From: a virus
Taxonomy: Duplodnaviria; Caudoviricetes
IMG/VR virus record: IMGVR_UViG_3300032360_000008
Coordinates: 1 to 55,887 of that record
DNA length: 55,887 nt
Direction: 5' to 3' (one strand)
Shown: in pieces, positions 1 through 55,887 of the stretch
Layout: every line of letters begins with the position of its first letter
Position numbering within the stretch: the first letter of the stretch is position 1
Position numbers and translations under genes: made by a program
Notes under the pieces: model-generated
Database searches by the model: none
What the model was told of the DNA's origin: nothing
The model's input: the letters and a program-made list of their open reading frames with translations, nothing else

Positions 1-63
1 ATATAGGTGGGCGTAAAAAAAATTAAAAAAAATAATATATTTGTTTTTATATAAATCTATCTA

Positions 64-162
64 TTAGCCTGAAGGACAGGCACTCCAAGAGCAACTCATA
101 CAAGTGTGACAGCCACCGGAATTAACTACCATTCCGCCATCTTTACATTGTGGACATTCCAT
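64..162 (-). CDS. 32-aa Cys-rich microprotein resembling the C-terminal Zn-ribbon/Cys tail of class II ribonucleotide reductases
   Basis: Hand translation MECPQCKDGGMVVNSGGCHTCMSCSWSACPSG*. TATA-like element about 30 nt upstream on the - strand and a T-run downstream. Below the ORF-track length cutoff. Confidence 0.7.
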   Translation of the reverse strand: MECPQCKDGGMVVNSGGCHTCMSCSWSACPSG

Positions 163-244
163 AATATAATAATATCAAAATAACCCAATATAAGTTTTAC
201 ACAAGGACTTTGACAAAAATTAACTTTATAACCAATTCTTTTAA

Positions 245-345
245 ACTCTCAATAAGACCTTAAGAGAGTCAGAGGATTCATGCGTGTTGGAGGATATAAA
301 CTCTTTAACACAATTCCCCTCTTGGTTGAGATACATCAAGAGGGA
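245..345 (+). ncRNA. Candidate structured RNA (three tandem hairpins)
   Basis: Stems 245-250/264-269, 284-292/303-311 (2 G-U) and 317-326/335-344 (1 G-U). TTTATAA at 225-231. No ORF here. Confidence 0.35.
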
Positions 346-413
346 TATATAATATATGGAAAGGACTATATAGGGGGATATATTTTATATCATATAATAT
401 AAAAAATAGGATA

Positions 414-509
414 TTAACTAAAACATTCGTTAATACCACAGGTAGGACATTGTTTGCATAAATCGACTAGAGTGTCGCATTGAATACATGGTTCTGTCTC
501 CGCAGACAT
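414..509 (-). CDS. 31-aa zinc-finger microprotein
   Basis: MSAETEPCIQCDTLVDLCKQCPTCGINECFS*. TTTATATA begins 30 nt upstream (539-532, - strand). Confidence 0.7.
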   Translation of the reverse strand: MSAETEPCIQCDTLVDLCKQCPTCGINECFS

Positions 510-609
510 AATTAATATATAGTGCTTATCATATATAAATTTTCAGGTGTGTGTAAAATACGCCAATTCCTCCAAAACAGGCAGGATTAATCTTGTGGCT
601 CTCACGCCA

Positions 610-804
610 CTATATCAAACCTTCGTTATCTTCTTTACCTTCTTCACTTTGTTCCTTTTGCCATTCTATTTCAGACTTGTGCATTACTTCTAGTTTTCTT
701 CGTAATATTACATCTCCTTCACTCATTTTTTTACTCCCAAAATAATCACTCATAATACTTAGCATACGAGCCAAGTCCTTTGCACCAATTTCAACATACG
801 ACAT
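610..804 (-). CDS. Hypothetical protein
   Basis: 64-aa ORF with ATG start and an upstream TTTATATA. Same strand as its neighbours. Confidence 0.65.
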   Translation of the reverse strand: MSYVEIGAKDLARMLSIMSDYFGSKKMSEGDVILRRKLEVMHKSEIEWQKEQSEEGKEDNEGLI

Positions 805-841
805 ATTTTTGGTTTGAATTTATAGTATATAAACTAAATTG

Positions 842-1093
842 TCAATCTGACGACTGTTTCTTTTTTCTTGGTTTCTTTGCAATTTTTTTGATCTTTGCTA
901 ATGTTCCATTACTAGTAGGTATATCTATGCCTACATCTTCTAATTGGGGTGAGGCATTATACTCAGAAATTACCTGATTAAAGTCGCCTGACTCAATGAT
1001 TAGTTTAATTGAACGTGAGTCTAATGTTATATAAGGACATTGATCTAACAACCTTTGCAAACCATCTTCCAATATTGTATTTCTTGATCCCAT
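842..1093 (-). CDS. Hypothetical protein with basic C-terminus
   Basis: 83-aa ORF in the - strand gene run. Confidence 0.65.
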   Translation of the reverse strand: MGSRNTILEDGLQRLLDQCPYITLDSRSIKLIIESGDFNQVISEYNASPQLEDVGIDIPTSNGTLAKIKKIAKKPRKKKQSSD

Positions 1094-1100
1094 ATATAAA

Positions 1101-1277
1101 CTAAATAATAGTATTATTTAACTTTTTTTGTCTTTGATATAGTCTAGATTCATCTCTATGATTAGTAACCCTGCACTCGTCACAATATTTTCTGGTCATT
1201 TGACCTCGTAATGATTTGTTAAAATCACCATATTTAAACCCTTTTTTACACCTGATACAATATTTTTTTATTTTCAT
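1101..1277 (-). CDS. 58-aa zinc-finger protein (CxxC...CxxC)
   Basis: MKIKKYCIRCKKGF...RKYCDECRV...*. ATGA overlap with the upstream ORF. Confidence 0.7.
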   Translation of the reverse strand: MKIKKYCIRCKKGFKYGDFNKSLRGQMTRKYCDECRVTNHRDESRLYQRQKKLNNTII

Positions 1278-1429
1278 TTCTTTTTAGTTCCTATACAATT
1301 CCATCCCAATTTACAGTTGGCACATAACAAAACTATATCTAAAAAATATACATCTGGGTATGCCTCATCTTCTCTTTCAGAAGACTCACCATGTTCTGTG
1401 GGAGAACCACACGAAGGACAATAGTTCAT
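1274..1429 (-). CDS. 51-aa zinc-ribbon protein
   Basis: MNYCPSCGSPT...LLCANCKLGW...*. ATGA overlaps on both sides. Confidence 0.7.
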   Translation of the reverse strand: MNYCPSCGSPTEHGESSEREDEAYPDVYFLDIVLLCANCKLGWNCIGTKKK

Positions 1430-1512
1430 AATTCAATATCACAATCTTTGCATTTTAAATTTCCAAAGTGGTTATCTGCACTACACTTTGGACAGGTTAA
1501 TCGTTTAGTCAT
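1426..1512 (-). CDS. 28-aa zinc-ribbon microprotein
   Basis: MTKRLTCPKCSADNHFGNLKCKDCDIEL*. Stop overlaps the next ATG. Confidence 0.65.
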   Translation of the reverse strand: MTKRLTCPKCSADNHFGNLKCKDCDIEL

Positions 1513-1552
1513 ATTCTGATAAGTTTAAATATCTGCCTACATATTAATGTTT

Positions 1553-1690
1553 ATGGAAGAACTTAAAGATCCACACGAAGATCAATGGAACAGATTGTAT
1601 GAATTAAATATTAATCTATCTAAGTCAAAAGAGGATATTTATGATAGACGAGCAAGATCGATTAAATCACTCCTAGACAAGTATTGCTAA
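1553..1690 (+). CDS. 45-aa hypothetical protein
   Basis: MEELKDPHEDQWNRLYELN...KYC*. TTTAAATA 29 nt upstream. Confidence 0.6.
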   Translation: MEELKDPHEDQWNRLYELNINLSKSKEDIYDRRARSIKSLLDKYC

Positions 1691-1723
1691 ATTTAAATAC
1701 ATAGATACATTTATTAAGGTACA

Positions 1724-2002
1724 TTGATTTCAAATGACGAGTTTTACCGTAATATGACTGAACAAATTAATAATATATATCATAATATGAATAAATTACA
1801 TAATGAAACTATGAATGATATAGAATCTTTAAAAGAAGACGTAAATAAATTAAAATCTTCATATAATCAACATATTGCAGTTGGAGATGCACTTAAAGAA
1901 GCAAAAAATAAAAATAAAATATCACAAAAACAAAAAATTGCTATTATTTTTGGTATAGTTCCGATAATGATAACAATATATACATTATTTATAAGTCGTT
2001 AA
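1724..2002 (+). CDS. Coiled-coil protein with C-terminal transmembrane helix (possible lysis/membrane protein)
   Basis: Heptad-like N-terminus and hydrophobic C-terminus IAIIFGIVPIMITIYTLFI. TTTAAATA upstream, TTG start. Confidence 0.6.
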   Translation: MISNDEFYRNMTEQINNIYHNMNKLHNETMNDIESLKEDVNKLKSSYNQHIAVGDALKEAKNKNKISQKQKIAIIFGIVPIMITIYTLFISR

Positions 2003-2258
2003 TAATCCATCCACTCAAAGCCCAAAACAGTTGTTCTACAAACCATTCCTCTTGTTCAAAATTTGATATTAAACTTAACCCACATATAGATAATGCCTGA
2101 TGCACACTTTCTTCAACAGATGTACTTACTATATCTATCTCACTAATATGATGATGTAATGTTACCCATGTCTGTTTTGATTCTTCATAGCATACTCCTT
2201 TTTCATCAGAATCTTCCCGATTTATAAATCTAAAATTCTGCGGTTTCCATTTCCTCAT
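1989..2258 (-). CDS. Hypothetical protein (possible degenerate zincin-like motif EESVH)
   Basis: 89-aa ORF with upstream TTTAAAT. Confidence 0.55.
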   Translation of the reverse strand: MRKWKPQNFRFINREDSDEKGVCYEESKQTWVTLHHHISEIDIVSTSVEESVHQALSICGLSLISNFEQEEWFVEQLFWALSGWIINDL

Positions 2259-2302
2259 AAAACATAAAGGATTTACAATAATTTAAAGATTATAAAATAA
2301 CA

Positions 2303-2515
2303 TACTATGATCATGATCATACTATACTTATATACTATGAGCCTAAAAGTATGATCATATAAGCATACAAAGTATGATCATATACTCATATTTTAAAAAA
2401 TTTATAGAATCAAGTCCTATTTTCTTTCTTTTGATAGCAATTCGTCTAATATAAGTCTTATGTACATACTATGTTCTTTTTTTTGTAAAGTATGATCATG
2501 ATCATGATCATAGTA
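2303..2515. repeat. TGATCA hexamer cluster (4+3) within an imperfect inverted repeat; candidate pac site, origin or operator
   Basis: TGATCA at 2308, 2314, 2352, 2375, 2493, 2499 and 2505. 2303-2323 is the reverse complement of 2489-2515 minus one hexamer. AAAGTATGATCAT occurs 3 times. Confidence 0.85.
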
Positions 2516-2555
2516 GGGTTAAATGTTTATATCAAAGTTTATGTTATTGTTTTTA

Positions 2556-2909
2556 ATGGTAATTATAAACCCCAAAATTAAAAAACAGTTGAAAGATTTA
2601 GGTAAGATACCTTATAATAAAATTAAAAATCAATCCTGTGTAATTGTAGATATGCCAATAGGTCAAATGAAATCACATGATTTGGGTAGGGCATTATATG
2701 TTGTAACAAACGCATTTACTGAACTAACACATAAGCAACAAATTATAGTTAAGGTAATTAAACAATCTCAAGAAGATATTAAAAACGCTATTGAAGATGA
2801 TTCATTGACAAAAGAAGAATTAATAAATAAAATTAAGGAGATTGCTCTCGATCCTCATGTTGATGAAAAACGTTCTTTAGAAGACGATTCTTCTCAGGAA
2901 AAGGAATAG
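2556..2909 (+). CDS. Hypothetical protein
   Basis: Part of track ORF 2523..2909. Start moved to ATG 2556 because TTTATAT lies about 29 nt upstream. Confidence 0.65.
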   Translation: MVIINPKIKKQLKDLGKIPYNKIKNQSCVIVDMPIGQMKSHDLGRALYVVTNAFTELTHKQQIIVKVIKQSQEDIKNAIEDDSLTKEELINKIKEIALDPHVDEKRSLEDDSSQEKE

Positions 2910-3048
2910 TAACACCTTTCTTTGCTATATAATAAGTGCCTTTCATATTTCGTTTTCCATGATATTCCCCAATAGCAAAATTGTAATCACAATCAAATTT
3001 GTCTACAATTACACCATCAGATATTGTATAAACCGTAGCAGTTGCCAT
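2833..3048 (-). CDS. Hypothetical protein
   Basis: 71-aa ORF divergent from radA. Its 3' end overlaps the convergent ORF. Confidence 0.5.
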   Translation of the reverse strand: MATATVYTISDGVIVDKFDCDYNFAIGEYHGKRNMKGTYYIAKKGVTIPFPEKNRLLKNVFHQHEDREQSP

Positions 3049-3081
3049 AAAGTTATATAGTATTTCAAATATTAAAGGGTT

Positions 3082-4101
3082 GTGGATATTATAAAGTTAA
3101 AAGGTATAGGGGAGGTTCAGAGAAAAAAAATGGAAAAAAATGGTATCACAACAGTAGAGCAATTATTCGTTATTCCTCCACCTAAAGTTGCAGAAATGTT
3201 AGGAATGGATAATAACTCTGCTATGGAATTATTTAAAAAGGCTAGAGAAAAATATGATGATTCCCCCGTGTTTCAATCAGGTCTAGATGCTAAAAAAGAA
3301 GATGATTCATTGGAAAAAATTTCAACTGGAACAAAAGCATTGGACAAACTGTTTACAGGTGGAATAGAGTGTAGTGCAACAACTGAAATATATGGAGAGT
3401 TCGGGTGTGGTAAAACACAGTTCTGTCACACTATGGCAGTAAGAGTTCAACTACCAAGAGACAAAGGTGGGCTTGAGGGAAAATGTGTTTGGATAGATTC
3501 AGAAGGAACATTTGAGCCAACAAGAATAGAAAGTATTTCAGAATCTTTAGACTTGGATAGTGAGAAAACACTTGAAAATATAATTAGAGCAAAAGCATAT
3601 AATTCAGCAGATCAATATTTAATTTTACAGGAACTTGAAAGGTTATTAGTTGAAGACAAAGAAATAAAACTAATTGTAATCGATAGTGCAACAGGTTTAT
3701 TCAGACAGGACTTTAGCGGTAGAGCCATGCTATCTGAAAGACAAAAATATCTAGATGAGTTTTTGACTATGGCTTCCAATATGGCTAACTTTCACAATAT
3801 AGCAATTATATGGACTAACCAAGTAATGATTAATCCCGGAGTTTTCTACGGAGATCCTGTAACAGCAATCGGGGGAACTGTTCTTGCACACAAGTCCACA
3901 TACAGAGTATATTTCAAAAAATCAGGTGCATACCGTATGGGTAAAATGGTAGACAGTCCTAAACACGGTCAAATTGAAGTAATGTTTGGCTTAAGTGAGG
4001 CAGGTGTAGTTGATCAAGAGGTTGCAGAGGAACTAGAAAAGAAACGTAAGGCAGATAAGGCAAAAGCAAAGAAAGAAGCAACAAAAGAAACAGTTATATA
4101 A
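3082..4101 (+). CDS. radA: Archaeal-type RadA recombinase
   Basis: N-terminal HhH (LKGIG), Walker A GEFGCGKTQ, Walker B LIVIDS, FRQDFSGR..L.ERQ, TNQV, GG.VLAH.STYR, MVDSP. Confidence 0.95.
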   Translation: MDIIKLKGIGEVQRKKMEKNGITTVEQLFVIPPPKVAEMLGMDNNSAMELFKKAREKYDDSPVFQSGLDAKKEDDSLEKISTGTKALDKLFTGGIECSATTEIYGEFGCGKTQFCHTMAVRVQLPRDKGGLEGKCVWIDSEGTFEPTRIESISESLDLDSEKTLENIIRAKAYNSADQYLILQELERLLVEDKEIKLIVIDSATGLFRQDFSGRAMLSERQKYLDEFLTMASNMANFHNIAIIWTNQVMINPGVFYGDPVTAIGGTVLAHKSTYRVYFKKSGAYRMGKMVDSPKHGQIEVMFGLSEAGVVDQEVAEELEKKRKADKAKAKKEATKETVI

Positions 4102-4122
4102 GCAAAACTTGAGCATTTAAAT

Positions 4123-4233
4123 ATGAAATGTGAAGTTTGTAAAAAAGGCGACCTAATTCATACCGATTATGCCTATGATGGTGTAGATTTATTGGTATGT
4201 AGTAACGAAGAATGTGGCGAAGAATACGTTTAA
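4123..4233 (+). CDS. 36-aa zinc-ribbon microprotein
   Basis: MKCEVCKKGDLIHTDYAYDGVDLLVCSNEECGEEYV*. Fills the radA-portal gap. Confidence 0.65.
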   Translation: MKCEVCKKGDLIHTDYAYDGVDLLVCSNEECGEEYV

Positions 4234-4237
4234 AATC

Positions 4238-4245
4238 TTTAAATA
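4238..4245 (+). promoter_or_regulatory. Archaeal TATA box (TTTAAATA class), leaderless promoter
   Basis: The same octamer lies 29-32 nt before starts at 1553, 1724, 4269, 11805, 13634, 21834, 25212 and 43403. Confidence 0.75.
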
Positions 4246-4268
4246 GTATTGACACGCTTTGGTAGAAT

Positions 4269-6140
4269 ATGGGGTTCTTTGGCAAGATTAGGGATAATAT
4301 AGATCCAAGAAACTACCGTGTGGTAGAGAAAGATGACTATCAACGTGTTACTCAAGATCATTATGACATGAGAAAAGCCATAAATGATGAGTATTTACAC
4401 TCAAATTCTAGGGCTAGTACACCATATCCGTTCCTAGATACTCCTGATGGCAGTAAAATTCCAATGTGGCGTATGTCACCAAATAGAATGTATGAATTAG
4501 CAGATTATGTAGGTGATTTAAGGGCAGTAATTGAGACAATTCAAAGGGAGATGTTTAGAAATGGTTTGGAAGTAAAACCACGTTTTGAACACAAATGTCT
4601 TGTTTGTTTAAAGGAATATGAACAAAAACCACTAAAAGACTATGTTCCAATTAGTGATTTAGGCAATAAAGATAAAAAAGAAAAGTTACAATGTAGTGCT
4701 TGTGGTAACAATAATCCTCGTAAATGGTCAAAACCAGATCCAAAAAATAGACAGGTATTACAAACACTTTTGGATAAAAGAGTAAATAACAACCAGCAAT
4801 CTCTTAAAATTGTTGCAAGACAAGCTGAAAGAGATTTGGATATTATAGATGGTTGTTACATTTTAGTGTCAAGACAATGGAAATTAAAGACATTTGCAAA
4901 TCCTGATCCTGAAACAGGTGCAACAAAAAAGGCACTTTCTAGCATAACTGAAAGTAAAATAGATGAAATTATTAGAATACATCCTATACAATGCAGTATA
5001 ATCGCAAGTGATGAAGCAGTTTTGGGAGTCGGTGCTGATGGAAAACCACGATATATATGCCCACAATATGAACATAGAGATGCTGTATTAGAAGTTCCAG
5101 TATGTCCTAAATGTGGTTGTGAGTGTTTTAACGCATTTTTAGAAACAAACAGCGTTCCTTATGGTATTCCACTTAGTAGTCCTAAAAAGATGTATTATGC
5201 ACAAAAAGAAATTGTATGGATTCCGGGCAAATTTTACCCAGATGTATTATATGGTAACTCACCAATTCAATCAGTATGGAAAAAAGTTCTATCACTTATG
5301 TTCCAAGATGAATATATGTGGAAATACTTTGACAAAGACAGACCACCAAAATCATTACTTGTAATGGGAAGTAGAAATGCTGAATCCGTACAATCCTTCA
5401 TGGAAAAACAAAGACAAGGTGCTAGACAAGATCCATATATGCCTAGACCAATTCTTCTTAATACGGAAAACGTAGGTCAATCACTTCAGTATATAGACCT
5501 TACTCCAAACTTTAAAGAGTTAGAATTAAGTGATCTTAGAAAAGAATTAAGACAAATTATATCTACTGTATATGGTGTTCAACCTTTGTTCTATGGTGAA
5601 CAGGCTAAAGCAGGTTTGGGTAACGAGGCACTTCAAGTAACTCTTACAAACAGAACTATCAAGTGGTTTCAAAGATTTTTGAATGAAAATTTCTTTAATG
5701 AGATTACTGATATAATGGAAATATATGATTGGAAAATTGAATTGGTAACTAGTGAAGAAATTGACGAACTCAGAGAGGAACAGGTTAGAGGTCAAAAGAT
5801 TGATAACACAGTTAAATTATATGGAATGGGCTTTGATGTAGCATTTGACGGTGAGAACAATATACTCATTTCACAATTCCCAAACCCTGAAAAACAACAA
5901 GCCATGATGGGTGGAGGTGTAGGTCAAAACGAGGGAGCAGGAAATAATGATAAAACAAAATCATCTGCACCAAAAGCAGAAGGAGAAGCACAGAAATTTG
6001 ACGGAGAACCAAAGATTGCAAGACCAAGTGATAAAGGTGGAACTGGCGATGGTAGCCCTGCTAGTGGAACGGGAACAACATTGAGTAACAAAGGTATGAA
6101 TAAAAAACAATGGGATAAGTTCTTAAAATCTTTAGATTAA
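4269..6140 (+). CDS. Portal protein with zinc-ribbon insertions
   Basis: Portal-like motifs YG.SPI, YF.....P..LL and ISTVYGVQP. Size and position before the protease and capsid genes fit. Low-complexity C-terminal tail. Confidence 0.85.
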   Translation: MGFFGKIRDNIDPRNYRVVEKDDYQRVTQDHYDMRKAINDEYLHSNSRASTPYPFLDTPDGSKIPMWRMSPNRMYELADYVGDLRAVIETIQREMFRNGLEVKPRFEHKCLVCLKEYEQKPLKDYVPISDLGNKDKKEKLQCSACGNNNPRKWSKPDPKNRQVLQTLLDKRVNNNQQSLKIVARQAERDLDIIDGCYILVSRQWKLKTFANPDPETGATKKALSSITESKIDEIIRIHPIQCSIIASDEAVLGVGADGKPRYICPQYEHRDAVLEVPVCPKCGCECFNAFLETNSVPYGIPLSSPKKMYYAQKEIVWIPGKFYPDVLYGNSPIQSVWKKVLSLMFQDEYMWKYFDKDRPPKSLLVMGSRNAESVQSFMEKQRQGARQDPYMPRPILLNTENVGQSLQYIDLTPNFKELELSDLRKELRQIISTVYGVQPLFYGEQAKAGLGNEALQVTLTNRTIKWFQRFLNENFFNEITDIMEIYDWKIELVTSEEIDELREEQVRGQKIDNTVKLYGMGFDVAFDGENNILISQFPNPEKQQAMMGGGVGQNEGAGNNDKTKSSAPKAEGEAQKFDGEPKIARPSDKGGTGDGSPASGTGTTLSNKGMNKKQWDKFLKSLD

Positions 6141-6141
6141 A

Positions 6142-6291
6142 ATGCAATCTGATATTGAATTAACTGAATCTGTTATAAAATATATATCAAATATGCCCTA
6201 TGCAACTGCTTATGATATAGTAAAACACTTTGAAACTCTTGGTGTACCACCTGAGAAAGTCTTATATATTTTAAAGGAATTAAATAATTAA
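6142..6291 (+). CDS. 49-aa possible winged-HTH-like protein
   Basis: MQSDIELTESVIKYISNMPYATAYDIVKHFETLGVPPEKVLYILKELNN*. Tightly packed between its neighbours. Confidence 0.6.
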   Translation: MQSDIELTESVIKYISNMPYATAYDIVKHFETLGVPPEKVLYILKELNN

Positions 6292-6292
6292 A

Positions 6293-6832
6293 ATGGGAGA
6301 TTCAGATAAACGATTTGGTTGGACAGAAGATGGACTAGATGCAAAAGATAGAATCCAAAAAAATGATTTAAAAGAACGTGCAGGTAAAGAAAATCAACAC
6401 ACAAGAAATCTAAGACAAAGAGTTCAATCAGATGAACATACCAAAATTAATAATTATAGTGAGGGTTACTGTTATGGTTGTAGTAAAGTAGACAAAGTTA
6501 TATCTACTCTGATATATATGTGTGGGGAATGTATGGAAAAACGTGGAACAGAGGGGTTAATGTGTTTAGTTACAAAGAAACATAACTATGAATTATGTGA
6601 TATACACGCAGGATGGGAACTTGATGATGTGTGGCAGATCAACTGTTCAATGTGTGACTCTTGTATGAAAAGATTACATAAAGTTCACAATGCTTATAGA
6701 AAATCAGGCGGTAGAAAAAATTCTCCTGATGAAATTATGAAAAGAAAATATTATGCAAGAAATCCCGGAGAAGAAATTGGTAGTGGTATAACTAGAGATC
6801 AAACAAGTGATCAATCATTTAGATTGGGCTAA
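6293..6832 (+). CDS. Cys-rich zinc-binding protein
   Basis: CYGC, CGEC, CDIH and CSMCDSC motifs. Confidence 0.75.
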   Translation: MGDSDKRFGWTEDGLDAKDRIQKNDLKERAGKENQHTRNLRQRVQSDEHTKINNYSEGYCYGCSKVDKVISTLIYMCGECMEKRGTEGLMCLVTKKHNYELCDIHAGWELDDVWQINCSMCDSCMKRLHKVHNAYRKSGGRKNSPDEIMKRKYYARNPGEEIGSGITRDQTSDQSFRLG

Positions 6833-7381
6833 TTCTTTTTCTTTTTTGTCTATTTGTAATTCTAATTCTGCTATTTTTGACAGTTGTTCAGCAGTTGATG
6901 GCTCATCAAATCCTTCTTCCCAATGGAACTTAATCTTTTGTATGTTATAATCTATAATTAAATGTATTGTATTATCTCCAAAATCATAATACCATTCTCC
7001 CATTAATGACATTTTTTTTGCAGGTAGTTCTGATCCATAATATATACATTTTTTAGCAAATATGGGTTTAGACCACGGTAATATTGAATTTCTTACTTCA
7101 ACTCTTTTATCTTTTGGGTTGTAATAAAAATTAGTTCTTGATACATGATTTGGTTCTTTTGTGAATCTGGTGGTGTTTGTAGTGCCTACTCCGGGGTGTA
7201 TATGTACATATCGTTTTTGTAAATTAACATTATCTTGCATATATTCCATATCAGTATAGAACCAAAATGAACGATTTTCGGGTATATCTATTGATTTAAC
7301 CTCTAATCTACTATTAATTGATCCTGAAAAAGGGTTTCTTTTATTAAAAGTATATACATTATCATACACAAAAAAGTCCAC
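6815..7381 (-). CDS. Hypothetical protein
   Basis: 3' part of track ORF 6815..7678. GTG at 7381 is preferred as start because it avoids overlap with the + strand membrane gene. Confidence 0.65.
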   Translation of the reverse strand: MDFFVYDNVYTFNKRNPFSGSINSRLEVKSIDIPENRSFWFYTDMEYMQDNVNLQKRYVHIHPGVGTTNTTRFTKEPNHVSRTNFYYNPKDKRVEVRNSILPWSKPIFAKKCIYYGSELPAKKMSLMGEWYYDFGDNTIHLIIDYNIQKIKFHWEEGFDEPSTAEQLSKIAELELQIDKKEKELAQSK

Positions 7382-7430
7382 ATATATCTTAAACAACACC
7401 TTTATATAATCGTTTCTTTGCCATTTTATT

Positions 7431-7673
7431 ATGTCAATGTTTAAAAGACAAGATGTTGCAATCACAGTAGTTGCACTTTCATTGTTCTCAGCAATACTAT
7501 TTGTTGGGTGGGGAGCAGTAAAAGGACTATTATTTGATTCAACAGTACAAATGTCATCAGAACAATATGGAGCAATCTTTACCTTTGTATTTGGTATTTT
7601 GATTGGTTCAGCACTCACATACTTAGGTATTCGTGCAGGGCAAAACGGTTCTACGACCATATCACAGTCATAG
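7431..7673 (+). CDS. Small two-TM membrane protein (holin-like candidate)
   Basis: Two hydrophobic segments in 80 aa. TTTATATA 30 nt upstream. Confidence 0.65.
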   Translation: MSMFKRQDVAITVVALSLFSAILFVGWGAVKGLLFDSTVQMSSEQYGAIFTFVFGILIGSALTYLGIRAGQNGSTTISQS

Positions 7674-7715
7674 ACCAACCCAATTTTTATATACTATAAC
7701 TCATTTTTCATATAT

Positions 7716-9032
7716 ATGACAGAGTTTATAGAATTTCCTAATTTTGTAACAAAAGGATTAACTGTTGATACAGGAGATCAACGCAGAATATTCAAAGGTC
7801 ATATTACTGCTGAAATCATAGATAGACAACAAGAGTTCATTTTTGTCAAAGAAGTTATGAAAATTATGGAGGCATTTATGGAAGTAAATCCAGTTATATC
7901 AGATTATCATAGTAATAGAATGGTTGGAAAGGTATTAAGTTATGAAAAATCAGAATACAAAGGTGTTGCAACCGTATTAATCACAGGGGAAGTTTATAAA
8001 AAAGACGGTATTACATTATATGATAAAGTTTGGGATAAGGTTGTAAAAGGTGAATATTCAGGATTATCTATGGGTGGTGCAAGTAAAGAAAGAGAGCCAA
8101 TTCAAAAAGATGGTAAAATGGCATTAGAATTAAGAAAATTAGAGTTATATGAAATTGCATTATGTGATACACCAGCAAACCCATTTGCAGTAATTGAATC
8201 TGTAAATAAATTTGCAAAATCACATGGATTAACTTCTATGGTTAAGGAATTTAATGGTAGAGAACAGATAAGATGTACTACTTTAGGTTGTAAATTTGAA
8301 AAATTTGATGTAGAAACATTTATGGATAAAGCAGATGGAACAAACATTAACACGGATATAGATTTAGATAACCATCAATACAAGTGTGATGGCGGTGAAC
8401 AATGTGATATATGTGGATTATCAAAGGCAGAACACAACTACAAGGAATTTGATAAACCAGAAGAAGTGGAAAAATTGGATAGTAAATCCATAGTAAACAG
8501 GTCTGCTGAAACAAGAGCAGAGAATGTTGGGGAAGCAACAGGTAGTCCAAAAGAAACAAATGATTTAGTTAATTCAATTCCAAAAGTACCAACTGCACAA
8601 GTAAAACATATACCATTACAAAGACTTAACAAAGATCATATTCCAAGTGTGAATGAAGATGTAGAATTTGATGCAAGAAACAAACAAGATAAAATTAACG
8701 GTAAAGAAATTACAAAAGATCAACCAATAGGTGATATAAATGCCAAAGGTGAGTTTCCTTTAAGACCAAGAACAAAACCAAACACCATGACAGATTCTAA
8801 CGGTAATGTAAACAAGTTTACAGCACCAACTTCATTAGCAGGAGCAAAAAAACAGTCAAAAGTAGAGGGTAATATGACACATGAAACAAGTGAAAGACGA
8901 ATAAAAGACCTTACTAAAATAGAAAACCCTGTTGATTTAATATTGAAATTTGGGATTAGTAATGTTAAAGAGGCATTAGAAGAAGCAGAAACCCTACAAT
9001 ATTTAAAAACATTACATAAAAAATACCAATAA
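7716..9032 (+). CDS. Prohead maturation protease (HK97/S78-like) with long C-terminal extension
   Basis: IIDRQQE, DYHSNRMVGK (His), GLSMGG (Ser) and LYEIALCDTPANPFA. Confidence 0.9.
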   Translation: MTEFIEFPNFVTKGLTVDTGDQRRIFKGHITAEIIDRQQEFIFVKEVMKIMEAFMEVNPVISDYHSNRMVGKVLSYEKSEYKGVATVLITGEVYKKDGITLYDKVWDKVVKGEYSGLSMGGASKEREPIQKDGKMALELRKLELYEIALCDTPANPFAVIESVNKFAKSHGLTSMVKEFNGREQIRCTTLGCKFEKFDVETFMDKADGTNINTDIDLDNHQYKCDGGEQCDICGLSKAEHNYKEFDKPEEVEKLDSKSIVNRSAETRAENVGEATGSPKETNDLVNSIPKVPTAQVKHIPLQRLNKDHIPSVNEDVEFDARNKQDKINGKEITKDQPIGDINAKGEFPLRPRTKPNTMTDSNGNVNKFTAPTSLAGAKKQSKVEGNMTHETSERRIKDLTKIENPVDLILKFGISNVKEALEEAETLQYLKTLHKKYQ

Positions 9033-9102
9033 TATATTTATAATTCTTTATAATTTTAACAATTATATTTATATACTATAAAAGAAGCAATTATATTACA
9101 AC

Positions 9103-9756
9103 ATGACTACAGAATTAGAAACAACAGAACAAGTTTCTGAAGTTAAAAAATCAGAAGACACTTCAGTCACATCTATTCTTGCACAATTAGTTAAAGCACA
9201 AGAATCTAGAATCGACTCTTTCGAGAAACGATTTGATGGTCTTGAAACTTTGATTAAAGAGCAGAATAAAAATCCAGTTGATCAAGGTGTAGAGGATGAT
9301 ACTCAAGCTCCGGCTGTATCAAGTCCTAACGATGTCGGTGATCCTGACAAATTAGGAAATACCTATGCACCATCTCCAAAAGATCAAGCTTCTATTGTTC
9401 CACCTCAAAAAGGTGAATCACCAAAAAGCGATGCTCCTAGTCTAACTATGGGTAAAGCAGATGATGAGGACAAAAAAGAAGAAGATAAAAAGGCAGATGT
9501 TGAGAAAACAGATGAAGATGAGAAAGAAGATGTTAAAAAATCTGATAGTTCTGAATACGAAATTGTAAAAACAGTCAGACCACTTTTGAAATCAAGAGGG
9601 GAAGAAGAAACAACTATACCAACAGGATACCAAATCCTTAAAGCTATCTCTAGCGGTTGGAATGGTCAAACTTCAAGTGCAGAAGATGCACTAGTTATAG
9701 CATATAACAAACTAGAATCAGGAGAGTTCGGTAACGGACTTCCGGGAGACTACTAA
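9103..9756 (+). CDS. Probable scaffolding protein
   Basis: Acidic, coiled-coil and low-complexity. Lies between the protease and capsid genes. Confidence 0.65.
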   Translation: MTTELETTEQVSEVKKSEDTSVTSILAQLVKAQESRIDSFEKRFDGLETLIKEQNKNPVDQGVEDDTQAPAVSSPNDVGDPDKLGNTYAPSPKDQASIVPPQKGESPKSDAPSLTMGKADDEDKKEEDKKADVEKTDEDEKEDVKKSDSSEYEIVKTVRPLLKSRGEEETTIPTGYQILKAISSGWNGQTSSAEDALVIAYNKLESGEFGNGLPGDY

Positions 9757-9757
9757 A

Positions 9758-11005
9758 ATGTCTACCTATCTAGGACTACGTTCTATTGATGAACTAGTTA
9801 ATTATACCTATAACAGAACTCCTGATGAGATTTTAAAAGCAGGTTTCAGTACAACCGATCCCGGTGCAGGTGGCAACTATAACCCACTATTCGGTGCTAT
9901 GGCATGGGCTAACTTCAATATGGAGGCAAATATCTTTGCAGCTCTACCAAAGTACGTCTGGGATTTCTCTGGATGGCGTATCTTCAAATCCAAAGCTCCA
10001 AATCTTACAACTGCCGCAGGTGCAAGAGATGGACTAGGTGGAACTATTGAAGGTGGTGCTATTGCTCCGGCAATTAAACCAGCAGTCCAAGAAATTACTG
10101 TCAAACCAAAGACTCTACAATATGTATTCGAAGCTTCTGAGTTATTGGAACAATTAGTAGACAATTCTAGAGATGATAACTATGGTAGCCTCGCACAACA
10201 AAGAGTCTATGCAAGTGATCAATTCAAAGAAAGAGTCAATCTAATGCTTACTGCAATTCCTACTGACGTAGCTGCAACTAATGCACTAGAAAGATTAAAT
10301 CTTGAATCTTTAGATGTTATTGTTAGTTCATACGCTGAACAACAATTTGAGGCACATTCAGTCTTAACCGACCTTTATAACCCGTGGAAGGGTGCTAATG
10401 GTGCAGGTGTAGACAGAAATGCCTCCGCAGCTACTTGGGATTCAACTGTGAAATCACCTTCAGGTACTATCGGTACAGCAGACGTTTTAACGGATGCAGT
10501 ATTAAGAGATACACTTGCAGATATAAGAATCGCAGCTGGAAAAGAGCCAACTGTAATGATTGGTGGACAGGACACATACTCCGAAGTTCAATCAATCTAC
10601 ATGAACGCTTACCGTATCCAAAACACAGCAGACTTGAGAACAGAATTTAGTGTTGGCGTAAATGGTGTAGATACCTTTACTGGCACAGGTGCAGGATTAC
10701 ATATATCCACGATATATGGACTTCCATTCATTCCTTCAAAGGATACCACCCAATCAGCAGAGGGATCAGTAGATGACTTGTTCATCTTAAACACTAGTGC
10801 AGATAAAAATGCTCCAAATAAGCCATTGTTAGGTATGCAAGTGCTTAAACCAATCGTTTATTATGAAGCAGGAAAGAGACAACAAGGTTATCCATTCATT
10901 AACGAAGCCTTTACAGACAGAGCTTTGTACAATATGTTAGGAGAAACAACCTGTAGAAACTTTAAAGCACAAGCCAAGATTAGAGATATTGCTTCAGGAA
11001 TCTAG
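9758..11005 (+). CDS. Major capsid protein (HK97 fold)
   Basis: 415 aa in the canonical position. GGTIEGG..P...P..QEITVKPKTL segment, IYGLPFIPS, and C-terminal Q.KIRDI. Codon use suggests high expression. Confidence 0.85.
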   Translation: MSTYLGLRSIDELVNYTYNRTPDEILKAGFSTTDPGAGGNYNPLFGAMAWANFNMEANIFAALPKYVWDFSGWRIFKSKAPNLTTAAGARDGLGGTIEGGAIAPAIKPAVQEITVKPKTLQYVFEASELLEQLVDNSRDDNYGSLAQQRVYASDQFKERVNLMLTAIPTDVAATNALERLNLESLDVIVSSYAEQQFEAHSVLTDLYNPWKGANGAGVDRNASAATWDSTVKSPSGTIGTADVLTDAVLRDTLADIRIAAGKEPTVMIGGQDTYSEVQSIYMNAYRIQNTADLRTEFSVGVNGVDTFTGTGAGLHISTIYGLPFIPSKDTTQSAEGSVDDLFILNTSADKNAPNKPLLGMQVLKPIVYYEAGKRQQGYPFINEAFTDRALYNMLGETTCRNFKAQAKIRDIASGI

Positions 11006-11016
11006 GAAAACTAGAA

Positions 11017-11044
11017 CTTTTTTTTATTTTTTTATTTAATTTTA
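11017..11044 (+). terminator. Archaeal oligo-T terminator after the capsid gene
   Basis: Long T-tracts immediately after the stop codon. Confidence 0.6.
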
Positions 11045-11124
11045 AAAAATTTTCTATATGGAATAAGAATTATATATCTATATATAATAATATTTATATA
11101 TTACGAATATCAAAAGTGGTTAAT

Positions 11125-11484
11125 ATGGCAGTAACTATTACTACAAACGCCAAATATTCGCACTTAAATGCGGATAGATCCCATACCATTAAACCGGGTG
11201 GAGTTGGTGTAGAAAAAGAGATGGTTTGTGATATTGCAATTACTGGAACAGGAAGTTTTGCAACAGGATTAGCAACTTGTGATTTTACACAAGTAGGCTT
11301 TAGACAAGTTTATTCATGTATTATTGAACAAACTAGTGACTTTGCATTGAATACCTATCAGTTCGTAGAGGCAACTGCTTCAGATGCCGCTACAGCAAAA
11401 ATCAATGGTAGAGTAAGAACTACTAGTGCAAATGTAGCTGCAAATACTACTTGTACAATGACCGTCATTATTCGTGGTGTATAA
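11125..11484 (+). CDS. Putative capsid decoration/virion protein
   Basis: Beta-rich small protein after the capsid gene. ATG 11125 is 32 nt after TTTATATA. Confidence 0.6.
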   Translation: MAVTITTNAKYSHLNADRSHTIKPGGVGVEKEMVCDIAITGTGSFATGLATCDFTQVGFRQVYSCIIEQTSDFALNTYQFVEATASDAATAKINGRVRTTSANVAANTTCTMTVIIRGV

Positions 11485-11523
11485 GAGAAACCTTATATAT
11501 CATACTTTTTTATACTTTACATA

Positions 11524-11775
11524 ATGGCAAGAAATGCTCGTAAATTAGTAACTGCAACAGGTGCAATAGTATCTAGATCAGGCAAAATAAAATCAATTAT
11601 CCCTGCAACAACTGGAACAGGAAGTATTATATTATATAATGGAACTTCTGCATCTGATCCAGAAATATATAGACTTGTAGCAGGAACAGGTGTTCATGCA
11701 GATTTAGAACTAGGATTTAAAAAACTATATGGTGCTGTTACTGGAACATTAAGTCTAAATATCATATACGAATAA
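11524..11775 (+). CDS. Small virion structural protein
   Basis: 83-aa beta-rich Gly/Thr protein in the head module. Confidence 0.6.
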   Translation: MARNARKLVTATGAIVSRSGKIKSIIPATTGTGSIILYNGTSASDPEIYRLVAGTGVHADLELGFKKLYGAVTGTLSLNIIYE

Positions 11776-11804
11776 TTTAAATAAGATTAACTCAAGGCTT
11801 ATAT

Positions 11805-12473
11805 ATGGTTAGATCACCAACTTATTGTACTGTTAGTAATGTTGCAGATTGGATAAGAATTGCAATTAACCCCAATACTGATCCAACTTCTTCAATGGTA
11901 GAAGAAAATATAATGGATAACGAGGACAGAATTGACAGATTAACAGGTCATACATGGCTTGAAAATAAACAGGTAACAGAAGAATTTAGTGTAAACAAGT
12001 TATATGATTGGGGTAGAGGTATGCCTTTGTTCCCAAGAAAAAGAAATCTTAGGTCATTTGATTCTACAAAAGGGGATAAATTTGAGATTTGGGATGGAGG
12101 TCAATGGGCAGATCAAACACCAGAAAGTAACGGTGAAAATGAAGATCAAATTATATATTTCCAAGAAATTAAGGGTATCATATATTTGAGAGGATACCTG
12201 TTCACAATACTTAGAACTAACAGATTTAGAATAACTTATAGATATGGTGGAGATAATGAGGGAATTAAAGACGTTGCAGAGCCAATACCAAGAGACATTC
12301 AAAAAGCCTGTAAACTAATGACTTGTATTGACCTATTAGGAACTGATTTCCAAATGTCACAAATTGCTTATGGTGGGGAAGGTAACATTGATAAACAGAA
12401 AGTAATGGATAGATGGCAAACTGAAATTGATCAAATAATATGGAGCAGAAGCGAAATAACTTCTACATGGTGA
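11805..12473 (+). CDS. Head-tail adaptor (gp6/gp15-like)
   Basis: YCTV..V, RIDRLTGH.W, ITYRYG and P.DIQKAC motifs. Confidence 0.75.
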   Translation: MVRSPTYCTVSNVADWIRIAINPNTDPTSSMVEENIMDNEDRIDRLTGHTWLENKQVTEEFSVNKLYDWGRGMPLFPRKRNLRSFDSTKGDKFEIWDGGQWADQTPESNGENEDQIIYFQEIKGIIYLRGYLFTILRTNRFRITYRYGGDNEGIKDVAEPIPRDIQKACKLMTCIDLLGTDFQMSQIAYGGEGNIDKQKVMDRWQTEIDQIIWSRSEITSTW

Positions 12474-12474
12474 T

Positions 12475-13137
12475 ATGTCAGCAGTAACTACATCAACTGT
12501 TAGTACAACAGAAAATCAGTATGAGAGATTTCGTATGCAGAAAGATATAGGTGTAGAATTAATTAAAAATATTAAAAAAGTATTAAGAAATGAAGATATT
12601 AATTTTACAGATGATCTGTCAAATTCATTTGAACTTGTAATGATGACTTCTGCTACTGAAGCCAATGTTGGAACTACATCTGTTGCAACTAGTAACCCAT
12701 ACGCAAATTTAGTTGATAAAGGTATGAGAGCAGGGAAATGGGTTAATTATGATGCACTATATGATTGGGTAAGCACTAAATTATGGGCTAGAACAGGTTT
12801 AGATGAAAAATATTTTGCAGATGTAACATGGAAAATAATGAGAAAAATAAAAAATGAAGGTATAGATCCTACTCATTTTGCTAAAAAAGCAATTAAAATG
12901 GTTATTGGAAAACATGGAGTTGCAGGTACTAAAAGAAATTATAAAAGTAAAAGTAAAAATAAATCAGGAAAATATATGAAAAAATTAAAAAAGTTTGCCA
13001 AAAATGTTAAAAAAACAATCAAAAAAATGAAAAGAGTAATTAAAAAAATAGTTAAAATAAGAAAAATAAATAAAGGTTTGAAGCAAATTAATAAATATGG
13101 GGTAAGAACATTAAACACATTGGAGAAGTATAAATGA
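12475..13137 (+). CDS. Neck/tail-completion protein (HK97 gp10-like) with Lys-rich tail
   Basis: T..LSNS, NPYA..VD.G, L..WV..K and I..EGI.PT.F motifs. Confidence 0.65.
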   Translation: MSAVTTSTVSTTENQYERFRMQKDIGVELIKNIKKVLRNEDINFTDDLSNSFELVMMTSATEANVGTTSVATSNPYANLVDKGMRAGKWVNYDALYDWVSTKLWARTGLDEKYFADVTWKIMRKIKNEGIDPTHFAKKAIKMVIGKHGVAGTKRNYKSKSKNKSGKYMKKLKKFAKNVKKTIKKMKRVIKKIVKIRKINKGLKQINKYGVRTLNTLEKYK

Positions 13138-13598
13138 CAGATGGAATGGCAGGGCTACCATTTGCAAATGACATTATAGATCACTTAAAAAGTAATTGGA
13201 CAAGTTCAGGTGGTAAAGCACCAATATTTACTACAAAATGGAAAAAGAAAGCAGTAGGTGTAGGCAGTAGAGTATATGATGAAGTAATTGTTGAACTTGA
13301 TACAGAAGATCCTAAAATATTCAGTATGATCACAAACACAGGTTCAGATGGAAAATTTAACTATGATTGGTTGCATGATATATCAATTACCTTAGATATT
13401 TATTCAAGTGTAAGTGAGGCTAGGGTACTACAATTAGTAGATGAAATTCTTAAAATATTAAAAAATAACGTTGTGACTACAATAAATAACCGTGAATATA
13501 TACAGATTTTGCCGGGAAATGTTGTTTCATTAAATGAAGAATTTAGAAATATATTCAGGTATAATATAGATGTAGATGCTATGAGATTTAACCCATAG
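13134..13598 (+). CDS. Putative tail terminator
   Basis: 154 aa directly upstream of the tail tube gene. ITLDIYS beta pattern. Confidence 0.6.
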   Translation: MTDGMAGLPFANDIIDHLKSNWTSSGGKAPIFTTKWKKKAVGVGSRVYDEVIVELDTEDPKIFSMITNTGSDGKFNYDWLHDISITLDIYSSVSEARVLQLVDEILKILKNNVVTTINNREYIQILPGNVVSLNEEFRNIFRYNIDVDAMRFNP

Positions 13599-13633
13599 AG
13601 AATATTTAAATATGTTGGTTATGGTGTATTTAT

Positions 13634-14605
13634 ATGGTAACCGCCTCTAGTGCTTCTAGTTCTTATGCAGATTATGGTTATGAATCAACTTTTGGTGGGG
13701 GGGTTTCAGGTAATGGTATAAAATTTGGTAAAGAAGTTAAAGTTACAGGTTTAGAATTTAAAAACAATCAAATACCATTAGGTCAATTATATTCACCAGA
13801 AATAGAATCTTTTGCTTATGGTAGAAATGATGGTAAATGCTCAGTTGATTATGTAGTAAGTAACCCGTGGTTCTTTCAATCAATTTTAGGTGTATCTGTA
13901 CCAACAAATGCAGGTGGTGTATATTCACACACATGGAACTCTAATCCAACTACAACCCCAACAATGAGAGATATAAAATCTATGGCATTAAAACTTGGAT
14001 TTAAAGTAAATACAGATTATAAAAGAACAGCAGTAGGTGTTGTTTGTCCTTCTTTATCTTTAAAAATGTCATTAAATGAAACAGTTAAAGCAACCCAAGA
14101 ATTAGTTTGGGGTGAAGAAACAGTAAATCAAGTATTTGCAGCTCCAACAGGAGTTGAAATGGCAGGTGCAATTCCATATACATTTGTTCATGCTTCTATT
14201 ACAAATCCACTTACAGGTAATACACTTGCTTCAGTTCAATCATTTGACTTGAATATTAATTCAAATGCAGAATTAATTTATGGAATGGGTTCTAAATTAA
14301 GTGTAGATGCTTATAGAAAAATTTTAGAACTTACTGGAAAAATATCAATAGTTTTATACGATTCTGACTTTTTAGAATCAGTTTATAATAGAGCAGAAGC
14401 TGCAAATGATTTAGTAGTTACAATTTCAAATGGGGGATCTGGAACTGCTTTAAGAAGTATTGTTATGACTTTTACAGGTTGTAGTTTCTCATCACATGAT
14501 AGTGCAGGAGTTGAACCCGGAGAATTACTTTTAGAAAATCTTGATTTCCAATGTAAACACGTTACAGTTGTAGCAAAGAACACTACAACAGTTATTCCAC
14601 CTTAA
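13634..14605 (+). CDS. Major tail tube protein
   Basis: YGYESTFG N-terminus, VQSFDLNIN.N and ELTGKI. No sheath gene nearby. Confidence 0.8.
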   Translation: MVTASSASSSYADYGYESTFGGGVSGNGIKFGKEVKVTGLEFKNNQIPLGQLYSPEIESFAYGRNDGKCSVDYVVSNPWFFQSILGVSVPTNAGGVYSHTWNSNPTTTPTMRDIKSMALKLGFKVNTDYKRTAVGVVCPSLSLKMSLNETVKATQELVWGEETVNQVFAAPTGVEMAGAIPYTFVHASITNPLTGNTLASVQSFDLNINSNAELIYGMGSKLSVDAYRKILELTGKISIVLYDSDFLESVYNRAEAANDLVVTISNGGSGTALRSIVMTFTGCSFSSHDSAGVEPGELLLENLDFQCKHVTVVAKNTTTVIPP

Positions 14606-14652
14606 ATAAGATTCAAGAAAGCCTTATATACATATAATAAATATATGAGTAT

Positions 14653-15003
14653 ATGTCAGAAGATTTATCCACAGTTGATTTTGATTGTAAAGTTAATGGC
14701 AAAGATGCAACTTTAAAAATTAAGACAGATTTAACTTGGGGAGAAACTCAAGACCTTTTAACAAGATCAGTAACAGTATCAGAAGCAGGTACAAAGGATT
14801 TTCAATTTAATACATTTTGTGACGTTTTATTAACAAAAACTATAGTTTCAGGTTTGCCATTTCCAGCTACTAATTTGGTAAAAATGAAGAACTTACCAAT
14901 GAGTGAAGTAAGTATAATCTTAGGAGAGATTATGCGTATTATCCCTTTAGAGAGTTATTTCAACAATCTGGGAATGAGTCAGGAAATAATCCCCAAAACA
15001 TAA
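14653..15003 (+). CDS. Tail assembly chaperone (gpG-like)
   Basis: Between the tail tube and tape measure genes. Contains a slippery heptamer. Confidence 0.75.
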   Translation: MSEDLSTVDFDCKVNGKDATLKIKTDLTWGETQDLLTRSVTVSEAGTKDFQFNTFCDVLLTKTIVSGLPFPATNLVKMKNLPMSEVSIILGEIMRIIPLESYFNNLGMSQEIIPKT

Positions 15004-15149
15004 GTTCTAAGATTTACGGTTATTGTGCGTTGGTATTTGGGTGGGATAAGTTTCAGGTAGATAAACTACCTGCAAAATACGTTATGGATACAATATTTAT
15101 AAGTATGCAAATGATGAAAGACGTTATGAGTGGTGTCAGATTGAGATGA
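14943..15149 (+). CDS. -1 frameshift extension of the tail chaperone (gpGT-like, about 165 aa fusion)
   Basis: C CCT TTA at 14943-14949 is in the X XXY YYZ register. The -1 frame is open from 14907 to 15149, encodes ...IYGYCALVFGWDKFQVDKLP..., and ends in ATGA overlap with the tape measure gene. Confidence 0.75.
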   Translation, partial: PFRELFQQSGNESGNNPQNISSKIYGYCALVFGWDKFQVDKLPAKYVMDTIFISMQMMKDVMSGVRLR

Positions 15150-16210
15150 GTAGCAATACATATACATTAAAAATAGACATAGATGACAGTAAAATTAGAG
15201 AATTAGAGAAACGCCTAATGGCAATTATGGGGGGTAAAACTGCTGGTTTATCAGGATTAGCAGGTGCAGCTGAAGGAAAAGGAGATAAAAGTGCATTAAT
15301 TAATAATATTAAAAAACTTGGTATTATTGCTATTGGGGTAGGAAGTCTTGTAGCATTAGTTTCAAAATTAACGGGAATGATAGTAGACTCATCTCCAATG
15401 TTAAAAGGTATGTTAAAATTATTAAACTATTCAGTAATGTTGATATTAAGACCTATTGGTGACTTCTTTGGATTTTTCCTAAGACCTATTGTTATATATT
15501 TTTTGAGAAGTGTTGCATTACCATTTTATAAACAAATGCGACCTGTAATGCAAAGACTTGGTACTGTTTTAGGTGTGGACTTTATGAAAAGACAAAGTGA
15601 AATAGATTCAGTAGGTGGCAAAAAAGGTTGGGAAGAAGGATTTAACCATGAAGAAGGAATGAAAAATTTAGAACAAACATTATTACAATGGGGATCATTA
15701 TTTTCAATTTTTGAAGAAGGTGAAACTCAATATCAATCAACTAAAGATGCAATAGCAGCTTTCAAAGGTGCATTTACTGCAATAAATGGAATTACATTCC
15801 CAACTATTGATCTTTCAGGTATTCAAACTAAAATAGATAATACATTAACAGGTATTACATCAGTATTTAGTTTAACAGGTATTCAAACTAAGATAGATAC
15901 AACTATAGCTGCAATCACAGATTTTGATTTTAGTAAAATATTTACTGAATTGGAAACAAAGTTTAAAAAAATATTTGATGATTTATGGAATTTAATAACT
16001 AGCATACTTCCGTGGGTAAATGCAGAAGAATCAACATCAACACAAACACCACAAACACCACTTCCACCTTATGTAGGTTCATTAGACCATGTATTTAGTA
16101 ATGGAAATAATGGAAATAATAATAATCAAGCAGAAGAAGATCCAATTACAGCGTTTGGAAATTGGATTCAAGGCGGTATTAATGAACATCTAAAAGGTTG
16201 GCTAGGATAA
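15146..16210 (+). CDS. Short tape measure protein
   Basis: Position, helical amphipathic segments with a hydrophobic stretch, and duplicated L(S/T)GIQTKID. Confidence 0.7.
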   Translation: MSSNTYTLKIDIDDSKIRELEKRLMAIMGGKTAGLSGLAGAAEGKGDKSALINNIKKLGIIAIGVGSLVALVSKLTGMIVDSSPMLKGMLKLLNYSVMLILRPIGDFFGFFLRPIVIYFLRSVALPFYKQMRPVMQRLGTVLGVDFMKRQSEIDSVGGKKGWEEGFNHEEGMKNLEQTLLQWGSLFSIFEEGETQYQSTKDAIAAFKGAFTAINGITFPTIDLSGIQTKIDNTLTGITSVFSLTGIQTKIDTTIAAITDFDFSKIFTELETKFKKIFDDLWNLITSILPWVNAEESTSTQTPQTPLPPYVGSLDHVFSNGNNGNNNNQAEEDPITAFGNWIQGGINEHLKGWLG

Positions 16211-16213
16211 GAT

Positions 16214-17047
16214 ATGGGTACTATAATTTTTAATAAATATTATGAAGATAGTAGTAAAGATGTAGAATGGACATATACATTACCTAATTTTAAAAGTATA
16301 ACTTATGATATGAACACACCTGTATCTCCAATGCCAATGCCTGAAGAAGATGCATCTGAAAATATTCTTGTAAAAATTGAGGGTAACAGTTCAGCATTAA
16401 CTATTAACTGGACAATAAAAGATATGGGAACTATAAAAACTGTAAAAAATACAGATAAACCAACAACTTTAGTACCAAATCCAACTCCTACTGATTATGC
16501 AGCTTCCTCTACAATTAGGGATCAAATTTTTTGGTTTAGAGATACATTTAGAGCTTCAAAAGTATCATCTGCATTTGAATTAATAATTAGGCTTGATGAG
16601 GCAGATGCAAGTAAAGATATAATATTTCTAGGTACATTTTCAGGATTTAATTTTAACATGATGTCACCTAATTTACTTACATTTAACGCAACAGCAAAAT
16701 TTATGGAAGGCTCAGTAGCCTCATTATATGAAGTTGATACTTCTTCTGCACCAAGAAACTTGACATTGACTAGCCCTCAATCAGGAAGAATAGATGCTTC
16801 TTGGACATCTCCAAGTGATCCGGGAGCTTCTTCGATCAGCGATTATAAAATATATTATAGAAAATGGAACTCAGGACAAGGATGGTCTAGTACAAGCGTT
16901 GGTAGTTCTACAACAACAAAAAATGATATATCAGGTTCAACTAATTTACCAACAGGTACTTATGAGGTGTATGTTGAAGCATTTACTACTGGATTAGGAC
17001 TTGGTAGATCATCATTTACTGAACATATAAACGTAGTTGGTCTTTAA
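16214..17047 (+). CDS. Distal-tail-like protein with C-terminal fibronectin type III domain
   Basis: SAPRNLT...ASWTSP.D.G.S.I.DYKIYYR...YEVYVEA. Confidence 0.7.
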   Translation: MGTIIFNKYYEDSSKDVEWTYTLPNFKSITYDMNTPVSPMPMPEEDASENILVKIEGNSSALTINWTIKDMGTIKTVKNTDKPTTLVPNPTPTDYAASSTIRDQIFWFRDTFRASKVSSAFELIIRLDEADASKDIIFLGTFSGFNFNMMSPNLLTFNATAKFMEGSVASLYEVDTSSAPRNLTLTSPQSGRIDASWTSPSDPGASSISDYKIYYRKWNSGQGWSSTSVGSSTTTKNDISGSTNLPTGTYEVYVEAFTTGLGLGRSSFTEHINVVGL

Positions 17048-17049
17048 TA

Positions 17050-18885
17050 ATGCCTTTAGCTAAATGTATTGTAACTGAAACGGGTTCTGGTAGTGGAGTA
17101 CACACTTATTATCCTTTATCTGCAATAATGAAACAACAGGGAACTAAAAAACCAGATACGTTGGAAGTAATTTTACCAATACAAAATGAAGTGGATGAAA
17201 ATTATGAAATATCATATATACAAGATGTAGTAAATACTGAATATTTATCAGCAGTATATCCAATGCAATTATCATGTTTAGATGAGGGGGGATATAATCA
17301 AGATCCAACTGATCCCGCAGATTCTAGATTTGTCAAAGTGGGAGTAGATAAATTCAAAGGACAGTATGCACTTCAGTTTACCGCAGATTCTCAGGGAGTA
17401 CAAGTTCCAAGTGCAAAAACAAATAAAATAGATATTTCAAAACAATTTGATATTAATATATGGTTTACACCAGAGGCAACACAACTTCAAGATGGTAGTG
17501 ACGAGCCTATTTTATGGTCATTTCGTAGTTCAACTGTAGGACTTGATATAGGAATATCAGGAACTAATGGTACTAATTCATCATGGAGAGTATTTTTGAG
17601 GGTAGATAATGGTAGTATAACAAGTGGTTACACAGGAAGTAGTGAACTCATAATGAATACATTATCAAATCCAACAAGAATAATGCCATGTCATATAAGA
17701 GTTAAACGAGGTTCAGATAATTTATTAAAAGCATTTGTCAACGGTGTGGAAGATATATCTCAAAGTGTTACACAAGATTTACAACCATCTAGTACCGCTA
17801 TGGTATTTGGTGATACGGAAACTTCAACATCTGATGAATATAAAGGACTAATACATGAAATAAAAGTTTACTGTGGTTCTACTTTGTCAGATGTAGATGC
17901 AACTAGAATAAGAATAACAAAGCCAATAGTTCAATATATGAAATTTAATGGTAAAATTGTTAAAATTACTGACAAGTTAGCTGCTAAAAGGGTTATATCT
18001 GAAAGTAATTCATATAATCTAACAAAGGCAAAATTGGGTACTTCCTATAGTGGAACATTAACTTCCCATGCCTTATCATCAGTATCATTTAAAACAATAG
18101 CACAATCTGCAATTAATAATTCAAGTGTTACTAGTGGAACATTTACTGTTAGAAATGTAGACAATTTTGTATCTGTTCCAACTTCAACTGCATTACAAGG
18201 AAACATATATGAAATTGGTTCAGTTGTTGAGTTTTTGCAGATTTTATTATTGTTTAGTGAATGTGTTATGTATTATACACCTAGAAAAAATGTAATTATA
18301 GAAACAAATGCAGGTCATAATACGGGATACACAAGTTCAGATTATTTTGTGTTTGATCAAAATTCAACAACAAATCCTTACAATATAACTACTAGTGAAG
18401 TAGATGACTCAAAAGTAATTAATGAGGTAATTACTGTGGGAAGAAGTAATGTAACGGATAAAAGAAATTTTACTCCTACTGATGGAATAAGAAGAACATT
18501 AAGAAAAGTGGTAAAACAACTTGATAATGCAATAGATTTAACAGATTTAGGATACAAACTTCTTACAGAATTTGGTGGTTTGGGTGGTTCATCTGCCAAA
18601 TTAGGCAAAGCAAAACAAAAATTTGTAATAAAATCATCTGCACCAATTCATAATCTTAGGTTTAATCACAAAGTAACTGTTAAACGTAAGAATGGTAATA
18701 ACTCTAATGTAACAGGTGTAACTGATAAAGATTTAGATGAACAGTTCATTGTAACTCAAGTTAAATGGAACTATCCAAGTGGTACTACTACAATAAATGT
18801 AGGAGAATATGATATTGATTTCTATGAGGATATGGTAAAAATAGGAAGATCATCAGATAATCTTACTGATGCTAATCTGAATTAA
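17050..18885 (+). CDS. Baseplate hub/tail-tip protein with LamG (ConA-like) insertion
   Basis: KF.G.YALQF, INIWF.P, CHI.V.R, FVNGV and YKG.I.EIK.Y. Hub-like C-terminus. Confidence 0.7.
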   Translation: MPLAKCIVTETGSGSGVHTYYPLSAIMKQQGTKKPDTLEVILPIQNEVDENYEISYIQDVVNTEYLSAVYPMQLSCLDEGGYNQDPTDPADSRFVKVGVDKFKGQYALQFTADSQGVQVPSAKTNKIDISKQFDINIWFTPEATQLQDGSDEPILWSFRSSTVGLDIGISGTNGTNSSWRVFLRVDNGSITSGYTGSSELIMNTLSNPTRIMPCHIRVKRGSDNLLKAFVNGVEDISQSVTQDLQPSSTAMVFGDTETSTSDEYKGLIHEIKVYCGSTLSDVDATRIRITKPIVQYMKFNGKIVKITDKLAAKRVISESNSYNLTKAKLGTSYSGTLTSHALSSVSFKTIAQSAINNSSVTSGTFTVRNVDNFVSVPTSTALQGNIYEIGSVVEFLQILLLFSECVMYYTPRKNVIIETNAGHNTGYTSSDYFVFDQNSTTNPYNITTSEVDDSKVINEVITVGRSNVTDKRNFTPTDGIRRTLRKVVKQLDNAIDLTDLGYKLLTEFGGLGGSSAKLGKAKQKFVIKSSAPIHNLRFNHKVTVKRKNGNNSNVTGVTDKDLDEQFIVTQVKWNYPSGTTTINVGEYDIDFYEDMVKIGRSSDNLTDANLN

Positions 18886-19027
18886 TTTTTAGTAATTGGT
18901 TTCTAAATTTTGCCCATTCAATCATATTAGGAACTCTAAGGTTTTCTTCTATTTTTGCTAGTAATTCATTTGTTTTAATTAGATTTTCATTTACTTCATC
19001 TAGTTTATCTTCTATAATTCTAAACAT
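18872..19027 (-). CDS. 51-aa coiled-coil protein
   Basis: 3' part of track ORF 18872..19126 from MFRIIEDKL. Divergent from the exonuclease gene. Confidence 0.5.
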   Translation of the reverse strand: MFRIIEDKLDEVNENLIKTNELLAKIEENLRVPNMIEWAKFRNQLLKINSD

Positions 19028-19057
19028 ATAAATATACCATTCACTTCTAATAAATAA

Positions 19058-19783
19058 ATGTTTATTAATATAAAACATAAAATTAATAGACCATTTGTGG
19101 AAACAGCACATACGGAAGAAGGTCATTTTTATAAAACAGAATCGGGGAAAACTTATCCAAGTATAACAACAGTATTAAAAGTATTAGACACTAAAGAATG
19201 GTATCCGTTTTGGGTGGCTAAAGTTGCAAGAGATGAGGGTATAAATGAAGCACAAGCAGAAATAAGGTGCAAGGAAATTGGGGGTAACAGTATGGAAATG
19301 GGAAACATAGTTCACAAACTTGCAGAAGAATATCTAAGTAATACAACTGTTAATGAATCAAGTTCCAAGATAGAAGAATTAGATCCAATGGATTTGTTTG
19401 TACCATTGTCAGAACACTTAACGGAACACGTTGATAATGTTCATGGATTGGAAATTCCATTGTATAGTGATGATTTAGAACTTGCTGGAACAGCAGATTG
19501 TATAGCAGAATATGATGGTAAACTAAGCATAATTGATTTTAAAAATAGTAGAAAACCAAAGACAAAATCACAATGTAAAAGTAAAAATTATTTCATTCAA
19601 CTATGTGCATACGGTAAGATGTGGGAGTTCTGCACAGGTCAAAAAATAGAACAGGGAGTTATATTGGTTATATCATGGGATGGAGTGGTTAAACCGTTTA
19701 AAATAAACCTATCTGATTATGAAGCAGACCTTTACAAGAAACTTGTATTAGTGGAACAAAAACAAGCCTTAAATAGTAATTAA
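19058..19783 (+). CDS. PD-(D/E)xK exonuclease (Cas4/RecB-like phage family)
   Basis: YPSITTVL, G..VH, LAGTADCI, IIDFK and Q..AY. Confidence 0.9.
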   Translation: MFINIKHKINRPFVETAHTEEGHFYKTESGKTYPSITTVLKVLDTKEWYPFWVAKVARDEGINEAQAEIRCKEIGGNSMEMGNIVHKLAEEYLSNTTVNESSSKIEELDPMDLFVPLSEHLTEHVDNVHGLEIPLYSDDLELAGTADCIAEYDGKLSIIDFKNSRKPKTKSQCKSKNYFIQLCAYGKMWEFCTGQKIEQGVILVISWDGVVKPFKINLSDYEADLYKKLVLVEQKQALNSN

Positions 19784-19795
19784 AAAAGTATATAT

Positions 19796-20317
19796 ATGGT
19801 CAAACTAATCGAGAAAAAAGATGATATAACGGGGGAAAAAGAGTTGGTTATTGACAAAAGAACACTACCAAAAAAAGTACCTGCTAATGTTAAAAACTTA
19901 AACTATGCTAGAAACCTGCCACCAGAGTGCAACGGGTGTCAGTTTAGACCACAAGAGTTAGGCGGTAACGGTATATGTCGAAAATTTGAAGCAGATTCAT
20001 TATGTGTAATTAGAAAAGATATTGCTAAACTAATTGATAGTACAGGGGGTAGAACACTTGATCTAATGGAAGCAGAGTTTCATAACAATTTTGAAAAACT
20101 TGTGTTCTTTGAAAATATGGAAGATCAAAATAGTGAACTTAATCCTGAAGTTACCAAGCGTATAAACTCACTTACAAATTTGGGTAAGGTAATTAATGAG
20201 ATTAAAACAAAAAGAGAAACAGTAGAAATAACACAAACAGAAACATTAAGTGACAACCAAAAGCATGAGATAGCCAAGACAGTCAAACTAAGTAGGGAAC
20301 TACTAGATGAGTCTTAG
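19796..20317 (+). CDS. Putative terminase small subunit with Cys cluster
   Basis: Overlaps the terL start. Helical protein with CNGC...C...C. Confidence 0.5.
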   Translation: MVKLIEKKDDITGEKELVIDKRTLPKKVPANVKNLNYARNLPPECNGCQFRPQELGGNGICRKFEADSLCVIRKDIAKLIDSTGGRTLDLMEAEFHNNFEKLVFFENMEDQNSELNPEVTKRINSLTNLGKVINEIKTKRETVEITQTETLSDNQKHEIAKTVKLSRELLDES

Positions 20318-21794
20318 AAAGTTACCCCCCGTAGAGTACATAAAAGATCCCGTAGAGTATGCAAAGATCCTTGTAAAGTCATTTAAAAACTGTTCATACT
20401 TTGTAGATAAATTTTTAGGCTTTGATGTGTTTGAATATAACAAAGCATTTTTAGATTGTTATGACAGATTCATTGTATATAGAACGGGTAGACAGGTGGG
20501 TAAATCAACCAATGCAGGACTCAAGGCAATACACTTTGCATATTTTGCACCACTATTTGCAAGTAACATAGACACGGGGGTAGCAAATGTTGTAATCGCT
20601 TCACTATCAAAAGATCAAGCACACTTAATTTTATCCAAGATTAGTGATTTTCTTCACATGAGTCCTACACTTAGTAAAAAAATAACAAGAGAAATTAAAA
20701 CAGAAATTACACTTGAATGGTATGACGGAACTGGAAAGACCAATTTCATTGTAAGACCGATAGGTGATACAGGGGATTCACTCAGAGGATTTACAGTACA
20801 CTATGCAATACTGGATGAGGCAGCTTATATTCCTCAAGTAGTCTTTGATGCCTTTTTGCCTAGTACGGTTACAACAAAACCACACATACTTTTAACAAGT
20901 ACACCAAAAGGAAAGTCAGGACAGTTTTTTAAATCATGTATGGACTCTCACACATTATATGAACATGGTAAGCCCAAAGCAATAGAAGGACACCAAGACA
21001 AACAAAAGTATCCGTGGACACAATTTCATGTAACCACATTTGATAACCCACTTGCCGCTAGTGATCCACAGGTTCTTAAACTTATTAAAGGCACTACAAA
21101 AGCTGCTGAAAGACAGGAGATATATGGGGAATTTCTTGACGGTGGAAATAGTCTTATACCTTATAACTTATTACAAGAATCTCTTACTCCTATTGAAAGA
21201 CCAAAGTTTGAATATTATGATGCAGGAGTTGATACAAGTGGTAAAGGTGCAGATGAAACTGTAATCACTATTGCGGGAGTAAGAGAGGGTGTAATGTACC
21301 CTGTAGAAATATATACTGAACTAACAACAGAACAACCTAAACTTGCTAGAAAGATTTCAGAATATAACAGGATATATGGATTAAGAAGAATATATATTGA
21401 TGAAACTGGAATGGGTGACACGTTAATGGACTTGTGCAGGGAGGTAGATCCTGATATGACTTTATATGGAATCAATTTTAAATCTGATAAAACTAACTTA
21501 TATATCAATTTAGAACGATTATTTGAAGAATTAAACCCAAAAGGTTCGGGAAGATTGATTAATATTTCATTATTGGAAGACTATAGCAGGGATAAACTAG
21601 TGGAACAGTTGTCATATATGTATTGGGATCATGGTAAATTCAAGGATCAACAACCAAAAGTCCGTAGTGAACACGCTGATGACTACAGCGACAGCATGGC
21701 GTTAGTAGCGTTTGGTCAACAAAAGGTTGATTTTATAAGGGATATACCTGATCTTTGGAGTCCTGAAAGCACAGGAGAATACATAGGTTGGTAG
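20307..21794 (+). CDS. terL: Terminase large subunit
   Basis: GRQVGKS (Walker A), LRG, ILDEAA (Walker B), TSTP.G, GVDTS..G.D and DDYSDS. Confidence 0.95.
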   Translation: MSLRKLPPVEYIKDPVEYAKILVKSFKNCSYFVDKFLGFDVFEYNKAFLDCYDRFIVYRTGRQVGKSTNAGLKAIHFAYFAPLFASNIDTGVANVVIASLSKDQAHLILSKISDFLHMSPTLSKKITREIKTEITLEWYDGTGKTNFIVRPIGDTGDSLRGFTVHYAILDEAAYIPQVVFDAFLPSTVTTKPHILLTSTPKGKSGQFFKSCMDSHTLYEHGKPKAIEGHQDKQKYPWTQFHVTTFDNPLAASDPQVLKLIKGTTKAAERQEIYGEFLDGGNSLIPYNLLQESLTPIERPKFEYYDAGVDTSGKGADETVITIAGVREGVMYPVEIYTELTTEQPKLARKISEYNRIYGLRRIYIDETGMGDTLMDLCREVDPDMTLYGINFKSDKTNLYINLERLFEELNPKGSGRLINISLLEDYSRDKLVEQLSYMYWDHGKFKDQQPKVRSEHADDYSDSMALVAFGQQKVDFIRDIPDLWSPESTGEYIGW

Positions 21795-21833
21795 AATCTA
21801 TAACTTTAAATACTTACTATATATAATTTAAAT

Positions 21834-22505
21834 ATGCCATCTAAACCATCCAAAGTAGATACAGATAAAGATGCTGAAGATTGGATAACAGTAGGCGGTA
21901 AGAAAATGCGTGTAGATGCAGGAGAAGATAAAGAAGATTTAACTAGATCTCCTATGCCTAGTGTAAGAGGCGAAAAACAATCTAATACAAAAGAAGCACA
22001 AAAAGTATATAAAAAGAGACTTGAACTAATAAAGTCAATATTTAAAACAAGAGATGAAGTAGTTTTTGCAGAATATAACAAGTCAGGCGTTGTAGCAGGA
22101 TTAAATGGAGATAAACTGAATATAATGTCAGAAGGCAGAATATATCCAGTTCACAAAAATAATGTATTTAAAAAATCAGAACTTTTAGGTGATAGACATT
22201 GGGATACAATGACCAATGTAAGCAGAGTACAAATTTTAAAATCTTTTAACTTACCAACATTTTATAACAAACAAAATTGGGGAAATATTTCTATGGAAAT
22301 ACGAGAAGCATTATTAAAAAACGCAAGTCCAGCTGGTACAACCACAAGTGATGCTGGTATTCATAACCCAATATATAATCCAATAAATGAAGAAAAGTCA
22401 GTTTCAAATACAATAGATGATGAGATTAAAAGACAAGAAAATTCTCCCAATCACGAAGAATATGAAAATGGGAAAGATGGCAAAAAAGATAAATCTGTAG
22501 ATTGA
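21834..22505 (+). CDS. Hypothetical protein (possible SH3/KOW-like core)
   Basis: 223-aa ORF with TTTAAATA 29 nt upstream. Confidence 0.7.
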   Translation: MPSKPSKVDTDKDAEDWITVGGKKMRVDAGEDKEDLTRSPMPSVRGEKQSNTKEAQKVYKKRLELIKSIFKTRDEVVFAEYNKSGVVAGLNGDKLNIMSEGRIYPVHKNNVFKKSELLGDRHWDTMTNVSRVQILKSFNLPTFYNKQNWGNISMEIREALLKNASPAGTTTSDAGIHNPIYNPINEEKSVSNTIDDEIKRQENSPNHEEYENGKDGKKDKSVD

Positions 22506-22509
22506 TAAA

Positions 22510-22689
22510 ATGAAAAGGCGTGAAAAAGTATTACGTTGTAAATGCCCATGTAATAGAGAACTGCCTTCAAGATATAAAGGAAGACAAAAAATATTTTATG
22601 ACTCACCCGTATGCAGAAAAATTTGGCATAGTTTTACAGAGGAAGAACAACAAGCACGTTTAAAAGAAATGGAAGGATCAACTTCATAA
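22510..22689 (+). CDS. 59-aa Cys-containing protein
   Basis: MKRREKVLRCKCPCNRELP...GRQKIFYDSPVCRKIWH...*. Confidence 0.6.
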   Translation: MKRREKVLRCKCPCNRELPSRYKGRQKIFYDSPVCRKIWHSFTEEEQQARLKEMEGSTS

Positions 22690-22699
22690 AAAAAAGGAG

Positions 22700-22909
22700 T
22701 TATCCTTTAGTTGCGTATGTACTTTTTGGTTCACAATTAACTGCGTGGTTGACTTCATATTCTTTTAATATTCTTTCAAGAACAACCTGATCACTTTCAT
22801 AACCTTTTCTTTTAATGTCAGGTTGTGCATATTTACGCAATCTCAATTTTTGTGATTTTAGTATGCTAATAGGAGTTGTTACTCTATTAGGATTTGCTGG
22901 TCGTGCCAT
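22700..22909 (-). CDS. Putative ribbon-helix-helix-type regulator
   Basis: MARP....VTTPISI......RLRKYA...ESDQVVLERILKEY. Start moved to ATG 22909. Confidence 0.55.
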   Translation of the reverse strand: MARPANPNRVTTPISILKSQKLRLRKYAQPDIKRKGYESDQVVLERILKEYEVNHAVNCEPKSTYATKG

Positions 22910-22968
22910 ATTAAATATTATAATATCATTACATATATAAGTCTTTGGAAAAATCAACTATAACAAAG

Positions 22969-22986
22969 GTTTATATTATAGATTAA
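22969..22986 (+). promoter_or_regulatory. Duplicated 18-bp promoter element GTTTATATTATAGATTAA
   Basis: Identical copy at 23379-23396. The TATA boxes lie 30 and 29 nt before ATG 23000 and ATG 23409. Confidence 0.75.
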
Positions 22987-22999
22987 TAATAATACCTTT

Positions 23000-23347
23000 A
23001 TGTCGGATTTCAACAAATTTGGACAAAAATCAGGAGATTCCATAAATCTATCTGAAATCGGTGATAAAGTATTCACCATAACCGCAGTTGAGGACTCACC
23101 ATACACAAAAGATGGCGAAGAAACTCCGGGAGTAAAGATTTCAACATCTGAAAAATGGGAAAAGGAAGATGGTACAAAAGTATCTAAAATCCATACAACC
23201 AGAAGGGCAATAGTTAGTAAGCTCGTAGATGAAGATTTAAGGAAAGCACTTGCAAACGGTGAAACGTTTAAAGTGAAATGTCCTACGGAAAAGGTCAAAG
23301 CCAAAAAAGGTGGTATGCCCTATTTCGATCTCGTAGCTGCTGAATAG
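23000..23347 (+). CDS. Hypothetical protein, possible OB-fold ssDNA-binding protein
   Basis: Beta-strand pattern ending GGMPYFDL. Has its own promoter and T-tract terminator. Function is a guess. Confidence 0.55.
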   Translation: MSDFNKFGQKSGDSINLSEIGDKVFTITAVEDSPYTKDGEETPGVKISTSEKWEKEDGTKVSKIHTTRRAIVSKLVDEDLRKALANGETFKVKCPTEKVKAKKGGMPYFDLVAAE

Positions 23348-23408
23348 GCACTACACCCCTTCTTTTTTATTTCCATACGTTTATATTATAGATTAACAAA
23401 TGTATCAC

Positions 23409-23828
23409 ATGACCAATGAAGTAATGGTTGACACAATGAAAAGTCTGAAAACACAATGGGGATTTCTCAAAGATGAGAGCAAAGCCAAAATTGATAGAAG
23501 ACAAGCCTGTAAGCGAATCATAGAACTATCAGAAGAAGCAAAAAAACTTGATCCTAAATTTGAGATGATTAATATGAACAATACTCAGTATGCAGATTTT
23601 GTACCTACTACATATAAAGTACAAAGTAATGTAAATTGGGGAGAAGAAGTTGATCCTACTAAAGCAGAACAAACTGCACTAGACAAACTAAAAAGGTTGG
23701 AATCAATAGCAGTTCAAGAAATCAAAAAGAAATTACCTAATGAATCAGATGACTCACAAAAATTTGGAATGATTGTATCTGCTTATACAGATAAACTTAT
23801 AAGAATATACACATTCCAAAATTCTTAA
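23409..23828 (+). CDS. Hypothetical protein
   Basis: Track ORF 23400..23828 with start set by TATA spacing. Confidence 0.7.
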   Translation: MTNEVMVDTMKSLKTQWGFLKDESKAKIDRRQACKRIIELSEEAKKLDPKFEMINMNNTQYADFVPTTYKVQSNVNWGEEVDPTKAEQTALDKLKRLESIAVQEIKKKLPNESDDSQKFGMIVSAYTDKLIRIYTFQNS

Positions 23829-23873
23829 TTTTTCCTAAAGTTTATATTCAACTAATTATTGTAATAATAGATA

Positions 23874-24767
23874 ATGATAAGTAAAAAAATTACAATTAAC
23901 CTAGAAAAAAAAGATGATATATTTCACTTAGAACCTTTGTCGGATATTCATGTTGGACACATGGGGTTTAACAAAGAACTATATAAAAAAAGAGTAAGAG
24001 CAATTACCAATAGTGACAACAGATACACTTTATTTTTGGGAGATCAGTTTGATGCAATTACCACATACGATAAAAGATTTAATCCTGACATGAGTTTAAT
24101 TCACGATGTAGACAATCAAAGAGAACTATGGCAAAAACTTTCAAACCCATTACTAAAAGAACATATATCAAGATTAACAGAATATCAAGGTGAAGAAGAA
24201 GTTTGGGATGAACAAGCAAGAAAATCAGTTTATGAACCAAAGAAGATGTGGAAAGTTAAAAAAGGAATGAATGAAAAAGTTTGGGGGTTGCTACATGGAA
24301 ATCACGAATACCATATAAGAGAAGCAACAAGAGCATATTTAGAAAATACAATGTGTACTCCTAACGGACTTACATTTTTGGGAAGTCGAGCAGTTATAGG
24401 ATTAGAAGTAAAACATAACGGTAAGGTATTAAAACAATGGTTAATTTCTGCAATACATGGAAGTGGTGGTGGTAAACCAGAACCACAAATGGAAAAACAG
24501 CGTAGAAATCATTACATGGATGTATTCATTTCTGGTCACTTGCATCAAAAAAGATACACACCAACAGGTGCAGTAGGGTTTGATTTCAAGAAAGGACTTG
24601 CAACAAAGATAGGAGTTCATTCTATAAATGCGGGAACTTTTTGTGATGGATTAATAGAAGGAAAAGATGGATATATGGACAGAAAAGCAGAAGCAGAACA
24701 TACCATGTTAGGAACTGCAACCTTAACATTCAACGCAGAACAGGATAAAATAACAGGTCACGTTTAG
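23874..24767 (+). CDS. Calcineurin-like metallophosphoesterase
   Basis: SDIHVG, LGD..D, GNHE, HG and GHLH. Confidence 0.9.
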   Translation: MISKKITINLEKKDDIFHLEPLSDIHVGHMGFNKELYKKRVRAITNSDNRYTLFLGDQFDAITTYDKRFNPDMSLIHDVDNQRELWQKLSNPLLKEHISRLTEYQGEEEVWDEQARKSVYEPKKMWKVKKGMNEKVWGLLHGNHEYHIREATRAYLENTMCTPNGLTFLGSRAVIGLEVKHNGKVLKQWLISAIHGSGGGKPEPQMEKQRRNHYMDVFISGHLHQKRYTPTGAVGFDFKKGLATKIGVHSINAGTFCDGLIEGKDGYMDRKAEAEHTMLGTATLTFNAEQDKITGHV

Positions 24768-24768
24768 T

Positions 24769-24996
24769 TTGGGTGAAATAATTAAAAATGAACCAAGAGT
24801 AATTAACGATTTTAATGTAAGAGGTAAGGAAACTCCATTAACGAATAAAATAAGGCAGTTTGTTATAGAAAACCCCAACTGCACAGTAGCCGATATATGC
24901 AAGAGTATGAATTGGAAAGACGATGCCGCTGTCAGAAAATCAATCAGAAAAATGGTTGAAGGGCATAAAATAATACAAAGATTTAATATAACGTAA
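24769..24996 (+). CDS. Winged-HTH DNA-binding protein
   Basis: KIRQFV.ENP.CTVADIC......DAAVRKSIRKMVE. Confidence 0.65.
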   Translation: MGEIIKNEPRVINDFNVRGKETPLTNKIRQFVIENPNCTVADICKSMNWKDDAAVRKSIRKMVEGHKIIQRFNIT

Positions 24997-25211
24997 TATT
25001 ATATAAAATATAATGAAATTTCCTCAAAATGCCTCTAAACAGGCACTAATTTGGTTTAATAGATCCTTTGTATATTTCCATTTGTGTAGAAATACGGGTA
25101 ATTTTTGTAATGAATTTAACTGGATAAAAAGGGAATTAGGTTTGATGAATCGACTAAAACTCACTCCTAAGCAGGATAATATTTAAATACTAATAAATAG
25201 TTAGACTTAAC

Positions 25212-25730
25212 ATGGCAATAGCAGCTTCTGATATTAAACTTAGAATTTCTGGTTCAAGTGCTTCAGCAACAGATCCAAACGGTTCTTATGGCGGTGCTAT
25301 GAGTACAGTTTCAGGTGGTATTATTACTACTAATGTTCTTAATAACGACATGGATGATATTACTTCAGCAGAAGCCTCATCTGGTATTACTATATATCAC
25401 AACTATTATTACAAAAATGAACACGCAACACTCACATATATTTCTCCTAAATTTTACATTGACACACAAACTAACTCTGGTGATACCAGCGTTGCTATGG
25501 CTCTAGTTACAGAAGCTAAAAACGTTGCAACTACCAGACTAACAAATGAAGAAACAGTACCCGCTACTGTAACATTTACAACCCCTGCAAATTATGCAGG
25601 TGGACTTGCAATCGGTAGTTTAGATGCAGGTGATTATAGAGGAATTTGGGTAAAATATATTGTCGGTTCAAGTGCTTCAGCAGTATTAGATGCTTACACA
25701 TTAGGAATACAAGGGGATAGTAACCCATAG
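25212..25730 (+). CDS. Virion structural protein (fibre/baseplate-associated)
   Basis: MAI..SDIKLR.SG....DPN.S.GG.MS, DD.T.AEA..G and G.L.AG.Y.GIW. First gene of the fibre cluster. Confidence 0.65.
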   Translation: MAIAASDIKLRISGSSASATDPNGSYGGAMSTVSGGIITTNVLNNDMDDITSAEASSGITIYHNYYYKNEHATLTYISPKFYIDTQTNSGDTSVAMALVTEAKNVATTRLTNEETVPATVTFTTPANYAGGLAIGSLDAGDYRGIWVKYIVGSSASAVLDAYTLGIQGDSNP

Positions 25731-25732
25731 TC

Positions 25733-26095
25733 ATGCCTTCTTTTACTAAAGATACTTCAAAAGATGTACTTAAAAAACAAGCAGAAGAAGATGTTGCTAG
25801 AATTAAAAAGACAACACAATATGATGGCGATGGTAGATCATATACATGGAATGACTCTATAGGATTTTTTGAAAGTGAAGCAGATGATGCAGGTAAAAAA
25901 TGGGTTAAAGGAATTGACTCAAGCGTTCCGGGATATTGGTTTACTTGCCCAGAGATAGTGGGTTCAAATAGCAAGGGATACGACATTGTGTGTGCAACAC
26001 CACATTTCGTTTTCATATATCAAGATGGTGAGAAACTGACTTGCAGAAAATGTAATAAAGAAAGCACCATAAAACTCGTATTACCAAAGGAGTGA
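25733..26095 (+). CDS. Hypothetical zinc-binding protein
   Basis: CPE...C and CRKC. Confidence 0.6.
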   Translation: MPSFTKDTSKDVLKKQAEEDVARIKKTTQYDGDGRSYTWNDSIGFFESEADDAGKKWVKGIDSSVPGYWFTCPEIVGSNSKGYDIVCATPHFVFIYQDGEKLTCRKCNKESTIKLVLPKE

Positions 26096-26123
26096 TATAT
26101 ATGACCTGCGGGGGTAATTATTA

Positions 26124-27464
26124 ATGACTGATCTAACAGCACTAACAGAAATTACAGCACCAACAACAGATGATCTAGTTTACGTTGTAGATGATCCTAC
26201 AAGTGCAAAGAATCCTAGAAAGTGTAGTATTGCAAACTTGGTAGATGCAAGAACAAAAACTTTAACAAATACAACAATAGATGCTGACGGAACAGGTAAC
26301 TCTATTACTAACATTGAAAACGCAGATATAAAATCAAGTGCAGGTATTGTATATTCTAAATTATCATTAACAGGTTCAGTTGTAGATGGCGATCTTGCAG
26401 GTTCTATTTCAAATGGAAAATTAGCAACAGATCCATTAAGTTATGCAAACATGACAGCACCTTCAGCATCTGTAGCATTTAACTCACAAAAATTAACAGG
26501 TTTAGCAGCTGGTGTAGCCTCTACAGATGCAGCTACCAAAGGTCAAGTAGATGTAGCAAGTGCAGGACTAGATGCAAAGGATGCCTGTAGAGTAGCAACA
26601 ACTGCAAACATTACATTAAGTGGGGAACAATCCATTGATGGCATTACAACCACAACAGATAGAGTTTTAGTTAAAAATCAATCAACAGGATCACAAAATG
26701 GTATATATGTTTCAGCAAGTGGATCATGGGCAAGATCAACTGATGCAGATGCAGATTCAGAAGTAACATCAGGTTTGTACACATTTATCACAGAAGGTAC
26801 AGCAAATGGAAGTCAAGGATTTGTATTAACAACTGATGATCCAATTACAGTAGGAAGTACAGCATTAGTATTTTCACAATTCTCAGGAGTTGGGGATCTT
26901 GTTGGTGGAACAGGAATAGATAAAACAGGTAATACAATAGCAATAGATGCTACAGTAGCAACATTAGCAGGAACTCAATCATTATCAAATAAATCACTTG
27001 TAGCACCAGCATTGGGAACACCTGCAAGTGGAGTAGCCACTAATATAACAGGATTAGTAGCAACAACAGGACTCACAGCAACAGGAACTAAAGATGCAAC
27101 CACATTCCTTAGAGGTGATGATACTTGGGCAGTTGTAGATGCAAGTCCATTAACTACAAAGGGTGACGTTTACACTTATGATACAGGCAATCAAAGACTA
27201 GCAGTTGGAGCAGATGGCTTAGTTCTAAAGGCAGATAGTTCCACAGCAACAGGATTAGTTTGGGGTTCTGGTGGCGGGGGAGCAACTATTGTTCACACAT
27301 TCACAAATACAACTAATACATCTTACGCAGGTACAGCTAGTTCATTTGGTTCAGTAGGAGTAGGAGACAGGGATATTTACATTAAAAAGATTGATGCTAA
27401 CAACGAGGGTGTATTCACTAAAATATGGAAGAACGGTGTAGCCGTTGAGGTTCAAATTGCATGA
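26124..27464 (+). CDS. Tail fibre protein
   Basis: TDAATKGQVD, CRVATTANITLSG.Q.IDG, RVLVKNQ....NGIY, TTFLRGD.TW and TTKGD...RLAVG.DG.VL.ADS fibre motifs. Confidence 0.85.
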   Translation: MTDLTALTEITAPTTDDLVYVVDDPTSAKNPRKCSIANLVDARTKTLTNTTIDADGTGNSITNIENADIKSSAGIVYSKLSLTGSVVDGDLAGSISNGKLATDPLSYANMTAPSASVAFNSQKLTGLAAGVASTDAATKGQVDVASAGLDAKDACRVATTANITLSGEQSIDGITTTTDRVLVKNQSTGSQNGIYVSASGSWARSTDADADSEVTSGLYTFITEGTANGSQGFVLTTDDPITVGSTALVFSQFSGVGDLVGGTGIDKTGNTIAIDATVATLAGTQSLSNKSLVAPALGTPASGVATNITGLVATTGLTATGTKDATTFLRGDDTWAVVDASPLTTKGDVYTYDTGNQRLAVGADGLVLKADSSTATGLVWGSGGGGATIVHTFTNTTNTSYAGTASSFGSVGVGDRDIYIKKIDANNEGVFTKIWKNGVAVEVQIA

Positions 27465-28525
27465 CCATATCTTATCACTCTGGTGAGAGGATTCAAGGAA
27501 CTAGTACAGATTTCGCACCTATTCCAGCTATTTCAGGTGGTTGGAAGGAAGTAGGAAGAACTACACTTGGAAGTGCAAGTAGTACAATAACAGTTTCAAT
27601 TTCATCTCCCAAACAATACTATATGGTGTTGTGTCCAATAAAAGCAGATGCATCAGGTGGAACAGATTCTAATTGGAGATTCAACGGAGATACTAGTACC
27701 AATTATGCTTGGAGTTTTTACTATCAAGGTCAGACAAATGATTACGGTACAGGAAGCCAAACCAAGATATACGATAATGGTTCAGGGGGTAGCAGGTTTC
27801 AATTTGCAGTAATGTATATTGCCAACACATCTGGAAAAAGAAAACTTACGATTACAAAAAATGCAATCAACTGGACATCTGGAACAACTGGAGAAGTAGG
27901 TAGAAAGAACATATACGGAAAATGGGATAACGCAAATGATGCAATAAATTCTATTCAACTTTATTTTTCAGACGGTGGAGCTCAATCAGGAGATGAGGTA
28001 GTCGTACTTGGCTGGGATGAAGACGATACTCATACAGATAACTTTTGGGAGGAATTAGCAAGTGTTACAGCAACAGGTTCAACTACTTCATTTAATTCTG
28101 GAACATTCACAGCAAAGAAATACTTATGGGTTCAAGGATATTTTACAAGCTCAGGTGCTTTTACTCCACAAATTAGAGTTGGTAATAATACCATAGATTC
28201 TAGTGGTAATTATGTAGGTAGGAGAAGTTATGATGGTGGTTCAGATGTTCTTACAACACAACAAACTGAAATTACTTTAGACGGAGTAGGACAATCTACA
28301 CCTGTTTTCTTTAATGGGTTTATTGTAAATAGAGCTTCAGATGAGAAACTAGCTATATTTAATTGTGTTAAACAAAATACAGCAGGAGCAGGTAATGCAC
28401 CACACAGAAGGGAAACTGTTTTTAAATGGGTAGACACAACTAATCAGATTAATATTATTGAATTTCTAGCATCAACAGGTAATATTGGTTCTACTGGAAC
28501 AATGAAAATATGGGGGCATGACTAA
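27461..28525 (+). CDS. Receptor-binding/fibre-head protein with two tandem beta-sandwich domains
   Basis: Two W(K/E)E...T.....RFN.D...NY...KW......I..I units. Paralog of 33552..34670. Confidence 0.75.
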   Translation: MTISYHSGERIQGTSTDFAPIPAISGGWKEVGRTTLGSASSTITVSISSPKQYYMVLCPIKADASGGTDSNWRFNGDTSTNYAWSFYYQGQTNDYGTGSQTKIYDNGSGGSRFQFAVMYIANTSGKRKLTITKNAINWTSGTTGEVGRKNIYGKWDNANDAINSIQLYFSDGGAQSGDEVVVLGWDEDDTHTDNFWEELASVTATGSTTSFNSGTFTAKKYLWVQGYFTSSGAFTPQIRVGNNTIDSSGNYVGRRSYDGGSDVLTTQQTEITLDGVGQSTPVFFNGFIVNRASDEKLAIFNCVKQNTAGAGNAPHRRETVFKWVDTTNQINIIEFLASTGNIGSTGTMKIWGHD

Positions 28526-30012
28526 TGGTCTGGGGAAAGGCAGGTAGTACAACCTTGACAGCAGGTGGAAATGCCATGACGGTTTCATCATTACCAAACA
28601 GCGTTTTTGGTATGGCACTTGGTAAACATACAGCAGGGGGAACTGATATCAAACTAAACGGAGATACTGATTCAAACTATGCAGTAAGACGTAATGTAAA
28701 TGGTTCAAGTTCGGAAAACTACAACACAAATGTCTCAGATGCATACATTACAGACTCAAGAGGTTATCCTCACTTTAATGTCACATATCTCTGTAATATT
28801 TCAGGTGAAGAAAAACTATGGATTAATCATAATGTACATGAAAGTTCAGGTGGAGCAAGTGTAGCAACAACAAGAGAGGAGGCTGTGGGAAAATGGACAG
28901 GAACAGGTGTAGTAACTTCATTTGAATATCATAATTGGGCTGGTAGCACTTATGCTTCTGGAGATAATGTTTCAGTATTAGGTGATGGTGTAACTCCAGC
29001 AGAAGCAATACCATTTGGTTCAGCAGTAAGTGACGTACCAGATTACACCAGAGCCGAGATAACAGATACTAGGAGGATGTATACTAAATACCCAGAAGGA
29101 TGGTTTGTACTTGGTACTGTATATGTTCCACCACCACCAAAAAGAGGTATATGGGGTGGAGGTTATACTTCAGCATGGGGTAGTTCAAACGCTATGTATT
29201 ATGTTACCATATCCACAACAGCAAACGCAACTGACTTTGGAGATTTAACCGTAGCAAGACCAAGTTGTGCAGGAGTTGGTTCTGATACAAGAGGGTGTTT
29301 CGCAGGTGGTGAGAGTTATTCAGATGTTATAGATTATATCACTATACAAACAACAGGTAACGCAACTGATTTCGGAAACTTGTCAGTTGGTAGACAGGAA
29401 CTAGCAGGAACTTCAGATTCAACCAGAGGGTTATTCATGGGTGGTAATGCTAGTGGAACAAGTAATGATAATGTTATAGACTATATTACAATGGCAACAA
29501 CTGGAAATGCTACAAACTTTGGTGATACAACAACAACACCAAGATATAATTCAGGAGCTTGTGCTAGTTCAACAAGAGCAATTCTTTTTGGAGGACAAGC
29601 TGCTAGCCCTGTTGATATTATTGACTATGTAACTATACAAACTACAGGAAATGCCACAGATTTCGGAAACTTGTCAGTTGGAAGGATGCAAGGAGGAGCA
29701 GTTTCAGATGCAACCAGAGGAGTGTATATGGGTGGATTTAATGCAGCAGTTGCTATGGTGAATACTATTGATTATGTAACTATCTCCACTACAGGTAACG
29801 CAACGGACTTTGGAGATTTATCATCAGCATCAGGAAGTATGTCTGCCACAGGTGATTCTACTAGAGGAGTATTTGGTTCTCATAGGGATAATGTTGGATT
29901 TACAGCAGCTATGGGTTATATCACTATCGCTACAACAGGTAACGCAACATCTTTTGGAGATGCATCTACTACTACTGCATATAATGGAGCATTAAGTGAT
30001 TATGTCAAATAA
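28525..30012 (+). CDS. Fibre-head domain plus six-bladed Kelch-like propeller (GNATDFGDL repeats)
   Basis: One beta-sandwich unit followed by six RG.F.GG...IDY.TI.T.GNATDFG.L repeats. Confidence 0.8.
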   Translation: MVWGKAGSTTLTAGGNAMTVSSLPNSVFGMALGKHTAGGTDIKLNGDTDSNYAVRRNVNGSSSENYNTNVSDAYITDSRGYPHFNVTYLCNISGEEKLWINHNVHESSGGASVATTREEAVGKWTGTGVVTSFEYHNWAGSTYASGDNVSVLGDGVTPAEAIPFGSAVSDVPDYTRAEITDTRRMYTKYPEGWFVLGTVYVPPPPKRGIWGGGYTSAWGSSNAMYYVTISTTANATDFGDLTVARPSCAGVGSDTRGCFAGGESYSDVIDYITIQTTGNATDFGNLSVGRQELAGTSDSTRGLFMGGNASGTSNDNVIDYITMATTGNATNFGDTTTTPRYNSGACASSTRAILFGGQAASPVDIIDYVTIQTTGNATDFGNLSVGRMQGGAVSDATRGVYMGGFNAAVAMVNTIDYVTISTTGNATDFGDLSSASGSMSATGDSTRGVFGSHRDNVGFTAAMGYITIATTGNATSFGDASTTTAYNGALSDYVK

Positions 30013-30056
30013 CATTATAACTTTATTAAATAATATGTGGGGAAATATATAGAGAT

Positions 30057-32516
30057 ATGACCATCAAATATTTAGATTCAAAGAGGATTAGTGGATTAAT
30101 TGGTACTGCAAGTTTACAAGAATCATTTGGCACAGGTAGCTCAGGTAGTGGCAATACTGAATTTAATACACCAAGAGGTGTTGCTGTTGACTCTAGTGGT
30201 AATGTACACGTTATAGATACATATAATCATAGAGTTCAAAAGTTTAACTCAGCAGGAACATATCAATCTACAATAGGAACAGGTAACTCAGGTACAGGTA
30301 ACACCGAACTTAATTATCCAAGTGGAATTGCTGTTGATTCAAGTGGTAACGTGTATGTTGCAGACACTAACAACCATAGAGTTCAAAAGTTTAACTCATC
30401 AGGAACATATCAATCAACTCTTGGTACAGGAAGTGCAGGAAGTGGCAATACTGAACTTAATAATCCAGAAGGGGTATCTGTTGATTCAAGTGGTAACATA
30501 TATGTTGCAGATTCAGAGAATGATAGAGTTCAAAAGTTTAACTCAGCAGGAACTTATCAATCTACATTCGGAACAGGAAGTGAAGGAACAGGTAATACAC
30601 AATTCAATTACCCAAGTGGAGTAGATACTGACTCTAGTGGTAATGTGTATGTTGCAGATAAAAATAATCACAGAGTTCAAAAGTTTAATTCTAGTGGAAC
30701 ACACTTACAAACATTTGGAACTAATGGAAGTGCAGGAAGTTCTAATTCTCAATTCAATTACCCATTTGGAGTTGTTGTTGATTCTAGTGGAGAGGTATAT
30801 GTTGCAGATAAAAATAACCACAGAGTACAAAGATTTGACTCTAGTGGAACATACTTACAAACATACGGAACAGGTAGCTCAGGCAGTTCTGACTCTCAAT
30901 TTTCTAGTCCACATGGGGTAGATGTTGACTCTAGTAGTAATGTATATGTTGCAGATACGAATAATCATAGAATACAAAAGTTTAATGCTTCTGATACTAA
31001 ACCAACTGACGTACAAGACAACTCCATCTTTGTAGAAACTGATACTGCTAAGAGATATTGGTTTAGTCCACAAACAGGAACAACAGAAGCAGTTTACACA
31101 TACACAACAACACCATCAACTTCAAACAAACTTACAGGAACACCAACAGGATATTCTGCTGATGCGTGTGGTGTAGAATTAGTATCAACAGCAAATAATG
31201 GTAAATATATCAAAGTAGGGAAATGGCAATTAAAAAGAGTTGGAACACTTGGTTCTAGTGCTTACATGAAAGTTGAGGATTCAGCAGGAGTTCTCAAGGG
31301 AACAAGTGCAGGAGTTACAGCTTCAACCATAGGAACATCATTTGAGTGGGTAACATTCACACTTCCTACTGCTGTTTCATTGGCAAATGGGGATAGAGTT
31401 TACATTGAATATCTTGGAACAGACACATCAGGAGATTATTTGGCTATTGGAGAGAAACACCCTAGTACAACACCAACTGGATTTGAATTTACAGTTTATA
31501 ATGTTCGAGATATTAATGGTAATAACCCATCAGGTGCTTGGACAGATGATGGATTGCCAACTGCACTTGTTCCTGTTGCTGTATTTGATTCAGTACCAGC
31601 TACTATTACATTACCTGCTACTTGGACTAGAGGATATTTTGATGCTAGAGGAGTATTTTGTGGTGGATATAATGGTTCTAATGTAGATGTAATTGATTAT
31701 ATTACAATATCAACTTTAGGTAATGCTACTGACTTTGGGGATATGTCAGTAAGTAGGAGATCATTAGGTTCAGTTGCAAATGATACTAGAGGTGTATTTT
31801 GTGGTGGATATGATACAGGTTATTCTAACGTTATGGATTATATCACAATAGCCACCACATCAAATTCTGTAGACTTTGGAAATAGTACAACATCATATCG
31901 TTCTGGTGTTGTTGGTGCAGGTAGTGATACTAGAGGTTTGTTTGCAGGTGGAGAAAGTCCTAAAGTAAATATAATAGATTATATTACTATCGCAACTTTG
32001 GGTAACGCTACAGACTTTGGTAACTTGACAGTTGCAAGAAAAGGTGGTGGAGCAACTAGCGATAAAACTAAAGCTGTATTTTTGGGTGGAGAAAGTGGAG
32101 AAACTACTATGGACTATGTAACTATTGCAACACTAGCTAATGCTGTAAGCTTTGGAACTATGTCAGCAGGTTCTTATGGAGGACATTGTGGAACTATATC
32201 AAATGGAACTAGAGGTGTATTTGCAATAGGTGGAAGTACTGCATCAGGTGGTTATAATAATACTATAATATATATTACTATTGCAACACCAGCTAATGCT
32301 ACCGACTTTGGAGATTTGACACAAGGAAGGGCAGATGGTGGTCAAGCTGGAGATTCTACTAGAGGTGTATTTGGAGGTGGTAAAACTTCTAGTGGTTCAT
32401 CTAATGTTGCTACAACAATAGATTATATCACAATAGCAACTTTAGGTAACGCAACTGACTTTGGAGATTTGACAGCAGCTAGAAATTCAACAACAGGATT
32501 GAGTGACGGTCAATGA
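30057..32516 (+). CDS. Multi-propeller adhesin: six NHL repeats, a beta-sandwich and six Kelch-like repeats
   Basis: Six P.G(V/I).VDSSG.VYVAD..NHRVQKF repeats of about 47 aa and six GNATDFG-type repeats. Confidence 0.85.
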   Translation: MTIKYLDSKRISGLIGTASLQESFGTGSSGSGNTEFNTPRGVAVDSSGNVHVIDTYNHRVQKFNSAGTYQSTIGTGNSGTGNTELNYPSGIAVDSSGNVYVADTNNHRVQKFNSSGTYQSTLGTGSAGSGNTELNNPEGVSVDSSGNIYVADSENDRVQKFNSAGTYQSTFGTGSEGTGNTQFNYPSGVDTDSSGNVYVADKNNHRVQKFNSSGTHLQTFGTNGSAGSSNSQFNYPFGVVVDSSGEVYVADKNNHRVQRFDSSGTYLQTYGTGSSGSSDSQFSSPHGVDVDSSSNVYVADTNNHRIQKFNASDTKPTDVQDNSIFVETDTAKRYWFSPQTGTTEAVYTYTTTPSTSNKLTGTPTGYSADACGVELVSTANNGKYIKVGKWQLKRVGTLGSSAYMKVEDSAGVLKGTSAGVTASTIGTSFEWVTFTLPTAVSLANGDRVYIEYLGTDTSGDYLAIGEKHPSTTPTGFEFTVYNVRDINGNNPSGAWTDDGLPTALVPVAVFDSVPATITLPATWTRGYFDARGVFCGGYNGSNVDVIDYITISTLGNATDFGDMSVSRRSLGSVANDTRGVFCGGYDTGYSNVMDYITIATTSNSVDFGNSTTSYRSGVVGAGSDTRGLFAGGESPKVNIIDYITIATLGNATDFGNLTVARKGGGATSDKTKAVFLGGESGETTMDYVTIATLANAVSFGTMSAGSYGGHCGTISNGTRGVFAIGGSTASGGYNNTIIYITIATPANATDFGDLTQGRADGGQAGDSTRGVFGGGKTSSGSSNVATTIDYITIATLGNATDFGDLTAARNSTTGLSDGQ

Positions 32517-33304
32517 CAGATATAGAAATATTCAATCAGGTAACAGAGATTGCTACACTTGATAAAAAACAAATTGCAAAGATTAAAGCAAGACTTCCAG
32601 AGTATAAGAGGGGTAGTAGTATAATTGGTCACTCTACATCACAATCCAGTTACTCCCTACAAACTATGCAGATGATTAGTGACTCACCATTATCCAGAAT
32701 GAAACAATGTCTTGCACAGATAGATAAAAAGTATAAAGCCATACAAGAGGCATACTATAAAATTGAAAAGAAAAAACTAACTGTAGAGAGATTATCCAAA
32801 TTAACTGATAAACATTCTAGACTAACCGTTGATGAATATTCCTCACAAATTGAATCTATCACAATATCCATGAACACATCACTTAGGGAAATAGGTATGT
32901 TCCAAGATATGTATGATTCCATAAAAAAGAATAACAACATACCAGACAACTGGAATGAGAAAGACTTTGAGAAACAAGAGATTGCAAACATGGTTCGTTC
33001 ATCATTTCGTATAGCAATACAAGACCTATCAGCAGGTGGAAGGGTATCAAAAGCTGCTGTAGAATATTGGGAGCAACTTGGAATACACCCACAATTAGCA
33101 GAGACAAGAACAAGGTCATATCTAGTATTAATACAGGAAAAAATTAATAGCTCAGCAAAGGTAACTATAAGAGATATGTATCAATTCCTAGATGAAATGG
33201 CAGATGAGTTTAAAGATTCACACCAAGATGCTCTATCCAGAATAGGACTAGATGAGTTAGGAAGTGAAGGATTTATGGCAAAAGGAGTAACGAAGCCACA
33301 ATGA
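32513..33304 (+). CDS. Helical/coiled-coil protein in the fibre cluster (possible chaperone)
   Basis: 263 aa, charged and helical. ATGA-coupled to the adhesin gene. Confidence 0.65.
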   Translation: MTDIEIFNQVTEIATLDKKQIAKIKARLPEYKRGSSIIGHSTSQSSYSLQTMQMISDSPLSRMKQCLAQIDKKYKAIQEAYYKIEKKKLTVERLSKLTDKHSRLTVDEYSSQIESITISMNTSLREIGMFQDMYDSIKKNNNIPDNWNEKDFEKQEIANMVRSSFRIAIQDLSAGGRVSKAAVEYWEQLGIHPQLAETRTRSYLVLIQEKINSSAKVTIRDMYQFLDEMADEFKDSHQDALSRIGLDELGSEGFMAKGVTKPQ

Positions 33305-33558
33305 GCCAAGAATACTATGACCACTTAAACGAGGGGGAGAAATACTCATGTGACAAGTGCCAAGTAGTAAACCTATCTGCTATAGAATATGACTCATATA
33401 TCGTCAATCATTATCACTACTGTGAGCCATGTTGGAACTATGTTCATCTTAAAAAGGGAACTTGTGATTCATGTGGTAGTACCATGACCAACAGGAACGA
33501 GTACGCTAGTATCTTTATAACTTGTGGATGTGGAAAAGAGGTAGAGTTAAAATGGTAG
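33301..33558 (+). CDS. Zinc-finger protein
   Basis: CDKC, CEPC, CDSC and CGCG. Confidence 0.7.
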   Translation: MSQEYYDHLNEGEKYSCDKCQVVNLSAIEYDSYIVNHYHYCEPCWNYVHLKKGTCDSCGSTMTNRNEYASIFITCGCGKEVELKW

Positions 33559-34670
33559 ATTGGCTAGCTGGTAATAGGGTAAGAGGAACAAGTACTGAAC
33601 GTACCACATCTACAGGATTCAATACTGGAGCTCCATATACAGGAACAGGTGGCTGGAAAGAATACAGTAGACATACATTAGGAAGCAACACAGCACCAAT
33701 TACAGTTTCCAGCATACCTGATAAGAGATATTATATGGTGTTAAAATCATGGTCAGGAAACACAGGGCTTTATGAGAGATTTAACAATGATAGTGGCAGT
33801 AATTATTCGGGAAGGCGTTCTCAAAATGGTGGAAGTTTATGGAATTCAACATCAGAAACAGGTATGCCTTGGGGTAATTCTGGATATGTATCTGGAGATA
33901 ATTTTTCAGTTGAATATATTGCAAATCTTGCAGGAGAGCCAAAACCTGTTATTCGTGATTGGGTTATACAAGAAGGTGGAACAGGTAATAATTCACCATC
34001 AAGAGTAAAGGTTGTAAACAAATATGATGATGGCAGTACAAATCCAGTAATAAATAGAATGGATATGACAGTTGGAAGTGGTTCATTAAATTCAGGTTCT
34101 GAGATGGTCGTGCTTTATTGGGATGAAGACGATACGCATACTGATAATTTCTGGGAGGAATTGGCAAGTGTAGAATTATCAAGTGCAAACGATTTAATTG
34201 ATTCAGGAACATTCACAGCAAAGAAATATTTGTGGATTCAGATTTATAATTCTGCAAAACCTAGTGGTGGAAATAGTTATGTTTACTATAACAATGTTAC
34301 AACAGGTCAAGAACACGCAGGTAGAAGCAATACCAATGGTAAAAATCCTGCAACAAATAGTGCAGGTTCTGACTATCAATTAACAGGTAGTAATGGTTCA
34401 ATCATTAACCATGATATATCTGGAAGTGGTTCAGTAACAGGATTATATACAAATATGTTTGTGATTAACACAACATCAAAGGAAAAATTCTCAATAGTAT
34501 ATTCTGCTTCGGGGTGGACAACTAGTCAATCTGTTGCACCTGCAAGATTTGAATGTGTCAATAAATGGACTAACACATCTGACCAAATAACTAGCGTTCA
34601 ATGTGGATCAGTAGGCACATCTAACTATATGGGAGCAGATTCATTCATCAAAGTGTGGGGTTCTGACTAA
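33552..34670 (+). CDS. Receptor-binding/fibre-head protein, paralog of 27461..28525
   Basis: Shares GGWKE..R.TLGS, WDEDDTHTDNFWEELASV, SGTFTAKKYLW and K.WG.D*. Start taken at MVDWLAG. Confidence 0.75.
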   Translation: MVDWLAGNRVRGTSTERTTSTGFNTGAPYTGTGGWKEYSRHTLGSNTAPITVSSIPDKRYYMVLKSWSGNTGLYERFNNDSGSNYSGRRSQNGGSLWNSTSETGMPWGNSGYVSGDNFSVEYIANLAGEPKPVIRDWVIQEGGTGNNSPSRVKVVNKYDDGSTNPVINRMDMTVGSGSLNSGSEMVVLYWDEDDTHTDNFWEELASVELSSANDLIDSGTFTAKKYLWIQIYNSAKPSGGNSYVYYNNVTTGQEHAGRSNTNGKNPATNSAGSDYQLTGSNGSIINHDISGSGSVTGLYTNMFVINTTSKEKFSIVYSASGWTTSQSVAPARFECVNKWTNTSDQITSVQCGSVGTSNYMGADSFIKVWGSD

Positions 34671-35254
34671 TGCCTTGGGGAAAATTAGGAAGTACAACAT
34701 TGGGAAGTGCTGGTGATGATTGTGATATTACATCATTTACTGCAAGTAAGTTTGATTTTTTTATGTTTCATAAGATATTGTCAGGTAGTAATGCCGAGTC
34801 AACTTGTACATTAAATGATAATGGTTATCCTGTATATTCTAGGGAAGGTTCAGATAACTTTGGTACTGACTTTACATCAAGTGGTTCAAATTGGAACTTG
34901 CAAAGATTGGACACAGGAGATGAATTTATGGTTGTATATTTGTGTTCACCTACAGGTGATACTAAACTAGGTATTCATGCAAACTGTTCAGTTAAACCAA
35001 TAACACACGCACCTGAAATAAAACAACAGGCTCTAAAATTTACCCCAAGTCCAGATGTAACTGTTACACGAATTGACTTCCATAATTCCAATGCTAGTGG
35101 AGATTATGATACAGGAACAAATGTATCAGCATTAGGTTCAGAAGGACAAACACCATCATCTGCAAAAATACAAGACGGACTAATCTTTGAGGAGACTGAC
35201 ACTAACAAGCATTATATTTATACTGCTTCAACTGACACATGGACAGAGTTGTGA
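34670..35254 (+). CDS. Single fibre-head domain protein, paralog of the 28525 N-terminus
   Basis: M.WGK.GSTTL..AG and G.NVS.LG. C-terminal IQDGLIFEETDTNKHYIY. Confidence 0.75.
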   Translation: MPWGKLGSTTLGSAGDDCDITSFTASKFDFFMFHKILSGSNAESTCTLNDNGYPVYSREGSDNFGTDFTSSGSNWNLQRLDTGDEFMVVYLCSPTGDTKLGIHANCSVKPITHAPEIKQQALKFTPSPDVTVTRIDFHNSNASGDYDTGTNVSALGSEGQTPSSAKIQDGLIFEETDTNKHYIYTASTDTWTEL

Positions 35255-35260
35255 CCTTAA

Positions 35261-37009
35261 ATGGTTCAAAATTATTTAACTATAGAAGATAATTCTACAC
35301 AATTAACAATAGAAGATAACACTACAGGTCTATATATCAATGATACAATAATTAAAGAGTTAATATTCAAGCACGGTGTTATTGGCTCTGTTATTAATCA
35401 AAATGTATTAAAACACAATATAAATTTGCTTGTTGCTAAAGCAATAGAATATCTTACAATAGAAGATAATTTAACCCAATTAACAATAGAGGACAATGCA
35501 ACTGGATTGACAGTAAGAAACAATGGGGATACGTTAAAACACAATATAAATTCAAGTGCAGAAAAATTAGATGTATTAAAACACAACTTGAGAAGTGCAA
35601 TTACTAATGAAAATATATTAAAACATAACTTAATTGAAAAGATAATCAACACGGTATTGGCAAAACATAATATTGATACAAATGTGGTAAAGCCAAATAT
35701 ATTAAAGCACAATATAAGAGCAGAAATAGTAAAGCCAAATATATTAAAACACAATATAAGAGCAGAAATAGTAAACCTAGATATATTGAAACATCAGGTT
35801 ATAGCAAAGGTAATTGTTTCTGATATATTAAAACATCAGGTCATAGAGGCTATCATAAAAGATATTGGTCTAAAGCATAACATTAGAAAGTTTATGAGAG
35901 TTAGTAAGACATTAAAACACTACAACTATGGTGTAGCAGTAAAGTTTAATATTTTGAAACACAATTTAGTTCAAAAGATTATTCCTATAACAAGTTTCAA
36001 GCACAATATACGAACCCTTGTTGCTAAAACTATTGAATATCTTACGATAGAAGACAACTCTACCAGATTGACAATAGAGGATAACACCACAGGAATAGAA
36101 ATAAGCAACAATGCAGACACATTAAAGCACAATATAAGAGGTGCAATAGTAAAACCAAATATATTAAAACACAACTTGAGAAGTGCAACTGTAAACAATA
36201 TTATATTAAAACACACTATAATAGAAAAGATAATCAACTCTGCCATATTAAAACACCAGATCATAGAGGGTATAATTAACTCCAATATATTGAAGCACGA
36301 TATACGAGCCAAGATCATAAACTCAATCATATTAAAACACAGCATGGGTGGAATGGTTATTGTCAGCAGTATATTAAAACATCAGGTTATAGAGGCAATT
36401 ACCAAATCCACAGTAGCCAAACACAACTTGAGAAAGTTTATCGCTGTGAACACAATATTCAAACATTGGTTGTACAACGGTGTAATCAAAGATGTAATTT
36501 TGAAACATAATCTTGGGGGTAAGGTTGTTGTAGATTATATATTGAAACACGACATAAGAGGAATACTCGTAAGTAACCATATATTAAGCCACAACATAAA
36601 CAAGTTTACTTCTAACTTTACAGTTGCTAAACACAACATCAACTTTGGTCTTACTAACAATATAATATTGAAACATAGTGTTATAGCACCATCAAGGGCT
36701 TTCCATATATTGAAGCACGATATACGAGGAATCCTTGTAAATGTAACATCACTTAAACACAATATAAGAGGCACACTTGTAAATACACTTGTACTCAAAC
36801 ATAACATAGTAGGTTCAATTATAAACAACGCTGTATTAAAACACGGTATTACAAGTGCAATATCTATTGCTAAAATACTCAAGCACAATGTAGGTGAAAA
36901 GTTTGCCATGTTGATTCAGAAACGAACTCTAAAACTAAACGATGCAACAAAGTCAATAAACCTTAATAGTGACGAGGGCGATTCAACAAGTGAGGGAAAT
37001 AATACATGA
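35261..37009 (+). CDS. 14-aa (L)KH repeat fibrous protein
   Basis: 33 KH/SH repeats at 14-aa period, with three YLTIEDNxTxLTIEDNxTG modules. Confidence 0.8.
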   Translation: MVQNYLTIEDNSTQLTIEDNTTGLYINDTIIKELIFKHGVIGSVINQNVLKHNINLLVAKAIEYLTIEDNLTQLTIEDNATGLTVRNNGDTLKHNINSSAEKLDVLKHNLRSAITNENILKHNLIEKIINTVLAKHNIDTNVVKPNILKHNIRAEIVKPNILKHNIRAEIVNLDILKHQVIAKVIVSDILKHQVIEAIIKDIGLKHNIRKFMRVSKTLKHYNYGVAVKFNILKHNLVQKIIPITSFKHNIRTLVAKTIEYLTIEDNSTRLTIEDNTTGIEISNNADTLKHNIRGAIVKPNILKHNLRSATVNNIILKHTIIEKIINSAILKHQIIEGIINSNILKHDIRAKIINSIILKHSMGGMVIVSSILKHQVIEAITKSTVAKHNLRKFIAVNTIFKHWLYNGVIKDVILKHNLGGKVVVDYILKHDIRGILVSNHILSHNINKFTSNFTVAKHNINFGLTNNIILKHSVIAPSRAFHILKHDIRGILVNVTSLKHNIRGTLVNTLVLKHNIVGSIINNAVLKHGITSAISIAKILKHNVGEKFAMLIQKRTLKLNDATKSINLNSDEGDSTSEGNNT

Positions 37010-37365
37010 GTACAAGAAGACAAGATTTCGGGGTAACCTTTACGGTAAACGTAGGAACTACAAAGTCACTACAACTCACTATATTAGATCCTGATACAGG
37101 TCTTGCAAAGGATCTTTCTAGTACAACATTATATGCTTCTTCAACGGTAAAAATATACAAGCCTGATGGAACACAGATAGGTGCTACAATAAATGCAACC
37201 TTTAGTGACAGGGCAAACGGTATCATGTTGTTTACAATTTCAGGAAGTAGTCAAGGAACATTAGCAAATGCAGGTAACTGGATTGGGGAAATTGAATTTG
37301 TTAATAACGCAGGAGCAACAATAGACCAACAACAATTTGGTATAGACATCAAACAAAGTTTCTAA
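37006..37365 (+). CDS. BppU N-terminal-like baseplate/fibre attachment protein
   Basis: LQLTILD..TG...DL, IYKPDGT, D..NG...FT and AG.W.GEIEF. Confidence 0.65.
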   Translation: MSTRRQDFGVTFTVNVGTTKSLQLTILDPDTGLAKDLSSTTLYASSTVKIYKPDGTQIGATINATFSDRANGIMLFTISGSSQGTLANAGNWIGEIEFVNNAGATIDQQQFGIDIKQSF

Positions 37366-37397
37366 ACACTTATATTATCATTTATTTATTATTTAAT

Positions 37398-37706
37398 ATG
37401 TCAGATATTTCTACACGGGAACACAAGCACATACAAATGACAAAGGCAACATTCCATTCTGAAACCTTAGCACCAATTAAAACAAATGGAATAGCAGGTA
37501 AGCCAAGATTCTCTGTAGAGCCTTTGATATATATCGCTGGTGTCGGTTGGGAGATTGTTGATCCTATGGCAAGTGGCAACGAGTTTATGATAGCATTTTA
37601 TAACTATGTAAGAATTAAGGAACTAATGGGGTATGAGCATACAGGTCATACTTCTGCTGAGATAAAAACAACATTGGAAAATATGTGGGGAGAAAAGATT
37701 GAATGA
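37398..37706 (+). CDS. Hypothetical protein
   Basis: 102-aa ORF with an upstream TATA. First gene of the replication/modification operon. Confidence 0.65.
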   Translation: MSDISTREHKHIQMTKATFHSETLAPIKTNGIAGKPRFSVEPLIYIAGVGWEIVDPMASGNEFMIAFYNYVRIKELMGYEHTGHTSAEIKTTLENMWGEKIE

Positions 37707-38385
37707 AATAATATTAGGAGATTGTCTTGAAAAGATCAAAGATATACCTGATAACTCTATAGATTTAATCATTACAAGTCCTCCTTACGATAACATTGAG
37801 GGTGCAGGGTATGCCATGAAAGGTAAAGATATTTTATTTCTTAAATTATATTCTGATTTTTTAGACAGATTCTTTAATGAAATTTATAGAGTGTTAAAAC
37901 CAACAGGACAATTTTATTTTAATATAAAATCTGGTACTTCTAAAAAAACTTTAATTACACCTCATTGGATTGAAAGACTTGAGTCATTTCAGAAATTCAA
38001 ATTTAAATCATATATAATTTGGAAATATAGTGGTTCGTTTGATTCTACAAAAGCAAGATTTCATTTAGATTATGAAATCATATATCATTTATCAAAGACA
38101 GATGATATTACAATTTATTATGAAGATGGAGAACATGATCCTTTAACTTCTGTATGGAATATTCCACATAATATATCAAAAGATCAAAGAGTACACCCTA
38201 CACAAATGCCTGAATCACTTGCAGAAAAAATGATCAAAAGAGGATCAAAAGAGGGAGATGTAGTATTAGATCCGTTTGCTGGTAGTGGAACTTCATTAGT
38301 TGTAGCAAAAAGACTAGGAAGAAAATATATAGGAATTGAAATTAACCCAACACATTATGAAGGAATTAAGGAACGATTGAATTGA
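37699..38385 (+). CDS. Beta-class N4-C/N6-A DNA methyltransferase
   Basis: GDCL, ITSPPY, HPTQMP and VLDPFAGSGT. Confidence 0.92.
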   Translation: MNEIILGDCLEKIKDIPDNSIDLIITSPPYDNIEGAGYAMKGKDILFLKLYSDFLDRFFNEIYRVLKPTGQFYFNIKSGTSKKTLITPHWIERLESFQKFKFKSYIIWKYSGSFDSTKARFHLDYEIIYHLSKTDDITIYYEDGEHDPLTSVWNIPHNISKDQRVHPTQMPESLAEKMIKRGSKEGDVVLDPFAGSGTSLVVAKRLGRKYIGIEINPTHYEGIKERLN

Positions 38386-38798
38386 GTAATTTTATAACTA
38401 AGGACAGCGGGGAAAGAAGACAATTCAATACGGGAGCTCAAAGAGATGTTGTTACTGACAAGGGCAGATATGATCTTATATCGCCCATAATGATTGACAG
38501 ATTGGCAAAGTTACTGCAACGTGGTGCAGAAAAATATAACGACAGGAATTGGGAAAAAGGTATGCCATTATCTGTATATATGGATTCGGGGATGAGACAT
38601 TTGTACAAGTTCCTAGAAGGACACAGAGATGAGGATCACTTAATTGCAGCTATTTGGAACTTACAGGCTTTACTTCACATAGAAGAAATGGTAAATAGAG
38701 GGGTATTACCAAAAGACTTATTAGATTTACCAAATTATATCAAACCATGTTCACATTCAAAAACACAAAATATGAAAGAAAAGGATGGATTTTGGTAA
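38382..38798 (+). CDS. DUF5664-like dATP/dGTP diphosphohydrolase domain protein
   Basis: F.TGAQRD...KGRYDLI, GAEKY..RNWEKG, S..RH and EDHL.A..WN. Confidence 0.8.
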   Translation: MSNFITKDSGERRQFNTGAQRDVVTDKGRYDLISPIMIDRLAKLLQRGAEKYNDRNWEKGMPLSVYMDSGMRHLYKFLEGHRDEDHLIAAIWNLQALLHIEEMVNRGVLPKDLLDLPNYIKPCSHSKTQNMKEKDGFW

Positions 38799-38807
38799 AA
38801 GTAGGTG

Positions 38808-38939
38808 ATGATATTGGGTGTTAAATGTAAATATTGTGGATGGAAACCAGAAGAATCTAGTTTCTACTCAACAAGAGAAGATTTTAAAAAAGTTAGCTAC
38901 CATATAAACAAATGTAAAAAAGAATATGAATCAGACTAA
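38808..38939 (+). CDS. About 43-aa C2HC zinc-finger protein
   Basis: ..VKCKYCGWKPEE...VSYHINKC... preceded by SD-like AGGTGA. Confidence 0.6.
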   Translation: MILGVKCKYCGWKPEESSFYSTREDFKKVSYHINKCKKEYESD

Positions 38940-39201
38940 GAAACATTCTTTGTTAGAATCCATACAGACAGCTGCAATCGCAGCTCCTACTGCTATATTA
39001 ATTCACAAGGCTACACTTATGATAGCAGGTAATAATGCACTAAACAACAACCAAGACCTGTTTGTAACATTGTCATGGGTGTTGTTCTTTCTGCATGGAA
39101 TAATGTGGAAATATATAATTAGAAGAATACATGATCACTATGGATCAAGATTAGATCCTAGAAACATTTATAATACCATAAGGGGTTTAAAATTGAAATG
39201 A
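38926..39201 (+). CDS. Small two-TM phage membrane protein
   Basis: MNQTKKHSLLES N-terminus, two hydrophobic helices and YIIRR. Confidence 0.65.
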   Translation: MNQTKKHSLLESIQTAAIAAPTAILIHKATLMIAGNNALNNNQDLFVTLSWVLFFLHGIMWKYIIRRIHDHYGSRLDPRNIYNTIRGLKLK

Positions 39202-39623
39202 GTAAGGCAAAAAATAATCAGGCAAAGTCATTCTTTTCATACAAAAATGATGATGTAGAACTTGTAGATATTGGTCAGTTCCTTCGTGAAACCACAAAAT
39301 ACAGAGTGGAACGTGAGTGGTATGTATTGTTTAATAAAATAACGGGGGAATATGTTGGGTATCAGGAAACATTTAACGGTAATATAAAATACAAACCTAG
39401 AAATCCTGATCTCATACTAATAGATAAGAAAACAAAAAAGATTATACTAATAGTTGAAATTGATGGTGGGGTGCATGACAAAAAGTTTGCTGATACAGAA
39501 CAGCGTAATGAAGAATATTTCTTGGCAGGTTTGCCATTACTAGCAATTAACAAGTTGGAAATAGAAACTACTATATTTGACTTGGTAGATAAGAAGGTAA
39601 GGGAATATTTAGATGACAATTAA
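39198..39623 (+). CDS. PD-(D/E)xK endonuclease (Vsr/DUF559-like)
   Basis: PDL....IVEIDGGVH......RN..Y...G. Confidence 0.75.
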   Translation: MSKAKNNQAKSFFSYKNDDVELVDIGQFLRETTKYRVEREWYVLFNKITGEYVGYQETFNGNIKYKPRNPDLILIDKKTKKIILIVEIDGGVHDKKFADTEQRNEEYFLAGLPLLAINKLEIETTIFDLVDKKVREYLDDN

Positions 39624-39882
39624 TCTGTATGTAAACAATGGATATAAGGAATATTTAGATCAACTTAAAGTTATTTCAGAAGCAAATAACAAACCATTAT
39701 CAACAGAAATTTGCAAGGCGGTCAAACAATATATACAGAACCTAAATGATGAAAAGGATCTTGTGGCAGAAGATGAGGAATGGAATGAGTTTATTAAAAG
39801 TGCAACTAAAGAACAACTCTATGAAATGAGTAGGGTTATATGTGGGTTGAATGATAGGATAATTCGTAAAGTATGTCAATAA
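39613..39882 (+). CDS. Ribbon-helix-helix-like regulator
   Basis: INLYV......LDQLK.IS....KPLSTEICKAVKQYI. Confidence 0.6.
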   Translation: MTINLYVNNGYKEYLDQLKVISEANNKPLSTEICKAVKQYIQNLNDEKDLVAEDEEWNEFIKSATKEQLYEMSRVICGLNDRIIRKVCQ

Positions 39883-40646
39883 TTAATGGGGATTGTTTAG
39901 AGGAAATGAAAAAACTTTCAGATGAAAATATAGATATTATTATAACAAGTCCACCTTATGAAAAATTAAGAGCATATAACGGATATTCGTTTGACTTTGA
40001 GGGAGTAGCAAAAGAGATTTTTAGAATTATGAAAAAAGGTGGTGTGGTTATATGGGTTGTGTCAGATAGTGTGATAAAAGGAAAAATAAACGGAACAACT
40101 GAATCAGGTATTTCATTCCAACAGGCTTTATATTTTAAAGAATTAGGTTTTAACATACATGACACAATGATATATTCTAAGAAAGGATCATCATTACCTG
40201 ATCCAACTAGATATTTTCAAAAGTTTGAATATATGTTTGTTTTAAGTAAAGGAAAACCTAAGACAATAAATCTAATAAAAGATAGAAAAAATAAAAGTGT
40301 AGGAAAACCTAAGACAACTCATAGTAGAGATGAAAATACTAATAAAATAAATTACTATAATACATATATTACAAAAGAATATGGATTAAGATATAACATT
40401 TGGAATATTAATGAGGGATATATGTTGTCAACTAAAGATAAAATAGCATTTGAACACCCTGCAATATTTCCTGAATCATTGGTAAGAGATCATTTATTAT
40501 CATGGTCTAATGAGGGGGATATGGTATTAGATCCGTTTGCTGGAAGTGGAACTACATTGAAGATAGCAAAAGAATTAAATAGAGAATATATAGGTATAGA
40601 GATAAGTTCTCAATATTGTGATATAATTAAGGAGAGATTAAAATGA
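39873..40646 (+). CDS. Beta-class N4-C/N6-A DNA methyltransferase
   Basis: GDCL, ITSPPY, HPAIFPE and VLDPFAGSGTT. Confidence 0.92.
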   Translation: MSIINGDCLEEMKKLSDENIDIIITSPPYEKLRAYNGYSFDFEGVAKEIFRIMKKGGVVIWVVSDSVIKGKINGTTESGISFQQALYFKELGFNIHDTMIYSKKGSSLPDPTRYFQKFEYMFVLSKGKPKTINLIKDRKNKSVGKPKTTHSRDENTNKINYYNTYITKEYGLRYNIWNINEGYMLSTKDKIAFEHPAIFPESLVRDHLLSWSNEGDMVLDPFAGSGTTLKIAKELNREYIGIEISSQYCDIIKERLK

Positions 40647-43075
40647 ACATAGATAAACTAAAAGAAATGGGATTCAATCTCATTCCACTTAAACCAAAGT
40701 CCAAAGAGCCTATTGGTGGTCTTAATTGGAAGCAGTTCCAAGAGGACAAATACACGGGTAGTTACCCTGATAGTTGTAATGTAGGAGTTATATGTGGTCG
40801 TTCAAGTGGTAATGTTTTTGTTGTTGACTTGGATGATACAACATTATATGACGATTACCCAGAGGAAATAAAGAATACATTTACAGTTAAAACAGGTAAG
40901 GGTTATCATATATATTATCACTTTCATGGATTCCCACCACCAAATAAAAAACTAGATGATAAAAGGGGAAGACACATTGATATAAAGTCACAAGGGGGAT
41001 ATGTACTTGCACCAACAAGTGTACACCCAAATGGCAGTATATACACAGCAATAAATGAATCACCAATTATGGACATAAGCATACAGAAACTAAAAGAACA
41101 CCTATCAAAGATGGGATTCAATGTTGAAACCAAGCCTGTAGAGGAAATAGAGGGGGGTATATCAGAAGGTGGTAGAAACGATGCTACTTTCAAGTACGCC
41201 TGTTATCTTATAAGAGATAAGGGATTATTTGGGGAAGCATTAAAGTTAGAGATAGACAACTTAAACCAAAAACATACCCCACCATTACCAGAGTCAGAAT
41301 TAAGTTTAATTATATCACAAGCAGAAAAAGCAGAACATAAAAACATGACAAAGCACATAGTAGATGCAAGGTCAGTTGTTGAGAAACTTTCAAATGCTCC
41401 ACTTAAACTAACAATGCAGGATATAACACCTACCTATGAGAACAAACCAATAGAGTTTGATTGTATGATCACAGCAGTAGGAGAACGTATGACTTATACG
41501 GTTTCAGCAGATTGTAGTTGTGCATTATGTGGTGCTTCCAAGAAAGTATTTTGTGATGACTTGCATATATTACAAATACCATATTGTATGAATGATAAAA
41601 GAGCATACGATATAGATGAGAGTACAAAGATTACAGCATATATACAGCAAATGAGAATACAAGAGTTCCTAGAAACTGCTAGAAATGCCACACCAATAGA
41701 GTTTGATGCAGAGATTACTGATGAAGATGTGGGGGAAGCATTTATTGGAGATAGAAAAACAGTAGTAGCAAGATTCCGTTCAATACCAAAACCAAAGAGT
41801 GCATATAATGATATTGTATTTCAGATAAATCACATGAAAGACTTGGAACAAAAAGAGGGTTGTATGCCTAGTCAGCAGGAGATAGACAAGTGGAGTAAAA
41901 TCAATATATTTGAGAGAGTAACTGCCTCTATTGCACCTGATATATACATTAACCCTAAAATAATAGAGTCATTAATCCTATGGGCTTGTGGTGGTAATAG
42001 TCTTAATGGTAAGCGTGACCTTATCCATTGTGGTATATTGGGAGATGCTCAATTAGGCAAGTCAGATCTATTACTAAAGATGTATAAATTATTGCCCGGT
42101 TCAGGATATACGGTTGGTAGAAATACTTCTGGTGCAGGATTAACTATTGCTATGGTAAAATTATATAATGGCACAATGATTCCAAAAGCAGGATTCTTCC
42201 CACAACACACAGGACACCCATGTATCATAGATGAGATAGACAAAATGAAAAAGGAAGATCACAATTCATGTCTTGAAGTTATGGAGCAACAAACAACCTC
42301 ACAGGCTAAGGCAGGTACAGGTGGTGGTCTTACATTACCTACAAAGTGTCCGTTACTCATAGCAGGTAATCCAAAGAACGGTAAGTTTAACCCAAAATAC
42401 CCACTTGTTATGGACAACTTTGACATGGAAACACCGTTTGTATCTCGATTTGATATTTTATGGCTTCTAGTTGATGAAAATGATCCTGAAAGTGACAAAC
42501 TAATTAGAAAATTTATCAGAAGTTATCAAAGTAGAAAGCAAGATTATATGACAGTTGAGGAATTACAGCGATACTTTGAATATATACGTTCACTTGATGC
42601 AACAGTTCCAGATGAACTAATGGATAGAATAGATGAGTTACATACAAAAATGCGACCACTAAATGTTGACAGCGGTGTTCCTATTGGTTGGAGACAATAT
42701 CATGGGTTATATCGACTACTCACAGCAAGTGCCAAAGCAAATTTGCGTAGTGTAGTTTGTGATGAGGACTTTGAAATTGTTGAGAATATAATAAAAGAAT
42801 CCTACAAGAGTATGAGTATGAACTTGGAAACAGGCAAGAGTAGCGATACTCACAAGAAAACAAGAGATACAAAGAAAGAAACTATTCTATTAACTTGGGG
42901 AGAATGTATGGATGAGTCAATAGATAACACCGTAGACAAGAAAGAGTTCATAGATGCCCTAGCAAAGAAAGATGGATTTAATGCACTTGATGCTCCAATG
43001 GTATTTTCAAAAATGTTAGATAATGGGGATCTTATATATGATAATGATTTAGAAAGGTACAAGAAGGTAAGATAA
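40643..43075 (+). CDS. mcm: Primase-polymerase (Prim-Pol + PriCT) fused to MCM helicase
   Basis: NVGVICG, VVDLD, TGKGYHIYY, GGYVLAP.S.H and EGGRND. MCM motifs GDAQLGKS, SGAGLT, IDEIDKM, EVMEQQ, AGNP and SRFD. Confidence 0.92.
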   Translation: MNIDKLKEMGFNLIPLKPKSKEPIGGLNWKQFQEDKYTGSYPDSCNVGVICGRSSGNVFVVDLDDTTLYDDYPEEIKNTFTVKTGKGYHIYYHFHGFPPPNKKLDDKRGRHIDIKSQGGYVLAPTSVHPNGSIYTAINESPIMDISIQKLKEHLSKMGFNVETKPVEEIEGGISEGGRNDATFKYACYLIRDKGLFGEALKLEIDNLNQKHTPPLPESELSLIISQAEKAEHKNMTKHIVDARSVVEKLSNAPLKLTMQDITPTYENKPIEFDCMITAVGERMTYTVSADCSCALCGASKKVFCDDLHILQIPYCMNDKRAYDIDESTKITAYIQQMRIQEFLETARNATPIEFDAEITDEDVGEAFIGDRKTVVARFRSIPKPKSAYNDIVFQINHMKDLEQKEGCMPSQQEIDKWSKINIFERVTASIAPDIYINPKIIESLILWACGGNSLNGKRDLIHCGILGDAQLGKSDLLLKMYKLLPGSGYTVGRNTSGAGLTIAMVKLYNGTMIPKAGFFPQHTGHPCIIDEIDKMKKEDHNSCLEVMEQQTTSQAKAGTGGGLTLPTKCPLLIAGNPKNGKFNPKYPLVMDNFDMETPFVSRFDILWLLVDENDPESDKLIRKFIRSYQSRKQDYMTVEELQRYFEYIRSLDATVPDELMDRIDELHTKMRPLNVDSGVPIGWRQYHGLYRLLTASAKANLRSVVCDEDFEIVENIIKESYKSMSMNLETGKSSDTHKKTRDTKKETILLTWGECMDESIDNTVDKKEFIDALAKKDGFNALDAPMVFSKMLDNGDLIYDNDLERYKKVR

Positions 43076-43371
43076 TGGGCAAACTTAGAGATTTAAGGGA
43101 ACGCAGGGAGCAAATGGAGTGGGATGACTCAGATAGAATAGGTATTGAAGAAGAAATAAACAAGATAGAACAATGGTGTATTGATAATAATAAAGGATTT
43201 GTTACTAAATTAACCACATGGACAAGTGGAAATATGGGGTATAATAAATTATATCCGTGGCATACGGGATATATAGAAGTCAAAGATACTTGGATGGTTG
43301 GTAGTTTAAATGGAAAAGGTCTAAATTATAACCAAGACAAGAGTATTCATTTTTGTGAAAATTGTTCTTAA
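43075..43371 (+). CDS. Hypothetical protein
   Basis: 98 aa, TAATG-coupled to mcm. Confidence 0.6.
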   Translation: MGKLRDLRERREQMEWDDSDRIGIEEEINKIEQWCIDNNKGFVTKLTTWTSGNMGYNKLYPWHTGYIEVKDTWMVGSLNGKGLNYNQDKSIHFCENCS

Positions 43372-43512
43372 TATTTAAATAGATCATGTATATAAGGTTA
43401 TCGTGGAAGAATTAAAACAATTTAATAAAGTCATTAGAGCAGAAGATGCGATGGGTGCAGGTTGTTTAGATAAATGTAAATGCAAACCTCTAAATTTTGA
43501 CAAAGAGGACTA

Positions 43513-44082
43513 ATGATAATATTTAAAACCAAAAAGATTGACGAGAAAAAATATAGAGACATTATACAGCGTACAATTATATTAAATGGTCACGATGGAA
43601 CTCATTTATCGGGATATAACGCTTGGAAAAACTTTGATGAAACATGGTCATTATATATTATACCTGTAACAGAACAGGAAGAATATAAGAGATATTATGG
43701 TCATTTAAGAGTAGAGACTTCAGATGGTATTGCGTGGGGAGTAACAGGTCAAAAAGTGATATATATGTTCGTCAATGATTCAGCAAACTCATTCATTATA
43801 CGACAGAACATCATGCCACTTGCCCATGAATTATTACACGCTATATATCAAGATGCAGTTGGAACACAACATATAGTAAGGTTATATGATTCACCAGAAG
43901 GCAAAGCAGGAACAAGTGGTGCAAGAGCAACAGTTATTGTTCACGATAATTGGTATGGTTCAAAGGACACAATCAAGATATGGATTCGTTGGGGGTTAAT
44001 TTGGTTGCCAATAACTATACCATATATACCAATAAAGAAAGCAAAGGAAATTTACAATATAGATACATTACCATTGAGTTAG
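43513..44082 (+). CDS. Putative zinc metallopeptidase (HExxH)
   Basis: LAHELLHA preceded by beta strands (WGVT, IYMF). Confidence 0.65.
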   Translation: MIIFKTKKIDEKKYRDIIQRTIILNGHDGTHLSGYNAWKNFDETWSLYIIPVTEQEEYKRYYGHLRVETSDGIAWGVTGQKVIYMFVNDSANSFIIRQNIMPLAHELLHAIYQDAVGTQHIVRLYDSPEGKAGTSGARATVIVHDNWYGSKDTIKIWIRWGLIWLPITIPYIPIKKAKEIYNIDTLPLS

Positions 44083-46473
44083 AGTGGTCTGTTCCCCTCT
44101 GCCCATCAATATATCGATACTAATTTTCATCGGTTCACACACTTGACTCATCACACTTTCTAAACTTTCCATATATTTTACCTTGTCAATATCACTATGG
44201 GTTGCCATACTTAGTGGACATACTTTGGGATCTTTCCATGTTTTTACAAACTCTACATATTGTCCTTTCTGCACATCACCCAACTGTTCTCCCGCCTTTA
44301 CCGCCTGTGGTTTTGTCTTATATTCAGAAGGTTCTTTGGCAATCATTACTTTAAATGATAACTGATCAAGTGGTATAGTATCAAAGTTGTCTATTACAGT
44401 TTTTATAACATAACTAACTTCTTGTTTTACCTCGTAGAAATCAGACATACTCTCGATAGGCTTGATTTTCTCTAGTACATCATTAAACAATCGCTTCACA
44501 AAGGGGGGTGTATTTGACTTTTTACCACTCAAACCCTTAATGTCTAGACTACCATCTTTCTTGACACCAAAGTAATTCTTCTTTCTGTCACTTAAAACCA
44601 AATATTTATACTCTTTGTCGATCTCTAAATCTATAGAATAATGATTTTTACAAAAATCAATAAGATAATCAACCTGATCTGTGGTTGGCTTGTGGACAAA
44701 AACGGAATCAGTATCTCCATAAAGGACAGGAAGACTTATGGTTTTGGCAGTTTCTATCGTCTTTGAAATTATATCACGACCAACAGCAGTTACAGCTTCG
44801 GCAGTTGGCAGGAAATATAACGAGAACGTTTCAGCACCAATCACACCGTAACTTGCGTTTAAAAATACCTTAAGTGCTTGTGCAATAGTATTGTTTATAT
44901 CACGGTCTTTTTGTGTTTTACCTGTCTTACTTAACACCTTGAAATGATTTACTCTTAGTTCCTTTAGTGATCCAATCAATAGTGATGCCATACCAATCTT
45001 TTTTGTGCATGACCAATGTTTAGTATAAGGTATTATATTATTTTTACATTCTTCATGGCAACAGCATACTGTTTCGTATGATATATTTCGAGTTTTTATT
45101 ATACTTGGATATAGACTTGCAAAGTCAAGTACGGTAACATCAAAATGAATACCACTTACAGGTTCTAATACCTCTGCACCCTGATATTTCTTGCCTTTCA
45201 CACCCGCAGTAGTTGTTCCTTCAATTCTAGGAAAGTCTACACTTCGGGGTATTAGTTGGTTATTTATCCTATGCTCATTATAAAACATACTCTTAATCCA
45301 ATTAGATATACTAAGCCTTGATATATCGTCAATAGGCATATTACCCACCCTGCACAATATAACCAACAGATTCATTACCAAGTCGTTGTGATAATGTGAA
45401 AGTTCATAGGTCAATCTGCTATCGTTATAACAATATTTGCTCAGTAAATTCAATGATATATCAGCAAGACTACCCGTATATTCCACCTTCTTCTCTCCAA
45501 GCATGGCTTCACTCACATCATCTAGTTTATCTGTGATATACTTTGCACCAAAGGCATATATTTTGAGGGAACGATTTGAAAATACACTATACAAGTCAAT
45601 ATGAATACCATTATTCAAGGTAGCCTTTTCTTTCATCATTTTAAATGGGTTATACTCTAGTCCAAGTACGTTAGCCCTGTTACACAGGTAAGGCATATCA
45701 AATATATCACCGTTATATGTCAGTACAACAGGGTAAGAATCTATTACTTCAAATACCTGTTTTAACAGTTCTTTCTCATCATCAAACCATATAATTTCAT
45801 AATCTCTACCTATATCTTCCTCTCCCATAGCCACTTCTGGTCGCTTGAGGGTATATACTTGCTTTCTATCGTCAGAATGAAATGATACAGCAGTTACCCT
45901 TTGAAGTGCCTTGCTTGTATCAGGCATTGTATCTCCTACTTCCACCTCAATATCAAACGCAAGTCGTTTTATACTTGGTATATCTTGACCAAGCAGATTA
46001 GCCCACTTTGTAACTTGATCACTAAATAATTCAGTATCAACAACAGAATCCATATCTATATTTTTAAGATTAAACTTGTTCTCATTATATTTTAGAGATT
46101 TAATTTCGTTATTATTCACTTCATACCAAGTTCCAACGATATATTTATTATCATACAAGAAACTTTGGTAATATTTTATATCTCCTTCCCAACACTTGCC
46201 TGAATCTCTCAGTTCATATATTACACTTGGATTATCCACACTAACCTTTGACATTTCACGGGATTCATCCTTTACTATATCATATATATCGACATCCTGT
46301 ATATTGTTGATACCCATCATCCCCTGCAACTTTGTTGCTTCCTCTCTTTTTATATAACAGGATTGTTTATAGTCGGTATTCTCTACCATTATAATTTTGT
46401 TAGTTGTTGGTTCATAGAATTTTAATATAATTTTTCGTGCTTGAAACACACACGATAATAACATACATTTCAT
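44068..46473 (-). CDS. polB: Family B DNA polymerase, archaeal type
   Basis: AFDIEV, YNGD.FD and YCYNDS (exonuclease). DFASLYPS, K..LNASYG, YGDTDS and KKNY (polymerase). Confidence 0.95.
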   Translation of the reverse strand: MKCMLLSCVFQARKIILKFYEPTTNKIIMVENTDYKQSCYIKREEATKLQGMMGINNIQDVDIYDIVKDESREMSKVSVDNPSVIYELRDSGKCWEGDIKYYQSFLYDNKYIVGTWYEVNNNEIKSLKYNENKFNLKNIDMDSVVDTELFSDQVTKWANLLGQDIPSIKRLAFDIEVEVGDTMPDTSKALQRVTAVSFHSDDRKQVYTLKRPEVAMGEEDIGRDYEIIWFDDEKELLKQVFEVIDSYPVVLTYNGDIFDMPYLCNRANVLGLEYNPFKMMKEKATLNNGIHIDLYSVFSNRSLKIYAFGAKYITDKLDDVSEAMLGEKKVEYTGSLADISLNLLSKYCYNDSRLTYELSHYHNDLVMNLLVILCRVGNMPIDDISRLSISNWIKSMFYNEHRINNQLIPRSVDFPRIEGTTTAGVKGKKYQGAEVLEPVSGIHFDVTVLDFASLYPSIIKTRNISYETVCCCHEECKNNIIPYTKHWSCTKKIGMASLLIGSLKELRVNHFKVLSKTGKTQKDRDINNTIAQALKVFLNASYGVIGAETFSLYFLPTAEAVTAVGRDIISKTIETAKTISLPVLYGDTDSVFVHKPTTDQVDYLIDFCKNHYSIDLEIDKEYKYLVLSDRKKNYFGVKKDGSLDIKGLSGKKSNTPPFVKRLFNDVLEKIKPIESMSDFYEVKQEVSYVIKTVIDNFDTIPLDQLSFKVMIAKEPSEYKTKPQAVKAGEQLGDVQKGQYVEFVKTWKDPKVCPLSMATHSDIDKVKYMESLESVMSQVCEPMKISIDILMGRGEQTTLTQW

Positions 46474-46577
46474 TAATATTCAACTTCCTTGAATATTTTT
46501 CCACAAGTCAAACAATAAGCATGACTTTCTTTTATCCTTATTATATGAGAGGGATATTTATTTTCACATAATCTCAT
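46473..46577 (-). CDS. 34-aa zinc-binding microprotein
   Basis: MRLCENKYPSHIIRIKESHAYCLTCGKIFKEVEY*. Coupled to both neighbours. Confidence 0.6.
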   Translation of the reverse strand: MRLCENKYPSHIIRIKESHAYCLTCGKIFKEVEY

Positions 46578-47155
46578 AGTTCATTTTCCTCAAATAAGTT
46601 AGAACAAAGTAACGTTCTAGCGTGTTTTCCAAATATAACCTTCTTATCACTAGAAACAACTTTACAATTCCATTTGGATTTAGTCAAACATTTTTTAATC
46701 TCATGTTCGTCTTTTGCACTACATATAATCCAATCCCCTTTCAAATCATCTACAACATCTAATAATTCTGAATAGTATTCCATTGGTTTTCTGTCACAAA
46801 AAGCGTTATGGTGTGAGTCATAACAGGTAAAACGCCACGGTGGATCTATTAAGAAAAATGTATCTTCACTATCCCATTTTTTAATACATTCCATATAATC
46901 TTCTTGTGTTACTATTATAGGAAATTCAGAAGTTTCAGAATATTCTGCATATTCATTTTTTAAATAATTAACTGCATATTCACTCATATCATTAAGTATT
47001 ATTTTGTCATGTCTAAGTTCAACAGTTCTTCCTAATCCTGCAAATGGTTCGACATATATTTTTGAAGTTGGTATATAATCATTAATTTTATCTGCTGTAT
47101 GTTTAAGTCCTGAATACCCACCAAACATTAACTTATTTCCCCATACAGAAGTCAT
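46574..47155 (-). CDS. Compact Dam-like (D12/alpha class) adenine methyltransferase
   Basis: Y.G.K, YVEPFAG, ILND and FFLIDPPW. The usual target-recognition region is largely absent. Confidence 0.8.
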   Translation of the reverse strand: MTSVWGNKLMFGGYSGLKHTADKINDYIPTSKIYVEPFAGLGRTVELRHDKIILNDMSEYAVNYLKNEYAEYSETSEFPIIVTQEDYMECIKKWDSEDTFFLIDPPWRFTCYDSHHNAFCDRKPMEYYSELLDVVDDLKGDWIICSAKDEHEIKKCLTKSKWNCKVVSSDKKVIFGKHARTLLCSNLFEENEL

Positions 47156-47721
47156 AGTTCGTCACCCCATGAATCCCAACCCTCTGCAAACTCTCTTGCA
47201 AATAATTCAATTCTTGGAATATCTCCACATAGTTCTACTATTCTATCTCTTACTACATCAGGTTTTTTACTGTGTCTTTCAGGAACACTTTGTATAAGTT
47301 CAGGTTCATATATTGTTTCAACCACTTGTCTTACACCTGCTGACATTCGTTTTGGTTTACCCTTTGTTCCCAATATACAGATCTCACTATTTGCTCTAGT
47401 CCACCTGCCCATTCCCATAAATGGATTAAGATTGTTATAATATTTAACCCAATTAAATGCACAAGTCTTTGGTGTAAACCCCCATGCTTTCATTACTTCC
47501 ATACAAGTTCCGTCAATAAGTTTTGGAAAAGTTACCCACATAAACATTATACTATTCTCACTTGCAATACTTTCCACTTTAAGATCCTTTAACTCCTGTA
47601 ATGACATTACATTATATTTACATTCTGCTCCACGCTTACCTGCCAATGCCTTATCATTATATGTCCAAGCAGGATCACAATATATTATATCATATTTTTT
47701 AGTTGGAAAGTCCACGTTCAT
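47152..47721 (-). CDS. MT-A70 family adenine methyltransferase
   Basis: YDIIYCDPAW, FMWVT, AWGF, W.K, GMG.WTR.NSE, HSKKP and RIELFAR. Confidence 0.9.
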   Translation of the reverse strand: MNVDFPTKKYDIIYCDPAWTYNDKALAGKRGAECKYNVMSLQELKDLKVESIASENSIMFMWVTFPKLIDGTCMEVMKAWGFTPKTCAFNWVKYYNNLNPFMGMGRWTRANSEICILGTKGKPKRMSAGVRQVVETIYEPELIQSVPERHSKKPDVVRDRIVELCGDIPRIELFAREFAEGWDSWGDEL

Positions 47722-47752
47722 CTACGTTGTTTGCCCTATATAGATGTTTTGG

Positions 47753-48100
47753 TTAGGTCTTTGTCATTTTTCTTGCGATTGACATTTTGTTATATATTTT
47801 GTCGCCAAACCTACAAAACTTTTCCAATGTAAAATGGTGGGTATTACACAAATACATAAATCGTTTGGGATTTGCTACTATCTTTGGATATAGTTCAGTA
47901 TAATATTCTAAAGTTCCTGCATCATTTTTTGGGTAGTTTTTATATATTATATCATTATTCTTTAGATACCACAAATGGTGAACGGTCATTCCACGTTTAG
48001 CAGTTATACAGTTACAAATCCAACAACGACCATTACCAAGTGCAACCTGACCACATTTTATTTTTATAATATTTATATCGTCTTTAATTGTCACTAACAC
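47753..48100 (-). CDS. HNH-like/zinc-binding protein
   Basis: CWIC...VHHLWY...LCNTHH. Confidence 0.55.
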   Translation of the reverse strand: MLVTIKDDINIIKIKCGQVALGNGRCWICNCITAKRGMTVHHLWYLKNNDIIYKNYPKNDAGTLEYYTELYPKIVANPKRFMYLCNTHHFTLEKFCRFGDKIYNKMSIARKMTKT

Positions 48101-48131
48101 TTATATAATCAGTTTATATATAAGCATTTAC

Positions 48132-48353
48132 TTATATAGCACTTGAATCAAATTGTCCTCTTATATACTTGTTAAAGTATGCACCTTTTGACTTTGCCAT
48201 TTTAAATTGTGACCAAGTATCAGGATCTACTCCCTCACACTCATATACTTCGCTTCCACCACTCATATATATCTGCATACGCTGTGTTTCGCTGTCATAC
48301 TTTGCACCTTGAATCCAAGAACTTCCTGCAAAACTATCTGCTGTCATTCTCAA
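48132..48353 (-). CDS. KTSC domain protein
   Basis: SS.I....YD...Q...I....G..Y....V....W..F..A.SKG.YFN..IR. Confidence 0.85.
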   Translation of the reverse strand: MRMTADSFAGSSWIQGAKYDSETQRMQIYMSGGSEVYECEGVDPDTWSQFKMAKSKGAYFNKYIRGQFDSSAI

Positions 48354-48429
48354 TCTCTATACATTCCTCACATATATTTCTTCCCTCTATTGTAAGGTTT
48401 CCACATTTATTTTCACATTGAATTTCCAT
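48334..48429 (-). CDS. 31-aa zinc-finger microprotein
   Basis: MEIQCENKCGNLTIEGRNICEECIEIENDSR*. Confidence 0.6.
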   Translation of the reverse strand: MEIQCENKCGNLTIEGRNICEECIEIENDSR

Positions 48430-48590
48430 TATACTTCTTCTCCACAATTTCTACAAATAAATACTCTATTTTCTGATTCACCATCATATATCCAATCTTC
48501 ATCTGCTGGATAATTATGTGTACATGGCAATCTAGATAATATATCATTCACTACATTTTCTAACTTTGTAATTCTTTCTTCAATATACAT
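48429..48590 (-). CDS. 53-aa zinc-binding protein
   Basis: MYIEERITKLE...PCTH...FICRNCGEEV*. TAATG-coupled. Confidence 0.6.
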   Translation of the reverse strand: MYIEERITKLENVVNDILSRLPCTHNYPADEDWIYDGESENRVFICRNCGEEV

Positions 48591-48790
48591 TATTTTAAAC
48601 TCTCCAATTCCTCGTCACTTGTTTCATTCTGTTCATAATTAACACCCCTGAAATATGAATGTATCTGTGCTGTATTTCTATCATACCATATATAACATAC
48701 AAGTGCAGTTAGAAATATACCAATAAACGGGATAAGTAATAGAAACATACTTAGACTAGGAACAAGGAATAATTTTCTTGCCTTAATCAA
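48590..48790 (-). CDS. Small membrane protein
   Basis: Long hydrophobic stretch LFLVPSLSMFLLLIPFIGIFLTALVCYIW. Confidence 0.6.
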   Translation of the reverse strand: MIKARKLFLVPSLSMFLLLIPFIGIFLTALVCYIWYDRNTAQIHSYFRGVNYEQNETSDEELESLK

Positions 48791-48915
48791 TATATTATAC
48801 TCCTGCTATAATAATGTCCTAAGTAATGACAATCCTTACATTGTTGTTTATCCCAACAATGACGACCACTACACCCACAGGATTTGTAAGTTCTTAAACA
48901 AGTCTTACACCTCAT
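48787..48915 (-). CDS. 42-aa Cys-rich protein
   Basis: MRCKTC...CGC...CWDKQQCKDCH. Same CxxC..CW....CxxC pattern as the repeats in 49543..49971. Confidence 0.6.
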   Translation of the reverse strand: MRCKTCLRTYKSCGCSGRHCWDKQQCKDCHYLGHYYSRSIIY

Positions 48916-49542
48916 TTTAAATTCTCTTTACTTATACACGTTATACAATTACATTTAATTTTATTTTCTTTACACCATGAATGTAATGTTAATTCTTTAA
49001 GCCATATCATTTCAAATTCTCCTTATCTTCATATATTTTTTCTACTATATCTTTAAACATATATTGAATATCTTCTTTAGTTGCACCCCTTGTTATGAAA
49101 TAATCAACAAAGTTTGTAAGAGTTATTGCCATTTTAAAATGATAATCATGGGGAATTTCTCTCATTTTATTCTCCTTATTAGTTCAAAAGCGTGTGCATA
49201 TCCTTCGGCAAGTCCGTTATAATATGCGTTATCTTCCATACTTGTTGTTATACTTGAATCTTTTTCCGCTGTATCTCTAGCAGTTTTTAATATATCCTTT
49301 ATTACTTTCAAGTGTAATCGATCTTCTCTATTCATATTCTTCTCCGCAACTACATGGTATCATATCTAATATATCTAATAATACTTTACAAATTTCTTCA
49401 TTTTTTGGATCTTGTTTCAATTCTTCTATTATATGTTCAATTTCATTTTGTATATAATGTGAATCTTCATCTGATATAGAATTTTCATCTAATATATTAT
49501 TCATATTATACTATACTCATTCCTTAATATAAATCTTTTTTA

Positions 49543-49971
49543 TTACATTAATGTTGCAATATTATATCTACTATTACGATCCATTGATATATATGAACAT
49601 TTAGTACAAACTCTAAAATTTGTTCCTACATGAACTCCCCTTTTATAATAATTTAATCTAACCATAACCTCTCCACATTGACAAACTTTTTTCTTTTTAT
49701 ATTTAATAATTTTAGTAACAGGTGTTATACATATTCCACATAAATCACTTTCCCAACATTTTGCCTTGTTATATATATTGGTTCTAACTAGACCACATAC
49801 TTTACAACTTTGTATTTCTCTTTTTTTCAAATTCTTTACTTCTGTAATTCTATAATTTACTTTCCAACATTTAGAACACACGTTATATTTTTCCCAACAC
49901 ATTGAGTTTAACTTTCTACCTTGTGGTATTCCACACATTTTACATAAGTTATAAATTAATTTTTGTGACAT
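49543..49971 (-). CDS. Multi-zinc-finger protein
   Basis: Two CxxC...CW....CxxC units plus CQCG...CTKC. Confidence 0.7.
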   Translation of the reverse strand: MSQKLIYNLCKMCGIPQGRKLNSMCWEKYNVCSKCWKVNYRITEVKNLKKREIQSCKVCGLVRTNIYNKAKCWESDLCGICITPVTKIIKYKKKKVCQCGEVMVRLNYYKRGVHVGTNFRVCTKCSYISMDRNSRYNIATLM

Positions 49972-50073
49972 TTACCTTCTTATACTATCACAAAGTCTGC
50001 ATATAAATCCTCTCATATAATAAAATCTCAAGTTACCTACAAATGTTTCTTTTTTACATTCAGAACAAATCAT
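49972..50073 (-). CDS. 33-aa zinc-finger microprotein
   Basis: MICSECKKETFVGNLRFYYMRGFICRLCDSIRR*. Confidence 0.6.
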   Translation of the reverse strand: MICSECKKETFVGNLRFYYMRGFICRLCDSIRR

Positions 50074-50206
50074 TTTGATTCCATATATTTTTCAAAAGTC
50101 CAAGTTCCTTCAACCCATGCTTCTAATTTTTTGGGGTTTGATATAGTTTCCATTACAAAAATATATCGAGCATTATTAATTTTTGATTTGCATACAGGAC
50201 AATCTT

Positions 50207-50395
50207 TCAATTTTCTTCTCCGTACATACATTTGTTACACCAATCTTCAAGCGGTAAAACTGTATCACATTCATATATTCTTTGGTTACAACCATTACAT
50301 ATTTCATATTTACCGTTATCGTCTTTACCTGTTATAATTTCAGGCTCATATCGTGAAGCAATATATGAATCTATAAGATAATTTACGTCAGGCAT
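50207..50395 (-). CDS. Zinc-finger protein
   Basis: CNGC...WCNKC. Confidence 0.6.
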   Translation of the reverse strand: MPDVNYLIDSYIASRYEPEIITGKDDNGKYEICNGCNQRIYECDTVLPLEDWCNKCMYGEEN

Positions 50396-50570
50396 TATTT
50401 CAAGTCCTCTTTTTTGTCACATTCCCAACAGAAAAAGTCAGAACCTATCATTACTTTTTTTCCACAATCACACCAAAGCTCATATTCAGGATAGTCGTCA
50501 TTTTTAAAATTCTCTATCTCTTTTTTTGTATATGGAATTTTTGCAAATTTTATTTGTTCTTGTACAGAAA

Positions 50571-50777
50571 TCAATCTAAATCATTCCTCATATCTTCATG
50601 GTTTGGATTAGCATTACATTCAGCACAACAACTTATACAATAATCTATCGATTGCATATCATTACCTATTCCATATTCGTGATCGCAAATTTCCTCGCTT
50701 CCACAATCGTCACAAAATATATCATAGTCGTTTTCTCTTGGGTTATTCATTCTAACTACCATATTAGTTAATACCAA
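50571..50777 (-). CDS. Acidic Cys-rich protein (true start probably the MNNP ATG)
   Basis: CDDC..C.H...CISCCAEC. Confidence 0.6.
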   Translation of the reverse strand: MVLTNMVVRMNNPRENDYDIFCDDCGSEEICDHEYGIGNDMQSIDYCISCCAECNANPNHEDMRNDLD

Positions 50778-50810
50778 TACTTCAATATATATCTTTGTAA
50801 TAAAAAAAGA

Positions 50811-51107
50811 TTAAGCAGGGGTTATAATAACACCCTTTTTTAATCCTCTCAATTTCTTTTGTTTCCACTTGATTTCTTTTTCAAGTTCTGTTGCTTCTTT
50901 CTTTATTTCTTTGGGTAATATTTTGTTATAACACTTCATACAATATTCGTTATATTGCATACACCCATACGAATTATAATCTAGTTGTTCACGCATAAGT
51001 TGATCACCCGATTTTAATTCTACTCGGCATTGTCCACACCAAGTTCCCCAACGTCTTTTTCGGGCTTTAGATTTGTAAAAATGGGATATTGCCATTATAA
51101 TCCACAT
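50811..51107 (-). CDS. Zinc-finger plus coiled-coil protein
   Basis: KARK...CGQC...G......YCMKC. Confidence 0.65.
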   Translation of the reverse strand: MWIIMAISHFYKSKARKRRWGTWCGQCRVELKSGDQLMREQLDYNSYGCMQYNEYCMKCYNKILPKEIKKEATELEKEIKWKQKKLRGLKKGVIITPA

Positions 51108-51274
51108 TTCCTTAATTCTCGATCTACGGATTCTTTTTCTTCGTCTGCGATTGAATCAAAATATTCAGACAAGATTTCAAATCCTTTTTTGTAGTTTGGG
51201 TTTGTCATACCTCTCTATACATTATTAATTATATATATTGTGCCAAGTACACCAAGATCACCAAGTAATTATAC

Positions 51275-51296
51275 TTAGTATAGTACACTATACTAA
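51275..51296. promoter_or_regulatory. Perfect 10-bp inverted repeat TTAGTATAGT-ac-ACTATACTAA (operator-like)
   Basis: Read directly from the sequence. The half-site resembles the TACTATAC element in the 49.5 and 52.9 kb promoters. Confidence 0.5.
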
Positions 51297-51330
51297 TATA
51301 AACACATATATTGAAGTTACACTATACTAT

Positions 51331-51541
51331 TGTTATCAAGCAGAAAGCAATAAGTCAAGTCATTCTTGATAGGTTTAACACACCGATAACCAAGTGCTAA
51401 AGTGTTAATGCTTGATAGTGGTCTTGGAACACAGCCCACTTAAATCGTGAGTGTTTCCAGACGGGTTTAGGTAATACCGTATTAAATATTATACCTAACT
51501 CATTCATACCCCTGAAATTTAAGGGATTTTTTTTCGGGGGT
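51331..51541 (+). ncRNA. Candidate ~210-nt structured RNA (three-way junction plus three hairpins)
   Basis: Stems 51331-42/51409-20, 51355-59/51365-69, 51375-81/51402-08, 51421-32/51451-62, 51467-73/51492-98 and 51508-17/51532-41. Several G-U pairs on the + strand. Confidence 0.5.
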
Positions 51542-51616
51542 TATTATTATTTTAAATATACTATCAACCTCAGTTTTTTATCAAAATTTTTATCTGGGCT
51601 TCTGTAATTCACGGGG

Positions 51617-51818
51617 TATATCATATATTATATATCCTGCATATCTTCCATAGCAGGTGGTGACAAATTACTATATAAAGACACTATATAAACGCAGGAC
51701 AGGGAGGCAGGACAAAAAAAATTATATGATATATGATATATGAATCCCCCCCAGCAGGATGATCATCTCCATCATCAGGATGATGTTTCGCTGGATATAT
51801 AATATATCATATAATTTT
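51617..51818. repeat. Inverted-repeat region with GGATATATAATATAT and GCAGGA boxes
   Basis: Perfect 17-bp IR at 51718-34/51802-18 enclosing CCAGC/GCTGG and CATCATC/GATGATG. The box occurs at 51637(-) and 51793(+). Confidence 0.75.
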
Positions 51819-51936
51819 ACCAACCACTACACTTCAGATTAAACTGTACGGAATAACCATACGGTTTTTAATACTTATATACTTCTATAAAATTTATATT
51901 AAAAATATGACTTGATAAAAAAAGAAAATTTTTTGG

Positions 51937-52161
51937 TTATACACCAAAAGTTTGAGAATCTTCGCCCTGCATTTTCTTTAACATTTTTGCACAAGCAAAA
52001 CCTAAAGTTTCTTTAAGTTCTGTTAATATAACTTTGGTTTCTCCCTTAGTTATACCAAATTCTTCTCCCGATTGATATAAAAGTTCGGTGGAATGTTCTT
52101 TAGGCACACTTGTTATAATTACCCCTGCAACAGCACAGAACATTTCTTTATTGGTGATCAT
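51937..52161 (-). CDS. Hypothetical protein
   Basis: 74 aa, overlapping the upstream stop. Confidence 0.6.
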   Translation of the reverse strand: MITNKEMFCAVAGVIITSVPKEHSTELLYQSGEEFGITKGETKVILTELKETLGFACAKMLKKMQGEDSQTFGV

Positions 52162-52616
52162 TTAAATTCTCCACCATTTTTGTTTTCATACGACATATTA
52201 AAAGTTTTACCATACTTTAAAACTTTTTGGCATAGTTCTTTTGATTCTTCCCATTCTTCTTCACCGTCAGAACTTACTTTAATTCTATTACCAAAATATT
52301 TTTTGGCTATTATTAAAGCACAACATACAGCTATATCGTATTCTTTTCTTGCAGTTTTGCAAAAGTCAAAATATTCAATCTCTCCTGTATGTGATTTTTC
52401 CAATGGGTTTGTTCTATTCATTGTGAAAGTTTCGTGAGCTTCTTCACCTATACCATTAAAGATCATATTTTCACCATTTACATTAAACTTTTGGTTTGTT
52501 TCGTGATCTAATTTGTCTATAAAATGGGGTAAGATTTTGATAAAGTCATTAGCAAAACCTCTCCATAAAGTTACAGGAAATTCTTCGGTTATATTCCAAT
52601 AATGTGTATAACCCAA
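52158..52616 (-). CDS. Conserved phage protein of unknown function (MGYTHYW family)
   Basis: MGYTHYW, FNG....HETF, FCKTARK.YD and VSSDG...W. Confidence 0.75.
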   Translation of the reverse strand: MGYTHYWNITEEFPVTLWRGFANDFIKILPHFIDKLDHETNQKFNVNGENMIFNGIGEEAHETFTMNRTNPLEKSHTGEIEYFDFCKTARKEYDIAVCCALIIAKKYFGNRIKVSSDGEEEWEESKELCQKVLKYGKTFNMSYENKNGGEFK

Positions 52617-52621
52617 TTATA

Positions 52622-52864
52622 TCACCCTAACTCCATGACTATTGGCAAAGCTAGATCAGTTTTGCTCAAATCTTCTCCTTTAAATATACTTCGGACTAAT
52701 ACTTGTTCCGTTCCGTTTGAGTGATATTTTTTATCACAATCTTGGCAATATAACCAACCCTCATACCAACTAAGGTCTTCAAGGGCAACAAATTTTTGAT
52801 CACTTACCTGCTTATTACATATATCACATAATAAACAATCTTTTGGGATTTCTATTCGTTCCAT
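52622..52864 (-). CDS. Zinc-finger protein
   Basis: CDIC...CQDC. Has its own promoter. Confidence 0.7.
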   Translation of the reverse strand: MERIEIPKDCLLCDICNKQVSDQKFVALEDLSWYEGWLYCQDCDKKYHSNGTEQVLVRSIFKGEDLSKTDLALPIVMELG

Positions 52865-52898
52865 GTTATACTATACACATACTTTAATATAAATCTTT
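52865..52898 (-). promoter_or_regulatory. Conserved early-type promoter AAAGATTTATATTAA...GTATAGTATAA-N-ATG
   Basis: Near-identical copy at about 49505-49538, with variants near 50770-50796 and 54869-54905. BRE-like AAAGA precedes the TATA. Confidence 0.7.
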
Positions 52899-53037
52899 AA
52901 AAAATAAAAATAAAAAAATTATTCTCTTGTTTTTTGCCAACAACTTAAACAAATTTCAACGTTTTCTTTTCCACGCCTTACATATATAACGCCTTTTTCT
53001 GTTATGGTTTCGCCTTTACAATCTATACATATATTAT

Positions 53038-53154
53038 TCAAAATCCAAATTCCTCTATTCTTTTTAATTCGTCTTTAAGTGTTTTTTCCATACATATTGG
53101 ACAACCACCCGCTACACCATTATGATATAATTTATGATATGAGCATTTATTCAT
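53038..53154 (-). CDS. 38-aa zinc-binding microprotein
   Basis: MNKCSYHKLYHNGVAGGCPICMEK...*. Confidence 0.6.
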   Translation of the reverse strand: MNKCSYHKLYHNGVAGGCPICMEKTLKDELKRIEEFGF

Positions 53155-53293
53155 ATATAGGATCTCCTTGTGTAGTATTTCTATGTTGAATTTGTGCTTT
53201 ACTATGCCATATATTATGCCTAGATATTCTTTTCATATAATCGGGATCAGCATTGTCAAAAGTCATAGTACATAAAGAGCATTTTTTAATCAT
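53147..53293 (-). CDS. 48-aa C2H2-type zinc finger
   Basis: MIKKCSLCTMTF...RHNIWH...*. Confidence 0.6.
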   Translation of the reverse strand: MIKKCSLCTMTFDNADPDYMKRISRHNIWHSKAQIQHRNTTQGDPIYE

Positions 53294-53434
53294 GGTTATT
53301 CCTCGTTTTAATTGCAAGTTCTGTTATATATTCATAACCGCTTGGGTTATCTGCTTCTCTCCAAATTGAAATATATATGGAATCTTTTTTAAAGTCCAAA
53401 TCTACAATTCTTTTTCCATATTGTACGGTTTTTT

Positions 53435-53686
53435 TCATTGTATAACCTCATATTGATCGTCACATTCAGGCACGATAGCAAAGTTTGATCCATTGTCAAA
53501 CTTACACCAAATTTGAGTAAAGCCACCGTCAAAATTTACTTTATTTATATCATATACCGTTCCAATATACTCATTATTTATTAAGTCAGTATATGGATCG
53601 TTAGTTTTTACCAACTTTACACGATTTCCAATTTTTACATTCATATTATTATCATTACATTTAGGCAATATATATCTTTCATTCAT
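53435..53686 (-). CDS. DUF4314-like protein
   Basis: G.RVKLV...DPY......GTV..I......QI...FDNGS..AIVP..D.Y. Confidence 0.7.
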   Translation of the reverse strand: MNERYILPKCNDNNMNVKIGNRVKLVKTNDPYTDLINNEYIGTVYDINKVNFDGGFTQIWCKFDNGSNFAIVPECDDQYEVIQ

Positions 53687-53888
53687 TTTGTAATACCTCT
53701 AATAATATTCTTTTTTGTGCGTTTAGTTGTCTTATATCGTCAATTAATATATTATGATCGTCATAATGACCAACTCGATCTTCACGTTCATAACACCAAG
53801 TATTATCAAGCATTTTTAATTCTTCTAATTTTTTTGATATATCTTGAATTAAAGACATTAATCTTAAAGCTGATAACATTATATACAA
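53679..53888 (-). CDS. Hypothetical coiled-coil protein
   Basis: ORF within the coupled - strand run. Confidence 0.55.
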   Translation of the reverse strand: MYIMLSALRLMSLIQDISKKLEELKMLDNTWCYEREDRVGHYDDHNILIDDIRQLNAQKRILLEVLQNE

Positions 53889-54292
53889 AACTCCTGACTT
53901 AGTGTAAGTTTTTCTGTTCGACTTTTCATTTTAACTCCTCTAAATTGAGTTTCTGATATAATTATATCAGGTAAGTCTTTTTTTATTGCTTGAATCATTG
54001 GTAAGGGAATTAAAATTATATCAGGATTATTATTAGACATTAAAATTTTAACTATTTCTTCTTTTAATTCAGAACTTAAGCCAAAACTTAAAGAATTATT
54101 ATTAATTTCAATTCCTCGTATAATTTGTTTAGATATATGAGATATAAAATTAACTTTTAACCTTTCTGATCTTTCAGGATCACAAGCTTTTAAAGTTTCG
54201 CCTGTATTAAAATTAAATTCATGTGGGCTTGAAAAATTACCCACAATTAAACCATTTTTTAAAGTCGTTACAGGCATATTATATACGGTCAT
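53879..54292 (-). CDS. Hypothetical protein
   Basis: 137-aa ORF with NFSSPH.F.F..G..L.AC motif. Confidence 0.65.
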   Translation of the reverse strand: MTVYNMPVTTLKNGLIVGNFSSPHEFNFNTGETLKACDPERSERLKVNFISHISKQIIRGIEINNNSLSFGLSSELKEEIVKILMSNNNPDIILIPLPMIQAIKKDLPDIIISETQFRGVKMKSRTEKLTLSQEFCI

Positions 54293-54353
54293 TTTATATC
54301 GTTTTCTCCTGTTACTTCTTTATCAAAGTCCAATATATTTTCCATATCTGAAT

Positions 54354-54593
54354 TTAACAAAATATATCATTTTCCTTTATATATTCTTCAATATGCTTTT
54401 TTGCTTCTTTAAATGTTGGATCAGTTTGTTTTGTATAACCAAAACTAAAGCAATCTATACAAATTTTTTCCTCGTTAAAGTATTCTTGTTTATAAAATAC
54501 ATTAACGGTTTTTGATTCGTTCCATTCAAAAATATATGGATTATTATCAAAGTTAAAAAGAATATATGATTCCATTATTTCAAATCCTCGCAC
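54354..54593 (-). CDS. Hypothetical protein
   Basis: 79-aa ORF. True start is possibly MESY. Confidence 0.6.
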   Translation of the reverse strand: MRGFEIMESYILFNFDNNPYIFEWNESKTVNVFYKQEYFNEEKICIDCFSFGYTKQTDPTFKEAKKHIEEYIKENDIFC

Positions 54594-54868
54594 ATTTGTT
54601 TTTTAACTTCATTTTCTTTGTAGTCCAAATATTCAATAGTGTTTTGATATATCAATCTTAAAGTTGTATTTTGGAGTAAATGAATTTGATCCATAATTGG
54701 TATATCGGCATTTTGAACTAAATCGGTAAGGGCTACACTTAAGGATTTTATTTTTTGTAAGTCGGTTTCAACTTGTCCAACATTGTTTAAATCATGGTAA
54801 ACTTTGATCGCATATTCCATGCTTTTTTCTTCTTTATATGTTGGTCTATTTTCTTGACTTGTTGTCAT
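54575..54868 (-). CDS. Hypothetical protein
   Basis: 97-aa ORF with TTTATATA about 30 nt upstream. Confidence 0.65.
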   Translation of the reverse strand: MTTSQENRPTYKEEKSMEYAIKVYHDLNNVGQVETDLQKIKSLSVALTDLVQNADIPIMDQIHLLQNTTLRLIYQNTIEYLDYKENEVKKQMCEDLK

Positions 54869-54974
54869 ACATTATACCATACTAAAAAGATATATAAATA
54901 TATCTCGGATTTTGGATCTTTTTTAGGCGTAAATCTTTAAAAATTTCTTTATTCGAGTTTAGAAACATTTTTTA

Positions 54975-55038
54975 TTAGATATACTTTAGATATACTTTAG
55001 ATATACTTTAGATATACTTTAGATATACTTTAGATATA
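54975..55038. repeat. 11-bp tandem repeat (TTAGATATACT) x5.8
   Basis: Units start at 54975, 54986, 54997, 55008, 55019 and 55030 (partial). Intergenic. Confidence 0.95.
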
Positions 55039-55530
55039 TTATATATTTTTTTCATTCAAATATTGAAAATATAAAAATGGTAATGGCAAATAATTATTTT
55101 TTATTCTTAATAATGCGATCATATTTTTTGGGATCTCTATTCCGTAATATTCAGATCCATAACGATCAGAATGTCCACTAGTATTAATTGATAAAGTAGG
55201 ATCTATTACTTCATTATTTTCATTAATTAAAAAGGCGTGTTCAATAGGGATCAAACTCATTGTATAACCTTCTATATATTTTAGATTTTCTTCTTTATAT
55301 ACTGCTTTATAGCAATTATCAAAACACCTTTTAATTTTTGTACGGTTTCTTTTTTGGACTTTAACAGATTCAGTTTTATTAATTATATGATATAATTTGG
55401 CATTTTGTTTAAACCATTTGTGATATTTTTTTGTGTTATCCATATATTTAGAAAGTTGATCAACATATTCTATTAATTCTGACTTTAACAAATCAGGTTT
55501 TGATATATCATATAATTTATTTTCTGACAT
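55039..55530 (-). CDS. Transglutaminase/papain-like Cys-His-Asp protein
   Basis: CFDNC, YIEGY, IEHAF, VIDPT and YYGI.I. Confidence 0.65.
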   Translation of the reverse strand: MSENKLYDISKPDLLKSELIEYVDQLSKYMDNTKKYHKWFKQNAKLYHIINKTESVKVQKRNRTKIKRCFDNCYKAVYKEENLKYIEGYTMSLIPIEHAFLINENNEVIDPTLSINTSGHSDRYGSEYYGIEIPKNMIALLRIKNNYLPLPFLYFQYLNEKNI

Positions 55531-55610
55531 TTTAAAAATCCTCTAAAGTAAAATTTTCATATAATTTACTTTTTAAATTTGGTTTTTTACGACTTTGAAA
55601 TTTTAACATT

Positions 55611-55887
55611 TTAAATCATTCCTAAAACTTTATTATAATTTTCTTCATTTTTATTTTCAATATATGAATCAAAAGCAAATGCAACTTTAATATTTTTCTT
55701 AACTGCTTTTGCTATTTTTGTTTTGAAAAAATTGTTAAACTCATATAATTTTTCATTTTCATTTTCTGATTCTGATTCTGATTCTGATTCTGATTCTGAT
55801 TCTGATTCTGATTCTGATTCTGATTCTGATTCTGATTCTGATTCTGATTCTGATTCTGATTCTGATTCTGATTCTGATTCTGATTCT
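55611..55887 (-). CDS. C-terminal part of a protein with a (Glu-Ser)n tract, truncated by the window edge
   Basis: The - strand reads (ES)n ENENEKLYEFNNFFKTKIAKAV...KVLGMI*. Confidence 0.55.
   Translation of the reverse strand, partial: ESESESESESESESESESESESESESESESESESESESESENENEKLYEFNNFFKTKIAKAVKKNIKVAFAFDSYIENKNEENYNKVLGMI
55764..55887. repeat. Perfect hexanucleotide tandem repeat (TTCTGA) x20+
   Basis: Runs to the end of the window. Confidence 0.95.

Follow-up and report, generated by a model that had tools for sequence, protein, structure and literature searches.

A conserved, strand-biased structured element with constant ends and exchangeable hairpins in a marine, probably archaeal tailed virus

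The virus and the gap between its minus-strand genes

The DNA analysed here, which we refer to as the window, is a single IMG/VR record (IMGVR_UViG_3300032360_000008) of 55,887 bases that is classed as linear, has a completeness estimate of 88% and a G+C content of ~31-35%. Plus-strand genes extend from ~2.5 to 44 kb and include those for the portal, a protease, the large terminase, an NHL-repeat protein and a PrimPol-MCM fusion. The region from 44 to 56 kb is made up of minus-strand genes, with a family B polymerase, an MT-A70 methyltransferase and many small ORFs. Both the gene strand and the GC skew switch near 2 kb and again near 44 kb, the latter being the point at which the two replication genes converge (Table 1). 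No tRNA or tmRNA gene was found by a scan for them.

To place the virus, we compared its terminase with the GenBank phage collection, in which the top match is a haloarchaeal tailed virus (26% identity, E 2e-26), well above the bacterial phages. Several genes of the window are leaderless, with a TATA-like box ~28-31 nt before the ATG. At the 37-aa gene, a stretch of 54 nt (51156-51209) is 87% identical to ORF33 of the Nitrosopumilaceae spindle-shaped virus NMP1 (BK067782.1). Based on the terminase match, the ORF33 match and the TATA-like boxes before leaderless ATGs, the host is probably archaeal and perhaps a member of the Nitrosopumilaceae. Since this small 37-aa gene is shared by the tailed virus and a spindle-shaped one, the two may draw on a common pool of hosts; the gap upstream of ORF33 in NMP1 contains no related element.

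The element described here lies in a gap of 728 nt (51209-51936) that separates the 37-aa gene from a 74-aa gene, both on the minus strand. An initial annotation of this DNA had named it the largest ORF-free gap. It contains no supported ORF, but ORFs of 33-43 aa are present and its rank by size is approximate. The same annotation had placed the element antisense to the early region; the element does lie on the other strand from the gene blocks on either side, yet no supported ORF overlaps it. As a cis-antisense feature within 51209-51936 it accordingly has no partner among the supported minus-strand ORFs, though it may overlap an unannotated minus-strand UTR. A conserved small ORF was ruled out as well: the short ORFs of the window run across modules that relatives lack or have replaced, so the element carries no coding signal. 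The gap matches only itself within the window, making the element single-copy. Dispersed copies of the MITE or REP type were not found in the window, and modules taken from two relatives, L033 and L034, likewise occur nowhere else in it. On the minus strand, T7-T8 runs follow immediately after the 74-aa gene.

Just past the element, an AT-rich sequence of ~24 nt occurs in three copies in inverted orientation (51617-51640, 51718-51741 and 51795-51818), with the G/C-rich direct repeats ATCCCCCCCAGCAGGATGAT and ATCTCCATCATCAGGATGAT sitting between the copies. This repeat region (51560-51830) is partly kept in L036, L038 and L039 and is missing from L028, L032 and L033; it may represent a further element with a part in regulation or replication. 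A C/D-box reading of 51744-51800 was dropped on inspection by eye, as there are no D boxes.

Table 1. Coordinates of the element, its parts and the genes discussed in the text
Feature	Position	Strand	Remarks
PrimPol-PriCT-MCM fusion protein	40643-43075	plus	Converges with the family B DNA polymerase at ~44 kb
Family B DNA polymerase	44068-46473	minus	PF00136/PF03104 match; converges with PrimPol-PriCT-MCM at ~44 kb
37-aa gene	51095-51208	minus	First gene of the minus-strand block; divergent from the element
Promoter-like box	51304-51317	plus	TATA-like ATATATTGAAGT at 51306-51317, A-rich stretch before
Conserved spacer TACACTATACTATTGT	51318-51333	plus	From by-eye alignment of 10 upstream regions
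Module M1, three-way junction	51333-51418	plus	P1 51333-51342/51409-51418, with P2 and P3; linker GAAAGCAATAA
Hairpin H2	51421-51462	plus	Core GGAACAC/GTGTTTC 51426-51432/51451-51457; outer GUCU/AGAC
Hairpin M7	51463-51501	plus	TTAGGTA/TACCTAA plus lower GGG/CTC
Terminal hairpin T	51508-51541	plus	10-bp stem, loop UUUAAGGGAUUU at 51518-51529
U/A-rich tail TATTATTATTTTAAA	51542-51556	plus	Presumed termination zone
74-aa gene	51937-52161	minus	Convergent with the element; homologue beside the hairpin in 11 of 12 related loci

The element and its relatives

On the plus strand, the element folds into a three-way junction followed by three hairpins. The closing stem of the junction (51331-51342/51409-51420) comprises nine Watson-Crick and three G-U pairs, as the initial annotation had it and as the sequence and the pair list both confirm. 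It encloses two inner helices, and the same three-way junction was returned independently by RNAalifold on six homologues. The resulting consensus places P1 at 51336-51342/51409-51415, extendable to 51333/51418, P2 at 51354-51359/51365-51370 and P3 at 51375-51381/51402-51408. The three further hairpins described after the junction are also present, and follow one another as H2, M7 and the terminal hairpin.

Compared with shuffled sequences, the plus strand of the window element folds moderately well, at -54.3 kcal/mol with a z-score of -2.55 (3 of 200 shuffles as good). The minus strand reaches -52.3 kcal/mol and a z-score of -2.84 (1 of 200 as good). G-U pairs had been taken earlier to single out the plus strand, and for the window alone this does not hold: the minus strand folds equally well, G-U pairs number six on the plus strand versus five on the minus strand, and in one alternative inner helix the wobble falls on the minus strand. 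The initial annotation did not recognise the family, and Rfam gave no match at gathering score in the window. With Rfam 15 on 51100-52000 and E-values up to 10, only noise of the miRNA and snoRNA type was returned (best 25.5 bits versus a gathering score of 70), and a search with six relatives at E up to 0.05 yielded a single noise match outside the element. Near matches to the terminal loop, counted as possible targets in the window, occur 15 times versus 15.0 expected.

We then collected relatives of the element. Nothing similar to the gap was found in the GenBank phage collection. Within IMG/VR, the 152-aa neighbour used as an anchor led to 20 distant loci, none of them similar to the gap, and polB used as an anchor led to three loci (L024, L025 and L026) with 75-84% protein identity. 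In L024 and L025, the closest relatives by polB, the corresponding position is also occupied by a gap, but its sequence is unrelated and includes no homologous element. L026 shares with the window only the last hairpin and the tail and is missing the 5' motif; its terminal stem departs from that of the window in a G-C to A-U exchange and in U-G pairs that are shifted. The terminal hairpin of L026 and the window, with the middle of the stem left free, served as a search pattern against a metagenome collection, which returned 12 contigs, 11 of them related; the remaining one, L029, was a GC-rich chance match and was set aside. In IMG/VR this pattern found only the contig of L026, and the 5' motif found one match, a chance occurrence in coding sequence. 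Among species-representative prokaryote genomes the hairpin pattern gave two matches, both by chance, and hence no sign of a host-borne copy. A covariance model of M1 found only its six training sequences among 36 sources, with no match to the M1' variants described below or to L024-L026. Invariance of the loop and of the CCC/GGGGG stem ends in the 11 contigs was imposed by the search pattern, L026 alone being independent of it. The flanking genes of the relatives align at ~90% column identity; since the relatives are this close, independent changes are few and covariation is thin.

The syntenic gap of L025 (1040-1420; also L024, 1-320) is, for its part, packed with near-perfect hairpins. There the gene-sense strand folds better (z-score of -4.98 versus -3.85), and its end consists of a hairpin followed by U7. 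Hairpin-rich gaps may therefore be general in this virus group, with no fixed strand.

Across the related loci, the position of the element is constant: it is flanked by the 74-aa gene homologue and by a minus-strand gene block, both of which run on the other strand. The homologue stands beside it in this orientation in all loci but one, a contig that ends 6 nt past the hairpin. In L026, the terminal hairpin is kept although the flanking proteins are only 42-61% identical. The full-length set, which has both ends, comprises ten sequences (the window, L028, L031-L037 and L039), eight of them distinct; L030 and L038, which are cut by contig ends, and L026, which is without the 5' motif, were left out of it. 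Full-length elements measure 186-338 nt, and all ten begin with TTGTTATCAAG and finish in the terminal hairpin.

The interior is a mosaic. The three-way junction M1 is found in the window, L028, L030, L034, L036 and L039; in a variant, M1', P1 is kept around an unrelated interior (L031-L033, L035 and L037). Module M2 is a GTTAATC/GATTAAC stem (z-score of -3.84), and module M3 is a second three-way junction with a 10-bp stem (z-score of -2.82). Other exchangeable modules include H2, M7, two units with pseudoknot-like interleaved helices, and more. In L036, an extra hairpin is inserted in the M2 loop, and the stem is prolonged across the insertion. Turnover of modules is fast, given that it takes place between genomes whose flanks are ~90% identical. 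The ~210-nt structured RNA of the initial annotation is thus not a single fixed structure but belongs to a modular family whose two ends alone are constant.

The two pseudoknot-like units lie next to each other in L028 and L031-L033 and are candidate H-type pseudoknots. The helices AGCA/UGCU and UGACAC/GUGUCA interleave in unit 1, and AGAGGAAU/AUUCCUCU and GGAUCAC/GUGAUUC in unit 2 (as DNA, AGAGGAAT/ATTCCTCT with GGATCAC/GTGATTC). The window retains only the second helix of unit 2.

Kept pairing, strand preference and the two ends

Pairing is largely kept among the relatives. In M1, 96.8% of 126 cells pair, versus 28.6-44.4% with the partners slid. P2 has one compensatory pair, A-U in the window and G-C in the five others, and M1 also has two changes from C-G to U-G. 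In L028 and L034, the outermost three pairs of P1 do not form. In the 3' half, for which four sequences are available, 93.5% pair, versus 19.6-56.5% when slid, with two compensatory pairs. The core of H2 reads GGATCAC/GTGATTC in L028, L031 and L033, an A-U to U-A swap relative to the window, with the G-U pair kept in all four sequences. M7, 95% paired, has a U-A to C-G change in L031 and L033 and likewise keeps its G-U pair in four of four. The terminal stem is represented by nine sequence variants, all of which fold, and none of which has an A-C mismatch; it varies between G-C and A-U at level 6, among A-U, G-U and G-C at level 8, and between C-G and U-G at levels 4-5. Altogether, compensatory changes are seen in four helices. 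The observed value is attained by 87 of 500 shuffled controls for M1 and by 20 of 500 for the 3' half, which is not significant, and paired changes in an inverted repeat are also what would be expected of a dyad-symmetric DNA-binding site.

The plus strand has the lower minimum free energy in all eight distinct members, by 2.0-18.3 kcal/mol. Dinucleotide-shuffle z-scores range from -2.25 to -6.14 on the plus strand and from -1.0 to -3.94 on the minus strand, with the plus strand stronger in seven of the eight; the exception is the window. An unfiltered, strand-symmetric stem search gave 26 G-T versus 22 A-C pairings, that is, no asymmetry, and strand asymmetry shows up only when the energies, or the helices that the plus strand folds into, are considered. 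The strand preference emerges at the level of the family and not in the window alone.

Upstream of the element lies a promoter-like box whose exact 12-mer, ATATATTGAAGT, has only two copies in the 55.9-kb window. The second copy is on the minus strand (50790-50779), 28 nt before the conserved ATG (50762) of the gene at 50571-50777. An equal distance, 28 nt, separates the plus-strand copy from 51334, where pairing in P1 begins. Carrying over the 28-nt spacing from the gene promoter, we predict a transcript start at ~51334-51335. A sigma-70-type reading, with TATACT at 51323-51328, predicts a nearly identical start, so the estimate is independent of the host domain. The box is conserved upstream of the element in all nine relatives whose sequence extends to it, and in these an A-rich stretch, ATATATATT and a 17-nt spacer precede TTGTTATCAAG. 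L031, L033 and L035 each carry a gene-sense copy of the box back to back with the plus-strand one. Between such back-to-back promoter-like boxes upstream of the element, L028, L031, L033 and L035 carry a TATAC run of 3-6 copies; the window has just two copies of ACACTATACTA, 34 nt apart.

At the other end, the conserved terminal hairpin has a stem of 9-11 bp and is followed by a T-rich tail in all eight variants that reach that far, the tail beginning with AA in several relatives. In the window, a T8 run lies in the 3' arm of the hairpin. A consensus terminator scan missed the terminal hairpin, whose loop, at more than 8 nt, is too long for it. On the minus strand, the tail site has A runs and no T tail. 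Termination is presumed to occur at the U/A-rich sequence of the tail.

Interpretation and comparison with known RNAs

Judged from its sequence and that of its relatives, the locus is a real, conserved, strand-biased structured element. That it is also an independently transcribed plus-strand structured ncRNA, representing a new modular family, we regard as probable. The proposal of a viral ncRNA on the plus strand, made in the initial annotation, gains from the fixed position and orientation, from the promoter-like string at a fixed distance, from the terminal hairpin with its U-rich tail, from helices kept by compensatory or wobble changes and from the better plus-strand folding in all eight distinct relatives. 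Transcription, both RNA ends and the mode of action we infer from sequence features of this kind.

The region from 51304 to 51556 would then be a small independent plus-strand transcription unit inside the minus-strand early gene block. Its TATA-like box, a copy of the promoter of the neighbouring leaderless gene, would start an RNA at ~51334, the 5' end of P1; the RNA would fold into the three-way junction, two hairpins and the terminal hairpin, and the U-rich tail would stop transcription near 51545-51556, giving a product of ~210-220 nt. With both of its ends locked in helices, such an RNA should be long-lived. Across relatives, the constant parts are the promoter, P1 and the terminal hairpin, including loop UUUAAGGGAUUU, the interior being made of exchangeable hairpin cassettes; since only the ends are constant, the essential function may reside in them. 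The 5' helix and the 3' hairpin would confer stability, the loop would offer a fixed contact for a protein or RNA partner, and the cassettes would act as variable binding or stabilising modules. We infer that the most likely mode of action is that of a trans-acting, stable decoy or scaffold RNA.

We weighed this reading against others that account for part of the same evidence. As the initial annotation also allowed, the hairpins could act in plus-strand ssDNA as a strand-specific initiation signal, for example for the PrimPol-MCM of the virus on unwinding, the virus encoding both this fusion and a family B polymerase. A plus-strand hairpin cluster with G-T tolerance would suit ssDNA hairpins equally, and the AT-rich inverted-repeat region (51617-51818) adjoins the element; those inverted repeats, however, are missing in L028, L032 and L033, which retain the element, and the switches of gene strand and GC skew near 2 kb and 44 kb lie away from it. 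As such a signal also gives no role to a promoter string at a fixed distance from P1 or to a T-tailed hairpin, we consider it unlikely. Better plus-strand folding in eight of eight members and the conservation of G-T over A-C are not predicted by a duplex site either, which makes it quite unlikely that the locus is a dsDNA regulatory array, in which operators for a dimeric regulator of the divergent early promoters would produce RNA structure as a by-product of their dyad symmetry. Such an array could draw on the locally enriched heptamer CTTGATA, of whose 19 copies in the window four lie in the 728-nt gap, three of these four building P1 and P2; on the paired changes that preserve the dyad symmetry of P2; on the promoter region that the element adjoins; and on the syntenic gap of L025, likewise rich in near-perfect palindromes. 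Stems of 7-11 bp with loops of 5-20 nt and nested junctions are nevertheless unlike operators, as are swaps of whole hairpins within a retained closing helix.

A further reading takes the hairpins as a gene-sense array on the minus strand, in a 3' UTR or between operons, with a role in stabilising the upstream early mRNA or in terminating it. In its favour, the gene blocks on either side are both minus-strand, the minus strand of the window folds as well as the plus strand, and in L025 it is the gene-sense strand that folds better and ends in a hairpin and U7. We find this improbable: the T7-T8 runs right after the 74-aa gene on the minus strand suggest that transcription may stop before reaching the element, the terminal hairpin read on the minus strand has C-A mismatches in seven of nine variants and no U tail, and the plus strand folds better in all eight members. 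Least of all do we expect functionless palindromic filler, that is, an AT-rich intergenic recombination hot spot that gathers hairpin-forming insertions. Rapid module turnover between ~90% identical flanks, modest z-scores for the window alone and non-significant shuffle controls would agree with it; the ends, however, are constant, P1 is retained around two unrelated interiors, four helices have compensatory changes, the terminal hairpin is kept in L026 with flanking proteins at 42-61% identity, and the modules are not dispersed elsewhere in the genome.

As a transcribed ncRNA, the element would have its nearest functional counterpart in the small structured RNAs that serve animal viruses as decoys. 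The adenovirus VA RNA and the Epstein-Barr EBERs are small structured RNAs that act as protein decoys; they are transcribed by eukaryotic Pol III, have one fixed architecture each and have known protein partners. Like them, the element is virus-encoded, in the range of ~160-220 nt, hairpin-dense and non-coding, with its own promoter (here putative), ends held in helices and a U-rich 3' end. Unlike them, it has interior hairpins that are swapped among relatives and a prokaryotic host, probably an archaeon, and no sequence or model match links it to them. The pRNA of phi29-type phages is also phage-encoded, shorter than 250 nt, built on a three-way junction core and located among early genes, a likeness that is superficial. 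Its architecture is kept across relatives, whereas the element varies from 186 to 338 nt, swaps its modules, keeps only its ends and has no Rfam match. Phages like phi29 have a polymerase of the protein-primed type; the polymerase of this virus instead matches PF00136/PF03104. The element is a member of neither the animal-virus decoy RNAs nor pRNA.

Primase-recognition signals of ssDNA phages and plasmids resemble it in being strand-specific, non-coding hairpin clusters of 100-200 nt on a replicon with its own primase. These initiation signals need no promoter or terminator and lie at or near origins, whereas the cluster described here is bracketed by a gene-type promoter string and a terminator-like hairpin. 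GOLLD, ROOL and HEARO in Rfam are, like the element, orphan, highly structured, virus-carried RNAs found by comparative genomics; the element differs in being much smaller and modular, and in matching no model.

Among archaeal viruses, some such as SSV1 are reported to make non-coding and antisense transcripts in early regions (bioRxiv 10.64898/2026.06.17.732947). SSV1 belongs to a different virus family and infects a different host from the tailed virus analysed here. We know of no homologous element in SSV1. At the level of titles and abstracts, the literature yielded no described ncRNAs of marine uncultivated archaeal tailed viruses, and at that level the non-coding RNAs of archaeal viruses appear to be almost unexplored territory.

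With constant ends and interior hairpins that can be swapped, a compact unit running from promoter to terminator would make a tractable new RNA family, would serve as a metagenome marker of this virus group and would offer a natural experiment in modular RNA evolution. If it does act as a decoy or scaffold, it would point to a new host-virus interface in abundant ocean archaea. We speculate, as a long shot, that it exemplifies a new class of viral RNA, a cassette RNA, in which a fixed chassis, made up of the promoter, the 5' closing helix and a 3' hairpin of invariant loop, carries fast-exchanged, autonomous hairpin, junction and pseudoknot modules, each a decoy for a different host RNA-binding or defence factor, and in which swapping between co-infecting marine archaeal viruses would amount to an arms race at the RNA level. 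The predicted ends, at ~51334 and ~51545-51556, are directly testable in stranded metatranscriptomes.

Elsewhere in the window, the palindromic motif GTATGATCAT (GATCAT) occurs at least four times in the divergent intergenic region at 2259-2522, which separates minus-strand from plus-strand genes and coincides with the left switch of gene strand and GC skew, a cluster that by its sequence looks like an operator array.
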